In this document: positions 1-6,005 of the stretch, in pieces
How positions within the stretch are numbered: position 1 is the first letter of the stretch
Layout of the letters: each line of letters begins with the position of its first letter
IMG/VR virus record: IMGVR_UViG_2698536387_000007
DNA: 6,005 bases
Strand: one strand, 5' to 3'
Source: a virus
Taxonomy: Duplodnaviria > Heunggongvirae > Uroviricota > Caudoviricetes
Made by a program: the position numbers and the translations under genes
Notes under the pieces: model-generated
What the model saw: the letters and a program-made list of their open reading frames with translations, nothing else
The model's database searches: none
What the model was told of the DNA's origin: nothing

Positions 1-50
1 CAGTAGGTGTTCACCGTCGGCGGGTAAGGTAAAACCAAATCTATGAGCAT
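1..50 (-). CDS. rusA: RusA-like Holliday-junction resolvase, N-terminal fragment only (gene continues beyond the window start)
   Basis: Minus-strand ATG at 50..48 preceded by GAGGTGA, 12 nt downstream of the DUF968 stop. The 16 visible codons read MLIDLVLPYPPTVNTY, matching from memory the RusA N-terminal motif (LPWPPSxNxYY). Only a fragment is visible. Confidence 0.45.
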   Translation of the reverse strand, partial: MLIDLVLPYPPTVNTY

Positions 51-62
51 CAGTCACCTCTT

Positions 63-1112
63 TTACCCGAGCACGCCAGTCGCAAAGGCGTGATCAAGAA
101 AACGAAAAATTAACTCAATCTGAGAGCCGTACTTTTTCTCAAACTCCAGCGGGTCTGCATGAAGTTCGTTGTGGTGCTCCCGGCACAACGGTAGCGTGAA
201 AATATCGTGGGCCTTTGTCCCCATTCCCCCCTGACCATGACCAATCAGGTGATGCGGATCGTCAGCAGGCTTACCACAACACGCACACGGCTGTGTCTTT
301 ACCCAGCGCGTGTATTTCTCATTAACCCAACGGCAACGTTTAGGCCGCCTCATGAACGATTCAGGAGACTCCGGATCAACGGCGATACTGACAACCGTTT
401 TTTTCTGTGGTGGATTTTGTTGCTGGTGGACGTGAAGTGGCAGCGCAATATTTTTTGTGCGCTGCTTCAGTATGCTGATGGCTGTCTGTTCTCCCGGTAC
501 GATGTCACTCTCACGGTATACGGAGCGGATTTTTTCCGCTGGTAATCCCAGCGAACGACGCGCTACTGCCTCAGGTAGTGCATCCACCACCTGATTGCAG
601 GCCGCCCACCAGGATAATTCAGCCAGCGATAATTCACGCTCCTGTGTGCCATTCATTGCGTGACGAATGACGTCAATCATCCATGCTGACAAGTTTTGGT
701 GAGCAAGTTGCTCAAGTGATTCGGAGGTCTGGTCACGCAACTGGTTGTCGCAGTGCCAGCACAACACCATTGCGCCGGTACCATAACGGTGAATGACGGT
801 TTCACTGTGGTGATAATCGCCGTGTGGCCACTGGCAGGATTTAACATGGCGCAGTAACCAGTCAGACAATGCGCCAGCGCCACCAGCAGCACGAATCACT
901 CGTTCGTCGCTGAAAAATGGCAGTAATGATTTATCCTCCGCCAGCGGCTGGCGAACGGCAGGAACGACCCCGGACGGCAGATTACGCATGCTTTTCGGTT
1001 CCGGCTCCACCAGTACCCGGGTATTGTGGAATACCGGCATGGATTCACGGCCCGGCTTAACGATCACCAGCCCGAGTTCCGGTACCAGAACAGGTCGAAG
1101 TAATACCCGCAC
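63..1112 (-). CDS. ydfU: DUF968-family prophage protein (YdfU-like) with a C-terminal Cys/His HNH-like motif
   Basis: 349-aa ORF with GTG start at 1112 and GGAGG 4 nt upstream. C-terminus carries CACCGKPADDPHHLIGHGQGGMGTKAHDIFTLPLCREHHNELH (Cys pair plus spaced His). Position after hok and a rem-like gene matches my recollection of Qin-type prophage synteny. Family assignment is from memory. Confidence 0.75.
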   Translation of the reverse strand: MRVLLRPVLVPELGLVIVKPGRESMPVFHNTRVLVEPEPKSMRNLPSGVVPAVRQPLAEDKSLLPFFSDERVIRAAGGAGALSDWLLRHVKSCQWPHGDYHHSETVIHRYGTGAMVLCWHCDNQLRDQTSESLEQLAHQNLSAWMIDVIRHAMNGTQERELSLAELSWWAACNQVVDALPEAVARRSLGLPAEKIRSVYRESDIVPGEQTAISILKQRTKNIALPLHVHQQQNPPQKKTVVSIAVDPESPESFMRRPKRCRWVNEKYTRWVKTQPCACCGKPADDPHHLIGHGQGGMGTKAHDIFTLPLCREHHNELHADPLEFEKKYGSQIELIFRFLDHAFATGVLG

Positions 1113-1113
1113 G

Positions 1114-1392
1114 TTACCTCCAGATGCGTTGCTGGAATGTGCGGGACGGACGCGGTGGGCGTTCGGAGTAAGGAAGCCTGACGGAGATTATCCAGTGACG
1201 ATAATCGAGACTGAGGGCTTTCTTAACCTCGTATCCGCGCCTGCGGTAACACTGAATCAGCCATTCAGCCTGTTCTTCGGTGCAGGGGTCGTGCTGATAC
1301 CAGTCAGATTTGAATGCATGAGAACGCCGCCCGTGCCTGCTGGCAGGGGCGGCAGAGTTATCCGAATTGTAAAATTTGGTATCGTGCGCCAT
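1114..1392 (-). CDS. Small hypothetical protein, rem-like by position (92 aa)
   Basis: The 135-aa ORF in the track begins inside the intrinsic terminator, so its first ~43 codons are unlikely to be coding. First in-frame ATG after the terminator is 1392..1390 (MAHDTKFYNSD...), with a weak SD (GAGAAAACAG). Stop lies 1 nt from the DUF968 start. Confidence 0.45.
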   Translation of the reverse strand: MAHDTKFYNSDNSAAPASRHGRRSHAFKSDWYQHDPCTEEQAEWLIQCYRRRGYEVKKALSLDYRHWIISVRLPYSERPPRPSRTFQQRIWR

Positions 1393-1461
1393 CTGTTTTC
1401 TCTGCTGGCGCAGCAGGTGCCAGTTGTTCAGGCTGACGGATGGATTGTAAACCAGAACGAC

Positions 1462-1491
1462 CAGAAAAAACAAAACCCGCCGAAGCGGGTT
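1462..1491 (-). terminator. Rho-independent terminator ending the hok transcript
   Basis: On the minus strand: stem AACCCGC, UUCG tetraloop, stem GCGGGUU (1474-1491), followed directly by UUGUUUUUUCU (1473..1462). It sits 30 nt downstream of the hok stop. Confidence 0.8.
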
Positions 1492-1522
1492 AAGTGCGGG
1501 TGCGTTGAGGATGCCTGACACA

Positions 1523-1657
1523 TCAGCGGTGGCGAGGGATTTCTCCCCCGCCTGGTAATCGTACCTCGCAGAGGTCTTTCCTCGTTACCAGTGCCGTCAC
1601 TATGACGGTTAAACAGATGACGATCAGGGCGATTAACATCGCCTTTTGCTGCTTCAT
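1523..1657 (-). CDS. hok: Hok/Gef-family type I toxin, variant with the conserved C-terminal tail replaced (44 aa; possible deletion derivative or pseudogene)
   Basis: MKQQKAMLIALIVICLTVIVTALVTRKDLCEV matches the Hok/Gef/RelF transmembrane region as I remember it. SD AAGGAGAAG lies upstream of the ATG at 1657. The ORF then reads RLPGGGEIPRHR and stops, instead of the family tail (roughly IRTGQTEVAVFxAYE). The track's longer ORF (start 1714) is an in-frame leader extension, mok-like in position. Confidence 0.8.
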   Translation of the reverse strand: MKQQKAMLIALIVICLTVIVTALVTRKDLCEVRLPGGGEIPRHR

Positions 1658-1670
1658 AACCTGCTTCTCC

Positions 1671-1699
1671 TTGCCTTTCGGCGCGTAAGAGGCTAACCT
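1671..1699 (+). promoter_or_regulatory. Candidate promoter for the Sok-like antisense RNA
   Basis: Plus-strand TTGCCT (1671-1676), 17-nt spacer, TAACCT (1694-1699). This is antisense to the hok leader and start region, at the position where the R1 sok promoter lies as I recall it. The -10 is weak. Confidence 0.35.
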
Positions 1700-1705
1700 A
1701 CGTTT

Positions 1706-1780
1706 GTGAAGCATAGATTGGGCCTCAGATTAATGTTAAGCGTCTTGCAGGACGCGTAATGTTAACTGGGGCTTTTCTCT
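1706..1780 (+). ncRNA. sok: Candidate Sok-like antisense RNA (type I antitoxin)
   Basis: Predicted start about 7 nt after the -10. The region is antisense to the hok leader, including the upstream in-frame ATG (1714..1712) and its SD. A structured segment (outer stem CCUCAG/CUGGGG at 1723-1728/1765-1770, inner stem GCGUC/GACGC at 1740-1744/1751-1755) is followed by the U-rich tail CUUUUCUCU (1771-1780). Boundaries are approximate. Confidence 0.35.
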
Positions 1781-1832
1781 GTCTGCCTTACGGTGGCATG
1801 CCCGAGGCAGACAGCCTCAAGCACCCGCAGCA

Positions 1833-1860
1833 ATTCTACTTAACTCTCGCTTTACAGCAA
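1833..1860 (-). promoter_or_regulatory. Candidate sigma70 promoter for the hok mRNA
   Basis: Minus-strand TTGCTG (1860..1855), 16-nt spacer, TAGAAT (1838..1833). The predicted start near 1826-1829 falls at the beginning of the segment complementary to the 3' fbi element. Confidence 0.45.
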
Positions 1861-1900
1861 ACCGTTTTGCCCGATATGGGAATTCCCATACGGAATGAAT

Positions 1901-2005
1901 TCAGTTCCCCAGGCGCTCCATCAAAAACACAACCAGGCAGTAAACACCCACAACAGCAATAACAGCCAGAGCGCCTTCCATTACCAGTGAAATATCATCC
2001 GACAT
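1901..2005 (-). CDS. Putative 34-aa hydrophobic small protein (MSDDISLVMEGALAVIAVVGVYCLVVFLMERLGN)
   Basis: Below the length cutoff of the ORF track. ATG at 2005..2003 is preceded by a strong SD (AAGGGAGGG, 3-4 nt spacer). It encodes one predicted transmembrane helix and ends at TGA 1903..1901. No homolog recognised. Confidence 0.35.
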   Translation of the reverse strand: MSDDISLVMEGALAVIAVVGVYCLVVFLMERLGN

Positions 2006-2114
2006 ATTCCCTCCCTTGGTGTGAATCCCGGCGAACGTTTTTACCCCCACCGACAAATAACATATACTAGAAAAGCAATAGCTATAGCAACGCCTGCAAA
2101 TGCATCTGGCCGGC

Positions 2115-2678
2115 TCATTGGTTCTCCCCCTGTGTCGCTTCTACTGCGATCTGACTGGCGTATTCGTTAATGGTAACGATAAGTTCTTGCTCGACCTCAT
2201 CCAGACAACTACCGATACCTCGCCTGTCCACTTCAGAAGCATCGAAATCTGCACGAAGCCTGGCGACCTTCAGGATTGCGGACAACACCTCATCAGGGAT
2301 TGCCGGAGAGTTGGTTGACGTTTCCGAGATTATCCGAAAATTATTGGTTGACGAACCCTTATTTTCCCGAAAGTTTCCAGCCTGAAGCATGGCGGCGCGG
2401 TGACACCAGATAATCCAGCCAAGCGCCATATCCCATGCCATGTATTCTCTATCGCCATTTTTTGCTCTGCGGCGATCTACAGATTCCCCGAAACGCTTCT
2501 CCATAAATAATTCATAGGCTGCCCGTTCATCCGATACTGATGCCAGTGATGCCAGTGCAATTTTTAATGCGGTAAGCATGTTGTTTTGATCTTCATCGAG
2601 TCCGAACGGTATTTCATCCCGTGATGACTCAATTCCGGTAATCGTGTTCTGTAGCCATTCTTTGGTTAATTCAGTCAT
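2115..2678 (-). CDS. Hypothetical protein, 187 aa
   Basis: Long minus-strand ORF whose ATG at 2678..2676 sits 9 nt downstream of a stable GNRA hairpin. It is separated from the upstream gene by a 126-bp AT-rich gap. No recognisable motif. Confidence 0.6.
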   Translation of the reverse strand: MTELTKEWLQNTITGIESSRDEIPFGLDEDQNNMLTALKIALASLASVSDERAAYELFMEKRFGESVDRRRAKNGDREYMAWDMALGWIIWCHRAAMLQAGNFRENKGSSTNNFRIISETSTNSPAIPDEVLSAILKVARLRADFDASEVDRRGIGSCLDEVEQELIVTINEYASQIAVEATQGENQ

Positions 2679-2686
2679 TTTTCACT

Positions 2687-2704
2687 ACCGCCCTTTCGGG
2701 CGGT
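2687..2704 (-). promoter_or_regulatory. GNRA-tetraloop hairpin in the 5' leader of the 187-aa gene
   Basis: Perfect 7-bp inverted repeat ACCGCCC/GGGCGGT with a 4-nt loop (GAAA on the minus-strand RNA). No U-tract follows on either strand, so it is not a canonical terminator. Confidence 0.4.
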
Positions 2705-2804
2705 CTCCTGATGTTCTGAGGGTGCAGGAATCCCTCCGGTTAAGGATTTAATAAAAATCATTTCTGATTTAAATTTTCAGTGTTTAGTTGTTGGTTTATA
2801 GCCT

Positions 2805-3116
2805 TTATGCTTCGGCCTTATTTCTCAGCCATACACAAACAGGACCATCTTCGGTGTCATGTATCGAACCGATAAACCATCCCTCACCTTCTGGTCGCTC
2901 AGGTTCCCATGCTGAAATATCAGGGCCATCTGCGTCCAGATTAAAATCATCTTCATCCATACTACGGATAGCCCACTGAAGATTATTTTTCTCCATCCAG
3001 GCGTTAAACTCTTCCGTTGAAATATATTCCCGACCATCACAGAATTTTTCATATTCAGGATGCGTCCAGCAGCCATATTCATTACGTTCCACTGGCATTT
3101 CTTTAATTGCGCTCAT
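2805..3116 (-). CDS. Hypothetical acidic protein, 103 aa
   Basis: ATG at 3116..3114 with SD GGGGGG 4 nt upstream; overlaps the stop of the upstream gene (ATGA). Last gene of a four-gene coupled cassette. Confidence 0.6.
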   Translation of the reverse strand: MSAIKEMPVERNEYGCWTHPEYEKFCDGREYISTEEFNAWMEKNNLQWAIRSMDEDDFNLDADGPDISAWEPERPEGEGWFIGSIHDTEDGPVCVWLRNKAEA

Positions 3117-3301
3117 TTACCCCCCTTATTTAATTTTCTACGACACTTTTTACAATCATCTGGACTTTCGAATGTATCCGGCTCACGCTCATTGCCAAAA
3201 TACATCCACCCACCGCAAATACTTGTTATTTCACCTTCAGCAAAATAATGATGTTTTTTCGCCATAAGTGGCCTTGCCCAGCCCGGATTCGTTTTACTCA
3301 C
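3113..3301 (-). CDS. Small Cys-containing protein, 62 aa (possible Zn-ribbon-like)
   Basis: GTG start at 3301..3299 with a strong SD (AAGGAGG, 6-nt spacer). The GTGA overlaps the stop of the upstream gene. Cysteines at SICGGW and CKKCRRK. Confidence 0.5.
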   Translation of the reverse strand: MSKTNPGWARPLMAKKHHYFAEGEITSICGGWMYFGNEREPDTFESPDDCKKCRRKLNKGGK

Positions 3302-3654
3302 TTGTTGCCTCCTTTGCGAAGCTCTGCGACTAACTCGTCACATATGTGCGTCAAAGAGCAAAGTTTGATTGCTGGATGTTCGCGCACCATCTCCACACCC
3401 TGCGCCCGCAATTCTGCCAGAAAAGCGTAGGGGTCAGTTTTTTCACTGTGGTACATGGCATCATAGATAATCATTGCAGCGACACCTGCCTGTCCTGCAT
3501 CTGTGACGGATATATGCTCAAGGGCTACGGCCATTGCGTGTTTCAACCTCTCATTTTCCACCTCAAGCACCACACGATTAGCCTCCAGCTCTTCTATGCG
3601 TTTTTTTGCTGCTCCCAGCTCAACACGCAGCTCCTGATAGTTAATCTCGCTCAT
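3298..3654 (-). CDS. Hypothetical protein with an N-terminal coiled coil, 118 aa
   Basis: ATG at 3654..3652 with a strong SD (GGGAGGAAGGAGA). The ATGA overlaps the stop of the 74-aa gene. N-terminal heptad-like ELRVELGAAKKRIEELEANRVVLEVENERLK. Confidence 0.6.
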   Translation of the reverse strand: MSEINYQELRVELGAAKKRIEELEANRVVLEVENERLKHAMAVALEHISVTDAGQAGVAAMIIYDAMYHSEKTDPYAFLAELRAQGVEMVREHPAIKLCSLTHICDELVAELRKGGNK

Positions 3655-3875
3655 TCTCCTTCCTCCCGCACTGCTGTTTTATATGCCCGAAGCACATGCG
3701 ATGTTTTTCCTGACACAGTGCTTCTCAGAAAGAAAATTCCACTGGTGTTTATTACCAGATACGGGTCAGCAAGACGCAGCATATCCAGTATGTGATTATG
3801 TTTTCTTGTTTCCAGCACCGTACTTGAAATAAGCATATGTGACACGGGGCCGAAATCATGATATCTGATTTTCAT
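3651..3875 (-). CDS. Hypothetical protein, 74 aa
   Basis: ATG at 3875..3873 with SD-like GGGTGA 21 nt after the upstream stop. Its stop overlaps the next start. No motif recognised. Confidence 0.5.
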   Translation of the reverse strand: MKIRYHDFGPVSHMLISSTVLETRKHNHILDMLRLADPYLVINTSGIFFLRSTVSGKTSHVLRAYKTAVREEGE

Positions 3876-3896
3876 ATCATCACCCTGCTGTAAAAA

Positions 3897-4595
3897 TTAC
3901 CCGTTATCTCCTGTCGTTATTTTCTGTATGACATCACGATGCTTATTAATTTCCCGCAGCGCGGCGCATAAGCGCTCCCACTTCTGAACCTGACCTTTTG
4001 CCCGGCGCAGCTCGCGGTTAGCCACATGCAGCGATGGTAAAATCAGACCATCCGGATGCTTTCTGATGAACGACGACTGTGACTGCACTGTGACCGCCAC
4101 ACTTTCAGTTTTAATTTCTTCCTGTGTTTCCGCTTCCCGGACTGGTAACGCAACACCTGCCGGCTGAGGAAAGGCTTTACCATCGGTTTCCGTTACCGAT
4201 GCAGCTTTCGGCTCTGCCGGTAAATTATCGCCCGGTATGCAGTAACGATATTTACCGTCCTGATTTACGCGAATCAGACGACCTTTGCTGACAGCCATCG
4301 CCAGTGATGAATTCGCCCGGCGGGAGGTAATCCCGAACATTAACGCCAGTTCGTCAGCCGACTGAGGACCATGCTGTTCAATCGCGTTAATCAGCATCTC
4401 TGCAGTGGTTTTTGGGGCCGCTTCAGTTGCCTCACTCGTCAGCCACCACATCGACCCCTTGTTATCAGCTTCGCCACGACGCTTCAGCTTCCAGAGTTCG
4501 GTAACAGCATCGTCACGGCTGATTTCAAGACGGGCTGCAATCTCGTGCGACGAGGCTTTTTTCAGTGCTTTCAGTGCGTCAAAAACGGTTTCCAT
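3897..4595 (-). CDS. Winged-helix protein, Ren-like in domain and position (232 aa)
   Basis: Start chosen at 4595..4593 (METVFDALK...) because of the strong SD GGGAGG with 8-nt spacer. The track start at 4661 would overlap the P-like gene by 32 nt. Two winged-helix-like segments; the second ([42 protein letters not shown]) resembles lambda Ren from memory. It sits directly after the P-like gene, as ren does in lambda. Confidence 0.6.
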
Positions 4596-4629
4596 TAAAT
4601 TTTCCTCCCGGTAAAAATTACTTCTCAAC

Positions 4630-5292
4630 TCAGACAAAACCGGCCGCCTTCCGGCGCTCATATTCCTGTTTCAGCAACTCAATTGGCGTTGGCCCTGGCG
4701 GGCGTTTGGGTGCTGCCAGTTGTCGCCGGACTGGCGGAACACTGAGGCCATTACCAACATGCTTTGCCCATTTCGTCAGCTGCCTTTCCACAAGCCGTTT
4801 TAACTCCCCTTCGGTCATCTGGCGCTCAATCCCCTTTGAACGCATCTCGAGGCAAATGTGGTACAGCACCGGCTGTGGCCACGGGTATTTATCACTCCCG
4901 TCGTACCGCCAGGATTCATTCCTCCAGCGACGGTATTCCTCCATCACGGCATCCACCGTCAGGCCAAATGGATTTGCCCCGCTCTCCGAAATCAACGCCA
5001 CAAACTCAGCCAGATCCGGAGGCCACGTTTCACCCGCCCGGCAGCGGTCCATGCACCGACGGCAGATCTGCCGAATTTGCTGTTCAGTCATCGCGCCAAT
5101 CTGAGCAATCCAGAGTTTCGACGGCGCAGCCCCGTTCTTCTGAGTCCAGCGGTTCGAATACACCTCCCCCATAAGCTCCCACAGCTTCCAGGCCGTTTCC
5201 GTTGCTGATAAATCCGTTTTCACGTTCCCACTGTTCGCGTGCAGCCCGGATTTCCTGAACTGCCCGTGATGCGGTGCCACCTGGTGCTGCAT
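4630..5292 (-). CDS. P: Lambda P-like replication protein (DnaB helicase loader)
   Basis: C-terminal two-thirds match lambda P as I recall it (TEQQIRQ..., [21 protein letters not shown], similar length). ATG at 5292..5290 has a good SD (AGGGGGT, 5-nt spacer). This start implies a 208-nt overlap with the O-like ORF; alternative in-frame starts are at 5172 and 5091. Confidence 0.75.
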
Positions 5293-6001
5293 GGCTTACC
5301 CCCTTGCTGACTGGTTTTACCTGTGCCCTGACGTGCTGCACGTGGCGGGCAAATTTCTGCTCCCACTGAACCTGCGTGAAAACCTTCCCCTCCGCCATCC
5401 AGTAATCCCGGAATGCGGCAAGCTCAGCAGGTGTAAACTCAGGCTCAGGCAGAGCCATACCCCACACTGCTGCCCGCTGTCGAAAATCCGGCGACGGTTG
5501 CCAGACTCCAGTCATCGGAAATTTCCCGATCGGTTCGCTCAGGCCGTCCAGGTATTCAGGTTCGGCTGTCTGCAACGACGCGTCATTCAACTCACCGGTC
5601 GTAGCACTCTCGCGCATGCGCGCGTTATGTGTGGGGTTTAATTCTTTATCTGTATCTGTATCTGTCGTGATTTGTCGTGACATATGCGTGACGCGTCGTG
5701 ACTCATCGTGACAATCAGTGTTCTGCTTCCGCAGTCTTTCCCGCTCCCGCTGCGCTCTCTTGCGCTCTGCCGGGGATTTTGCGGTTTGCGAAACATTACC
5801 GTTATCCTCCTTCATCACCTGGCGTTTTTCCCATCCGGAAATAAGATCACCATCCAGAACTCGCCCCTGCATTGCATGCAAAATTGAATCAATCACGTCT
5901 TCCGTCACATCAAGCGCACTTGCTAAATCTTCCGTCGTGACATCAATGTGACCACGTAGTGACACGCCGTGACATGTCGTGACATTTCGTGACGCACTCA
6001 C
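5084..6001 (-). CDS. O-like replication initiator with iterons inside the coding sequence; 5' end may lie beyond the window
   Basis: 305-aa ORF directly upstream of the P-like gene. The visible start is GTG at the window edge and the frame stays open to position 6005, so the true N-terminus is uncertain. An N-terminal HTH-like segment (DLASALDVTEDVIDSILHAMQ) and a basic/TDTD linker are encoded by the iteron DNA. The C-terminal segment is W/F-rich (FRDYWMAEGKVFTQVQWEQKF). Confidence 0.6.
   Translation of the reverse strand: MSASRNVTTCHGVSLRGHIDVTTEDLASALDVTEDVIDSILHAMQGRVLDGDLISGWEKRQVMKEDNGNVSQTAKSPAERKRAQRERERLRKQNTDCHDESRRVTHMSRQITTDTDTDKELNPTHNARMRESATTGELNDASLQTAEPEYLDGLSEPIGKFPMTGVWQPSPDFRQRAAVWGMALPEPEFTPAELAAFRDYWMAEGKVFTQVQWEQKFARHVQHVRAQVKPVSKGVSHAAPGGTASRAVQEIRAAREQWERENGFISNGNGLEAVGAYGGGVFEPLDSEERGCAVETLDCSDWRDD
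5649..5722. repeat. Iteron array A: ori-like direct repeats with GTGA(C/T) core at 10-11 bp phasing, plus flanking ATCTGT repeats
   Basis: GTGA(C/T) begins at 5667, 5677, 5688, 5698 and 5708, with a degenerate copy at 5718. ATCTGT x3 lies at 5648-5665. The array falls in the linker-coding part of the O-like ORF. Confidence 0.6.
5937..5998. repeat. Iteron array B: six direct GTGAC-core repeats at 10-11 bp phasing
   Basis: GTGAC begins at 5937, 5948, 5959, 5969, 5979 and 5989, consensus about GTGACAnnnC, same orientation as array A. It lies at the 5' end of the O-like ORF and encodes the low-complexity residues 1-22. Confidence 0.6.
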
Positions 6002-6005
6002 CAGA

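What the first reader, a model, noticed from the sequence alone, without database searches (positions are those of the whole stretch)
1462..1860. hok/sok-type toxin-antitoxin locus with intact RNA regulatory elements but a Hok ORF missing its conserved C-terminal tail
The ORF at 1523-1657 has a Hok/Gef-like transmembrane N-terminus but ends ...CEVRLPGGGEIPRHR instead of the family tail. The codons after CEVR coincide with a 9-bp GNRA hairpin (minus-strand GGCGGGGGA-GAAA-UCCCUCGCC, plus coordinates 1531-1552) that resembles the hairpin just after the stop codon in plasmid R1 hok (from memory). That suggests a roughly 55-60 nt internal deletion fused the transmembrane-coding part to the 3' UTR. 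The promoter, 5'-3' complementarity, upstream leader ORF, Sok region and terminator all appear preserved. This could be a detoxified hok kept for its RNA elements, or a Hok variant with a new tail.
Basis: partly seen in the sequence, partly recalled or inferred. Interest (0 to 1): 0.7.

Follow-up and report, generated by a model that had tools for sequence, protein, structure and literature searches.

The report
Broken copy of prophage hokD toxin
This is the well-known hokD/sok toxin-antitoxin locus of an E. coli O157 lambdoid prophage, in which a one-off deletion found in no other public sequence has removed the toxin's tail, so it is most likely a freshly inactivated gene and not a new kind of system.

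Summary
On the minus strand, 1657..1523 encodes a 44-aa peptide. Its first 33 residues are identical to E. coli HokD, and it then reads LPGGGEIPRHR through a 9-bp GAAA-loop hairpin (1552..1531).

The window is base-for-base identical to the E. coli O157 strain 493/89 prophage, apart from one event. Sixty nt (HokD codons 34-51, the stop codon and 3 nt) are replaced by TT at 1558-1557, a net loss of 58 nt.

Everything else in the hok mRNA is untouched:
- promoter
- 5'-3' (tac/fbi) closure
- in-frame mok-like start
- Sok region
- terminal stem
- terminator

I did not find the junction or the 44/63-aa products in 5,426 complete E. coli genomes, PLSDB, IMG/VR, the GTDB representatives, JGI metagenomes or a 15-billion-protein collection. 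The intact 51-aa HokD is on at least 1,000 contigs. Other single-copy disruptions of the HokD tail do exist.

The deleted part holds the second periplasmic beta-strand and the TadA-editable Tyr47 (TACG). Published work on R1 Hok, Gef and HokB shows that Hok-family toxicity does not survive premature stops, C-terminal extension or tagging, or replacement of the tail.

Verdict: a private loss-of-function allele, or a sequence artefact, of a known locus. The RNA elements are intact because the lesion is recent. Nothing shows they are being retained. Low interest.

The parts
1833..1860 (-). Candidate hok promoter: -35 TTGCTG (1860..1855), 16-nt spacer, -10 TAGAAT (1838..1833). This places +1 at G1826.
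   Evidence: Read from the sequence. The -10 occupies -12..-7 relative to the start of the Rfam model match, the same positions as the R1 hok -10 box in PMC9841398. The consensus scanner did not report it because the -35 matches only 3 of 6.
1465..1826 (-). Full-length hok (mok-hok) mRNA, about 362 nt here against about 420 nt in the intact reference.
   Evidence: The 5' end comes from the Rfam match and the 3' end from the terminator. Fold energy is -151.9 kcal/mol with z = -7.2. The reference folds at -174.9 kcal/mol with z = -6.5.
1652..1826 (-). hok mRNA leader (tac, ucb, mok SD and start, Sok target), up to the hok AUG.
   Evidence: Rfam RF01794 'sok', 114.9 bits against a gathering score of 59, E = 2e-26, full model 1-157. 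The match is on the hok-mRNA strand.
1815..1826 (-). tac: the 5' end of the mRNA, which pairs with fbi in the full-length form. When the 3' end is removed it refolds onto mRNA positions 52-59 (ucb-like).
   Evidence: Full-length fold. Folds of 3'-shortened forms show (((.((((...))))))) between positions 1-8 and 52-59.
1498..1510 (-). fbi: the 3' element CCUCAACGCACCC, which pairs with the 5' end GGGUGCUUGAGG.
   Evidence: Minimum-energy and centroid structures of both the window and the reference.
1523..1714 (-). mok-like leader reading frame, an in-frame upstream ATG at 1714..1712. It is 63 aa here and 70 aa in intact loci.
   Evidence: ORF list. Intact 70-aa counterparts are P0007-like and P0076. 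Sakai annotates a 'regulatory protein MokC' here.
1671..1780 (+). Candidate Sok antisense unit: -35 TTGCCT (1671-1676), 17-nt spacer, -10 TAACCT (1694-1699), RNA at about 1706-1780. It is complementary to the mok start region.
   Evidence: Promoter read by eye. The RNA folds as a 9-nt single-stranded 5' tail, a long hairpin and a U-rich tail at -30.7 kcal/mol. Homology to the R1 Sok promoter is from memory. The scanner did not report it.
1523..1657 (-). Truncated hokD ORF, 44 aa: residues 1-33 are HokD and residues 34-44 (LPGGGEIPRHR) are translated 3' UTR.
   Evidence: Residues 1-33 are identical to HOKD_ECOLI.
1557..1558 (-). Deletion junction. TT on the hok strand replaces the 60 nt ATCCGAACC...GAGTAAGAG (HokD codons 34-51, stop codon, 3 nt).
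   Evidence: Exact prefix and suffix comparison with strain 493/89 and alignment. There is no flanking direct repeat, and no allele among 117 IMG/VR copies explains the TT.
1531..1552 (-). GAAA-loop hairpin. It is the counterpart of the terminal protective stem of the processed (Tr) hok mRNA, and it now lies inside the ORF.
   Evidence: -17.3 kcal/mol. It is present in every fold. Its core is conserved in at least 120 IMG/VR contigs. The role of the R1 counterpart is described in PMC9841398.
1523..1525 (-). New stop codon UGA. It starts 6 nt after the last paired base of the hairpin.
   Evidence: Sequence and mRNA coordinates 302-304 against hairpin 275-296.
1465..1491 (-). Intrinsic terminator AACCCGCTTCGGCGGGTT followed by a T-run.
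   Evidence: It is also present.

Best explanation
[quoted passage not shown] In Sakai it sits in prophage Sp14, and it has the same architecture as the characterised hokW-sokW of Sp5. In intact copies a stable, folded-back mRNA is closed by pairing of its 5' (tac) and 3' (fbi) ends and is translationally inert. Slow 3' trimming back to a protective terminal hairpin lets the 5' end refold, which exposes the mok and hok start regions. The short-lived antisense Sok RNA then either triggers decay of that mRNA or, if Sok is gone, the 51-aa membrane toxin is made.

In this window one complex deletion (60 nt replaced by TT) has removed the periplasmic C-terminal third of HokD. That third holds the second beta-strand and Tyr47, whose TACG codon context is the TadA editing site that creates the partner of Cys30. 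It also removed the stop codon, so the ORF now runs through the terminal hairpin to a UGA 6 nt beyond it. The product keeps the membrane anchor but has lost the part that published work shows to be needed for killing, so the toxin is most likely dead.

The transcription signals, the tac/fbi closure, the mok start, the Sok unit and the terminator are unchanged, so the RNAs are probably still made. That is the expected state of a very recent private mutation (or a sequence artefact). It is not evidence that the RNA parts are being maintained.

Shown here: the deletion and its exact extent, the identity of the rest of the window to the parent, my failure to find the allele anywhere else, and the preserved predicted folds. 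Inferred: loss of toxicity, continued RNA expression, and recency.
For: - Apart from the 60-to-2 nt replacement, the window is identical to O157 strain 493/89 over all 6,005 nt, where RefSeq annotates hokD (WP_000813254.1).
- That 51-aa product is exactly HOKD_ECOLI and is on at least 1,000 contigs.
- Rfam hok leader at 114.9 bits. tac/fbi closure in the window and reference folds. tac refolding when the 3' end is removed, and a Sok-like fold.
- The deletion removes only a local hairpin, mRNA positions 289-331. Its 9-nt loop holds the TACG motif, and all 117 IMG/VR copies examined keep that motif.
- The Pfam match stops at profile position 33 of 42.
- Junction and peptides not found: 5,426 complete E. 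coli genomes, plasmids, GTDB representatives, IMG/VR and JGI metagenomes, 153 billion gene positions and 15 billion proteins. A positive control found at least 120 IMG/VR contigs with the intact spacing.
- Other rare disruptions of the HokD tail exist. Judged from their protein sequences they include deletions into the 3' UTR frame (P0001, P0003), frameshifts (P0005, P0007, P0029), an in-frame deletion (P0036) and a DNA-confirmed 1-nt frameshift allele on 18 contigs (P0015).
- Literature. For R1 Hok, 18 of the 20 stop codons reachable by one substitution, loss of the stop codon (17-aa extension) and a C-terminal FLAG tag each abolish toxicity, and the 3' terminal stem is needed for the processed mRNA to persist (PMC9841398). 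For Gef, replacing the C-terminal region with PhoA gives a non-toxic protein (Poulsen 1991, as cited in PMC8509063). Hok family members carry a hard-coded Cys plus a TACG-editable Tyr on two C-terminal beta-strands (PMC5630033). In HokB the corresponding C29-C46 pair and DsbA are needed for toxicity (PMC12214031). Chromosomal hok loci are often inactivated (same papers).
Against: - Single alanine substitutions of conserved R1 Hok residues, including C31A, E41A and E49A, did not abolish toxicity on overexpression (bioRxiv 10.1101/2025.08.07.668861), so the tail tolerates some change. HokC work shows that the transmembrane part also matters for toxicity (PMC8509063).
- The lesion is not a clean slippage deletion: it has 2 filler nt and no flanking repeat. 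That leaves its origin open between a natural complex event, a cloning or assembly artefact, and a deliberate edit.
- The collections searched do not contain every draft E. coli assembly as DNA.
Confidence: 0.78

Rival explanations
1. The deletion is not biological. It would be an assembly or consensus error, a mutation picked up while the toxic locus was cloned or passaged in the laboratory, or an edit introduced into the sequence.
For: The window is 100.0% identical to a public complete genome (493/89) at every other position. I did not find the junction in any collection searched or the products among 15 billion proteins. The 60-to-2 nt form has no flanking repeat. Selection against active hok in cloned or engineered settings readily yields truncations and complex mutations (PMC9841398).
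Against: Rare disruptions of the HokD tail are found in other public assemblies, and their protein sequences point to comparable deletions in P0001 and P0003. A private natural allele is therefore unremarkable. Nothing in the sequence itself marks it as artificial.
Confidence: 0.15
2. The 44-aa peptide is a functional Hok variant, with a membrane anchor and a new basic, Gly/Pro-rich tail, that still damages or modulates the membrane.
For: The transmembrane helix, Cys30 and the translation signals are intact. HokC toxicity depends partly on the transmembrane region (PMC8509063). Single alanine changes in the R1 Hok tail are tolerated.
Against: The tail is translated 3' UTR and I found it nowhere else. 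Premature stops, extensions, tags and replacement of the C-terminus abolish toxicity in R1 Hok and Gef. The editable Tyr47 partner of Cys30 is gone. The ORF must also melt the hairpin that protects the translatable mRNA.
Confidence: 0.05
3. This is a disarmed locus retained for its RNAs. Sok, or the hok leader, would act in trans on the several other hokD-type copies carried by O157 prophages, and the toxin part would be dispensable.
For: All RNA elements are intact. The complete O157-type genomes listed carry 3-10 places that match this region, so cross-talk between Sok and hok copies is conceivable.
Against: Retention cannot be inferred from a single sequence with zero substitutions since the event. 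No second instance exists. Intact spacing is essentially invariant, 116 of 117 IMG/VR copies.
Confidence: 0.02

Closest known systems
hokD (relF) of E. coli, UniProt HOKD_ECOLI, as carried with its full regulatory region on O157 lambdoid prophages (annotated hokD in strain 493/89, Sakai prophage Sp14 region)
   Same: The DNA is identical outside the deletion. Residues 1-33 are identical to HokD. It has the same promoter, leader, mok-like start, Sok region, terminal hairpin, fbi and terminator, and the same position between the replication genes and the DUF968/rusA/Q genes.
   Different: It lacks HokD codons 34-51 and the stop codon, and carries an 11-residue tail read from the 3' UTR. The K-12 Qin copy of hokD, in contrast, keeps the ORF but matches the window only from about 1671 towards the terminator, so it lacks the upstream leader and Sok part (rows H26-H28; PMC12214031).
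hokW-sokW of Sakai prophage Sp5 (PMC8621323)
   Same: It is a 51-aa Hok-family toxin with an antisense Sok on a lambdoid O157 prophage. It was shown experimentally to act as a type I toxin-antitoxin pair and to help phage release.
   Different: That locus is intact and toxic. I did not align the HokW sequence here, so its degree of identity to this locus is untested.
hok/sok (parB) of plasmid R1
   Same: The RNA logic is the same: tac/fbi closure, a mok leader, a Sok target, a terminal stem in the 3'-processed mRNA and a terminator.
   Different: The toxin sequence is only distantly similar (HokW is 44% identical to R1 Hok). Here the mok-like frame is in frame with hok. Here the toxin ORF is truncated.
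Decayed chromosomal and prophage hok alleles (K-12 hokA, hokC and hokE with insertion elements, and the rare HokD tail variants P0001, P0003, P0005, P0007, P0015, P0029, P0036)
   Same: The lesion is of the same class: it hits the toxin ORF, often right after CEVR(I), and leaves the upstream RNA elements recognisable (PMC12214031).
   Different: The breakpoints differ. Unlike P0015 (18 contigs), this allele has no second occurrence.

Membership tests
Hok/Gef toxin family (Pfam PF01848) | Profile match above the curated threshold over the N-terminal transmembrane helix | tested here: met
   54.5 bits against a cut-off of 22, residues 6-38 on profile positions 1-33. Residues 1-33 are identical to HokD.
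Hok/Gef toxin family (Pfam PF01848) | Complete domain including the C-terminal periplasmic part (profile positions 34-42) | tested here: not met
   The match ends at profile position 33 of 42, whereas the intact HokD covers 1-42 at 82.9 bits. The missing part lies in the 60 deleted nt.
Hok/Gef toxin family (Pfam PF01848) | Two periplasmic Cys positions, one hard-coded and one Cys or TACG-editable Tyr (PMC5630033, PMC12214031) | tested here: not met
   Cys30 is present. Tyr47 and its TACG motif (reference mRNA 308-311) are deleted. All 117 IMG/VR copies keep the motif.
Hok/Gef toxin family (Pfam PF01848) | Membrane-damaging toxicity on expression | not testable with these tools
   Needs an induction assay. 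The literature on R1 Hok and Gef predicts loss of toxicity.
[quoted passage not shown] | hok mRNA leader with conserved sequence and structure | tested here: met
   Rfam RF01794, 114.9 bits against a gathering score of 59, full-length model, on the hok strand.
[quoted passage not shown] | Long-range 5'-3' (tac/fbi) pairing that closes the full-length mRNA | tested here: met
   mRNA positions 1-12 pair with 317-329 in both the minimum-energy and centroid structures, z = -7.2. The reference shows the same pairing.
[quoted passage not shown] | Leader reading frame (mok) that starts upstream of hok and overlaps it | tested here: met
   In-frame ATG at 1714..1712, 63 aa here and 70 aa in intact relatives.
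[quoted passage not shown] | Antisense Sok RNA with its own promoter and terminator, complementary to the mok start region | tested here: inconclusive
   A plausible -35/-10 pair was read by eye and the RNA has a Sok-like fold at -30.7 kcal/mol. The consensus scanner found no plus-strand promoter or terminator, and expression cannot be tested.
[quoted passage not shown] | Stable terminal stem downstream of the stop codon that protects the 3'-processed, translatable mRNA | tested here: inconclusive
   The stem is present and unchanged at -17.3 kcal/mol. It no longer lies downstream of the ORF, because the ORF now runs through it to a stop 6 nt beyond. The processing site cannot be determined here.
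[quoted passage not shown] | Post-segregational or Sok-dependent control of killing | not testable with these tools
   Requires genetics.

The most novel reading that the evidence does not exclude
The allele would be a natural, viable 'disarmed' hok locus with two unusual consequences. First, the only translatable (3'-processed) mRNA form may end between the terminal hairpin and the new UGA. Ribosomes would then unwind the protective stem and run off a stop-less message, which would couple translation to mRNA decay and tmRNA tagging. Second, its intact Sok could act in trans on the other hokD-type copies on O157 prophages. Neither is excluded by my evidence, and neither is supported beyond the geometry: the stop codon starts 6 nt after the stem.
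Probability: 0.05. Interest if true: 0.4.

Novelty: already known. Interest (0 to 1): 0.15.

Why it matters
It matters little beyond correct annotation. The locus should be recorded as a hokD/sok module with a disrupted toxin gene (a pseudogene). It should not be recorded as a 44-aa Hok variant or a new RNA-only system.

It adds one example to a familiar pattern: toxin ORFs of chromosomal and prophage hok loci decay while their RNA scaffolds remain recognisable for a time. It also shows that the C-terminal third of HokD, which includes the TadA-editable Tyr47, is where such lesions often fall.

If the deletion were confirmed in a living isolate, it would be a ready-made natural control for testing whether the periplasmic tail is needed for HokD toxicity.

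Tried and rejected
- Searched for the exact junction: a 29-mer in the GTDB representatives and IMG/VR, and a 24-mer in JGI metagenomes. All gave zero matches.
- Searched more generally for any deletion that brings CTCTGCGAGGT within 30 nt of the hairpin core, in IMG/VR and the GTDB representatives. Zero matches. The control with the normal spacing found at least 120 contigs.
- Looked up the 44-aa and 63-aa products exactly. They are not on record.
- Ran a homology search for the new tail. No hit shares it.
- Looked for a parental allele that would turn the TT into simple microhomology. The I34L alleles use CTC, not TTA, and none of 23 distinct IMG/VR versions explains it. No donor for CGATTACCAGG exists in the window or in the 12-kb reference locus.
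- Considered deletion between the direct repeats TACGAA...TACGAA. That would remove 39 nt in frame, which is not what is seen.
- Tried to retrieve the loci encoding P0001, P0003 and P0036 to compare breakpoints. They are not in the gene-position index.
- Tried the supplementary tables of PMC9841398 to find the most C-terminal inactivating stop codon. They are not held.
- The consensus promoter scan found neither the hok nor the Sok promoter. Its only hit is a minus-strand site inside the leader, so both promoter assignments rest on reading by eye and on analogy.
- Did not attempt structure prediction of the 44-aa peptide. I judged it uninformative for so short a membrane peptide.

Full report
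**What is in the sequence**

On the minus strand, 1657..1523 encodes MKQQKAMLIALIVICLTVIVTALVTRKDLCEVRLPGGGEIPRHR, 44 aa. An in-frame upstream ATG at 1714 gives a 63-aa version. The peptide passes Pfam HOK_GEF at 54.5 bits against a cut-off of 22, but it matches only profile positions 1-33 of 42. The intact 51-aa HokD matches 1-42 at 82.9 bits. Codons 36-43 run through the hairpin GGCGGGGGA-GAAA-UCCCUCGCC at 1552..1531. That hairpin has 9 pairs including one G-U and folds at -17.3 kcal/mol.

**The deletion is real and exactly mapped**

The 501-nt region around the locus matches thousands of E. coli genomes, where it is annotated hokD. The match always comes in two pieces spanning 58 more bases than the query.

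The whole window is 100.0% identical to E. coli O157 strain 493/89 (NZ_CP038412.1), again in two pieces. A direct comparison shows that window 1-1556 and 1559-6005 are identical to that genome. Sixty reference bases are replaced by two. On the hok strand, ATCCGAACCGGCCAGACGGAGGTCGCTGTCTTCACAGCTTACGAACCTGAGGAGTAAGAG becomes TT (alignment).

The lost segment comprises HokD codons 34-51, the UAA stop and 3 nt. The reading frame shifts into the 3' UTR and ends at a UGA that starts 6 nt after the hairpin.

The event is not a clean slippage deletion. There is no flanking direct repeat. None of the 23 distinct versions of this segment seen in 117 IMG/VR copies supplies the TT by microhomology.

**Genomic context**

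The RefSeq annotation of the matching 493/89 segment places the locus in a lambdoid prophage. On one side lie the replication genes (DnaT-like initiator, replication protein P) and a run of small hypothetical genes. On the other side lie a DUF968 gene, rusA and the antiterminator Q. In strain Sakai the same region is annotated as prophage Sp14.

The intact product, WP_000813254.1, is exactly UniProt HOKD_ECOLI and occurs on at least 1,000 contigs.

**RNA elements**

- Rfam RF01794 matches 1826..1652 at 114.9 bits against a gathering score of 59. The match is on the hok-mRNA strand and ends at the hok AUG. It therefore certifies the hok leader, not the antisense RNA itself.
- A -10 box TAGAAT lies at -12..-7 relative to G1826, with TTGCTG 16 nt upstream. 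I read this by eye, and the scanner's thresholds were not met.
- The 362-nt transcript from 1826 to the terminator (1491..1474 plus the T-run) folds at -151.9 kcal/mol with z = -7.2. Its first 12 nt pair with 1510..1498 (CCUCAACGCACCC) in both the minimum-energy and centroid structures. This is the tac/fbi closure.
- The intact 420-nt reference has the same architecture at -174.9 kcal/mol.
- The deletion removes only a local hairpin at reference mRNA positions 289-331.
- When the 3' end is cut back to just past the GAAA hairpin, the 5' end refolds onto positions 52-59. This is what the R1 model expects for tac/ucb (model as summarised in PMC9841398).
- On the plus strand, TTGCCT-17 nt-TAACCT (1671-1699) precedes an RNA of about 75 nt (1706-1780). 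It folds as a short single-stranded tail, a long hairpin and a U-rich end at -30.7 kcal/mol, and it is complementary to the mok start. It is a good Sok candidate, but I read the promoter by eye and its correspondence to the R1 Sok promoter is from memory.

**Is the allele found anywhere else?**

I found it nowhere.

- In 5,426 complete E. coli genomes, every best match to a 101-nt probe across the junction is split by the 58-nt gap.
- The same holds for PLSDB plasmids.
- The INPHARED phage records have nothing closer than about 86% to the window as a whole.
- The exact junction is absent from the GTDB representative genomes, IMG/VR and JGI metagenomes.
- A looser pattern that would catch any deletion of 41 nt or more between the CEVR codons and the hairpin finds nothing in IMG/VR or the GTDB set.
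Of the 117 copies I parsed, 116 have the same 71-nt spacing.
- The 44-aa and 63-aa products are not among 153 billion gene positions or about 15 billion proteins.
- A homology search returned 506 Hok relatives and none carries this tail.

**Other broken HokD tails**

The same homology search shows that rare, mostly single-copy disruptions just after CEVR(I) exist. All but P0015 are judged from the protein sequence alone.

- P0001 and P0003 look like deletions that read into the 3' UTR and terminator frame.
- P0005, P0007 and P0029 look like frameshifts.
- P0036 looks like an in-frame deletion.
- P0004, P0006, P0010, P0011, P0013 and P0083 carry foreign tails.
- P0015 is a 1-nt frameshift allele, confirmed at the DNA level, that has spread to 18 contigs in a different prophage setting.

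The window's lesion belongs to this background of sporadic toxin decay.

**What the deletion should do**

This part rests on published work and inference, not on tests here.

For R1 hok (PMC9841398):
- 18 of the 20 stop codons reachable by one substitution were recovered as loss-of-function mutations.
- Loss of the stop codon, which adds 17 aa, was also recovered as loss of function.
- An 8-aa C-terminal FLAG tag abolishes toxicity.
- Mutations that weaken the terminal stem of the processed mRNA make that mRNA disappear.

For Gef, replacing the C-terminal region with PhoA gave a non-toxic protein (Poulsen et al. 1991, as cited in PMC8509063).

Hok proteins are modelled as an N-terminal helix plus two C-terminal beta-strands. 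Those strands carry one hard-coded Cys and one Cys or TACG-encoded Tyr that TadA can edit to Cys, and hokD is edited at that site (PMC5630033). In HokB the corresponding C29-C46 pair and DsbA are needed for toxicity (PMC12214031). In the reference here the TACG sits in the 9-nt loop of the deleted hairpin.

The window peptide keeps the anchor and Cys30. It loses the second strand and the editable Tyr47.

Two caveats apply. Single alanine substitutions in the R1 Hok tail are tolerated on overexpression (bioRxiv 10.1101/2025.08.07.668861). The transmembrane part also contributes to HokC toxicity (PMC8509063). Loss of toxicity is therefore very likely but not proven.

One further inference concerns the new stop codon, which starts 6 nt beyond the protective stem. 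If 3' processing stops within a few nt of the stem, as I recall for R1 (398 nt trimmed to 361 nt, from memory of Franch et al. 1997), the translatable form would lack a stop codon. Ribosomes would also have to melt the stem that protects it.

**Interpretation**

The best reading is a private, recent loss-of-function allele of a known prophage hokD/sok module. The RNA elements are intact because no other mutation has occurred since the event, with zero differences from 493/89 in 6 kb. That is not evidence that they are being kept.

I cannot tell a natural mutation from an assembly, cloning or editing artefact. Perfect identity to a public genome, a junction I found nowhere else and the 60-to-2 nt form keep that rival alive at about 15%. 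A functional toxin with a new tail, or an RNA-only retained locus, is not excluded but has nothing in its favour.

**Comparison with known systems and verdict**

The closest known entities are these:
- hokD (relF) itself
- the experimentally validated hokW-sokW of Sakai prophage Sp5 (PMC8621323)
- R1 hok/sok, for the RNA logic
- the decayed chromosomal hok loci of K-12 (as summarised in PMC12214031)

[quoted passage not shown] It fails the family's C-terminal features because they have been deleted.

Nothing here is new in kind. Interest is low. The finding's value is a correct annotation: a disrupted hokD, not a 44-aa Hok variant.

Noticed in passing
window 5663-5720 and 5934-6001: Two clusters of (T)CGTGAC repeats spaced about 10 bp apart, with 6 exact TCGTGAC against 0.77 expected. 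They lie inside the minus-strand DnaT-like replication-initiator gene. They look like origin iterons embedded in the initiator gene, as in lambda O.
   Followed up: partly
window 1826..1652 (minus strand): The Rfam family named 'sok antitoxin' (RF01794) matches the hok-mRNA strand from +1 to the hok AUG, not the antisense strand. In practice the model reports the hok leader. The Sok candidate lies on the plus strand at about 1706-1780.
   Followed up: partly
window 1551..1470 (minus strand): Sub-threshold match to Rfam isrK (RF01394), 27.2 bits against a gathering score of 50, E = 0.007. It covers the GAAA hairpin plus the terminator of the hok 3' UTR. It may be chance, or it may hint that this sRNA family resembles a hok 3' end.
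   Followed up: no
L002 4465-4884 (reference hok mRNA positions 289-331), deleted from the window: The TadA editing motif TACG (Tyr47 codon) sits in the 9-nt loop of a local hairpin in the intact mRNA. All 117 IMG/VR hokD-type copies examined keep it, and the spacing between the CEVR codons and the terminal hairpin is 71 nt in 116 of the 117.
   Followed up: partly
L003 1501-1632 (also L004, L005): A 43-aa HokD allele (P0015) caused by a 1-nt deletion after CEVR occurs on 18 contigs. Its prophage context differs: a KilA-N/BstA_C gene upstream and a TehB-like gene downstream, with a divergent 3' region. It is an example of a disrupted hokD that has persisted.
   Followed up: partly
window 1901-2005 and 2041-2118 (minus strand): Two very small hydrophobic ORFs lie just upstream of the hok promoter. 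One is 34 aa (MSDDISLVMEGALAVIAVVGVYCLVVFLMERLGN), annotated as hypothetical protein WP_001278460.1 in RefSeq, and the other is an unannotated 25-aa ORF. Their function is unknown.
   Followed up: no
rows H26-H28 (K-12-type strains): K-12-lineage genomes match only positions 230-435 of the query, which is window 1671..1466. Their Qin-prophage hokD therefore lacks the promoter, tac and Sok part present here. This agrees with the rearrangement reported in the literature (PMC12214031).
   Followed up: partly

What the first reader, a model, noticed from the sequence alone, without database searches (positions are those of the whole stretch)
1495..1829. Long-range complementarity between the 5' and 3' ends of the predicted hok mRNA
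Plus-strand 1495-1510 (TGCGGGTGCGTTGAGG) and 1815-1829 (CCTCAAGCACCCGCA) are inverted repeats about 305 nt apart. On the minus-strand RNA the 5' end UGCGGGUGCUUGAGG can pair with the 3' CCUCAACGCACCCGCA (9 + 6 bp with a one-nucleotide bulge), just upstream of the terminator. This matches the tac/fbi fold-back that keeps full-length hok mRNAs translationally inert. It argues that the transcript runs from about 1829 to about 1462.
Basis: seen in the sequence. Interest (0 to 1): 0.55.

Follow-up and report, generated by a model that had tools for sequence, protein, structure and literature searches.

The report
Hok toxin mRNA end-pairing (tac/fbi)
The two complementary stretches are the well-known 5'-3' "fold-back" helix that keeps full-length hok-family toxin mRNAs silent; here it sits in an ordinary O157 prophage hokD/hokW-type locus whose toxin gene carries an unusual 58-base internal deletion.

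Summary
The inverted repeat is real: 1495-1510 and 1815-1829, 9+6 bp with one bulged C. It is the only repeat of that quality in the window, and 0 of 200 shuffles produced one. [quoted passage not shown] Rfam's hok-leader model (RF01794) matches 1826->1652 at 114.9 bits. The MFE and centroid folds close the molecule with this helix. Removing the 3' end makes the 5' end re-pair with an internal box (ucb), as published for plasmid R1. Across about 18-20 hok loci from a dozen genera the helix is kept by compensatory changes at seven positions.

Two refinements. The -10 box geometry, shared by 33 of 34 loci, puts +1 at G1826. The RNA helix is 6+6 bp.

The window is otherwise 100% identical to E. 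coli O157 strain 493/89 but lacks 58 nt of the hok coding region. I found this allele in no other collection. The toxin ORF is truncated, so the fold-back here probably guards a dead gene, unless the deletion is an artefact.

Verdict: a correct reading of an already known element; low novelty.

The parts
1833..1860 (-). Putative hok mRNA promoter: -35 TTGCTG (1860-1855), 16-nt spacer, -10 TAGAAT (1838-1833)
   Evidence: Read from the sequence. A TAnnnT hexamer lies at -12..-7 from Rfam model position 1 in 28 of 34 hok loci, and in 33 of 34 within +/-1. R1 promoter mutations T-12C and T-7C show the same geometry (PMC9841398). The consensus scan did not call it, because the -35 matches only 3 of 6.
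1815..1826 (-). tac (translational activator) element: 5' end of the hok mRNA, GGGUGCUUGAGG, with +1 at G1826
   Evidence: The Rfam RF01794 match begins at 1826. It pairs with fbi in the MFE and centroid folds. There are compensatory changes at tac positions 1, 4, 7, 8, 9, 10 and 12 across loci.
1827..1829 (-).
   Evidence: It lies between the -10 box and the inferred +1. The corresponding pairs are formed in only 40% of cells in 20 loci (helix 1).
1779..1814 (-). 5' hairpin (+13 to +48) directly after tac; the position of the metastable/5' stem of hok mRNAs
   Evidence: Predicted in all folds. It is conserved with covariation in the RNAalifold consensus (columns 15-23 with 79-87).
1768..1774 (-). 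ucb (upstream complementary box / anti-SD of mok), AAGCCCC, +53 to +59
   Evidence: In the full-length fold it pairs with the mok SD region (columns 95-100 with 142-147, GC:9/AU:8). In the 3'-truncated RNA it pairs with tac nt 1-8. This is as described for R1 (PMC9841398).
1706..1780 (+). Putative Sok-like antisense RNA (about 75 nt). Promoter -35 TTGCCT 1671-1676, -10 TAACCT 1694-1699
   Evidence: Promoter read from the sequence. The RNA folds into a single-stranded 5' tail, a long hairpin and a U-rich end, -30.7 kcal/mol, z = -4.7. It is complementary to the mok SD and AUG. Its ends are not mapped here; this is an inference by analogy with R1 Sok and sokW (PMC8621323).
1712..1726 (-). mok translation initiation region: SD GAGG (1726-1723) and AUG (1714-1712). 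mok is in frame with hok
   Evidence: ORF 1523..1714. 70-aa Mok-Hok products are the commonest homologues.
1523..1657 (-). Truncated hok ORF (44 aa): Hok residues 1-33, then the foreign tail LPGGGEIPRHR
   Evidence: Pfam HOK_GEF matches profile positions 1-33 of 42 only, against 1-42 in the intact homologue.
1556..1559 (-). Deletion scar. Relative to all close relatives, 60 nt (hok codons 34/35-51, the stop codon and 4 nt) are replaced by TT. This can equally be read as an A->T change plus a 58-nt deletion.
   Evidence: Alignment to O157 PV15-279. The window matches strain 493/89 at 100.0% over 6005 nt in two pieces spanning 6063 nt. The junction is absent from 5426 E. coli genomes, IMG/VR and JGI metagenomes, and the product is absent from the protein collection.
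1531..1552 (-). 3' stem-loop GGCGGGGGA-GAAA-UCCCUCGCC; the likely protective end of the 3'-processed (truncated) mRNA
   Evidence: Predicted in all folds. It is conserved with covariation (columns 399-406 with 414-421). The role is inferred from R1.
1498..1510 (-). fbi (fold-back inhibitory) element, CCUCAA-C-GCACCC, with bulged C1504
1464..1491 (-). Intrinsic terminator: hairpin 1491-1474, U-run 1473-1464
   Evidence: Terminator scan; folds.

Best explanation
The two arms are the tac (5' end, 1826-1815) and fbi (1510-1498) elements of a hok-family type I toxin mRNA. The mRNA is transcribed on the minus strand from about G1826 to the terminator at about 1464.

In the full-length RNA the ends pair (6+6 bp, one bulged C) and close the molecule. 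This holds the leader in the conformation where the anti-SD box (ucb, 1774-1768) sequesters the mok Shine-Dalgarno sequence. As a result there is neither translation nor Sok antisense binding. Slow 3' exonucleolytic trimming removes fbi. The tac element then re-pairs with ucb, the mok SD is handed to the downstream box, and the RNA becomes translatable and a target for Sok.

Shown here: the complementarity, its thermodynamic dominance, the predicted switch on 3' truncation, family membership of the leader, and covariation of the helix across genera. Inferred from R1 and hokW work: the transcript ends, the processing, and the translational consequences.

In this particular copy the toxin ORF is truncated by a 58-nt deletion. 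The fold-back is therefore most likely an intact regulatory shell around a non-toxic gene.
For: The repeat is exact and unique in the window.

RF01794 matches 1826->1652 on the minus strand at 114.9 bits against a gathering score of 59, E = 2e-26.

The MFE and centroid folds of 1826->1462 close with nt 1-12 paired to fbi, -151.9 kcal/mol, z = -7.4. The intact homologue does the same.

The RNA truncated before fbi refolds with nt 1-8 paired to nt 53-59, matching the published tac/ucb switch (PMC9841398).

In 20 distinct tac/fbi pairs from Escherichia, Photorhabdus, Citrobacter, Kluyvera, Buttiauxella, Cedecea, Erwinia, Pantoea, Kosakonia, Siccibacter and others, the GGGUGC/GCACCC helix is 98.3% paired. 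Position 4 shows UA:11, CG:7, UG:2.

In a structure-aware reading of 18 of these loci, double changes occur at tac positions 1, 4, 7, 8, 9, 10 and 12.

An unguided MAFFT+RNAalifold run on 17 full-length mRNAs predicts the 5'-3' closing helix by itself.

G-U pairs in homologues fit only an RNA of this strand.

fbi lies 3 nt upstream of the terminator.

The locus is annotated hokD in identical O157 prophages. A 51-aa prophage relative of similar context, hokW-sokW of Sp5, has been shown to be a working type I TA (PMC8621323).
Against: No transcript ends were mapped for this sequence. +1 and the 3' end rest on promoter and terminator geometry and on homology.

The 12-bp version of the helix taken alone is only modestly unlikely: 54 of 2000 shuffles give as good a duplex somewhere in the RNA.

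A cognate versus non-cognate duplex-energy test did not separate loci cleanly, because the tac variants are too similar.

The 3' segments used were located by their pairing, so the percentage-paired values are biased upward. The compensatory changes and one search are not.

The hok ORF is disrupted, so the regulatory function cannot be exercised on a toxin in this copy.
Confidence: 0.9

Rival explanations
1. The helix is the full 9+6 bp proposed by the reader, and transcription starts at or upstream of U1829.
For: The three extra pairs exist in the DNA and lower the duplex energy from -21.5 to -27.3 kcal/mol. The MFE of 1829->1462 uses them.
Against: TAGAAT at 1838-1833 puts position 1826 seven nt downstream of the hexamer's last base (-12..-7 geometry). 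The same geometry is found in 28 of 34 loci, and in 33 of 34 within +/-1, and in R1. The Rfam model starts at G1826. The equivalent pairs are formed in only 40% of cells in 20 loci, with 15 of 20 unpaired at the innermost pair. They are also unpaired in the close E. coli/Kluyvera relatives L059 and L061.
Confidence: 0.1
2. The 58-nt deletion is not biological. It would be an assembly, sequencing or editing artefact of the window. The real locus is then an intact hokD/hokW-type system in which the fold-back has its full function.
For: The window is 100.0% identical to strain 493/89 everywhere else. The junction is found in none of 5426 complete E. coli genomes, IMG/VR or JGI metagenomes, and the product is absent from a 15-billion-protein collection. 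The junction carries a 2-nt filler (TT) rather than a clean microhomology deletion.
Against: Private inactivating deletions in toxin genes are common and are expected under selection. Nothing in the sequence itself marks it as artificial.
Confidence: 0.3
3. The inverted repeat acts at the DNA level, for example as terminal repeats of a mobile hok cassette, a recombination site or a protein-binding site, rather than in RNA.
For: hok loci are mobile and occur in many contexts, with a median of 2 and up to 11 places per E. coli genome. The arms flank the whole module.
Against: Homologues keep the pairing through G-U wobbles, which become A-C mismatches on the other strand (UG:2 at position 4 and UG:4 at position 7). 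The arms coincide exactly with the inferred +1 and with the base of the terminator. The helix has a different bulge position in different loci, which suits RNA pairing but not a sequence-specific DNA site.
Confidence: 0.02
4. The repeat is a chance complementarity with no function.
For: 9-nt inverted repeats are frequent: 16 in the window, about 8 expected. The 12-bp version is reached by 2.7% of shuffles.
Against: The 9+6 composite occurs in 0 of 200 shuffles. The equivalent pairing is found at the same place (+345 to +385, next to the 3' end) in loci from about a dozen genera, with compensatory changes.
Confidence: 0.01

Closest known systems
tac/fbi fold-back of hok mRNA, hok/sok (parB) of plasmid R1. 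Sources: Thisted 1995; Franch, Gultyaev & Gerdes 1997; reviewed in PMC9841398.
   Same: The 5'-terminal G-rich tac (R1 GGCGCUUGAGG, here GGGUGCUUGAGG) pairs with fbi just upstream of the terminator. ucb/anti-SD sequesters the mok SD. tac re-pairs with ucb after loss of the 3' end. There is an antisense Sok-like gene opposite the mok initiation region. The -10 box is at -12..-7.
   Different: Hok is only about 39% identical to HokD. mok is in frame with hok here (a 19-aa N-terminal extension), whereas from memory it is out of frame in R1. The context is a prophage rather than a plasmid. There is one bulged C in fbi. The toxin ORF is truncated in this copy.
hokW-sokW of Sakai prophage 5 (Stx2 phage) in E. 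coli O157:H7 (PMC8621323)
   Same: A lambdoid prophage-borne hok locus encoding a 51-aa Hok. It has been shown experimentally to be a type I TA, with its own sokW promoter and smaller hokW RNA species on northern blots. Related phages annotate the homologous gene as MokW/HokD.
   Different: That paper does not analyse tac/fbi (0 occurrences). I did not align the Sp5 sequence itself to the window. The window copy lacks the last 17 codons.
Chromosomal hokD (relF) and hokC (gef) of E. coli K-12
   Same: The same Hok subfamily. The intact homologue of the window's ORF is MKQQKAMLIALIVICLTVIVTALVTRKDLCEVRIRTGQTEVAVFTAYEPEE, annotated HokD by PGAP.
   Different: From memory (Pedersen & Gerdes 1999), the K-12 hokD lost its upstream regulatory region by rearrangement. 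Here the whole leader, tac, fbi and the Sok-like gene are present, and it is the coding region that is damaged.
5'-3' long-distance interactions in other type I toxin mRNAs, such as aapA/IsoA of H. pylori and dinQ/agrB (PMC6733600, PMC5066626 listed)
   Same: The same logic applies: the primary transcript is locked untranslatable by long-range or alternative pairing and is activated by processing.
   Different: These are unrelated sequences and toxins. In dinQ, activation is by 5' rather than 3' trimming. I did not read these papers in detail.

Membership tests
[quoted passage not shown] | Leader matches the curated covariance model of the hok 5' region (Rfam RF01794) | tested here: met
   114.9 bits against a gathering score of 59, full length 1-157, minus strand 1826-1652.
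[quoted passage not shown] | tac at the very 5' end pairs with fbi just upstream of the terminator and closes the full-length RNA | tested here: met
   Present in the MFE and centroid folds. fbi ends 3 nt before the terminator hairpin. The helix covaries across 18-20 loci. The transcript ends themselves are inferred, not mapped.
[quoted passage not shown] | Alternative tac/ucb pairing in the 3'-truncated RNA; ucb sequesters the mok SD in the full-length RNA | tested here: met
   The fold of 1826->1512 pairs nt 1-8 with nt 53-59. In the full-length fold, nt 55-59 pair with the GAGG region. The ucb/SD helix covaries, GC:9/AU:8. This is thermodynamic prediction only.
[quoted passage not shown] | Overlapping mok reading frame whose translation is coupled to hok | tested here: met
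   AUG at 1714 with GAGG 8 nt upstream, in frame with hok. 70-aa Mok-Hok products dominate the homologue list. Coupling itself is not testable here.
[quoted passage not shown] | cis-encoded Sok antisense RNA with its own promoter opposite the mok initiation region | tested here: inconclusive
   A plausible promoter is present (TTGCCT, 17 nt, TAACCT). The 75-nt RNA has a Sok-like shape, -30.7 kcal/mol, z = -4.7. The promoter scan did not call it and no expression data exist.
[quoted passage not shown] | Slow 3' exonucleolytic processing that activates the mRNA | not testable with these tools
   This needs northern blots or 3' RACE after rifampicin. The conserved 3' stem-loop 1552-1531 that would protect the truncated form is present.
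Hok/Gef toxin (Pfam PF01848) | Complete Hok peptide of about 50 aa: N-terminal transmembrane helix plus the C-terminal periplasmic part with the conserved Cys/Tyr (TadA-editable UACG) near residue 46 | tested here: not met
   The window ORF matches the HOK_GEF profile at 1-33 of 42 only (54.5 bits), while the intact homologue matches 1-42 (82.9 bits). Residues 34-51, including Y46, are deleted. In R1, changes at M46 and Y48, stop-codon read-through and C-terminal tags abolish toxicity. This copy is therefore a disrupted allele of a Hok gene, not an intact member.

The most novel reading that the evidence does not exclude
The 58-nt deletion is a real, selected allele. The prophage would then keep a complete hok RNA shell (promoter, tac/fbi, ucb, mok start) and a live Sok-like antisense gene, but no toxin. 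The locus would work as an antitoxin-only or RNA-decoy 'anti-addiction' module. It would buffer the cell against the several other near-identical hok copies carried by co-resident O157 prophages (up to 11 places per genome).
Probability: 0.05. Interest if true: 0.4.

Novelty: already known. Interest (0 to 1): 0.12.

Why it matters
It matters little as a discovery. End-pairing of hok mRNAs has been textbook since the 1990s, and this locus is annotated hokD in hundreds of O157 genomes.

The useful results are practical:
- The 5' end can be placed to the nucleotide from the -10 geometry.
- The copy in this window is a toxin-disrupted allele, or carries a sequence error. An annotation pipeline would miss this if it looked only at the RNA model.

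Tried and rejected
Approaches that failed or added little:
- A protein-alignment-driven locus search failed because the Hok family is too divergent to give a conserved 7-10-column stretch.
- The DNA pattern GCCTCTTAC-N8-12-CAAGGAG was too loose. Only about 25 loci carried real hok genes, which I filtered with tblastn and Rfam. Because of this ascertainment, conservation of those two motifs means nothing.
- My simple terminator finder missed many loci, so I located fbi by duplex search instead. This biases the percentage-paired values.
- The cognate versus non-cognate tac/3'-region duplex energies (-23.2 against -19.4 kcal/mol on average) did not rank cognates first for many loci, because the tac variants differ by only 1-3 nt. 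I relied on per-column compensatory changes instead.
- The search for homologous proteins returned only near-identical HokD/Mok proteins in its top 120 and gave no diversity.
- Steif & Meyer 2012, 'The hok mRNA family', is not held in the library.

Explanations rejected: a DNA-level role for the repeat, a chance repeat, and the 9+6 version of the helix (see the rival explanations).

Full report
**Observation.** On the minus strand, 1829->1815 reads UGCGGGUGCUUGAGG and 1510->1495 reads CCUCAACGCACCCGCA. The repeat finder lists the exact 9/9 arm 1495-1503 / 1821-1829 (I8). After one unpaired C (C1504 in the RNA), a second block of 6 bp follows (1505-1510 / 1815-1820). The arms are 304 nt apart. 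The 3' arm ends 3 nt before an intrinsic-terminator-like hairpin (1491-1474) with a T-run. A 9-nt inverted repeat alone is unremarkable: the window has 16, against 7.8 +/- 3.3 in shuffles. The 9+6 composite occurs once in the window and in 0 of 200 shuffles. The best duplex between the 5' 15 nt and the rest of the RNA was reached by 1 of 2000 dinucleotide shuffles. For the 14 nt starting at G1826 it was reached by 54 of 2000.

**What the locus is.** The only Rfam match in the window is RF01794 ('sok'), on the minus strand, 1826->1652, 114.9 bits against a gathering score of 59. Despite its name, the model lies in the hok-sense orientation. It covers the hok mRNA leader from its first nucleotide to the hok AUG. 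Downstream lies an ORF that begins MKQQKAMLIALIVICLTVIVTALVTRKDLCEV. It has an in-frame upstream AUG (mok) at 1714, preceded by GAGG. The 501-nt region matches thousands of E. coli genomes, where the gene is annotated hokD. Its neighbours there are a replication protein P, a DnaT-like ssDNA-binding-domain protein, and DUF1627, DUF968, RusA and antiterminator Q genes, which indicates a lambdoid prophage. A prophage relative of similar context, hokW-sokW of Sakai prophage 5, has been shown to be a functional type I toxin-antitoxin (PMC8621323).

**Folding.** The RNA from 1826 to 1462 folds at -151.9 kcal/mol (z = -7.4). Both the MFE and the centroid close the molecule by pairing nt 1-6 and 7-12 with the 3' arm. 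The intact homologue from O157 PV15-279 also does the same. When the RNA is cut just upstream of the 3' arm (1826->1512), the 5' end re-pairs with nt 53-59 (AAGCCCC). GAGG, the mok SD, moves from that box to a downstream partner. This is the published R1 pathway. In that pathway tac/fbi locks the full-length mRNA, ucb sequesters the mok SD, 3' processing removes fbi, and tac/ucb and SD/dcb stems then form. Translation and Sok binding become possible (PMC9841398).

**Covariation.** A pattern scan of one genome per species, filtered with tblastn and Rfam, gave 34 hok leaders. They came from Escherichia, Shigella, Photorhabdus, Citrobacter, Kluyvera, Buttiauxella, Cedecea, Erwinia, Pantoea, Kosakonia, Siccibacter, Trabulsiella-like and other genomes.
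- In most complete loci the first 14 nt find their best partner at +345 to +385, at the 3' end of the transcript.
- On 20 distinct tac/fbi combinations, the GGGUGC/GCACCC helix is 98.3% paired. Position 4 shows UA:11, CG:7, UG:2.
- In a structure-aware reading of 18 of these loci, double-sided changes occur at tac positions 1 (GC/CG), 4 (UA/CG), 7 (UA/CG), 8 (UA/CG), 9 (GC/UA/AU), 10 (AU/GC) and 12 (GC/AU). The bulge sits at different places in different loci.
- Those 3' segments were found through their pairing, so I also ran an unguided MAFFT+RNAalifold on 17 full-length mRNAs. It predicts the 5'-3' closing helix on its own (columns 1-7 with 455-461; position 4 UA:9/CG:6/UG:2; position 7 UA:6/UG:4/CG:3). 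It also predicts the 5' hairpin, the ucb/SD helix (GC:9/AU:8) and the 3' stem-loop.
- The G-U pairs would be A-C mismatches on the other strand, so the constraint acts on the minus-strand RNA and not on the DNA.

**Refinement of the 5' end.** A TAnnnT hexamer lies at -12..-7 from Rfam position 1 in 28 of 34 loci, and in 33 of 34 within +/-1. In the window it is TAGAAT at 1838-1833. In R1 the -10 box occupies the same -12..-7 positions, shown by loss-of-function mutations T-12C and T-7C. This puts +1 at G1826. The corresponding columns are paired in only 40% of cells across 20 loci. They are unpaired in the close E. coli/Kluyvera relatives L059 and L061. The RNA helix is therefore most likely 6+6 bp. 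In the HokD clade a further stretch (+14 to +16, and up to +19 by eye) can pair with the bases 5' of fbi, with one compensatory change (G15-C in the window, A15-U in L059). It competes with the local 5' hairpin, which wins in the MFE.

**The deletion.** The window is 100.0% identical over all 6005 nt to E. coli O157 strain 493/89, but in two pieces that span 6063 nt of that genome. Alignment to an identical O157 prophage shows that 60 nt are replaced by TT at 1558-1557. The lost segment covers hok codons 34/35-51, the stop codon and 4 nt. The change can equally be read as an A->T substitution plus a 58-nt deletion. The ORF now ends ...CEVRLPGGGEIPRHR, 44 aa in all, and matches Pfam HOK_GEF only over profile positions 1-33 of 42. 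The intact protein matches 1-42. The deleted part includes Y46 in the UACG context, the site at which hokC/D/E mRNAs are reported to be TadA-edited to Cys46. In HokB, the C29-C46 disulfide is reported to be essential for toxicity (bioRxiv 10.1101/2025.08.07.668861). In R1 Hok, changes at M46 and Y48, stop-codon read-through and C-terminal tags all abolish toxicity. The peptide is therefore probably non-toxic; this is an inference.

None of the RNA elements is touched. These are tac, the 5' hairpin, ucb, the mok initiation region, the Sok-like gene, the 3' stem-loop 1552-1531, fbi and the terminator. The fold-back persists in the shortened RNA. I found the junction in none of 5426 complete E. 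coli genomes, IMG/VR or JGI metagenomes. Neither the 63-aa nor the 44-aa product is on record. I cannot tell whether this is a private mutation or a sequence artefact.

**Antisense gene.** On the plus strand, TTGCCT (1671-1676), a 17-nt spacer and TAACCT (1694-1699) would start an RNA at about G1706. The 75 nt up to the U-rich stretch at 1773-1780 fold into a single-stranded 5' tail and a long hairpin, -30.7 kcal/mol, z = -4.7. This RNA would be complementary to the mok SD and AUG. That is the Sok architecture as I recall it, but the consensus promoter scan did not call the site and I have no expression data.

**Verdict.** The feature is the tac/fbi fold-back of a hok-family mRNA, in a locus already annotated in many genomes. 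It has been described in principle since 1995-1997, so novelty is nil and interest is low. The corrections are the start at G1826 (a 12-bp rather than 15-bp helix) and the fact that the toxin ORF in this copy is truncated by a deletion seen nowhere else.

Noticed in passing
window 1556-1559 (minus strand); compare L001:2843-2902: A 58-nt net deletion (60 nt replaced by TT) removes hok codons 34/35-51 and the stop codon. It is the only difference from E. coli O157 strain 493/89 over 6005 nt. It is absent from every collection searched.
   Followed up: yes
window 1652-1826 (minus strand): Rfam RF01794 is named 'sok antitoxin', but it matches the hok-sense strand and spans the hok mRNA leader from +1 to the hok AUG. 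The model length is 157 nt, whereas Sok RNA, as I recall, is about 64 nt. A hit therefore marks the hok mRNA 5' end, not the antisense gene's strand.
   Followed up: partly
window 1875-1890: A perfect 16-bp palindrome, TATGGGAATTCCCATA (I11), lies about 15 bp upstream of the putative hok -35 box and just after the upstream small ORF. It could be an operator or a terminator stem. It is present unchanged in the O157 homologue.
   Followed up: no
window 1901-2005 (minus strand); L001:2396-2500: A small ORF just upstream of hok encodes a hydrophobic peptide (…MSDDISLVMEGALAVIAVVGVYCLVVFLMERLGN). It is annotated as a 34-aa hypothetical protein in O157 and has no Pfam match.
   Followed up: no
L001:2880-2890 region (intact homologue); alignment A4 columns 368-387: The UACGAA around Hok codon 46, the reported TadA editing context, sits in a conserved small hairpin (UAC/GUA pairs, 17 of 17 sequences) in the RNAalifold consensus. 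This segment is deleted in the window.
   Followed up: no
L013:3300-6710 and L105:3230-4570 (Photorhabdus): There are tandem arrays of three to five hokA-like loci about 0.5-1 kb apart. Some copies have shortened Hok matches (residues 2-39) and no detectable fbi partner for their tac (best duplex only -9 to -10 kcal/mol).
   Followed up: partly
L038:970-2264 (E. whittamii) and L052:5490-6118 (Shigella flexneri): hokB-type loci lie next to the RydC sRNA gene. In E. whittamii the hokB locus is duplicated in tandem. One copy has a clear fbi at +345, while the other's best duplex is weaker and lies elsewhere.
   Followed up: no
window 1114-1521 (minus strand): The 135-aa ORF listed mechanically starts inside the fbi/terminator region. 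In O157 annotation the real gene is a 92-aa hypothetical protein that starts downstream of the terminator (L001:3067-3345). The long form is therefore probably spurious.
   Followed up: partly

Follow-up and report, generated by a model that had tools for sequence, protein, structure and literature searches.

The locus

The window, by which we mean the whole stretch of 6,005 nt under analysis, is part of a lambdoid prophage of the E. coli O157:H7 type and is 99.7-100% identical to NZ_AP018488 over two blocks. Its genes all lie on the minus strand and comprise O, P, DUF1627, several small ORFs, a 34-aa ORF, a hokD-like locus, a rem-like ORF and a DUF968 ORF. The features around the palindrome that concerns us here are the following.

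1523..1657, minus strand: hokD-like ORF, disrupted, as compared with the intact 51-aa HokD (WP_000813254.1) of NZ_AP018488 (L003)
1652..1826, minus strand: hok mRNA, 5′ part; matches Rfam RF01794 ('sok' by name, here on the hok strand) over the full length of the model with 114.9 bits, E = 2e-26
1833..1860, minus strand: hok promoter as predicted from the sequence, −35 TTGCTG at 1860..1855, 16-nt spacer, −10 TAGAAT at 1838..1833; fits the RF01794 start
1857..1868, minus strand: AAAACGGTTTGC, where the conserved hok cassette has its left edge; hok loci lacking the palindrome are homologous from 1868 onward
1871..1893, no strand: extended dyad CCGA-TATGGGAATTCCCATA-CGG with a one-base bulge, from the alignment and the allele table
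1875..1890, no strand: core palindrome TATGGGAATTCCCATA, identical in L001, L003, L004 and L005
1892..1908, no strand: second quasi-palindrome GGAATGAATTCAGTTCC with an EcoRI site at its centre, read from the sequence
1901..2005, minus strand: 34-aa hydrophobic ORF MSDDISLVMEGALAVIAVVGVYCLVVFLMERLGN, annotated as a 105-nt CDS in RefSeq relatives

An earlier note on this DNA had described a perfect 16-bp palindrome between the stop of the 34-aa ORF and the hok promoter, and this description is accurate: the 16 bp at 1875-1890 are exactly self-complementary, and both the stop (1901) and the predicted −35 and −10 hexamers lie where the note had placed them. The −10 hexamer is kept in six of seven aligned hok loci, the PPompW phages having TAGGAT, and the −35 hexamer varies among these loci at its fourth position (TTGCTG or TTGCGG). 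Since the −35 matches the consensus at three of six positions only, a consensus scan misses this promoter. If the RF01794 start at 1826 is taken as the 5′ end of the hok mRNA, the palindrome lies at about −49 to −64, with its centre at about −56.5 and 15 nt upstream of the −35. On its other side, the stop codon of the 34-aa ORF, which has no Pfam match, is 10 nt away and is overlapped by the second quasi-palindrome, which adjoins the first.

The palindrome is present in a single copy in the window, even when up to three mismatches are allowed. By chance, 6 kb should contain approximately 0.09 perfect palindromes of 16 bp (5990 positions × 4^-8), so that the window taken alone confers weak significance, and the significance of the palindrome rests on its conservation elsewhere. 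Compared with its relatives, the window dyad is a degenerate form of a 22-24 bp palindrome, (C)CGATATGGGAATTCCCATATCG(G), in which the T that would be the partner of A1874 is missing, which leaves a bulge and costs one A/T pair.

The palindrome and the hok cassette

The palindrome is identical in three hok-upstream contexts that have different upstream genes, namely the window type (34-aa ORF), the PPompW type (paa/adfO) and a type represented by the loci L122 and L102. The PPompW phages (L001), which are 85.7% identical to the window over the hok region, carry a perfect 24-bp version (CCGATATGGGAATTCCCATATCGG), and an O104:H4 prophage (L004) and strain AST46 (L005) carry the perfect 22-bp version CGATATGGGAATTCCCATATCG. 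PPompW has the palindrome and approximately 20 nt upstream of it (GAACTGAATTCATTCCG) in common with the window, but not the 34-aa ORF. The hok loci of VT2-Sakai, 2013C-3033 and F9792 lack the palindrome, although they have the same −10 and mRNA 5′ region; their homology to the window starts at AAAACGGTTTGC (1868), just downstream of the palindrome. The earlier note had proposed looking for the palindrome upstream of other hok loci, and the outcome thus is divided, in that it is kept in one subset of lambdoid prophages and missing from these three loci.

The same picture emerges from complete E. coli genomes. Matches to the hok promoter are found in all 5426 of them, at a median of three places per genome, whereas the palindrome region is found in about 732 of the 5426, which makes the palindrome an optional piece beside the hok cassette. 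It also fails as a member of the hok/sok cassette, because it is not conserved along with the hok promoter and mRNA across loci; the neighbouring mRNA passes by its match to RF01794, but this describes the neighbour and not the palindrome. The resemblance to prophage-borne, hokD-like hok/sok systems thus consists in the palindrome's position 15 nt upstream of a typical hok −35 and in the RF01794 match of the mRNA 5′ region, and the difference in its location beyond the left edge (1868) of the conserved cassette and in its absence from the other hok loci examined.

In IMG/VR, an exact 20-mer scan found the palindrome on at least 120 contigs, 90 copies being upstream of hok and approximately 30 in other contexts. 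A separate, unbiased scan that was anchored on the flanks showed that 119 of 124 hok-context copies are intact, while the other five (three alleles) carry single asymmetric substitutions, none of them compensated. Since overall divergence among these loci is low, the intact fraction says little about function.

The earlier note had considered an operator or activator site, and one could imagine that a dimeric regulator of the hok promoter binds here: the dyad is perfect, its centre is near the promoter, and it is kept in all loci of this subtype. However, hok loci with the same −10 and cassette do without it, and the identical 22-mer is found where no hok exists, and on these two grounds the palindrome is not a hok-specific operator. 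Furthermore, the sequence that flanks it shows homology to protein-coding DNA when the opposite strand is read (see below). We therefore consider such a putative operator very unlikely. We know of no regulator of hok promoters, and to our knowledge the palindrome fits none of the consensus sites of host transcription factors (CRP, Fis, HipB, Cra, PdhR and others). Judging from these sequence comparisons, the palindrome lies outside the hok/sok cassette and is most likely not a hok operator; there is no sign of control over the hok promoter, and we infer that it plays no role there. The toxin promoter thus has no conserved control element in the palindrome, and models of hok/sok regulation need not include it. 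A site for a dimeric protein or a hairpin, if real, may instead belong to the gene family described in the following.

The palindrome within BstA-like genes

Many of the approximately 30 IMG/VR copies away from hok are found in frame inside genes of the KilA-N family (Pfam PF04383), where the same 22-mer encodes S-D-M-G-I-P-I-S (GAT ATG GGA ATT CCC ATA TCG giving D-M-G-I-P-I-S). This family matches PHROG 6287, 'BstA abortive infection system, replication inhibitor', over its full length with E = 9.6e-82, the PADLOC model of BstA with its C-terminal half (E = 1.6e-19), and BstA of BTP1 with 98% probability in hhalign. By these profile matches, the KilA-N genes that bear the palindrome are BstA-like abortive-infection genes. 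For the C-terminal domain, which has a PHTHF motif, we had also entertained an HUH nuclease or rolling-circle origin, an idea that was dropped once the domain matched BstA.

No intact KilA-N or BstA-like ORF covers window positions 1871-1908, and the window copy is an orphan fragment. In E. coli, the intact gene is present in 137 genomes, as against approximately 732 with the orphan palindrome. The palindromes within the genes form a class with a dyad of 22-24 bp, a GGRATYCC centre and arms of 9-10 bp, to which the window copy belongs as the major variant with the loss of one base. In one clade of intact genes, the commonest allele has GGG in place of GGA, which alters the central 4 nt only and leaves the 10-bp stem untouched. 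Among the other forms, AAACGGGAATTCCCGTTT is one stem variant, and a search for close relatives of the variant GCGGGAATTCCCGC (L199) returned two loci only. In the literature that we searched, no description of the palindrome was found.

We took 63 homologues from one-genome-per-species collections and added a few IMG/VR homologues, and 70 genes of this set span the palindrome region. The taxa among the 63 include Rouxiella, Hafnia, Photorhabdus, Methylobacterium, Oscillatoria, Dehalococcoidia, Verrucomicrobia, Myxococcales, Brachyspira and Peribacteria. The BstA-like KilA-N genes are loci L128-L207 and L262-L324, and the palindrome occupies columns 20-43 of our alignment A4. Because the DNA followed the protein alignment codon by codon, this alignment was not fitted to any structure. 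The non-enterobacterial homologues are mostly 40-60% identical to the query at the protein level, and despite this, at the palindrome codons their DNA shows the same 22-24-mer or else a palindrome with compensating changes. The variants and the peptides that they encode include the following.

CCGAAACGGGAATTCCCGTTTCGG, peptide ETGIPVS
CCGATATCGGGATTCCGATATCGG, peptide DIGIPIS
CCGATGCGGGAATTCCCGCATCGG, peptide DAGIPAS
CCGTTATGGGAATTCCCATAACGG, peptide VMGIPIT
CGATGTCGGAATTCCGACATCG, peptide DVGIPTS
CCGTTATTGGAATTCCAATAACGG, peptide VIGIPIT
CCGACCTTCAGATTGGAAGGTCGG, peptide DLQIGRS
GCGTTGTGCAGATGACCACAACGC, peptide VVQMTTT

A 10-bp stem within a 24-bp palindrome, with its GGRATYCC centre, is thus kept inside the KilA-N coding region across many phyla. 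In the 61 distinct rows of the alignment, 89.5% of the stem cells pair, compared to 78.0% in shuffles, and none of 500 shuffles reached the observed value; controls in which the stem was slid along the alignment gave 30-49% pairing. Eight of the ten stem pairs show changes on both sides, and double-change cells number 59 versus 14.8 in shuffles (again reached by 0 of 500). Since the two arms are out of register with the codons, contacts made by the protein cannot yield Watson-Crick symmetry of this kind. The rare ATA codon is retained even in Methylobacterium, and it is also kept in other taxa that are generally regarded as high-GC. What is constrained could be the DNA, either as a duplex or as a hairpin, or else an RNA from either strand. 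A caveat is that quasi-palindrome template switching, an established mutational mechanism in E. coli, can copy changes from one arm to the other without selection. We propose that the normal home of the 22-24 bp palindrome (C)CGATATGGGAATTCCCATATCG(G) would be the KilA-N coding region of BstA-like prophage abortive-infection genes, where its two-fold symmetry appears to be held across many bacterial phyla by compensating changes in both arms.

With regard to RNA, no signature of a sense-strand structure was seen in the intact genes, since mismatches of the G.T kind (6) show no excess over those of the A.C kind (12), and a sense-strand RNA hairpin was dropped on this account. This bears on the second suggestion of the earlier note, an RNA hairpin, which at the window locus would form where the upstream transcript (the 34-aa ORF and the nin-region operon) has its 3′ end, and might stabilise that transcript, terminate it weakly or insulate hok against read-through. 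Its position 10 nt past the stop codon would be suitable, and RNA folding predictions assign the window copy −12.8 kcal/mol and the intact form from PPompW −18.3 kcal/mol (z-scores between −3.2 and −4.7). Like a Rho-independent terminator, the palindrome gives a G+C-containing stem-loop just past a stop codon; unlike one, it has no U-tract after it on either strand, and a terminator scan makes no call, such that the exclusion of a canonical terminator by the earlier note was right. An Rfam search at the palindrome with E values up to 1 returned no match. Apart from the mismatch counts, it speaks against the hairpin that the PPompW phages have no ORF ending beside the palindrome, and that the same sequence is present elsewhere in both orientations and inside coding regions. 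We regard a function of this type as quite improbable.

A probable gene fossil upstream of hok

The window copy resembles the BstA-like genes not only in the palindrome, but also in the flank next to it on the hok-distal side, where approximately 17 nt (CGGAATGAATTCAGTTC) correspond to TCGGAATTAATTCAATC (codons S-E-L-I-Q-S) in the intact genes; by this flank, too, it belongs to the class of intragenic palindromes. Compared with the codons that follow the palindrome, the flanks of the window and PPompW types match at 13-14 of 20 nt and those of the L122/L102 type at 15-16 of 20, where the null, taken over all offsets in the 70 genes and about 43,000 positions in total, has a mean of 5 and a 99.9th percentile of 12. 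In L122/L102 the match is longer, with 21-22 of 30 nt, and none of the approximately 43,000 positions scores better than the homologous site. A second test over 17 nt gave 11-13 matches, with the 99th percentile of the null at 11. When translated antisense to hok, the L122 type reads SPDMGIPISRLTQSVKA, as compared with SSDMGIPISELIQSFKG in the intact genes, and its sequence TCGGG-AGAACATTACCA-TCGGGG-ATAAAA, shared with L102, looks like an intermediate form when set against TCGGGTAAAAACGG. The second quasi-palindrome of the window, GGAATGAATTCAGTTCC, lies inside this flank, and the intact genes have a 10-bp palindrome, GAATTAATTC, at the corresponding place.

Some prophages still show what the parent arrangement may have looked like. 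In 15 of 80 IMG/VR loci as well as in phage vB_EcoS-613R10, an intact BstA-like gene is divergent from hok, and in these divergent loci the hok 5′ motif is found 321-364 nt upstream of the start of the BstA-like gene. The antisense flank homology and the existence of a clade that is divergent from hok make a gene fossil the best reading of the window locus, with the following extent.

1871..1908, plus strand (sense strand): putative fossil of a BstA-like (KilA-N) gene, consisting of the palindrome codons S-D-M-G-I-P-I-S and approximately 17 nt of flank

We thus propose, with a probability of roughly two in three, that the window palindrome is an orphan fossil, approximately 40 nt in length, of a BstA-like gene, which has retained the conserved palindrome of the family. 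We infer the following history. The parent gene would once have stood upstream of hok in divergent orientation, as it still does in some prophages. A deletion spanning the interval between the hok-facing edge of the palindrome and the left border of the cassette would then have taken the 5′ part of the gene, and later replacements would have taken its 3′ part, down to approximately 20 nt beyond the palindrome.

Several observations do not sit easily with a fossil. We found no locus with an intact gene that could be the direct parent of the window locus, and the hok promoter beside the intact genes differs upstream of the −10. The flank homology of the window type is modest (13-14 of 20) and limited to approximately 17 nt. 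Furthermore, palindrome-only copies without a BstA-like flank, in Dhillonviruses and on other contigs, are not explained by the fossil model. Between the L122/L102 and the window types, the flanks are approximately 55-60% identical and the palindrome 100%, a contrast that could reflect selection on the orphan or, equally, independent origins from different alleles.

A separate observation concerns L122 and L102 themselves. These loci are about 94-97% identical to each other (approximately 94% in the upstream gene), and the 20 nt beside the palindrome are only approximately 60% identical, with the palindrome at 100%. In hok orientation, the divergent 20 nt are the stretch from the stop codon of the upstream gene to the palindrome. 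This local pattern could result from patchy recombination with different alleles or from mutagenesis associated with the palindrome.

Bare copies in other phages

The palindrome-only copies are best seen in the Dhillonviruses, which are virulent siphoviruses. About half of them carry CGATATGGGAATTCCCATATCG in an intergenic position, 20 nt after the stop codon of the helicase-primase gene, where it is flanked by two copies of a 33-nt repeat (CTNAAAGATTAAATTYTGCGCGCATTGGTTGCC), for instance at 1488-1544 of SECphi18 (L209) and in L210 and L215. In a comparison with L212-L214, the phages SO-1, HK578 and TheodorHerzl were found to lack exactly the palindrome and one copy of the repeat. Minor variants of the palindrome occur in slur05, UAE_MI-01 and bob, and several Dhillonviruses have mismatches; these variants were compared from GenBank records, and a scan of IMG/VR anchored on the flanking repeats found none. 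A tblastn search with a BstA-like protein returned no Dhillonvirus among the matches listed (60 of 92 records). At the Dhillonvirus site, ATTGGTTGCC is present three times in an iteron-like fashion.

Further bare copies without a BstA-like flank were found on the contigs L072, L126, L034, L088 and L105. Contig L009 has two perfect stem variants, TAAAAACGGGAATTCCCGTTTTTA and CGATATGGGAATTCCCATATCG, at 5710-5733 and 6046-6067, 335 nt apart in one AT-rich intergenic region; the ORF beside this array has no Pfam match and a weak PHROG match to 'amidase', with no link to KilA-N established. In L073 (66% G+C), two variants stand in tandem at about 13855-13915, inside a 413-aa ORF that reads ...PDMGIPISPPADPVTGIPVSG... 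there. The Providencia phage Stilesk (L330, a Redjacvirus) carries an imperfect copy, CCGCTATGGGAATTCCCATGTCGG, in non-coding DNA approximately 107-129 nt from the cos end.

It could be argued that such copies are functionless, in that a palindrome spreads by illegitimate recombination and has its symmetry maintained by quasi-palindrome template switching. The situation in the Dhillonviruses, where the 22-mer sits between 33-nt repeats and is missing together with exactly one of them, would be in keeping with this, as would the junctions at the edges of the palindrome and the drop in identity between L122 and L102 to 60% in the adjoining 20 nt against approximately 94% further upstream. It is, however, hard to see how a functionless element would be retained across phyla in a protein-coding domain and at a cost in amino acids, and the recurrence of the same major variant among the orphan copies would be left unexplained. 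Such a purely mutational origin strikes us as scarcely credible. The palindrome-only copies in virulent Dhillonviruses and on other phage contigs leave room for a role at the level of DNA.

Relation to aba and to other intragenic sites

Such a role is of interest because of what is known of BstA. BstA is a prophage-encoded abortive-infection protein that blocks phage DNA replication, and its own prophage escapes by way of aba, an element of the bstA locus that is DNA-based and matched to its BstA variant in each case (Owen et al. 2021, PMC8585504). The aba of BTP1 was mapped to 63 bp, comprising 29 bp upstream of the gene and its first 34 bp, with terminal CCCGCC direct repeats (PMC8585504). 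The palindrome is not this published aba, since sequence, position and symmetry are all different: aba of BTP1 lies at the 5′ end of the gene, away from the KilA-N codons, and is not palindromic, and bstA of BTP1 has no palindrome at the homologous codons. What the two have in common is that both are short DNA elements in a locus of the bstA family that overlap coding sequence. The protein family described here is BstA-like as well, and aba acts as DNA, with each BstA variant having its own cognate element. By analogy, our hypothesis is that the palindrome may be a corresponding cis-acting DNA site in the canonical KilA-N subfamily.

Sites that lie inside the gene of their own protein have precedents in the iterons of the lambda ori in gene O, the origins of pT181 and phiX174 in their rep genes, and the Roi site of HK022 in roi. 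In these cases, as here, a dyad or repeat is kept at the nucleotide level inside the gene of a DNA-binding protein; the difference is that binding of the palindrome by a BstA-like protein is hypothetical. Roi, an HTH protein, binds within its own gene, and we take it to be a Bro-N/KilAC rather than a KilA-N protein. A connection to HK022 Roi was considered and dropped, as a 13.7-kb right-end segment of HK022 (record 27000-40751, which begins upstream of gene O and takes in Q as well as the lysis genes) has no copy of the palindrome within three mismatches.

Taken further, the analogy to aba leads to an alternative to a mere fossil, in which the orphan palindrome would be a working DNA ligand of BstA-like KilA-N proteins, and its copies in phages without the gene would be decoys that blunt abortive infection. 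The copies upstream of hok in O157-type prophages, the 22-bp copy of the Dhillonviruses and the arrays of stem variants would all be candidate decoys, with the stem variants setting specificity. This would agree with the finding that BstA systems are switched off by a short, variant-specific DNA element in their own locus (PMC8585504), with the symmetry-preserving constraint inside the BstA-like genes and with the ATA codon kept in Methylobacterium. Exact, flankless 22-mers at unrelated sites (Dhillonviruses, L072, L126, L034, L088 and L105) and the copy near cos of Stilesk point in the same direction, and the presence of two stem variants each in L009 and L073 is what variant-specific decoys would be expected to look like. 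The greater abundance in E. coli of the orphan than of the intact gene would fit as well. However, the only mapped aba, that of BTP1, differs in sequence and place, and the bstA gene of BTP1 has no palindrome at the homologous codons. Further arguments to the contrary are that the window copy is without one base of the outer stem, that asymmetric substitutions are tolerated in five of 124 hok-context copies, that mismatches occur in Dhillonviruses, and that the commonest allele of one intact-gene clade departs from the major variant (GGG for GGA, though within the central 4 nt only). All in all, we regard a decoy function of the orphan as rather unlikely, and a gene fossil is the reading that we prefer.

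Whichever way the orphan is read, the palindrome is linked to phage defence by the BstA-like genes, in which it is constant, with compensating arms, from Enterobacteria to Methylobacterium, cyanobacteria and Dehalococcoidia, and among defence families BstA alone is already known to be silenced by a DNA element from within its locus. Should BstA-like proteins recognise the palindrome, biochemical work would gain a defined 22-bp ligand, and a counter-defence route by DNA decoys would be suggested, which can be searched for in phage genomes.

Other features of the window

Some further observations concern the hok locus and the replication genes of the window. In the hokD-like ORF, TT at about 1558 stands in place of approximately 60 nt of NZ_AP018488 (L003 4503-4562). 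This costs the ORF codons 34-51 together with the stop, and residues 34-51 are changed to LPGGGEIPRHR, such that the C-terminus reads ...EVRLPGGGEIPRHR. Just downstream of hok, at 1470-1551 on the minus strand, there is a weak Rfam match to isrK with 27.2 bits (gathering score 50), which ends in a terminator-like hairpin at 1491..1474 that is followed by a T-run. In the O-like replication gene (5084-6001, minus strand), runs of a repeated GTCGTGAC / CGTGACA motif are found at about 5640-5720 and 5935-6000, and they resemble origin iterons embedded in an initiator gene, as in lambda.

Follow-up and report, generated by a model that had tools for sequence, protein, structure and literature searches.

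Type I toxins, which include Hok/Gef (PF01848), Ibs, Ldr, TisB, ShoB, ZorO and DinQ, are small hydrophobic single-helix peptides with a good Shine-Dalgarno (SD) sequence, and they are normally kept untranslated. Enterobacteria also make small regulatory inner-membrane proteins, such as MgtS, MgrB, AcrZ, PmrR, CydX, KdpF and SgrT, and phages encode small membrane proteins of their own, among them holins, antiholins, T4 Imm, P22 SieA and HK97 gp15. The gene described here, orf34, has something in common with each. It lies in the window, by which is meant the whole 6,005-nt stretch of Caudoviricetes DNA that was analysed (IMG/VR record IMGVR_UViG_2698536387_000007).

Like the type I toxins, the orf34 product is below about 60 aa, hydrophobic and predicted to have one transmembrane helix, its gene has a good SD, and that gene adjoins a true member of the class, hok, within a prophage. 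The differences are that orf34 has no Pfam match to Hok/Gef at E <= 1, whereas the neighbouring hok scores 53 bits, that it has no mok frame, leader or Sok of its own (the Rfam sok match is confined to 1826-1652), that it lacks Hok's periplasmic Cys-containing tail, and that its translation in normal growth is not repressed (RCV 6.79, coverage 0.95, from reads possibly shared between paralogues). With proteins of the MgtS/AcrZ/MgrB kind it shares a length of at most 50 aa, one predicted transmembrane helix, synthesis in ordinary growth and purifying selection; unlike them it is prophage-encoded, limited to Escherichia/Shigella and without homology, and the NCBIfam small-protein models gave no match. 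The phage lysis and exclusion proteins are likewise phage-borne membrane proteins, but orf34 is far shorter, matches nothing in PHROG or PADLOC and is expressed in lysogens rather than in late infection only. Genes for holins and antiholins follow Q, within the late lysis cassette; orf34 precedes it. By analogy, the mode of action of the small regulatory inner-membrane proteins is the most probable one for orf34.

The preliminary description of this DNA had reported an unannotated 34-aa ORF with a strong ribosome-binding site upstream of a hok locus. The 34 codons (MSDDISLVMEGALAVIAVVGVYCLVVFLMERLGN; ATG at 2005-2003, TGA at 1903-1901) and the SD are there as described, and a hok/mok/sok locus does lie downstream (see the table), but the ORF is annotated, as ECs_2755 (NP_310782.1) in E. 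coli O157:H7 strain Sakai and as WP_001278460.1 in RefSeq. At the DNA level there is 100% identity with the RefSeq genomes carrying the WP_001278460.1 annotation and with Sakai ECs_2755, which lies in prophage Sp14 and matches the window ORF across the surrounding 251-nt region, at the same position and with the same neighbours. The two differ in nothing and are the same gene, and the whole-peptide identity includes the YCL(V/A)V.LM(D/E)RL motif of the ECs_2755/WP_001278460 family. The exact peptide occurs on at least 1000 contigs, labelled "hypothetical protein". Other family records are ECs_2271, a close 34-aa paralogue in Sakai prophage Sp12, together with WP_001278450.1, WP_001278454.1 and UniRef A0A0K4ZJX7. 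In short, orf34 is a genuine protein-coding gene that was already annotated (the ECs_2755 family), and the transcription and translation of ECs_2755 are listed in a 2017 translatome study. Among the papers searched, none was found whose text names ECs_2755 by its locus tag, accession or peptide sequence, and the gene is absent from the main text of Fozo et al. 2010 (PMC2887945).

Table. Features of the orf34 locus, in window coordinates and in the order in which the minus strand is read.
Feature	Position	Strand	Remarks
187-aa nin-region gene (ECs_2756)	2115..2678	minus	stop overlaps orf25 start
SD-like GGGGGAG of orf25	2124..2130	minus	AGGAGG in paralogues; left edge of the orf25-orf34 cassette
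orf25 MSRPDAFAGVAIAIAFLVYVICRWG	2041..2118	minus	second small hydrophobic ORF; its start and the stop of the 187-aa gene share the sequence ATGA
SD of orf34, AAGGGAGGG	2009..2017	minus	spacing to ATG 3 nt
orf34	1901..2005	minus	CDS of the predicted single-helix 34-aa peptide, including stop; ECs_2755 / WP_001278460.1
Perfect 16-nt palindrome TATGGGAATTCCCATA	1875..1890		between orf34 stop and hok -35
Putative hok promoter TTGCTG-16-TAGAAT	1833..1860	minus	40 nt past orf34 stop
hok mRNA leader and sok region	1652..1826	minus	Rfam RF01794, 114.9 bits, E 2e-26
mok/hok reading frame	1523..1714	minus	mok ATG 1714, hok ATG 1657
Intrinsic-terminator-like site	1474..1491	minus	3' end of hok transcript; the only such site downstream of orf34

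Every type A locus keeps the SD of orf34, in the form AAGGAGGG or AAGGGAGGG, and for ECs2755 it is listed at 3 bp upstream with a dG of -6.4 (PMC5597208, S4 Table). The window contains 65 ORFs that begin with ATG and encode 20-60 aa; a strong SD core precedes just four of them, and three of these four are the adjacent hydrophobic orf25, orf34 and hok.

Ribosome profiling, which the preliminary description had named as a check, had already been published for Sakai, and the result is positive (PMC5597208). In exponentially growing Sakai lysogens ECs2755 belongs to the small genes with the higher translation efficiencies. Its RNA RPKM in LB was 132.6 and its footprint RPKM 885, giving the RCV and coverage quoted above (S2 Table), and the values for the paralogue ECs2271 were RNA RPKM 73, footprint RPKM 532, RCV 7.20 and coverage 0.91; the region is present in three copies in Sakai and short reads from ECs2755 and ECs2271 may be shared, which makes the per-copy values uncertain. 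The study's cut-offs for novel translated ORFs, RCV >= 0.25 and coverage >= 0.5, were not stated for annotated genes. The small genes upstream, ECs2758 and ECs2760, had RNA RPKM of only 7-9. Footprint counts for ECs2755 changed with the medium, 137 in BHI against 493 in LB (FDR 0.002), while its RNA was constant (S6 Table).

A promoter scan found no convincing sigma-70 promoter near orf34, and the BPROM site that the same study places 249 bp upstream of ECs2755 is weak. The genes upstream of the Sakai paralogues have in common a 105-nt island about 290-385 nt before orf34; a promoter common to both paralogues was considered and rejected, as this only shared island holds no convincing promoter. 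Neither a matching sequence nor a hok entry is present in the supplements of an EDL933 transcription-start paper, so the promoter could not be located from them.

Copies of the ORF were retrieved with a degenerate DNA pattern and the 51-aa TTG-extended frame as queries, and their comparison shows a frame that is kept, with substitutions biased to synonymous ones in types A and B, as the preliminary description had suggested looking for. For orf34, the 14 distinct ORF sequences of type A give a pN/pS of 0.25 and the 16 sequences of type B one of 0.14; outside the codons that the search pattern prescribes, the values are 0.29 and 0.12. The remaining two sense frames give about 0.8-3.0 in these types, and no antisense frame is free of stops in all sequences. 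Polymorphic columns at codon positions 1, 2 and 3 number 10, 6 and 18 in type A and 4, 2 and 14 in type B, and none of the 67 distinct haplotypes (32 + 35) has an indel or stop within the ORF. The DNA of types A and B is only 67% identical, yet both retain the frame, an SD and a start codon, either ATG or GTG, the ATG-to-GTG change among relatives still leaving a start codon. Types B and C differ by eight synonymous and three non-synonymous codons out of 22. Selection covers the whole peptide length, N-terminal codons included. Judged from these alignments, two diverged versions of orf34 are under purifying selection, in this frame only.

The single transmembrane helix that had been predicted for the peptide is supported by hydropathy and by AlphaFold2. 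Residues 11-29 are hydrophobic (Kyte-Doolittle mean 2.72), AlphaFold2 predicts one helix from residue 2 to residue 33 with a mean pLDDT of 89, and the S9 Table of PMC5597208 lists ECs2755 as "inner membrane, 1 TMH". Based on these predictions, the peptide is most likely essentially one hydrophobic alpha-helix located in the inner membrane. The N-terminus is acidic in type A and carries Lys in types B and C, and because the charge distribution differs in this way a topology cannot be assigned. No meaningful match to either orf34 or orf25 came from Pfam, PHROGs, NCBIfam or PADLOC, the sole matches being at chance level (ATP synthase c, E 0.05; Cmr5, E 0.03). A profile search of 1.84 billion representatives found no distant homologues; it returned 12 clusters, all close relatives, and therefore distant homology offers no functional lead.

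The family consists of 30-34-aa peptides with the C-terminal motif (G/A)(V/I)YCL(V/A)V(F/V/L)LM(D/E)RL(G/S)(N/D). It is narrow, being confined to the nin region of Escherichia/Shigella lambdoid prophages, where it usually stands directly before the hok promoter. The region was found at 1,468 places in 674 of 5,426 complete E. coli genomes, or about one in eight, and the carriers are mostly pathogenic O157-type lineages. The gene order is P ... 187-aa gene, orf25, orf34, hok, DUF968, RusA, Q, and the order is equivalent in SJ7, CI5, E41, Tritos, Evi and L128. The 187-aa gene has only PHROG matches of unknown function. In the direction of early transcription orf34 is upstream of DUF968, RusA and Q, with the holin gene several kb beyond them.

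The preliminary description had seen an AT-rich gap with a candidate promoter at 2006-2114. The GC content there is an ordinary 48.6%, against 51.1% for the window, and the interval is occupied by the conserved orf25, which has its own SD. The proposed promoter, TTGCTA-17-TATATG, matches at 8 of 12 positions and was not reported by the promoter scan (its -10 hexamer ends in G where the scan requires T); being weak, within orf25 coding sequence and in DNA of ordinary GC, it was rejected as stated. The overlapping palindromes reported there, ATAGCTAT (2078-2085) and GCTATAGC (2081-2088), do exist, and they are sufficiently explained by the orf25 codons GCT ATA GCT ATT GCT (Ala-Ile-Ala-Ile-Ala) in which they sit. 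orf25 is retained as 25 or 27 aa (an in-frame 6-nt indel) with its SD and ATGA overlap conserved, and a few records annotate its 27-aa variants. Its pN/pS of 0.57 is not frame-specific (the +1 frame gives 0.39), which makes the test equivocal; orf25 is probably, though not provably, protein-coding. Homology among loci with differing upstream genes begins about 136 nt before the orf34 ATG, and by this comparison the boundary of the orf25-orf34 cassette is at the orf25 SD. orf25 is absent from types B and C, where the start codon and SD of orf34 are retained.

The reading that we consider fairly probable is that the annotated orf34 is a translated single-helix membrane peptide, expressed from the prophage in lysogens, which is neither a toxin nor a lysis peptide and probably binds a partner; that it is a small membrane peptide is supported by the structure prediction. 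In type A, orf34 and orf25 would form a cassette ending 40 nt ahead of the hok promoter, with orf25 apparently translationally coupled to whichever gene stands upstream. orf34 would be expressed in the lysogenic state in the manner of a moron, and presumably would not be lethal at its native, high level. Its action probably depends on contact between its helix and a helix of some partner in the membrane, which is the usual mode of small bacterial membrane proteins. The partner might be Hok, orf25 or a host membrane protein, and the benefit might be prophage maintenance or exclusion; both of these are low-confidence guesses. As a discovery this adds little to an annotated gene, and its residual value is modest: orf34 is a well-supported, strongly translated, predicted small membrane protein that almost always precedes a hok/sok killer locus. 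Prophage-encoded small membrane proteins have been little explored as a class, and orf34 is a clean candidate for functional study, with prophage stability, phage exclusion and Hok toxicity as effects of interest.

As possible identities the preliminary description had named a small toxin of the membrane, a peptide for lysis or exclusion, and an ORF arisen by chance. Of these, exclusion may yet apply, as may another accessory role. A type I-like membrane toxin, or a lysis or abortive-infection peptide, would be a second killer beside hok whose synthesis is normally restrained. Its size, hydrophobicity and single predicted helix do resemble those of the Ibs, TisB, ShoB, Ldr and Zor toxins, it is one of three successive small hydrophobic ORFs of which hok is the last, the medium-dependent footprints at constant RNA show some post-transcriptional control, and in phage Tritos a promoter-like TTAACT-18-TAAAAT is directed antisense into the type B ORF. 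That antisense site is absent in type A, however, and no promoter-like site on the plus strand reads into 1901-2005, although a consensus scan could miss a weak promoter; nor does any Rfam RNA overlap this interval, and orf34 matches no HOK_GEF, toxin or defence model. Ribosome density is high in healthy exponential cultures (RCV 6.8-7.2, coverage >0.9, with reads possibly shared between paralogues), and because of this strong translation in healthy, growing lysogens a toxin or lysis peptide is disfavoured, as it is by the nin-region position, upstream of Q and outside the lysis cassette, and by the promoter scan and Rfam search having found no antisense RNA gene. This reading is unlikely. At the other extreme, a chance ORF or a decaying, functionless remnant would fit the very short length, the lack of any protein family match and the narrow taxonomic range, but it is refuted by the frame-specific purifying selection and the published ribosome footprints (PMC5597208), and it is further contradicted by the undisrupted haplotypes and by the conserved SD and start codon, the change from ATG to GTG included; its probability is very small.

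Two other readings concern the relation to hok. Counting loci with enough flanking sequence, the orf34 stop is followed by the hok leader in 65 of 66 type A loci, and 40 of 50 type B loci have hok after the ORF, at a fixed spacing to the hok ATG of about 245 nt or about 211 nt; type C has the same arrangement, and no terminator-like site was found between orf34 and hok. orf34 could then be a regulatory upstream ORF, the act of translation controlling read-through or the folding of a 5'-extended hok transcript while the peptide itself is irrelevant. Selection on the amino-acid sequence throughout the peptide speaks against this, as do the loci that carry the ORF without hok (ten of type B, one of type A), and the putative promoter that hok has to itself. 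Most hok loci have no such ORF (a hok-containing query matches 11,187 places, the ORF region 1,468), and the RNA fold across orf25-orf34 is no better than that of shuffled sequence (z = 0.01). We regard a regulatory upstream ORF as quite unlikely. Also quite unlikely is a three-peptide membrane cassette in which orf25 and orf34 are partners of Hok that had not been recognised before. In such a cassette they would either curb Hok, or other hok copies, in the membrane as antiholin-like helices, or else arm Hok upon phage attack; if true, this would add a protein-level layer of control to the RNA-controlled hok/sok. The Hok protein is identical next to types A and B, save a conservative I32L within type A, and has five substitutions next to type C; because it is the same beside types A and B, there is no co-variation to support a partnership. 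Finally, orf25 and orf34 could be one gene, joined by a programmed -1 frameshift at a G5 run just ahead of the orf25 stop (TGG GGG TAA) into a two-helix fusion of about 76 aa. The orf34 frame is indeed the -1 frame of orf25 and is open through the 35-nt spacer (TTG-extended ORF 1901-2056), and several database proteins are such fusions (P0005, P0008 and P0009, 74 aa each). These entries are rare, though, with one to five member sequences, and show single-base homopolymer differences of the kind left by sequencing errors or mutations, and orf34 is provided with a strong SD and start codon of its own, which types B and C retain without orf25. The programmed frameshift was rejected because the G-run is not conserved, reading GGTGTGGGTAA, GGTGAGGGTAA or GGTGGGAGTAA in 10 loci; it is a highly improbable explanation.

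In the window the 3' end of hok is truncated, TT at 1557-1558 replacing 60 nt, and orf34 is intact here, as it is where hok is interrupted or absent and where an IS5-like element lies upstream. The homology of hokW from phage 933W ends at window position 1868. The promoter scan reported the equivalent hok promoter of phage Tritos, TTGGCG-17-TAGAAT. The 16-nt palindrome that follows orf34 folds as an RNA hairpin; it is absent from types B and C and largely conserved in type A, with occasional single-base variants such as that in L124.

The 34-codon reading frame orf34 is a gene that is conserved, under selection and translated, and its product is a hydrophobic peptide with one helix. Both the frame and its Shine-Dalgarno (SD) sequence are exactly as the preliminary description had them. 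The peptide has one hydrophobic stretch (residues 11-29, 19 residues, Kyte-Doolittle mean 2.72), and AlphaFold2, given a small family alignment, predicted a single continuous helix from residue 2 to 33 with a mean pLDDT of 89, in agreement with the single transmembrane helix proposed earlier. Of the window's 65 ORFs of 20-60 aa that begin with ATG, 4 have a strong SD core, and three of those four are consecutive on one strand and all hydrophobic: orf25 (a second small ORF), orf34 and hok.

Features around orf34, with window coordinates
Feature	Position	Strand	Remarks
187-aa gene	2115-2678	-	ECs_2756; upstream of orf34
~105-nt island	about 2296-2391	-	also in locus L171, about 3440-3550
orf25	2041-2118	-	MSRPDAFAGVAIAIAFLVYVICRWG; 25 aa (27 aa in paralogues); ATG overlaps stop of 187-aa gene (ATGA)
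Promoter-like TTTACC-17-TATACT	2040-2068	+	within orf25 and spacer
SD of orf34	2017-2009	-	AAGGGAGGG; three bases ahead of ATG
orf34	1901-2005	-	MSDDISLVMEGALAVIAVVGVYCLVVFLMERLGN; 34 codons; ATG 2005-2003, TGA 1903-1901
16-nt palindrome	1875-1890		TATGGGAATTCCCATA; perfect; between orf34 stop and hok -35
End of homology to 933W hokW	1868		
hok promoter, putative	1860-1833	-	TTGCTG-16-TAGAAT; equivalent site in phage Tritos reported by scan
Start of Rfam sok/hok-leader model	1826		
TT junction	1557-1558		replaces 60 nt (L001 6058-6117)
Weak Rfam isrK match	1470-1551	-	27 bits (gathering score 50), E 0.007

The preliminary description took orf34 to be unannotated, which is not the case: it is WP_001278460.1 in RefSeq, labelled 'hypothetical protein', and ECs_2755 / NP_310782.1 in E. 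coli Sakai. Variants (WP_001278450.1, WP_001278454.1, WP_072134538.1) are annotated at the equivalent place in other strains, and in the protein collection at least 1000 contigs encode the exact peptide, which UniRef lists as an uncharacterised protein. Nothing known is closer than the gene itself with its paralogue ECs_2271, a 34-aa protein of prophage Sp12, and since ECs_2755 is both annotated and listed in a published translatome table, the small ORF as such was already known. The papers searched contain nothing on the three sequence types of the family, on the orf25-orf34 cassette, or on the tight, non-obligatory linkage of orf34 to the hok promoter.

Searching IMG/VR with a degenerate DNA pattern built on the conserved C-terminal codons gave 127 family loci, of two types. 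Type A (MSDDISL...) is 34 aa long and has 71 loci, counting the window and two reference loci, and type B (GTG start, VLVLKCALAIAAVMAIYCLAVVLMDRLSD, 30 aa) has 57; type C (MLAALKGFVAILAVVAIYCLVVVLMDRLSD) came from an exhaustive profile search. The consensus DNA of types A and B is 67% identical, with frame, SD and start codon kept in both; of the 22 codons that align between types B and C, 11 are different, with 8 of the differences synonymous. In five type A loci the ATG is replaced by GTG, likewise a start codon. In the annotated frame, 14 distinct type A ORF sequences gave a pairwise pN/pS of 0.25 and 16 type B sequences one of 0.14. Because the search pattern fixes ten codons, the test was rerun on the codons outside it, giving 0.29 and 0.12. 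Values for the two remaining sense frames were about 0.8-3.0. Each of the three antisense frames contains stops in at least some sequences; antisense frame 1 also has a low ratio (0.33, 0.19), yet is closed in every tested sequence. Polymorphic columns at first, second and third codon positions number 10/6/18 in type A and 4/2/14 in type B, and no indel or stop falls within orf34 in 32 + 35 distinct haplotypes. The conservation of the reading frame that the preliminary description had asked about is borne out by this frame-specific selection.

The family is common within a narrow range. A 251-nt query around orf34 found 1,468 matching places in 674 of 5,426 complete E. coli genomes; positive genomes have a median of two copies. 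A profile search of 1.84 billion representative proteins returned 12 clusters, every one a close relative. When one genome from each of 185,579 species was scanned with the pattern, the family turned up in Shigella flexneri alone, apart from a 3-kb contig assigned to Collinsella that we read as mis-binned; the remaining 40 hits were unrelated. Among phage records, the peptide is limited to three lambdoid ones of type B: Tritos, Evi and mEp460_ev081. No model in Pfam, PHROG, NCBIfam or PADLOC matched the family.

Huecker et al. 2017 (PMC5597208) had already applied strand-specific RNAseq and RIBOseq to Sakai, so the ribosome-profiling check proposed for orf34 was available in print, and it is positive, although reads may be shared among the three copies of the region in Sakai and per-copy values are therefore uncertain. 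Their thresholds for calling a novel ORF translated were an RCV (footprint RPKM/RNA RPKM) of at least 0.25 and a coverage of at least 0.5. They class ECs2755 as 'real' and list for it an SD 3 bp upstream (dG -6.4), a weak BPROM promoter 249 bp upstream and no terminator (S4 Table), and predict an inner-membrane protein with one transmembrane helix (S9 Table).

Published expression of orf34 (ECs2755) and its paralogue in Sakai (PMC5597208 S2 Table); reads may be shared among region copies
Gene	Condition	RNA RPKM	Footprint RPKM	RCV	Coverage
ECs2755	LB	132.6	885.0	6.79	0.95
ECs2755	BHI	167.7	116.7	0.76	0.99
ECs2755	BHI cold/osmotic stress	164.6	3.8	0.02	0.65
ECs2271	LB	73	532	7.20	0.91

RNA of ECs2758 and ECs2760, two small genes that lie farther upstream, has an RPKM of just 7-9 (PMC5597208), making orf34 RNA about 15 times more abundant, which suggests that a promoter active in the lysogen lies behind it. 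Footprint counts for ECs2755 were 137 in BHI versus 493 in LB, and fell from 43 to 8 under stress, with RNA counts nearly constant in both comparisons (PMC5597208 S6/S7 Tables), a hint that the peptide is under translational control.

Taken with the selection data, we are highly confident that orf34 is a real, translated gene, and its predicted helix makes a membrane peptide the probable product. The peptide would be made in lysogens, insert in the inner membrane, be harmless at its high native level, and act in the way usual for small membrane proteins of bacteria, by helix-helix association with a partner. In this proposed mode of action, its closest likeness is to the small regulatory inner-membrane proteins of enterobacteria. 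Any specific partner, whether Hok, orf25 or a host protein, is improbable as a named candidate. The orf34 product seems to be a clean, abundant, strongly translated prophage small membrane protein, its location being predicted, and the evidence gives no pointer to a new kind of system.

The preliminary description had also offered a toxin or a lysis peptide. In form orf34 does resemble the type I toxins, but it lacks two of their marks, having neither a HOK_GEF match nor translational repression in growing cells, and a consensus promoter scan and an Rfam search showed no antisense RNA gene at orf34. Translation of type I toxins such as Hok is normally kept off. The main argument against a toxin or lysis function is the high ribosome occupancy of orf34 in healthy exponential cultures, and orf34 also lies outside the lysis cassette. 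On balance we lean towards a benign accessory peptide rather than a toxin. A purely regulatory upstream ORF is unlikely because the amino-acid sequence is under selection along the entire peptide and because orf34 is also present without hok. Fusion with orf25 by frameshifting has an apparent precedent in a few database entries (P0005, P0008 and P0009) where the two are joined into 74 aa by single-base changes in a T-run or G-run, but conservation of the G-run is lacking and orf25 is absent from types B and C, making a frameshift product unlikely; these entries are most likely homopolymer sequencing errors or mutations.

The promoter had been placed in an AT-rich gap at 2006-2114. That stretch is 48.6% GC versus 51.1% in the window, and it is occupied by orf25 with its own SD (GGGGGAG or AGGAGG). 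The proposed TTGCTA-17-TATATG agrees with consensus at 8/12 positions and is absent from the output of the consensus scan; its -10 hexamer ends in G, where the scan demands a T. The two 8-bp palindromes described there do exist, and the orf25 codons GCT ATA GCT ATT GCT (Ala-Ile-Ala-Ile-Ala) suffice to explain them. The earlier account thus had a real small gene, with a mistaken claim of novelty and a weak promoter. The RefSeq records that were examined carry no annotation for orf25. Across type A loci it is 25 or 27 aa, owing to an in-frame 6-nt indel; the ATGA overlap is constant and an AGGAGG-type SD is kept. At 0.57, its pN/pS does not improve on the 0.39 of the +1 frame, and its 3' half is invariant in DNA, so its coding status is probable rather than proven. 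The promoter-like TTTACC-17-TATACT on the opposite strand lies in a stretch that is DNA-invariant in type A loci, synonymous sites included; if active, it would make an RNA antisense to the orf25 start, for which no terminator was found.

The window comes from an E. coli O157:H7 lambdoid prophage, of which it is the nin region; every gene is on the minus strand, and the Sakai counterpart is prophage Sp14. Along early transcription the order is replication genes, several small hypothetical genes, the 187-aa gene, orf34, mok/hok/sok, a 92-aa gene, DUF968, RusA and Q. Genes upstream of type A loci vary, with DUF551 genes elsewhere in place of the 187-aa gene, and loci that differ in this way become homologous from the SD of the 25/27-aa ORF onward, about 136 nt ahead of the orf34 ATG. 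The mobile unit is therefore orf25 plus orf34, usually followed by hok. Further upstream, the ~105-nt island is near-identical in ECs_2756 (187 aa) and ECs_2272 (DUF551), genes that are otherwise unalignable. It contains CGTCAACCAA twice, spaced 30 nt, and no convincing promoter was found inside; it may be a recombination joint or shared linker.

Among loci with sufficient flanking sequence, a hok leader lies downstream in 65/66 of type A, with the hok ATG 243-247 nt past the orf34 stop in 61 of those 65 and an insertion at the hok SD in three. In type B, hok follows in 40 of 50 loci, about 211 nt past the stop; it is missing from the other ten, as it is from one locus of type A. Conversely, a hok-containing query matched 11,187 places in E. 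coli genomes versus 1,468 for the orf34 region, and 96 records in the phage collection match the hok part alone. The genes are thus usually linked yet separable. Hok beside types A and B is one sequence, save I32L within type A, and differs at five positions beside type C; being near-invariant, it offers no co-variation with orf34 types to test.

Given the putative hok promoter, 40 nt separate the end of orf34 from the hok -35 downstream. The 16-nt palindrome in this spacer is largely conserved in type A and missing in types B and C. It would form an RNA hairpin without a U-tract, and may serve as an operator or as a hairpin at a transcript end. The sole terminator-like site is downstream of hok, and the isrK-like match, which spans the hok 3' end and this terminator, is probably the terminator hairpin only.

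Apart from one deletion, the window matches strain 493/89 and many other O157 genomes at 100% identity. In that deletion TT replaces the last 60 nt of the hok region, removing Hok residues from Ile33 onward and altering the C-terminus. Those 60 nt are present in every matching E. coli genome and the TT junction occurs in 0 of 5,426 complete genomes, so it is a rare variant or an artefact of the window's making. Mobile elements have also inserted beside orf34. In three viral contigs (L032, L053, L093) one common foreign sequence breaks hok at its SD, about 235 nt after the orf34 stop, and in strain E41 (L005 1451-2431) the IS5-like ISKpn26 sits within orf25 at a CTAG/TTAG site; orf34 is intact in all of them.

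Follow-up and report, generated by a model that had tools for sequence, protein, structure and literature searches.

Genomic context of the 187-aa gene

The window, a 6,005-nt stretch of a Caudoviricetes record (IMG/VR IMGVR_UViG_2698536387_000007), matches a prophage of E. coli O157:H7 strain 493/89 with 100% identity, save for one alignment gap of about 60 nt at position 1557/1558. Its genes follow the order O, P, DUF1627, four small genes, the 187-aa gene, hok/sok, DUF968, RusA and Q. The 187-aa open reading frame (ORF) was confirmed as called in the first-pass annotation (positions 2115–2678, minus strand, ATG start). It encodes a hypothetical protein of the WP_000137955.1 type. The ORF is an ordinary accessory gene in the nin-like region, between the replication genes and Q, of a lambdoid E. 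coli O157:H7 prophage. The upstream neighbor on the same strand is a 103-aa gene (2805–3116, minus strand) that belongs to phrog_1372, a PHROG of unknown function.

The 187-aa gene had been described as a stand-alone gene and as the only one in the block that is not translationally coupled to its neighbor. The second statement goes too far, as there are gaps of 34 nt between P and DUF1627 and of 21 nt between DUF1627 and the 74-aa gene, and the 126-nt gap upstream of the 187-aa gene is merely the largest. The first statement holds on the 5' side only. On the 3' side, the stop codon of the gene overlaps, in the sequence ATGA, the ATG of a 25-codon hydrophobic ORF (2041–2118, minus strand), which is absent from the PGAP annotation and has a strong Shine-Dalgarno (SD) sequence, GGGGGAG, 6 nt 5' of its start.

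The 187-aa protein

The 187-aa protein is a mosaic composed of an N-terminal leader (aa 1–46), module B (aa 47–99), a low-complexity linker (aa 100–127) and module C (aa 128–187). Its matches, with E-values of 1e-50 to 1e-76, are to the N-terminal modules of "DUF551-domain" proteins, a very common prophage type. Those proteins are ordinary and very common in lambdoid early and nin regions, so that the protein essentially does have a confident match of the kind that the first-pass annotation had named as counting against its own proposal. The DUF551 domain (PF04448) itself is absent: most relatives carry it at the C-terminus, continuing where the 187-aa protein stops, and the homology is confined to the N-terminal modules. 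The Pfam search of the protein returned no domain, in agreement with the earlier failure to recognize one, and NCBIfam and PADLOC likewise gave no significant match. All PHROG matches were to PHROGs of unknown function, and a profile search of the PDB found nothing below an E-value of 0.48. Two AlphaFold2 runs, with 25 and 69 aligned sequences, predicted an all-helical protein at low confidence (pLDDT of 49 and 51, respectively).

Judging by these alignments, the protein appears to be a domain-shuffled member of a large prophage family that usually ends in DUF551, and the gene looks like ordinary mosaic prophage cargo. The Ea22/EaA/DUF551-type early proteins of lambda and Stx phages are likewise small, acidic, largely helical and modular; they are encoded in non-essential early regions, and their modules are swapped at short conserved linkers (PMC10834534). 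The N-terminal modules of the 187-aa protein are 90–97% identical to those of proteins annotated as EaA, Ea22 or DUF551. In contrast to these proteins, it has neither the DUF551 domain nor the Ead_Ea22 signature, and its gene lies in the rightward (nin-like) operon, whereas Ea22/EaA-type genes lie in the exo-xis region. By analogy with the Ea22/EaA-type proteins, it is probably a non-essential host-interaction factor, although this is only a guess.

Anatomy of the intergenic region

The gap between the 187-aa and 103-aa genes spans 126 nt (2679–2804) and is AT-rich as described earlier, with 40.5% GC overall. Its composition is uneven: the distal 68 nt (2737–2804) have 26.5% GC, and the 58 nt that bear the hairpins have 57%. 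All elements described below are on the minus strand and are given as they would read in the mRNA, unless DNA is indicated.

The hairpin nearest to the gene, hairpin 2 (ACCGCCC/TTTC/GGGCGGT in the DNA), lies exactly where it had been placed, at 2687–2704, and consists of a 7-bp stem with a GAAA loop on the mRNA strand, in agreement with its earlier designation as a GNRA hairpin. It is separated from the AUG by the spacer AGUGAAAA (2679–2686), which is 8 nt long rather than 9 and contains no SD-like sequence. This A-rich spacer could support SD-independent initiation. Immediately 5' of hairpin 2 lies an AGGAG SD (2705–2709); its distance to the AUG is 26 nt along the linear sequence and 8 nt with the hairpin folded out. 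Hairpin 1, with GAGGG and CCCUC arms and a 9-nt loop, is also real, at 2718–2736 instead of 2717–2735, and its 5' arm, GGAGGG, is SD-like in itself. Further upstream there is an invariant pyrimidine stretch, UCCUU (2742–2746). The segment from 2686 to 2750 forms a conserved 65-nt unit, hereafter the long cassette; the remaining AT-rich distal part of the gap (2751–2804) varies between versions, in which three sequence types are found, and has no promoter-like match.

Among the 12 other block genes listed, nine have a G-rich SD 4–9 nt before the start codon. The 187-aa gene has only AGUGAAAA at this position, and its nearest SD is the AGGAG that abuts hairpin 2.

A portable cassette in front of unrelated genes

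Of 5426 complete E. coli genomes, 2627, or about half, carry the cassette, at up to six places per genome. Its mean column identity is 96% over 49 distinct variants. It is confined to prophages of Escherichia and Shigella; a single search of GTDB species representatives with the cassette flanks yielded only Shigella flexneri and a metagenome-assembled genome that is probably misbinned. In IMG/VR contigs, at least seven unrelated gene families have the cassette directly 5' of their start codons; these include DUF7167, two small membrane proteins, the MTELTK family, a Q-like antiterminator and the MQEIKE family. The slot 3' of the cassette holds alternative genes in related prophages (DUF7167, Q-like and others), pointing to replacement rather than simple insertion. 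In phage mEp460_4F5, the 103-aa gene, the cassette and a MAELTK-type relative of the 187-aa gene travel together, and in five contigs two copies of the cassette lie about 1 kb apart. The first-pass annotation had taken the gap for the gene's own 5' untranslated region with a control element. A translational role is indeed plausible, but the leader is shared by many genes and is not private to this one.

The minimal unit runs from (A/G)GGAG(G) through the 7-bp GNRA hairpin and 5–8 nt to the start codon. It is also found by itself, beginning 4 nt past a stop codon, with neither hairpin 1 nor the AT-rich part. With only the hairpin as the retrieval anchor, 56 distinct contexts were obtained, and every one has GGAG or GGGG directly 5' of the hairpin. 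Hairpin and start codon are 5–8 nt apart in 26 of 29 distinct junctions; the three others, at 10 nt, belong to Q-family genes, two of which carry a GGAG of their own in the spacer. As a control, we considered phages mEp460 and JLK-2012, in which a homolog of the gene is found in a different operon without the cassette: there it is preceded by an ordinary SD, AAGGTGA, 7–8 nt before the ATG.

A 28-codon upstream ORF at 2675–2761, which ends in ATGA on the start of the 187-aa gene, is probably non-functional because it lacks an SD and its start codon varies across cassette versions, being replaced by ACG or GTG or missing altogether.

Folding and conservation of the hairpins

Within the window, hairpins of this kind are not exceptional by number alone. 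There are three perfect 7-bp GC-rich stems where 1.1 are expected, a count reached in 15 of 100 shuffles, and 24 GC-rich 5-bp stems; the significance of the two hairpins comes from their conservation elsewhere. Folded as RNA, hairpin 2 is very stable (−14.1 kcal/mol, pairing probability of about 1), and hairpin 1 is weak (−5.8 kcal/mol, about 0.43). Values for the hairpin overall are −14 to −15 kcal/mol, with a pairing probability of about 1, and in the minimal units folded, 33–35 nt long, both the SD and the AUG are unpaired in all six natural variants.

Predicted folds of the full-length leader leave the SD unpaired only about 10% of the time, as pyrimidine stretches compete for it. Such low availability could mean repression rather than enhancement. 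UCCUU has two potential partners, the SD (through UCC–GGA pairs) and the 5' arm of hairpin 1. The former pairing appears in the RNAalifold consensus as a helix of columns 5–7 with 43–45, and folding of the leader gave a pair probability of about 0.35; UCCUU is a possible SD-masking partner. As UCCUU never varies, this pairing is beyond the reach of covariation analysis.

Over the 49 distinct variants, 98% of the stem cells of hairpin 2 are paired, and the corresponding value for hairpin 1 is 98.8%, with one common variant (GATGG) that breaks it. The loop of hairpin 2 is GAAA or GGCA, and hence remains GNRA, in 46 of 47 distinct variants. Nearly all changes in its stem are C-to-U, which yields G.U pairs on the mRNA strand and A.C on the other; a function of the antisense strand is unlikely because these variants would mispair there. 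The 49-variant alignment contains no compensatory changes. One G-C to A-U compensation was found later, and the variant with an internal A.C mismatch (−10.1 kcal/mol) occurs in 14 loci versus seven for the compensated form. Because divergence is low, conservation of the hairpin 2 structure is weak evidence. The conservation of the SD-hairpin pair may also reflect shared ancestry and recombination rather than selection, given that the cassette has a narrow distribution, in Escherichia and Shigella prophages, and is 96% identical.

A candidate split ribosome-binding site and alternative explanations

We hypothesize that the 187-aa gene is an ordinary accessory gene led by a portable cassette with a split ribosome-binding site, which doubles as an exchange patch, and we give this reading a probability of about 0.5. 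It builds on the anatomy of the gap, the conservation and spacing of the cassette, the missing local SD and the absence of promoter and terminator motifs. The working core would be the strong SD, AGGAG, directly 5' of the very stable 7-bp GNRA hairpin, with the start codon 5–8 nt past the hairpin. Folding of the hairpin would shorten the distance between SD and AUG from 23–26 nt to 5–8 nt, so that the 30S subunit could use the AGGAG and translation would be driven across the hairpin. The locus has the traits of such a site: the AGGAG lies beyond about 20 nt from the start, at 26 nt, with no SD at the normal distance, and a stable 18-nt hairpin within the spacer leaves a residual spacing of 8 nt. 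Transcription would most likely reach the gene by read-through from the early rightward operon. The 26–65 nt of cassette sequence would, in addition, act as a homology patch where genes are swapped, since the same 26–65 nt precede many alternative genes, sometimes twice per phage. A bolder version of this hypothesis, which we regard as rather unlikely, is that the 65-nt cassette represents an undescribed portable translational control module of E. coli/Shigella lambdoid prophages. In such a module, the hairpin-bridged SD would be gated by pairings among UCCUU, GGAGGG and the SD or by a GNRA-binding factor, and a single post-transcriptional switch would have been copied in front of many accessory genes while also serving as a recombination joint.

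The first-pass annotation had instead raised the possibility of an independently regulated moron; the gene would then be transcribed separately, from a promoter within the AT-rich gap, and have a 5' untranslated region to itself. In favor of that reading, the gap is the largest in the block, its distal part is low in GC (26.5%), and the genes in the 187-aa slot differ between prophages. However, a consensus scan of the gene strand revealed no sigma-70-like promoter in the gap of the window or in two other gap versions, and in other versions only about 27 nt separate the upstream stop codon from the conserved cassette. An SD-hairpin unit that begins 4 nt past a stop codon, as in the short form, leaves no space for a promoter. 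Terminator-like sites neither precede nor follow the gene, the only one in the 1400–3400 interval being at 1474–1491, after hok; the hairpins of the gap do not themselves qualify as intrinsic terminators, as hairpin 2 is followed by AGUGAAAAAUG and hairpin 1 by AGAACAUCAGG, with no U-run, and the scan found no site in the gap. Nor is there a compositional island: the gene has 47.7% GC, and the profile in 200-nt windows ranges from 40% to 57% with no step at the gene borders. Given, further, that its family is a standard early-region family, independent regulation as a moron finds no support and appears very improbable; published transcript-start data for the locus were not located. A passive recombination linker is unlikely. 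The cassette would then owe its conservation solely to repeated use as a joint by homologous or relaxed recombination between prophages; neither the hairpin nor the upstream SD would contribute to expression, and initiation would occur on the A-rich spacer without an SD. Mosaic junctions fall exactly at the cassette edges, and the paired copies about 1 kb apart, the narrow taxonomic range and the 96% identity all fit with it. Lambdoid mosaics are often flanked by patches of residual homology (PMC3945230), and T4-type phages shuffle genes through repeated intergenic cassettes, known as PeSLs (PMC2839356). This explanation, which is compatible with a split ribosome-binding site rather than exclusive of it, does not account for the SD being always fused to a stable hairpin at an SD-like distance from the start, for the bias of stem changes towards G.U on the mRNA strand, or for downstream genes lacking an SD of their own while the homolog elsewhere has one.

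The great stability of the hairpin, the AU-rich sequence on both of its sides and its position right after the stop codon in the short form would also suit an intercistronic stability or processing element that shields the upstream mRNA from 3' exonucleases, or the downstream segment after AU-rich cleavage, and so sets segment-specific mRNA levels. We consider this quite unlikely, as it leaves unexplained the fixed 5–8 nt to the next start and the invariant SD fused to the stem. An operator for an RNA-binding regulator, which would act through the GNRA hairpin or through the UCCUU/GGAGGG/AGGAG pairings and switch translation or modify the transcription complex, seems improbable. In its favor, the GNRA character of the loop is preserved, base pairing of the invariant UCC stretch with the SD is possible, and the cassette lies at the replication-to-nin boundary, where lambda has tR2. 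Against it, the element is far from the early promoters, and the short cassette without UCCUU and hairpin 1 serves the same genes. A lambda-type nut site is likewise contradicted by the absence of boxA (CGCUCUUA) within one mismatch in the gap and of an N-like arginine-rich ORF in the leftward early region of the prophage. As for the RfaH ops element, the window has GGCGGTAGTGAA in place of the 12-mer GGCGGTAGnnTG; the 8-nt core occurs in 10 of 35 distinct variants, and the 12-mer in none of the 35. The anti-sRNAs AgvB and AsxR, considered because of a C/A-rich stretch at 2775–2795, map downstream of PR' (PMC4104026). Rfam covariance models gave no match in 2679–2804 at E-values up to 1, and their only matches in the window were sok (1652–1826) and a weak isrK-like hit (1470–1551).

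Comparison with known systems

Split ribosome-binding sites in T4 genes 38 and 25 were reportedly described by Nivinskas et al. in 1999 and by Malys and Nivinskas in 2009. In these genes, a hairpin cuts the spacing between SD and AUG from 22 to 5 nt and from 27 to 11 nt, respectively, thereby enhancing initiation (PMC3014915). The cassette resembles them in having an SD more than 20 nt from the AUG, a stable hairpin in the spacer and no other SD in the normal position. Each T4 site serves a specific gene, is conserved together with a single gene junction and has been proven by mutation and probing. In contrast, the cassette is portable, precedes at least seven unrelated genes in temperate lambdoid prophages and has a GNRA loop, and its function is inferred.

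The cassette also shares features with the PeSLs, which are short conserved intergenic stem-loop cassettes, repeated per genome, that flank variable, non-essential small genes (PMC2839356, PMC4122927). It is itself conserved, intergenic, repeated within genomes and adjacent to variable genes, and both elements are plausible substrates for modular shuffling. A PeSL, however, combines an early promoter with a terminator stem-loop, whereas the prophage cassette combines an SD with a hairpin abutting the start codon and has no promoter or terminator motif.

Should the cassette act as a split ribosome-binding site, temperate lambdoid prophages would share a mechanism known from two T4 genes, with a single cassette in the service of many unrelated accessory genes in about half of the sequenced E. 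coli. The consequences would be modest: gene callers and start predictors that rely on ribosome-binding sites would misjudge cassette-led starts. The cassette would also mark accessory-gene exchange points in EHEC prophages and offers a simple, testable case of a structured spacer between SD and AUG.

Hairpin 2 further resembles lambda boxB, with GCCC-GAAA-GGGC against GCCCU-GAAAA-AGGGC in lambda. Both have a GC stem and a GNRA-type loop and lie in an early transcript. They differ in that hairpin 2 has a tetraloop and boxB a pentaloop, and in that hairpin 2 is promoter-distal and fused to an SD and a start codon.

Genomic context and mosaic structure of the 187-aa gene

The window matches a lambdoid prophage of E. 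coli O157:H7 strain 493/89, integrated beside tRNA-Ser and mtfA, at 100% identity except for one ~60-nt alignment gap at 1557/1558. Every gene is carried on the minus strand. Along that strand, the O-like replication gene (ending at 5084) is followed by P (4630–5091), DUF1627 (3897–4595) and four small genes whose products have 74, 118, 62/50 and 103 aa. After a 126-nt gap (2679–2804) come the 187-aa ORF (2115–2678), a pair of small hydrophobic ORFs, hok/sok (Rfam sok, 114.9 bits), the intrinsic terminator at 1474–1491, a phrog_1212 gene and DUF968; RusA and Q are next in the genome record. With the O/P replication genes on one side and Q on the other, the 187-aa ORF is thus located in a nin-like stretch.

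The O-like gene contains eight CGTGAC copies at ~10-nt phase (5676–5712 and 5936–5993). This hexamer occurs 11 times in the window compared to 3.0 expected, a count reached by no shuffle, and the repeats look like lambda-type replication-origin iterons.

The first-pass annotation regarded the 187-aa ORF as a stand-alone gene and the only uncoupled one in the block. However, junctions of 34 and 21 nt elsewhere in the block are likewise non-overlapping, and at its 3′ end the gene's TGA overlaps the ATG of a 25-codon ORF with a good Shine-Dalgarno sequence (SD). This ORF (2041–2118; overlap ATGA; without PGAP annotation) and a 34-codon ORF (1901–2005; WP_001278460.1) are small, hydrophobic, preceded by strong SDs, and located between the 187-aa gene and hok/sok; they possibly encode small membrane peptides.

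As had been noted from the sequence, the 187-aa protein contains no recognisable domain: searches of Pfam, NCBIfam and PADLOC gave no significant match, a PDB profile search was empty, and all PHROG matches were of unknown function. Two AlphaFold2 runs produced all-helical models with a disordered linker (residues 100–127) at a pLDDT of only 49–51. A search of 5.8 billion proteins found 4276 relatives, nearly all of them E. coli prophage proteins annotated as 'DUF551 domain-containing'. Judged from the alignment, the protein is a textbook mosaic composed of a leader (aa 1–46), module B (aa 47–99, with the linker motif RAAMLQ at its end), a low-complexity linker and module C (aa 128–180). After module C, the relatives run via a further linker into DUF551, whereas the 187-aa protein ends in TQGENQ. 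This ending is common to proteins with a different N-terminus (P0094) and therefore represents a stable allele, not a random truncation. The N-terminal half of the gene has 97% DNA identity to genes of JLK-2012, 1720a-02, mEp460 and PAS61 annotated as EaA, Ea22 or DUF551; the homologous gene of JLK-2012 and mEp460 is part of the leftward early (exo-xis) region. Mosaicism is an established feature of Ea22-type proteins, and one of their portable C-terminal domains is DUF551 (PMC10834534). The gene appears to be ordinary mosaic prophage cargo that, as far as sequence can tell, is expressed as part of the early operon.

The gap contains a stable hairpin next to the start codon

The originally described ORF, 126-nt gap and two inverted repeats are all present. 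The 7-bp hairpin nearest the ATG (hairpin 2) lies exactly at 2687–2704, 8 nt and not 9 nt from the start codon, and has a GAAA loop on the mRNA strand. The GAGGG-N9-CCCTC repeat further upstream (hairpin 1) is present one base away from its original coordinates, at 2718–2736. The gap had been called AT-rich, which holds for its distal 68 nt (26.5% GC) but not for the hairpin part (57% GC). Hairpin 2 is predicted to be very stable as RNA (−14.1 kcal/mol, pairing probability ~1), and hairpin 1 to be weak (−5.8 kcal/mol, probability ~0.43), with rival pairings competing. Judged inside this window alone, such stems are within chance: against an expectation of 1.1, there are three GC-rich 7-bp stems, a number attained in 15 of 100 shuffles. 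No Rfam family was found in the gap. An upstream ORF of 28 codons (2675–2761) extends across the two hairpins, its stop overlapping the start of the 187-aa gene as ATGA. It lacks an SD, its ATG is ACG, GTG or absent in other versions of the leader, and it is probably not functional.

The hairpins belong to a cassette shared by unrelated genes

When the gap was used as a BLAST query, 2627 of 5426 complete E. coli genomes gave matches. In the majority, the match covered only the ~73 nt with both hairpins, at ~94% identity, directly upstream of other genes, namely those for DUF7167 family proteins and Q-family antiterminators. In IMG/VR, pattern scans that took as anchor either the sequence between the hairpins or hairpin 2 by itself identified ~170 instances of this cassette. 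Start codons of at least seven unrelated families lie 5–10 nt beyond a conserved core, AATCCTTAACCGGAGGGATTyCTGCACCCTCAGAACATCAGGAGrCCGCCCGAAAGGGCGGTA, and in other gap versions the upstream stop is only ~27 nt away from the conserved part. A short form is made up only of a stop codon, TGTC, (A/G)GGAGG, hairpin 2, a 5–8-nt spacer and a start codon; it comes after a 70-aa gene and stands before certain alternative genes that the long form also precedes.

The cassette is annotated in none of the records. It is carried by Stx2a phages such as ArgO145. Phage mEp460_4F5 has it in its leftward early region, alongside the 103-aa gene and a gene related to the 187-aa one. In a GTDB scan with one genome per species, the sole positives were Shigella flexneri and a MAG that is probably misbinned, which indicates a young element confined to Escherichia and Shigella.

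Five contigs have two copies ~1–1.7 kb apart, usually one long and one short. In these phage contigs (L020, L046, L085, L095 and L165; e.g., L085 7506–8592), each SD-hairpin unit precedes a different small gene, and such direct repeats could excise or swap the intervening genes. Several unrelated genes behind the cassette (in the window and contigs L003, L004, L054 and L063) begin alike, with M-x-E/T-L/I-T-K-E (MTELTKEW, MAELTKEQ, MEITKERL, MQEIKENI), so the common segment or recombination joint may reach ~8 codons into the coding sequence.

A candidate split ribosome-binding site

Five observations point to a role of the cassette in translation initiation. All 56 distinct contexts retrieved by anchoring on the hairpin alone have GGAG (or GGGG) immediately 5′ of the stem. 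The start codon follows the last paired base after 5–8 nt; only three Q-family junctions differ, at 10 nt, and two of these contribute a GGAG of their own. In genes behind the cassette, the hairpin-to-start spacer lacks an SD, while most other genes in the block have one 4–9 nt before the start. The cassette-less homologue (mEp460, JLK-2012) has an ordinary SD, AAGGTGA, 7–8 nt from its ATG. Finally, when the minimal unit of SD, hairpin 2 and start was folded, the hairpin was predicted to form in all six natural variants (−8.4 to −15.5 kcal/mol), leaving the SD and AUG single-stranded.

The linear SD-AUG distance of 23–26 nt is too long for initiation; folding of the hairpin would cut it to 5–8 nt. 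The same shortening is seen in the proven arrangements of T4 genes 38 (22 to 5 nt) and 25 (27 to 11 nt), in which the intervening structure enhances initiation (PMC3014915). We consider a hairpin-bridged split ribosome-binding site, which also acts as a recombination joint, to be the most likely mechanism, with a probability of about one half. The translational-control element originally proposed is plausibly right, except that it belongs to a shared cassette and is not the gene's own. Split sites of this kind are known; portability would be the new twist.

The long cassette also contains an invariant UCCUU (2742–2746), whose possible pairing partners are the SD and the GGAGGG arm of hairpin 1. 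RNAalifold predicts a 3-bp UCC/GGA helix enclosing hairpin 1, and in the fold of the full leader the predicted chance of an unpaired SD is only ~10%. That stretch shows no variation, and these pairings could represent an SD-masking switch or noise. The short cassette lacks the UCCUU part.

Conservation of the hairpin as RNA

In the alignment of 49 distinct variants, pairing holds in 98% of stem cells. Stem variation is one-sided, nearly all C-to-U, yielding G·U on the mRNA strand; read on the opposite strand, the same changes are A·C mismatches. No compensatory changes occur in this alignment, which is 96% identical, a level at which shuffling controls are uninformative. More diverged E. coli copies provided one, G-C to A-U at stem position 4 (GCCACCC...GGGTGGT), found in strain EC7518 and seven IMG/VR loci; the A·C intermediate, present at 14 loci, still folds (−10.1 kcal/mol). 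Of 47 variants, 42 have a GAAA loop, four GGCA and one UAAA, so that 46 are GNRA. These patterns favour a sense-strand RNA hairpin, although the covariation evidence is thin. Hairpin 1, with three G·U changes and a common GATGG variant that disrupts pairing, is less convincing as an RNA structure.

Alternative explanations

The gene had been proposed to be an independently regulated moron. A consensus scan of the gene strand in three gap versions revealed no sigma-70-like site, and neither a terminator flanking the gene nor a compositional step at the gene was found; this proposal is not supported. Counterparts of the EHEC prophage anti-sRNAs AgvB and AsxR were rejected because the place of those RNAs is downstream of PR′ (PMC4104026). 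The gap has no boxA within one mismatch, and no N-like gene was found in the leftward early region of this prophage. The 3′ arm of hairpin 2 plus AG (2685–2692, minus strand, GGCGGTAG) equals the 8-nt RfaH ops core on the non-template strand; this candidate was also rejected, the core being kept in 10 of 35 variants and the 12-mer in none of the 35.

A passive recombination linker is compatible with the mosaic pattern and agrees with both known lambdoid mosaicism (PMC3945230) and the PeSL cassettes of T4 (PMC2839356), but leaves the SD-hairpin-start codon geometry unexplained. In our view, it is an additional role and not a competing explanation.

Other features of the window

The hok/sok type I toxin-antitoxin locus (1523–1826) includes the 1557/1558 junction, where the window is ~60 nt shorter than the otherwise identical O157:H7 genome, the missing bases falling within the 3′ portion of hokD. 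Hok consequently ends in ...CEVRLPGGGEIPRHR (44 aa; HokD is 51 aa), and the toxin is probably inactivated. A weak isrK-like Rfam match at 1470–1551 (27 bits versus a gathering score of 50) overlaps the region's only intrinsic terminator (1474–1491 plus T-run) and probably reflects no more than the terminator of the hok mRNA. On the gene strand of the window, local folding is most stable at ~1324–1353 (−24 kcal/mol in 30 nt), inside the phrog_1212 coding sequence.

Follow-up and report, generated by a model that had tools for sequence, protein, structure and literature searches.

Do two adjacent replication genes of this phage share some 200 nucleotides in different frames, or does the second one simply begin at an internal start codon? 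The question is raised by the stretch of DNA analyzed here (hereafter 'the window', 6,005 nucleotides), all of whose genes lie on the minus strand. The 3' 922 nucleotides of a gene for an O-like replication initiator occupy positions 5084..6005 and, as noted in a preliminary description, this frame meets no stop until the TGA at 5084..5086, which can be read from both the sequence and the list of open reading frames. A P-like frame at 4630..5292, in the +1 frame relative to O, opens at an ATG at 5290..5292, with an in-frame TAA one codon upstream (5298-5296). It contains two further ATGs that had been proposed as starts, at Met41 (5170..5172) and Met68 (5089..5091), the latter as part of ATGACTGA at 5091-5084, which overlaps the O stop. 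If P starts at the first ATG, the two genes share positions 5084..5292: the 69 codons initially counted hold, the exact length being 209 nt with the O stop instead of about 208. The lambda O and P genes, described there as overlapping by only a few nucleotides, do so by 4 nt in the lambda sequence. The choice was thus between a true overlap of 69 codons and a P start at 5172 or 5091; the former is upheld by our analysis, while a main P start at either internal ATG is not. On the strength of sequence comparisons, we consider it probable that the overlap is a genuine, ancient dual-coding region and that P is a protein of 220 amino acids starting at ATG 5292.

A lambdoid prophage in the finished chromosome of E. 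coli O157:H7 strain 493/89 matches the window at 100% identity; its gene order is dicB ... LexA-type repressor, cro-like, YdaT-like, O-like, P, DUF1627 ... hokD. There, the O-like product is annotated as a 'DnaT-like ssDNA-binding domain protein' and the P-like product as 'replication protein P'. The true O start lies about 116 nt past the end of the window, and O measures 345 aa in RefSeq (WP_001262408.1, from this identical O157:H7 locus). The part of O in the window combines a DnaT domain (PF17948, 63.9 bits, residues 161-227 of the window ORF in a Pfam search) with repeated iterons inside its own gene: all five exact copies of TGTCACG found in the window fall in the O gene, in two clusters at 5676-5713 and 5936-5994 with 10-11 nt spacing, and are putative binding sites of the initiator. 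A 1.4-kb query that extends over the 3' portion of O and the whole P gene matched 1258 of 5426 complete E. coli genomes. We excluded a sequencing or assembly artefact on the grounds of the identity to a finished chromosome and of the recurrence of the same architecture in at least 35 independent assemblies.

By family, the 220-aa product is a lambda-P-type helicase loader, with DnaB loading as its putative function. Pfam domain PF06992 is found at residues 55-187 with 59.6 bits, for a cut-off of 26; phrog_109, a 'P-like helicase loader' family, matches residues 20-219 (E = 4.9e-62); and the family profile matches the lambda P chains 8v9t/8v9s (E = 7e-07). In alignment the protein is colinear with lambda P along its whole length. 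Homologues of 216-223 aa are present in protein collections. An AlphaFold2 (AF2) model of moderate quality (mean pLDDT 67.5) shows a disordered stretch at residues 1-28 (pLDDT <50), followed by helices at residues 28-53 and 59-66 (encoded at 5095..5211, pLDDT ~65-75, aligned to lambda P domain II), then at 70-85 and onward. Foldseek places this model closest to the lambda P chains of the DnaB complex 9oa1, over 199-214 columns with a low TM score of 0.40. The lambda P protein has been described (PMC12661323) as starting with a domain I (residues 1-29) that is probably disordered in solution; two compact domains follow, II at about 30-119 and III at about 120-192, and the C-terminus forms a lasso. 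The same layout of a disordered leader, compact helical domains and a C-terminal lasso is recovered in the 220-aa form.

We asked how the O/P junction looks in related loci. One scan of contigs, with one genome per species, gave 30 loci from Escherichia, Citrobacter, Enterobacter, Klebsiella, Salmonella, Pluralibacter, Kluyvera, Pectobacterium, Serratia, Rouxiella, Buttiauxella and other genera. With E. coli loci added, 35 usable, non-identical loci were available from the Enterobacterales, forming 9-18 lineages at 60-80% P identity that are not fully independent of each other. In all 35, O ends inside the P frame, the overlap measures 149-224 nt, and the ATG equivalent to 5292 (the far ATG) stands 80-91 codons upstream of a WPPDLAEF anchor in P. 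The O stop was found 46-61 nt upstream of the anchor in 32 of 34 loci of a strict-anchor scan, the two exceptions being a frameshifted copy and an orphan P gene; once loci L025 and L038 are counted, this distance ranges over about 25-97 nt. The same architecture is observed at about 36% identity in Vibrio phages D62, pA2SJ1 and 199E37-1, with overlaps of 194-230 nt. Homologue alignment and the behaviour of synonymous sites in relatives, the two checks initially suggested, thus both favour a true overlap with P starting at 5292. The findings that would have spoken for an internal start, namely O ending early in relatives or P homologues starting at the internal methionine, are not what we see: every locus has O reading through, and 9 of the 36 loci scanned lack Met68.

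Start signals at the far ATG are conserved. In the window, the Shine-Dalgarno (SD) sequence AAGGGGG at 5299..5305 is itself coding in O, where it falls in codons AAG GGG GTA, and has an anti-SD duplex energy of -11.8 kcal/mol, in line with the good SD reported at first sight. A far ATG with a GGAGG-type SD is present in 35 of 35 enterobacterial loci, and GGAGG or a close variant stands 5-9 nt upstream in nearly all. Among all candidate starts, the far ATG has the best anti-SD pairing: mean duplex energies over 36 loci are -10.1 kcal/mol for the far ATG, -6.3 for Met41 and -3.5 for Met68. The SD reads Gly-Gly in the O frame; of 21 loci, 19 use GGA for the first Gly, a codon that enterics rarely use for this amino acid. 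The far ATG itself spans O codons NAT-GNN: the O residue may be H, N, Y or D while the bases A-T-G are invariant, which indicates selection on the start codon and not on O. The start signals of the downstream gene are hence kept at positions where, for O, change is synonymous or the residue varies. In the three Vibrio phages the far ATG is kept with a weak SD match (-3.5 to -3.8 kcal/mol). We also considered structure-based coupling at the P start and found no support for it: predicted folds of the P ribosome-binding site (-60..+40, 22 loci) show no stable common structure, minimum free energy z-scores range from about -1.7 to +1.4, and the SD-ATG region is about half unpaired.

Both frames are maintained open. 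We observed no stop in either frame over the 49-74 overlap codons of any of the 35 loci, and the three Vibrio phages likewise have both frames open across their overlaps. Outside the overlap, stops occur at 0.054 per codon when the O frame is followed across the P-only region, and at 0.042 per codon when the P frame is followed across the O-only region; at such rates, the chance of a 69-codon double-open stretch in one sequence is about 0.02-0.06. Among divergent relatives, both frames are open far beyond chance. When the P protein was held fixed and its synonymous codons were redrawn, the O frame was open in about 29% of trials per locus. Since P wobble sites approach saturation in comparisons between lineages (pS 0.5-0.7) and the O frame is open everywhere, the O tail has evidently been kept translatable to its end. 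The converse resampling, with the O protein fixed, leaves the P frame open in 0.59 of trials per locus. This is too weak on its own; the conserved ATG and SD constitute the real evidence for the P frame in the 5' half of the overlap.

Selection acts on the two frames in turn. We derived dN/dS ratios from Nei-Gojobori counts in protein-guided codon alignments of pairs with at least 85% identity, counts that carry a bias for overlapping frames. In the 5' half of the overlap (5191..5292, P residues 1-34), the ratio for P residues 2-34 is 0.46 in the P frame and 0.25 in the O frame; over the 100 O codons upstream of the overlap, the O frame gives 0.30. In the 3' half (5087..5190, P residues 35-68), the P frame falls to 0.03 over residues 35-67, the most strongly constrained part tested, for an apparent value of about 7 in the O frame; P residues 70-220, outside the overlap, give 0.07. 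Sliding windows over the 5' half give a P-frame pN/pS of 0.9-1.8, and P residues 1-28 show no purifying selection (pN/pS ~1); their translation, suggested by the conserved ATG and SD and the open frame, is put forward with corresponding reserve. The crossover between the two regimes falls at P residues ~25-34 (window ~5215-5190). 'Synonymous' divergence in the 5' half is depressed in both frames, at 0.14-0.17 vs 0.37-0.39 outside, as expected under double constraint. Each frame is therefore constrained in one half, O in the 5' half (0.25) and P in the 3' half (0.03), and elsewhere shows frame upkeep only.

The constrained halves correspond to recognizable protein elements. On the P side, residues 35-67 (AW.LWE.MGEIYSNRW..KNG..PS.LWIAQIG) are among the best conserved stretches in homologues down to 45% identity: W38, R48, W49, K52, N53, G54, P57 and W61 are invariant in 30 full-length homologues, and W35 is conserved in at least 90% of homologues. 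On the O side, a predicted helix encoded at 5219..5266 and conserved as A.QQ.RAAR has an O-frame pN/pS of 0.22-0.47. It opens a tail with the consensus A.QQ.RAAR ... G..G....E.LD.EER......D..D, whose Gly-rich composition had been pointed out and is confirmed here: the last 69 O residues include 10 Gly and 14 Asp+Glu. In an AF2 model of the last 145 O residues, a confident DnaT domain is followed by a disordered linker, which holds the P SD and ATG, then by the O-tail helix (residues 86-101 of the fragment) at low confidence (pLDDT ~50-59), and lastly by the disordered Gly/acid-rich end. In the two models taken together, the structured parts of one protein are encoded where the other is disordered, and vice versa.

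We propose the following scheme. Ribosomes translating O would read through to the TGA at 5086-5084, while others would initiate P at ATG 5292 by means of an SD that is itself O coding sequence. Over the first ~100 nt, a conserved basic O helix would be encoded against an unconstrained, disordered P leader; over the last ~105 nt, the first two conserved domain-II helices of P would be encoded against a disordered, Gly/acid-rich O tail. Distal O residues would simply follow P wobble positions, the O frame nonetheless being held open, and the tail and the loader would travel as one cassette while the origin-binding front ends of O are swapped.

This last step is suggested by the distribution of the O tail. 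A protein search with the last 145 aa of O brought up little diversity, chiefly incomplete E. coli sequences, and the tails compared here come from the genomic loci instead. The tail accompanies every P of this clade and is found behind several unrelated front and middle domains (Pfam: DUF1376, Phage_rep_O, HTH_36/DnaD_N, DnaT), with at least six types of N-terminal sequence ahead of it; its helix is conserved behind these different front ends. As matched controls we have two initiators followed by DnaC/IstB-type loaders, and both lack the tail. K-12 YdaU shares a DUF1376 front end and a 'SIANxYQGLF.PK' middle domain with the initiators of loci L024 and L030, and stands 6 nt from its loader gene; P0162 carries a DnaT domain and leaves a gap of 15 nt. 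For lambda, a P-binding domain has been proposed in the C-terminal part of O and an O-binding domain in the N-terminal part of P, and N-terminal P fragments, when expressed, block O complementation (PMC6022878). A cryo-EM sample that included lambda O 156-299 showed no O density (PMC12661323). We infer that the O tail is probably a P-docking element that recruits the loader.

Encoded inside the P gene, the O tail would be inherited with the loader as one cassette whenever O front ends are exchanged. We may thus tentatively view the overlap as a linkage device, in which the loader-docking peptide is written into the loader gene to form an indivisible 'tail + P' unit behind at least six unrelated front ends. 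Recombination may conceivably have spread this unit across Enterobacterales and Vibrio phages. If this were true, a new initiator that gained the cassette would automatically gain a matched site for loader recruitment.

The boundaries proposed here may also be right without the overlap being functional in itself; the distal O tail would then be a tolerated, neutral read-through into P and the linkage a by-product. Several observations would fit. Over the 3' half, where P wobble positions are O first positions and changes accumulate there, the apparent O-frame dN/dS exceeds 1, and the identity of distal O residues is free of purifying selection. Residues that look conserved in O are dictated by P codons, R or W by the AAC/AAT of Asn53 and W or R by the codons of Ile65. 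Furthermore, AF2 predicts disorder in the tail, and the initiator of locus L038 lacks the last ~30 tail residues of its relative L025. However, a neutral tail would not be expected to stay open in all lineages, when redrawing synonymous P codons closes the O frame in about 70% of cases and the same frame meets 0.054 stops per codon further downstream. The proximal helix is under purifying selection in the O frame, and the tail occurs with every P of the clade while being absent from the two O proteins paired with DnaC-type loaders. The lambda O protein, for its part, ends in a similar LD...DW motif without any overlap, and one of the classical amber mutations in its gene, Oam205, falls six codons short of the end (PMC6022878). 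We therefore regard a functionless overlap as rather unlikely.

Less probable still is that P starts at ATG 5172, which would reduce the overlap to 89 nt and leave the frame upstream open by accident or through O composition. Met41 is conserved in at least 90% of homologues, RefSeq proteins of 177-181 aa from Citrobacter, Klebsiella, Brenneria and Pectobacterium start there, as does family phrog_33198, and P residues 1-28 are unconstrained. The anti-SD pairing at Met41 is moderate on average (-6.3) and reaches -9.3 to -9.8 in eight loci. Against this start, W35 and W38 lie upstream and are under P-frame selection, with a variable wobble base ahead of them that makes the O residue switch among L, M and V, the AF2 helix begins at residue 28, locus L026 has a Leu at this position, and the universally conserved far ATG with its SD would be left unexplained. 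An orphan P homologue provides an additional argument. This P gene, in an Erwinia chromosome, is flanked by genes for a PTS transporter and a LysR regulator and has no accompanying initiator. Its product begins with MFNNSPDTPVWQLWDTM..., 16 residues upstream of the Met41 equivalent, and keeps the first helix with only 9 residues ahead of it, which argues against both Met41 and Met68 as starts. This single case further suggests that a long unconstrained P leader is present only where O must be accommodated. Met41 is unlikely as the main start, and may at most serve as a minor second one.

The RefSeq model, in which a 153-aa P starts at 5091 and is coupled to O through ATGACTGA (8-nt overlap) with the upstream frame untranslated, is very improbable. 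This start is used by the annotation pipeline PGAP in 5 of 5 RefSeq E. coli loci inspected and by GenBank for phage Rac-SA53, and ATGA-type junctions such as the 4-nt lambda O/P overlap are usual. A start under such use would call for a conserved ATG and an unselected upstream region, and neither is observed. Met68 is unconserved and often Leu, 9 of 36 loci having no ATG there, and it is preceded by a poor SD (-3.5 kcal/mol). For the 33 codons upstream the P-frame dN/dS is 0.03, and they include invariant Trp, Arg, Lys, Asn and Gly residues, W38 to W61 all lying ahead of Met68, and the Pfam match begins 13 residues upstream of it. Moreover, a 153-aa protein would start in the middle of domain II and so lose two helices of the domain-II equivalent. 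The conservation of upstream P-frame residues refutes 5091 as the main P start, and the RefSeq start, which drops 67 residues, is almost certainly wrong as judged from these alignments. Since NCBIfam holds no model matching P, the choice made by PGAP is not explained by NCBIfam.

Finally, a programmed +1 frameshift yielding an O-P fusion protein, which the +1 position of P relative to O, the phrog_15931 family (482 positions, matching O at 42-347 and P at 279-482 as if derived from fused proteins) and a 333-aa DUF1376+P protein in one assembly (P0098) might bring to mind, is scarcely credible and was rejected: no conserved slippery site appears on inspection of the overlap alignments, the O stop varies in position and context, the codon ahead of it in the window is GAC, whose tRNA is unable to re-pair in the +1 frame as in an RF2-type mechanism, no stable conserved RNA structure that might stimulate frameshifting was found near the P start, the conserved SD and ATG argue for independent initiation, and fused database entries are single or rare, L035 being plainly frameshifted.

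The arrangement is a variant of the lambda O-P module and not a new kind of system. It shares with lambda the setting of a lambdoid immunity-replication region and the gene order, with repressor, cro-like gene, (YdaT), initiator with internal iterons and P-type loader; P belongs to the same PF06992 family, is colinear with lambda P and finds its best structural matches in lambda P bound to DnaB. Lambda-O-like N- or C-terminal domains even occur in some relatives (L024, L025 and the Vibrio phages). It differs in that the 4-nt ATGA overlap of lambda is replaced by 209 nt out of frame, in that O has an extra tail of 65-70 residues encoded entirely inside the 5' end of P, and in that the O protein of the window has a DnaT-type middle domain instead of the lambda O C-terminal domain. 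The Rac genes ydaU-ydaV of K-12 and the P0162 locus with its IstB-like loader share the YdaS/YdaT-like genes upstream and a DUF1627/YdaW-like gene downstream, as well as DUF1376 or DnaT domains common with relatives of the window O. However, they combine a tail-less initiator with a DnaC/IstB-type AAA+ loader across a gap of 6 or 15 nt. We found no description of the O-P overlap in the searchable literature, nor specifics on ydaU/ydaV or on DnaT-like prophage initiators.

Long out-of-frame overlaps on the same strand are familiar in phages, such as phiX174 B within A and E within D, lambda Rz1 within Rz, or the MS2 lysis gene, and disorder is commonly reported for overprinted regions. As in these cases, two proteins come from one stretch of DNA in different frames, and disorder is predicted for the part of each frame that is unconstrained. 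Here, however, the overlap links two successive replication genes, 3' end to 5' end, neither gene being nested in the other; constraint passes from one to the other half-way, and the products would be expected to be physical partners. The locus would be a clean and deeply conserved case in which two partner proteins alternate in constraint over some 200 shared nt. It also offers an idea of how lambdoid replication modules may keep initiator-loader specificity while origin-binding domains shuffle.

In public records, several P starts compete. Large protein clusters contain forms of 220-223 aa and 177-181 aa, and GenBank lists 153 aa for Rac-SA53, 140 aa for Stx2/PPompW phages and 136 aa for Citrobacter phage Chris1. 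In the RefSeq form 67 residues are missing, among them two conserved helices, and whoever expresses or models it would be working with a truncated protein. Point mutations that are silent in P and others that are silent in O exist in the overlap and can serve to separate the contributions of the two proteins.

The initiators that precede the P family, which encodes a lambda-P-type helicase loader, are highly mosaic. In the related loci L003, L006, L013, L020, L024, L025, L026, L027, L030 and L033, they carry at least six unrelated N-terminal modules, followed by one of several middle domains, including DnaT, a domain resembling the C-terminal part of lambda O, and an 'ANxYQGLF' domain. The same O tail is attached to every initiator type, with the junction lying a short way 5' of the P start. 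The O front ends of E. coli relatives have their mosaic boundary at about 345-359 of the query, a 1.4-kb stretch spanning the 3' part of O and all of P; this corresponds to about 5650-5660 in the window, just downstream of the second of two clusters of TGTCACG-type repeats.

Both clusters (5936-5994 and 5676-5713, minus strand) lie inside the O gene, with repeats spaced 10-11 nt apart, and all five exact TGTCACG copies in the window fall within them. By analogy with lambda, whose ori is likewise located inside O, these clusters are probably iterons of the prophage origin.

The overlapped tails end in LDCSDWRDD in the window (5087-5113) and in IDLDNGDWSSK in Vibrio phage D62 (L041). The C-terminus of lambda O (L008:187-1086), KLDLTNTDWIYGVDL, is similar to both, although this stretch of lambda O does not overlap P, whereas the tails in the window and in D62 do. 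Since the motif is short, the likeness could be due to chance; if it is genuine, the distal O tail would have a function of its own.

Some database material looks as if O and P were joined. In the PHROG profile phrog_15931 (482 positions), O matches positions 42-347 and P matches 279-482, as would be seen had fused O-P proteins gone into the profile. In the database, single entries (P0098, P0030) present a DUF1376-O joined to P (333 aa) and P joined to DUF1627 (291 aa), and a Leclercia locus (L035) has a frameshift within the O-P overlap. Frameshift mutations or errors in assembly probably account for these fusions and for the Leclercia case.

Downstream of P, the longest DUF1627 ORF would start at ATG 4661 (minus strand) and overlap the P 3' end by 32 nt, while the RefSeq start is ATG 4595 (minus strand), preceded by GGGAGGAAAATTTA. 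The shorter form looks right here, the opposite of the P case. According to the annotation of an identical O157:H7 locus, the region 3' of P, around 3897-4661, contains DUF1627 and several small hypothetical genes, with hokD farther downstream.

A lambda-P-like gene also occurs as an orphan in Erwinia sp. MMLR14_017 (L037:2474-3043; 189 aa), where it is flanked by genes for a PTS transporter and a LysR-type regulator; neither an initiator nor any other prophage gene lies close by. This orphan could be a remnant, or a loader that has been domesticated.

Follow-up and report, generated by a model that had tools for sequence, protein, structure and literature searches.

The window, by which we mean the whole stretch of 6,005 nucleotides that was analysed, probably contains the site where a lambdoid prophage of E. 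coli begins its replication. This origin would be located inside the gene of the initiator protein and would consist of iterons and an unwinding tract. Judged from the sequence, we put the probability of this reading at about 0.72. The features expected of an origin made of iterons within an initiator gene were found in the sequence, namely the repeats, the modular domains of the protein, an AT-rich tract, co-variation, and an adjacent gene for a helicase loader. In our best reading, the locus would belong with the iteron origins of lambda and SPP1. Its initiator family would be new, and its iterons are arranged in two arrays. The positions of all features are compiled in Table 1.

Table 1. 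Features of the window and their positions (strand relative to the sequence as analysed).
Feature	Position	Strand	Remarks
Replication-initiator ('O-like') gene	5084..6005	-	cut by window end; full protein 345 aa, start at window-equivalent 6121
Lambda-P-like helicase-loader gene	4630..5091	-	directly downstream of the initiator gene, overlaps its stop codon
Array A	5937..5993	-	six GTCAC(G) iterons 10-11 bp apart, in N-domain coding sequence; + strand GTGAC starts: 5937, 5948, 5959, 5969, 5979, 5989
Inverted core copy	5904..5908	+	GTCAC on +, GTGAC on coding strand, in D-V-T codons
Array B	5666..5712	-	five iterons, coding-strand core GTCACG (CGTGAC on +), single orientation, period 10-11 bp; + strand cores: 5666-5671 (CGTGAT variant), 5676-5681, 5687-5692, 5697-5702, 5707-5712; GTGAT at 5667-5671, GTGAC at 5677-5681, 5688-5692, 5698-5702, 5708-5712; spacings 10, 11, 10, 10 bp
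Hexamer tract	5636..5665	-	(ACAGAT)3 then AAAGAATTAAAC on coding strand, encodes TDTDTDKELN; + strand ATCTGT hexamers: 5648-5653, 5654-5659, 5660-5665
GC-rich palindrome CGCGCATGCGCG	5611..5624	.	hairpin from terminator scan, just beyond AT-rich tract
hokD (relF)	1523..1714	-	type I toxin ORF
sok	1652..1826	-	antitoxin RNA (Rfam, 115 bits, gathering score 59)
DUF968 protein gene	63..1112	-	weak HNH-like C-terminal match
DUF1627 protein gene	3897..4661	-	

The start of the initiator gene lies 116 nt past the window end. It is annotated in an identical stretch of E. coli O157:H7 PV15-279 (L001; window coordinates equal L001 coordinates + 1499), where the 345-aa product is listed as a 'DnaT-like ssDNA-binding domain-containing protein'. 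The protein comprises a winged-helix domain (aa 1-103), a linker (aa ~104-190), a DnaT-like ssDNA-binding domain (aa 201-267), and a C-terminal tail. The predicted winged-helix fold of the N-domain resembles DnaD-NTD. The DnaT domain was recognized by Pfam (PF17948, E 1.4e-17, aa 201-267), and the DnaT half of the protein matches PDB entries 6aep (E 3e-20) and 4ou6 (E 6e-19). Equivalence to full-length DnaT was rejected: the protein scored 93 bits with NCBIfam NF002770, against a cut-off of 201, and matched profile positions 80-156 only.

The sequence-only reading of the window had called this gene 'O-like'. The term is appropriate for an analogue of lambda O, but not for a homologue, given the DnaD-NTD-like winged helix, the DnaT-type C-half and the lack of a match to the lambda O family (Phage_rep_O). 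A Pfam scan of the full protein with E up to 0.1 retrieved only the DnaT domain; a match to Phage_rep_org_N was likewise absent from the full initiator. Remote PHROG matches were to 'DnaD-like helicase loader' (4.5e-8) and 'replisome organizer' (6e-5), and close relatives are named 'phage replisome organizer' at NCBI. The downstream gene product matches Pfam Phage_lambda_P (E 4e-16) and PHROG 'P-like helicase loader' (E 5e-62), and is called 'replication protein P' in RefSeq. Elsewhere in the window, hokD and sok constitute the ordinary hok/sok module of the prophage, and the DUF968 and DUF1627 genes are common lambdoid nin-region genes.

The stretch with the hexamers and array B reads ttctttATCTGTATCTGTATCTGTCGTGATttgtCGTGACatatgCGTGACgcgtCGTGACtcatCGTGACaatcagtgttc on the + strand, and array B codes for residues ~136-151 of the full 345-aa protein. 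The linker peptide spanning it (CHDESRRVTHMSRQITTDTDTDKE) is situated between two conserved protein halves, which bears out the earlier assignment of the repeats to the interdomain linker. Tandem Repeats Finder called a period-10 array at 5675-5712. The heptamer TCGTGAC was observed 6 times in the 6-kb window, with 0.77 occurrences expected, a count reached in 0 of 200 shuffles. CGTGAC was observed 11 times in the window (2.98 expected), and 8 of the 11 copies fall in two clusters. The sequence-only reading had counted five to six GTGA(C/T) repeats at a distance of 10-11 bp. Five of these are confirmed. The proposed sixth unit, GTGTT at 5718-5722, was rejected as a weak match that is conserved neither in close nor in distant relatives, and array B is therefore taken to have five units. 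Its GTGAT copy has arisen recently by a G>A change, given that 72 of 79 near-identical IMG/VR relatives read GTGAC at this position.

Array copy number is not constant. Some close relatives (IMG/VR loci among L006-L085) have gained or lost a 10-nt unit and carry 3-6 units. Many database copies of the gene are frameshifted within array B and end with SRQIKIQIKN and a stop (P0004, P0005, P0009, P0015, P0016, and others). Unit slippage seems to be a common route to the inactivation of this initiator gene in cryptic prophages.

Array A, which had been overlooked in the sequence-only reading, has the same orientation as array B and is separated from it by ~270 bp. It codes for aa 43-62 of the protein (ASRNVTTCHGVSLRGHIDVT). 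Relatives have four copies of the repeat at the same offset, versus six in the window, indicating that the window array carries a 21-nt insert (TCHGVSL) that corresponds to two extra units and keeps the frame. In a structure model of medium overall confidence (pLDDT 77; high in helices), the array A segment is a predicted beta-hairpin between helices (residues 47-56), with a pLDDT below that of its flanks. In the gene, the inverted core copy follows array A at a distance of ~30 nt and is part of an inverted-repeat pair. An inverted GTGAC core is present at the equivalent gene offset in three relatives (L002, L003, L004). The Val codon within it is frozen, with GTG in 15 of the 16 loci compared.

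The codons of array A are frozen. In 16 diverse loci, Val is encoded by GTC in 16/16 cases at two positions and Thr by ACG in 16/16 cases, also at two positions; Gly is GGT and His is CAC in all 16, and Ser is TCA in 15. Elsewhere in the N-domain, three to six codons are used for Val, Thr, Gly, Ser, and Arg residues that are likewise invariant. Since the period is 10-11 nt, the core is translated in all three frames, yielding the peptides S-R, V-T, and C/G-H, and this three-frame reading explains why both regions spell variants of CH..SR.VT. Across 20 loci, units are spaced by 10 bp in 83 cases and by 11 bp in 28. The consensus core is GTCAC, with a G after it in 141 of the 162 units; the 4-nt spacer carries almost no information in these loci. 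An explanation of the repeats as a repeated peptide was rejected, both because of the mismatch between period and reading frame and because of the codon freezing. Selection is thus shown to act on the repeats at the DNA level.

In tblastn searches, the N-half and the C-half of the protein occur separately in phages, with the junction at array B and the hexamers. The DnaT half (residues 108-305 of the window ORF) is found with unrelated N-termini in Rac (YdaU), in PPompW prophages, and in others. Residues 1-111 are found with other C-termini in Evi, Tritos, 813R8, an Aeromonas phage, and several Pseudomonas phages. GTCAC arrays at equal gene offsets (+128 to +159 and ~+388 to +429) are present in Evi, Aeromonas pAEv1818, and Pseudomonas Marin, and the N-domain matches with conserved arrays are only 52-81% identical in protein. 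Rac YdaU, which has only the C-half in common with the window protein, has neither array. Downstream partners in relatives are LygF, a DnaB-like helicase, or a primase-helicase.

In a scan of one genome per species, both arrays were identified in 20 loci, with hosts including Superficieibacter, Rahnella, Bordetella, Chromobacterium, Gilvimarinus, and Castellaniella. The position of the arrays is conserved across Escherichia, Aeromonas, Pseudomonas, Bordetella, and others, irrespective of the C-terminal half. Comparison with related phages thus found that the repeats follow the N-domain across genera, and that other subfamilies have other repeats in the same place. This cross-genus comparison supports what the sequence-only reading had suggested, namely iterons in the initiator linker, with a layout like that of the lambda ori and a different specificity.

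The family is large. At 50% identity, the N-domain family forms 937 clusters (E up to 1e-10), spread over gamma-, beta-, and alpha-proteobacteria and beyond. Close copies of the module are frequent: of 5426 complete E. coli genomes, 791 contain sequence that matches window positions 5500-6005, O157:H7 and O26 strains among them. A scan of viral contigs with a single protein retrieved relatives that were 96-100% identical and was used for copy-number variation, not for co-variation; the diversity for the latter came from an alignment-based scan of genome contigs.

Other N-domain subfamilies contain a different 10-bp repeat, of the CGAACGC or GTAACGC type, that is identical at both positions of a locus. 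Examples are CGAACGCAA, with the peptides NATERGRTQ and NATERKRTP, GTAACGCA, with the peptide VTQCNA, and CGTAACGTTAC. In order to quantify this, 56 of 71 loci were counted, and 15 with failed anchor patterns were left out. The longest string common to the loop and the 260-nt linker averaged 11.0 nt in the 56 loci (not corrected for phylogeny). Two controls, the remaining sequence of the domain and the following 260 nt, gave averages of 6.1 and 6.4 nt, respectively. A shared string of at least 8 nt was present in 44 loci, versus 6 and 8 for the two controls (again not corrected for phylogeny). At the protein level, 96 representatives of 50%-identity clusters were compared; an identical peptide of at least 4 residues in loop and linker was found in 39 of the 96, versus 1 for a control stretch, likewise without phylogenetic correction. 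The joint switching of both arrays and the existence of several repeat types are nevertheless hard to explain without a common reader.

In the remaining 12 of the 56 loci, loop and linker had less than 8 nt in common, and several of these contain no obvious repeat (e.g., L123, L132, L136, L137, L141, L151). The two-array layout is therefore not universal in the family. In L136 (a Serratia MAG) and L151 (Pantoea), the N-domain is joined to another kind of C-terminal part (YVYYVATTDGDVVRVGISRNPWAR). In the linker of both, a different, TACGTAGTACTACG-like repeat is found, with no matching loop array and no hexamer tract.

A further variant is the fusion of the N-domain to an HNH nuclease domain, without linker or C-half (P0040, P0064, P0065, P0083, P0097). 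One such fusion gene (L161:3001-3546), located upstream of a different putative organizer gene, has kept array A (four GTCAC units) and lacks array B. By analogy with ICP1 Odn (PMC8263062), the fusion of N-domain and HNH domain may be an origin-directed nuclease against rival phages. In another locus (L086), a separate HNH gene is found just upstream of the initiator gene.

The hexamer tract adjoins array B on its downstream side in the gene. The three ATCTGT repeats reported earlier are indeed present, although they begin one nucleotide before the proposed start at 5649. Tandem Repeats Finder called a period-6 array at 5643-5665. The tract is short (~30 bp, 27-33% GC). It coincides with the point of lowest GC in the gene (0.325 over 40 nt, 5639-5678) and has an AT skew of -0.56 and a strong purine strand bias. 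In most relatives, (GATAMA)n comes straight after the last array B unit, in two to eight copies. Strict tandem GATAMA repeats followed array B in 32 of 54 loci, and were found in 0 upstream regions and 1 downstream region. Alpha-proteobacterial members have GATACA, GAGACA, or GAAGCA repeats at the hexamer position. Within the IMG/VR relatives (L006-L085), the number of hexamers ranges from 2 to ~11 units in the stretch extracted.

Rac YdaU, despite its different N-domain (DUF1376), has the same hexamers and the same sequence beyond them. The hexamer tract therefore occurs in more than one initiator family and marks a joint between modules. We regard it as a candidate DNA-unwinding element and a candidate recombination joint. 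Inspection of the tract by eye yielded no convincing match to DnaA boxes or DnaA-trio-like motifs. A promoter scan of 5300-6005 detected no sigma-70-like site, leaving an internal promoter without support. In ydaU of Rac-SA53 (L005:1456-1490), the sequences GGTGTTCAAACA and GGTGTTTGAACA are located just upstream of the hexamer tract. The Rac-type initiator is a candidate to bind there, and the two sequences may be relevant to the old oriJ locus.

The palindrome had been weighed as an equivalent of the lambda ori palindrome. An imperfect copy is present in Rac YdaU, and the palindrome is absent in Evi, which has another C-half. It thus tracks the DnaT-type C-module, not the iterons. Together with a T-run on the + strand (5608-5636), it resembles an antisense terminator. 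In the annotation of Salmonella phage L, antisense terminators are likewise placed directly after the putative ori.

For binding by the initiator, opening at the hexamers, loading of the helicase, and the part played by array A, we reason from lambda (PMC7466680) and SPP1 (PMC5737612). The winged-helix N-domain would bind the GTCACG core, which is only 6 bp long, once per helical turn, in both arrays. Binding would be cooperative and on one face of the DNA, and arrays A and B may be bridged. DnaD-like N-domains oligomerize, in agreement with such bridging. The protein-DNA complex would then strain the AT-rich (GATAMA)n tract that adjoins array B and cause it to open. The DnaT-like domain would hold the opened single strand, and the C-terminal tail would recruit the P-like loader with host DnaB.

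The initiator might also bind the repeats for another purpose. One or both arrays could be control sites, acting in autorepression, titration, or handcuffing, with the origin elsewhere in the prophage. There are two separate arrays, and the AT-rich tract is found beside only one of them. Moreover, the fusion of N-domain and HNH domain at L161 retains array A in the absence of array B. Array A can thus occur outside an origin context, and iteron plasmids employ extra iterons for control. Against this stand the hexamer tract directly adjoining array B, in the classic layout of iterons and unwinding element, and the published phage precedents, in which the origin lies within the initiator gene. 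In addition, the 8.5 kb surrounding the gene showed no further cluster of repeats, and GTCAC outside the arrays is scattered there. We consider this reading as control sites unlikely. A mixed form is plausible, in which array B would be the origin and array A a control site.

If the initiator is the reader of the repeats at an origin in its own gene, the question arises which part of it confers specificity. Within the folded domain, nearly every residue that separates the GTCACG, CGAACGC, and GTAACGC subfamilies belongs to the array A hairpin (aa 45-63). The sole exception is T73, whose codon falls in the inverted core copy. In the canonical recognition helix and the wing, the iteron types show no difference. 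Array A might thus encode the very peptide that reads its own iterons, with the hairpin as specificity element, an idea that we rate as rather speculative and probably not correct. The basic helix past the domain (aa 105-125) also differs between iteron types and is a more conventional candidate.

A different protein could read the repeats, either a host factor or a phage regulator, for instance the YdaT-like or Cro-like protein encoded upstream. Co-variation inside one gene cannot identify the reading protein, and the predicted canonical recognition helix (aa 74-84) is acidic and shows no difference from one iteron type to another. However, the arrays persist across hosts with differing host factors and neighbouring genes, and a host factor would not account for at least three repeat types among related hosts. 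Because the N-domain is the only constant partner across hosts and neighbourhoods, we regard another reader as improbable. That the repeats have no function at the DNA level, and are low-complexity coding sequence, slippage-prone tandem repeats, or a chance cluster, is hardly credible: the variable copy number (3-6 units) and the common frameshifted database copies would fit, but the period of 10-11 nt is not divisible by 3, variable 4-nt spacers separate invariant cores, synonymous sites are frozen within the cores only, and the motif occurs at two places that change jointly, with an observed count beyond all shuffles.

As a probable origin within the initiator gene, the locus invites comparison with known systems. 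In the lambda ori, iterons are located in the linker between an origin-binding N-domain and a loader-recruiting C-domain, the functions predicted for the two halves of the protein here. In lambda as in the window, an AT-rich tract is found on the downstream side of the iterons, and the gene for a P-type loader comes next. The number of lambda-type iterons varies between relatives, including the Stx phages 933W and P27 (4 vs 6; PMC7466680). Lambda iterons are imperfect inverted repeats of ~19 bp, whereas the units here have an asymmetric 6-bp core every 10-11 bp, and the array was accordingly rejected as an example of the lambda O type. Other differences to lambda are the N-domain outside the Phage_rep_O family, the DnaT-type C-half, the second array in the sequence coding for the N-domain, and the candidate unwinding tract made of hexamer repeats.

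Gene 18 of Salmonella phage L / ST64T contains six 11-bp repeats (TGTCCAACGGA) followed by an AT-rich region, described as a putative ori from sequence alone (PMC8022706). We confirmed this layout in the present analysis and found a single array, without copies in the N-domain coding sequence. As in the window, short iterons of about a helical turn are placed in the linker of a lambdoid initiator gene, with AT-rich sequence after them. The initiator of phage L is unrelated to the one described here (the sole BLASTP alignment spans 23 residues, E 3.1), and its partner is a DnaB-type helicase instead of a P-like loader.

The experimentally established case for a replisome-organizer protein is oriL of SPP1, which lies inside gene 38 and contains repeats bound by G38P and an adjacent AT-rich unwinding element (PMC5737612). 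Likenesses to SPP1 G38P include the probable origin inside the organizer gene, the remote PHROG links, the DnaD-NTD-like fold, and the database name 'phage replisome organizer'. Unlike SPP1, the system in the window has no Phage_rep_org_N match, Proteobacteria as hosts, another repeat sequence, a DnaT-like C-half, and a P-like loader.

In iteron plasmids, the winged-helix Rep proteins TrfA of RK2 and RepE of F bind direct repeats and also one strand of the adjacent, repeated AT-rich unwinding element (PMC4081077). The strand-biased hexamer tract invites the idea of a similar strand-specific reading. Plasmid iterons are 17-22 bp long and located outside the rep gene, in contrast to the short iterons within the gene here.

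In the literature searched, we found no description of the origin of this initiator family. A paper on non-lambdoid Stx phages (PMC8044961) contains no mention of DnaT, primosomal protein, ydaU, repeats, or a replication origin. The lambda-type layout and short iterons with helical periodicity (phage L gene 18, PMC8022706) were already known. What sets the present locus apart is the initiator family, the second array with frozen codons in the sequence coding for the DNA-binding domain, the conserved hexamer tract that occurs in more than one initiator family, and the co-variation across many subfamilies.

The locus is an unusually clean case of overlapping codes, in which a cis-acting array fixes both the amino acids and the codons of a part of a folded DNA-binding domain. 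The short pairs of initiator and iteron would be orthogonal and are candidate replicon parts. Gain or loss of a 10-nt unit frameshifts the gene and may frequently render such prophages defective. If the hairpin should prove to be the specificity element, a change in array A would alter site and reader in one step. There would then be a built-in route to new, mutually incompatible origin specificities, and (GATAMA)n would be a universal joint for the exchange of helicase-recruitment modules. If our reading of the locus as an origin holds, a simple sequence rule, a 10-bp repeat common to loop and linker, would locate the origins of a large class of prophages, and the same rule would predict their replication specificity, and thus their incompatibility groups.

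Follow-up and report, generated by a model that had tools for sequence, protein, structure and literature searches.

Is the second group of phased GTGAC repeats near the 5' end of the initiator gene of this prophage part of a replication origin, and what would it add to the repeats in the linker of the same gene? The window, by which we mean the whole stretch of 6,005 nucleotides analysed, belongs to a lambdoid prophage of E. coli O157:H7, where it makes up the early-right region, and over positions 5500-6005 it had 100% identity with NZ_AP018488.1 and with several hundred further genomes. The relevant genes of the window (the initiator gene, the PF06992 gene, and a DUF1627 gene) all lie on the minus strand. 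The features considered are collected in Table 1, where the repeats of the N-domain are called array B and those of the linker array A.

Table 1. Location of the genes, arrays and neighbouring elements (window positions, unless gene nucleotides are indicated).
Feature	Position	Strand	Description
Initiator gene	5084..6005, cut by window end	-	Replisome-organizer-type N-domain, linker, DnaT-like ssDNA-binding C-domain
Helicase-loader gene, lambda-P-like (PF06992)	4630..5091	-	Downstream of the initiator gene, 8-base overlap with its end
Array B	5934..5993	-	Six direct repeats, 10-11 bp: GTCACGAA, GTCACGAC, GTCACGGC, GTCACTAC, GTCACATT, GTCACGAC
Coding content of array B	gene nt 129-186	-	Residues A43-T62 (ASRNVTTCHGVSLRGHIDVT)
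Array A	5664..5712	-	Five direct repeats in the inter-domain linker: GTCACGAT, GTCACGAC, GTCACGCA, GTCACGAC, ATCACGAC
AT-rich tract	5637..5665	-	GATACAGATACAGATAAAGAATTAAA, (GATAMA)n type, directly downstream of array A
Inverted core copy	5904-5908	+	GTGAC on the coding strand, within 'LDVTE', 33 bp past the last B repeat
10-bp palindrome TTGCATGCAA	5872..5881	.	Codes for LHAM; chance level, outside the element

The original prediction had supposed that the real start of the reading frame lay beyond the window, and this proved right: the full coding sequence corresponds to 345 amino acids and begins with an ATG at the equivalent of position 6121, 116 bp past the window end. The annotated start was confirmed by the homologs, which in 51 genomes all open with M-x-N-x-W-L-R-L-W-H-D-M-P-N-D-P-K-W-R. 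Consequently numbered, the GTG at 6001 is Val41, and the 22 residues previously taken for the first ones of the protein are residues 41-62. Immediately upstream of the ATG were found GAGGTGAG, a 68-bp spacer, and a ydaT-like gene, with Cro-like and divergent LexA/CI-like genes located farther upstream.

Judged by its sequence, the protein is not a homolog of lambda O, yet it is of the initiator type. PF17948 (DnaT), in the C-terminal half, was the sole match in a Pfam scan, in which neither Phage_rep_O (lambda O) nor any family matching the N-domain was recovered, and NCBIfam recognized the DnaT region only. The whole protein was placed in 'replication initiation protein' families of PHROGs, the links to replisome organizers and DnaD-like loaders being weak (E = 5e-8 to 9e-4), and its source name at NCBI is 'phage replisome organizer'. 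With Foldseek, the C-domain matched the DnaT structures 4ou6 and 6aeq (E about 4e-6) and the N-domain displayed weak winged-helix similarities only; a search by sequence found no solved structure for the N-domain. An AlphaFold2 model, built on a 55-sequence alignment, predicts a winged-helix-like N-domain (pLDDT > 90 at residues 11-40 and 61-100), with a helix at residues 29-45, a short beta-hairpin at 47-56 (pLDDT about 78-80), helices at 63-70 and 74-84, and a wing, followed by a long helix and by a disordered linker (residues 145-184). When the arrays were mapped onto this model, B covered the last part of a helix plus the hairpin loop that precedes the helix-turn-helix, and A the end of the long helix and the start of the disordered linker. 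The earlier view of the B region as low-complexity regulatory DNA instead of coding sequence has therefore to be abandoned, as B codes for a conserved loop of the N-domain (residues 43-62).

The motif GTGAC occurred 24 times in the window vs. 11.6 ± 3.2 times in shuffles. The six cores of array B start on the plus strand at 5937, 5948, 5959, 5969, 5979, and 5989, that is, with spacings of 11, 11, 10, 10, and 10 bp (mean 10.4 bp), and this phasing is far beyond chance, the longest phased chain of any 5-mer in 500 window shuffles being 3. Array A is composed of GTGAT at 5667 and GTGAC at 5677, 5688, 5698, and 5708 (plus strand; mean spacing ~10.3 bp). Both arrays exceeded three direct, helically phased copies (six in B and five in A) and shared the same orientation; apart from them, no phased chain of three or more was present in the 49 kb spanning the whole prophage. 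The prediction of six phased cores, forming a second array of the repeat of A in the same sense, was thus confirmed. The last A core and the first B core were 229 bp apart; on the coding strand, 281 bp separated the first cores of the two arrays. Units of A and B had their cores in common and unlike spacers; since the cores alone were shared, no recent gene conversion between the arrays is indicated.

Selection on array B was evaluated at synonymous sites in a gapless alignment of 19 diverged GTCAC-class homologs (GTCAC being the plus-strand GTGAC as read on the coding strand), the set including Salmonella, Shigella, Rahnella, Serratia, Chromobacterium, Aquitalea, Bordetella, Pseudomonas, Acidovorax, and Gilvimarinus. 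Outside array B, synonymous sites were near-saturated along the N-domain, and codon entropies of about 1.9-2.5 bits were obtained for Pro, Leu, and Arg. The normalised synonymous entropy was considerably lower in array B (0.16 for 12 codons) than elsewhere (0.80 for 57 codons; Mann-Whitney p = 2.7e-7), and the mean pairwise identity at third positions was 0.76 in the array vs. 0.41 in the rest of the domain. Codons in the array were Ala GCG (17/19), Ser TCA (18/19), Asn AAT (17/18), Val GTC (19/19), Thr ACG (19/19), Gly GGT (19/19), His CAC (18/18), Asp GAT (13/13), Val GTC (19/19), and Thr ACG (18/19). Purifying selection acts on array B at the DNA level.

The core was read in all three frames (as N-V-T, C-H, V-S, G-H, and D-V-T) and repeats every 10-11 bp do not keep step with the codons, which indicates that no peptide repeat underlies the array. 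In 80 near-identical prophages a single recurrent protein variant appeared (NVTKCHGESL), whose two amino acid changes fall on spacer bases, all six B cores being kept. On these comparisons, array B is coding DNA and a selected DNA element at once. The original prediction was to be given up if upstream sequence revealed a conserved N-terminus encoded through repeats that were not themselves conserved as DNA. A conserved N-terminus is indeed encoded here, but the repeats are conserved beyond what the protein requires, so that the idea of iterons survives.

Could the constraint have another source? Selection on the protein loop, on codon usage or translation rate, or on an mRNA element, with the likeness to A left by a duplication or gene conversion without function, would be very unlikely to account for these data. 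The loop peptide SRNVT..RGHxDVT is conserved in homologs, and well so (SRNVTRGHxDVT), the rare codons CGA and CTA are present in the loop, and one transcript carries both arrays, as such a constraint would have it. Selection on the protein, however, is unable to fix synonymous positions, and neither the 10.4-bp period nor the joint switching of A and B in several lineages (see below) is predicted by a role in codon usage or in the mRNA. In addition, the A-B likeness is confined to the cores, with no recent conversion tract, and no Rfam family was found at the arrays, the sole Rfam match of the window being sok. With both arrays on one mRNA, it is the helical phasing only that would set aside a role of B at the RNA level.

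The distribution of the arrays was surveyed through a profile scan for the N-domain with one genome per species, which gave 51 loci; 51 genes, including four obtained before the scan, were analysable. Two same-strand arrays of the top phased 5-mer, as read on the coding strand, were present in 40 of the 51 genomes, from several proteobacterial orders, with B at about nt 125-165 and A at about nt 335-500 of these 40 genes. The commonest core class was GTCAC(G); L002, L003, L027, L029, L034, and L038 carried GTAACG or G(T/A)AACGCA, and ten loci (C)GAACGC. Hosts of the core classes ranged from Enterobacterales to Burkholderiales and Sphingomonadales. The family is carried by E. coli O157 prophages, by inducible coliphages (Tritos, Evi), and by phages of Pseudomonas, Aeromonas, and Ralstonia, and combines the replisome-organizer N-domain with several alternative C-domains.

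In every one of the 41 callable genomes the core class of A was identical to that of B (label permutation p < 1e-5, phylogeny uncorrected), a proportion that overstates the number of independent events because the core classes are phylogenetically structured. Nearest neighbours in the rest of the domain did not always belong to the same class: L034 (GTAAC) was closest to GTCAC loci, L024 (GTCAC) to the GTAAC loci L003, L027, and L029 (81%), and both L002 and L038 (GTAAC) as well as L043 (GTCAC) to GAACG loci. These mismatches point to at least four apparent independent co-switches of A and B. In L030 even the peptides mirror the shared core, with 'ASNATERGRTQ' in the loop and 'QPNATERDQTP' in the linker. 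Because of this co-variation with A and of the synonymous-site conservation, an iteron-type role of array B at the DNA level, as originally proposed, appears well founded. That B is bound instead by some other protein, either a host factor or a phage regulator (YdaT-like or Cro-like), seems highly improbable. The upstream genes do code for DNA-binding regulators, but the core of B was always that of A, which occupies the canonical position of initiator sites by the AT tract, and it followed the lineage of the initiator from Enterobacterales to Burkholderiales and Sphingomonadales, an ill fit for a single host factor.

The number of B copies varied in steps of 21 bp, equivalent to two repeats or seven codons. 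Four repeats were found in Salmonella bongori, Shigella, and most genera, and the six of the window arise through an extra TCHGVSL. The loop encoded by B tolerated from 0 to more than 20 extra residues, and the one of L043, expanded by more than 20, carried direct and inverted cores. Some members (L044, L050, and L032/33/39), a few AT-rich or divergent lineages among them, had an A-type array without a recognisable B, which indicates that B is dispensable in some lineages. The gap between A and B had a median of 224 bp in homologs (range 153-314), and first-to-first distances (214-350 bp) corresponded to non-integral, differing numbers of turns. The fixed distance formerly attributed to the two arrays was thus not observed, nor was any conserved helical phase between them, which weakens a rigid-loop model.

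Base composition clearly differed between the surroundings of the two arrays. GC content was 0.325 at positions 5639-5678 (4140-4179 of L001), beside A, vs. 0.45-0.55 around B. In 38 of 40 loci, the 30-nt window with the lowest GC among the initial 700 nt of the gene began between -8 and +66 nt (median 6.5) past the end of A, and in most loci it fell within about 0-30 nt of that point, whereas the AT-rich minimum adjoined B in none of the 40; a tract of the same type follows array A across the family. From position and composition, GATACAGATACAGATAAAGAATTAAA is probably the DNA-unwinding element, and array A probably the core iteron set of the origin. An AT-rich neighbour, as expected of an iteron origin, was therefore present for A and not for B alone; A and its tract are situated in the inter-domain region, with the P-type loader gene (PF06992) downstream.

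That the true origin is B, as raised at the outset, or else that B forms a second, independent origin, A being the accessory element in either case, is then barely credible. In its favour, the repeats of B outnumber those of A in the present prophage (6 vs. 5), and SPP1 provides a precedent for two separate origins (PMC6316719). Against it stand the composition around B, the adjacency of the AT-rich minimum to A, and the existence of lineages with A but without B, the converse never being found.

The inverted copy of the core was conserved as well. It was present in 19 of 22 GTCAC-class loci, at 33 bp from the last B repeat, and its Val codon was GTG in 16 out of 16. It was kept despite changes of the peptide in L013 (DVSDE) and L022 (DCDDE), and in L003 and L029, of the GTAAC class, the same Val codon was GTT, which makes GTTAC, their own core inverted; no inverted copy was found in the GAACG class. 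By sequence, the B cluster of the GTCAC lineage thus comprises 4-6 direct repeats and, about three turns from them, a single inverted one. Inverted copies had been reported in the plural by the original prediction, and of these the exact one was retained; the second, near 5892-5896, was ATCAC and was not conserved in homologs.

The main rival of a positive role for B is that the array binds the initiator but acts negatively. B could be an autoregulatory roadblock or operator in the 5' part of the initiator gene, where it would curb transcription of this gene and of the P-like one, or a control cluster that pairs by hand-cuffing with A or with arrays of sister molecules, as do the control iterons of the plasmids P1, F, and RK2. 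Such a role fits the sequence evidence equally well, as it shares with the auxiliary reading the evidence for initiator binding (synonymous constraint and co-variation); we nevertheless regard it as rather unlikely, though clearly ahead of the other alternatives. The first replication gene of the operon has B close to its 5' end, and all initiator and P-like transcripts must cross the array; no AT-rich tract accompanies B. Inverted half-iterons are operators for dimeric plasmid Rep proteins, and the conserved inverted copy downstream of B recalls these. This copy, however, sits inside the ORF, 214 nt past the ATG, and does not overlap a promoter as a Rep operator would; a consensus scan of L001 3900-5450 found no sigma-70-like promoter at or near B, which therefore cannot be an operator of the classical kind that occludes a promoter. 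The same transcript would already meet a roadblock at array A, restraint of copy number has no evident value for lytic phage replication, and the GAACG class does without the inverted copy.

Most likely, the origin has two parts, and array B supplies a second set of sites for the initiator to bind. More specifically, we favour, with about an even chance of being right, the reading of B as an auxiliary group of iterons belonging to a bipartite origin contained in the initiator gene, in which A and the AT tract would be the part that opens. B resembles the control iterons of plasmids in having the core and orientation of A without an AT tract, and the simplest reading would be that the N-domain of the initiator binds both arrays. 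A positive action of B, exerted through looping, is what we infer and prefer to the negative role. Under the proposed mechanism, the origin would be arranged in the order B, ~224 bp, A in the linker, and AT tract, with the B sites placed in the DNA that codes for a permissive hairpin loop of the DNA-binding N-domain of the initiator. Initiator monomers would fill the sites, phased at 10.4 bp, on one face of the helix in both arrays; protein-protein contacts would then join B and A with looping or wrapping of the DNA in between, and this contact would raise occupancy at A and add torsional stress. The (GATAMA)n tract beside A would open, and the DnaT-like C-domain together with the lambda-P-like protein would then recruit DnaB.

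This arrangement presents similarities with several known systems. As in lambda ori, the origin would lie inside the initiator gene, between the regions for the N-terminal DNA-binding and the C-terminal domains, with direct repeats followed by an AT-rich tract and the gene of a lambda-P-family loader directly downstream. Lambda iterons are about 19 bp long and internally symmetric, whereas the repeats found here have 10-11 bp and no dyad symmetry; the initiator also differs from lambda O (Phage_rep_O absent, a DnaT domain, PHROG initiator families), and lambda has, to our knowledge, no second array inside the DNA coding for the N-domain. Pairs formed by an opening site and an accessory cluster of the same repeat are present in P1 (incC/incA), F (oriS/incC), RK2 oriV, and phage P4 (ori/crr), and looping or hand-cuffing between clusters is an established mode of action in iteron plasmids. 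The clusters of these plasmids and P4 flank the rep gene or are non-coding, with repeats of about 19-22 bp; here, in contrast, both clusters are in a reading frame, with repeats of 10-11 bp, in the module of a lambdoid prophage. In SaPI origins, two sets of short iterons flank an AT-rich region downstream of rep. The present locus shares with them the two short-iteron sets of one mobile-element origin next to an initiator gene, but its AT tract lies outside the pair (B, ~224 bp, A, AT) and both sets are coding.

In SPP1, gp38 binds direct repeats of oriL within its own gene 38, beside an AT-rich unwinding element, and a second cluster, oriR, lies about 13 kb away with an AT-rich region of its own (PMC6316719). 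Initiator repeats in the own gene of the initiator, next to an AT-rich element, and two clusters of binding sites are thus common to both, although the sequence similarity of the present initiator to the SPP1-type family is marginal. The second cluster is here intragenic, ~224 bp away, and without an AT tract, and the 49 kb examined contained no further cluster, and so no distant origin-like locus. For the present locus, the comparative evidence backs the reading as iterons and widens it to a conserved, bipartite arrangement with dual coding.

If this is correct, a likely origin layout (B, ~224 bp, A, AT tract) would be defined for a widespread and unstudied family of prophage initiators. A protein loop and phased DNA sites would be coded by the same bases, the DNA role dictating codon choice and loop length, and annotation pipelines and dN/dS analyses would misread such dual coding. 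Synonymous recoding can alter B with the protein intact, which is rarely possible for origin elements, and the co-switching of iteron classes would constitute a natural series showing how the specificity between initiator and origin evolves.

Within the N-domain, highly conserved in other respects, the alignment columns that best tracked the iteron class were the loop encoded by B and a basic tail after GW.KRQ. The hairpin encoded by B might then be part or all of the reader of the iterons, ~50 bp serving both as site and as code for specificity; we consider this a long shot. If it were true, a change in the repeats would alter site and reader together, which would explain the concerted switching of both arrays and the protein on several occasions, and would offer phages a compact route to new replicon specificities (incompatibility or immunity types).

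No published account of these repeats was found in the open-access full-text literature, and an older description may exist. A paper on the replication modules of Stx phages does not describe them (PMC8044961), and phage records that contain the gene, such as that of Tritos, have no origin annotated.

With respect to the remaining local elements, the 10-bp palindrome TTGCATGCAA, also included in the original prediction, does exist, but was rejected as a functional element: palindromes of this length numbered 8 in the window, as compared to 5.6 ± 2.5 expected, and the synonymous sites of its codons were not conserved in homologs. Three terminator-like matches corresponded to a GC palindrome beside the AT tract, on the non-coding strand. 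The conserved sequence TTAAACCCCACACATAACGCGCGC, located beside the same tract, was carried by 5 loci only, whose C-halves are recombinationally related.

The GC-rich element of the initiator gene contained the palindrome GCGCATGCGC and was translated as LNPTHNAR(M/V)RES. Its DNA was identical over TTAAACCCCACACATAACGCGC in all five loci having the element, whereas the N-domains encoded there were only 51-95% identical, and the element was also retained in two proteins with an unrelated N-domain (P0116 and P0118). This element could be part of the origin, as its right boundary or as a loading site, or its identity could simply result from recombination between C-halves that are closely related.

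In E. coli prophages (homologous proteins P0092-P0116), at least three unrelated N-domains were joined to the DnaT-like C-half and the conserved LNPTHNA junction, namely the replisome-organizer type of the window initiator, DUF1376 (Rac YdaU-like), and a third type, present in P0116 and P0118. Judged from the sequences, these N-domain swaps are modular shuffling at the linker containing the putative origin.

In the window and in homologs such as L039, the AT-rich tract was a coding hexamer repeat, (GATAMA)n, translated as DTDTDK or DKDKDK and varying from 3 to 9 copies among genomes. The tract is a further example of a disordered protein segment shaped by a DNA element.

Arrays also varied among homologs. 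The array-B loop of the Pseudomonas homolog L043 was longer by more than 20 residues, and this expanded loop carried, in succession, three direct GTCACG and three inverted CGTGAC repeats; L043 is thus a naturally occurring variant whose B cluster is much larger. Two divergent family members, L041 (Serratia MAG) and L053 (Pantoea), had no array at either the A or the B position; each instead presented two phased arrays, both built on another core, (A)CTACGTA. The inserted domain holding the first of these arrays looks GIY-YIG-like in its sequence (YVYYV...GISRNP). In the DUF1627 gene of the window, two GTGAC copies were found at 11 bp spacing, with flanks differing from the TCGTGAC consensus; such pairs arise in about 4% of shuffles, and this one is probably due to chance.

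The host prophage (L137), located at a tRNA-Ser gene adjoining mtfA, appears to be defective: frameshifts were present in the genes for tail tip J, the tape measure, the portal, and the large terminase, the major capsid gene was truncated, and IS1203 split the integrase. Its replication module may be intact despite these defects elsewhere, because the same module is present in the isolated phages Tritos and Evi. A toxin-antitoxin locus of the hok/sok type was also found in the window.

Coordinates of the features described in the window, in homologous loci and in the host genome
Feature	Sequence	Position	Strand	Remarks
hok/sok-type locus	window	1523-1826	-	
sok RNA	window	1652-1826		Rfam, 114.9 bits
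hok/mok-like ORF	window	1523-1714		annotated hokD in matching genome; overlaps sok RNA
GTGAC pair	window	4079-4094	+	
GC-rich element	window	5608-5641	coding strand	...GAATTAAACCCCACACATAACGCGCGCATGCGCGAGAG; immediately follows AT-rich tract
AT-rich tract	window	5637-5665		
AT-rich tract	L039 gene	nt about 360-420		
Expanded array-B loop	L043 gene	nt about 140-235		
(A)CTACGTA arrays	L041 gene	nt about 327-347 and 651-671		
(A)CTACGTA arrays	L053 gene	nt about 330-372 and 643-690		
Host prophage (L137)	NZ_AP018488.1	2672000-2721000
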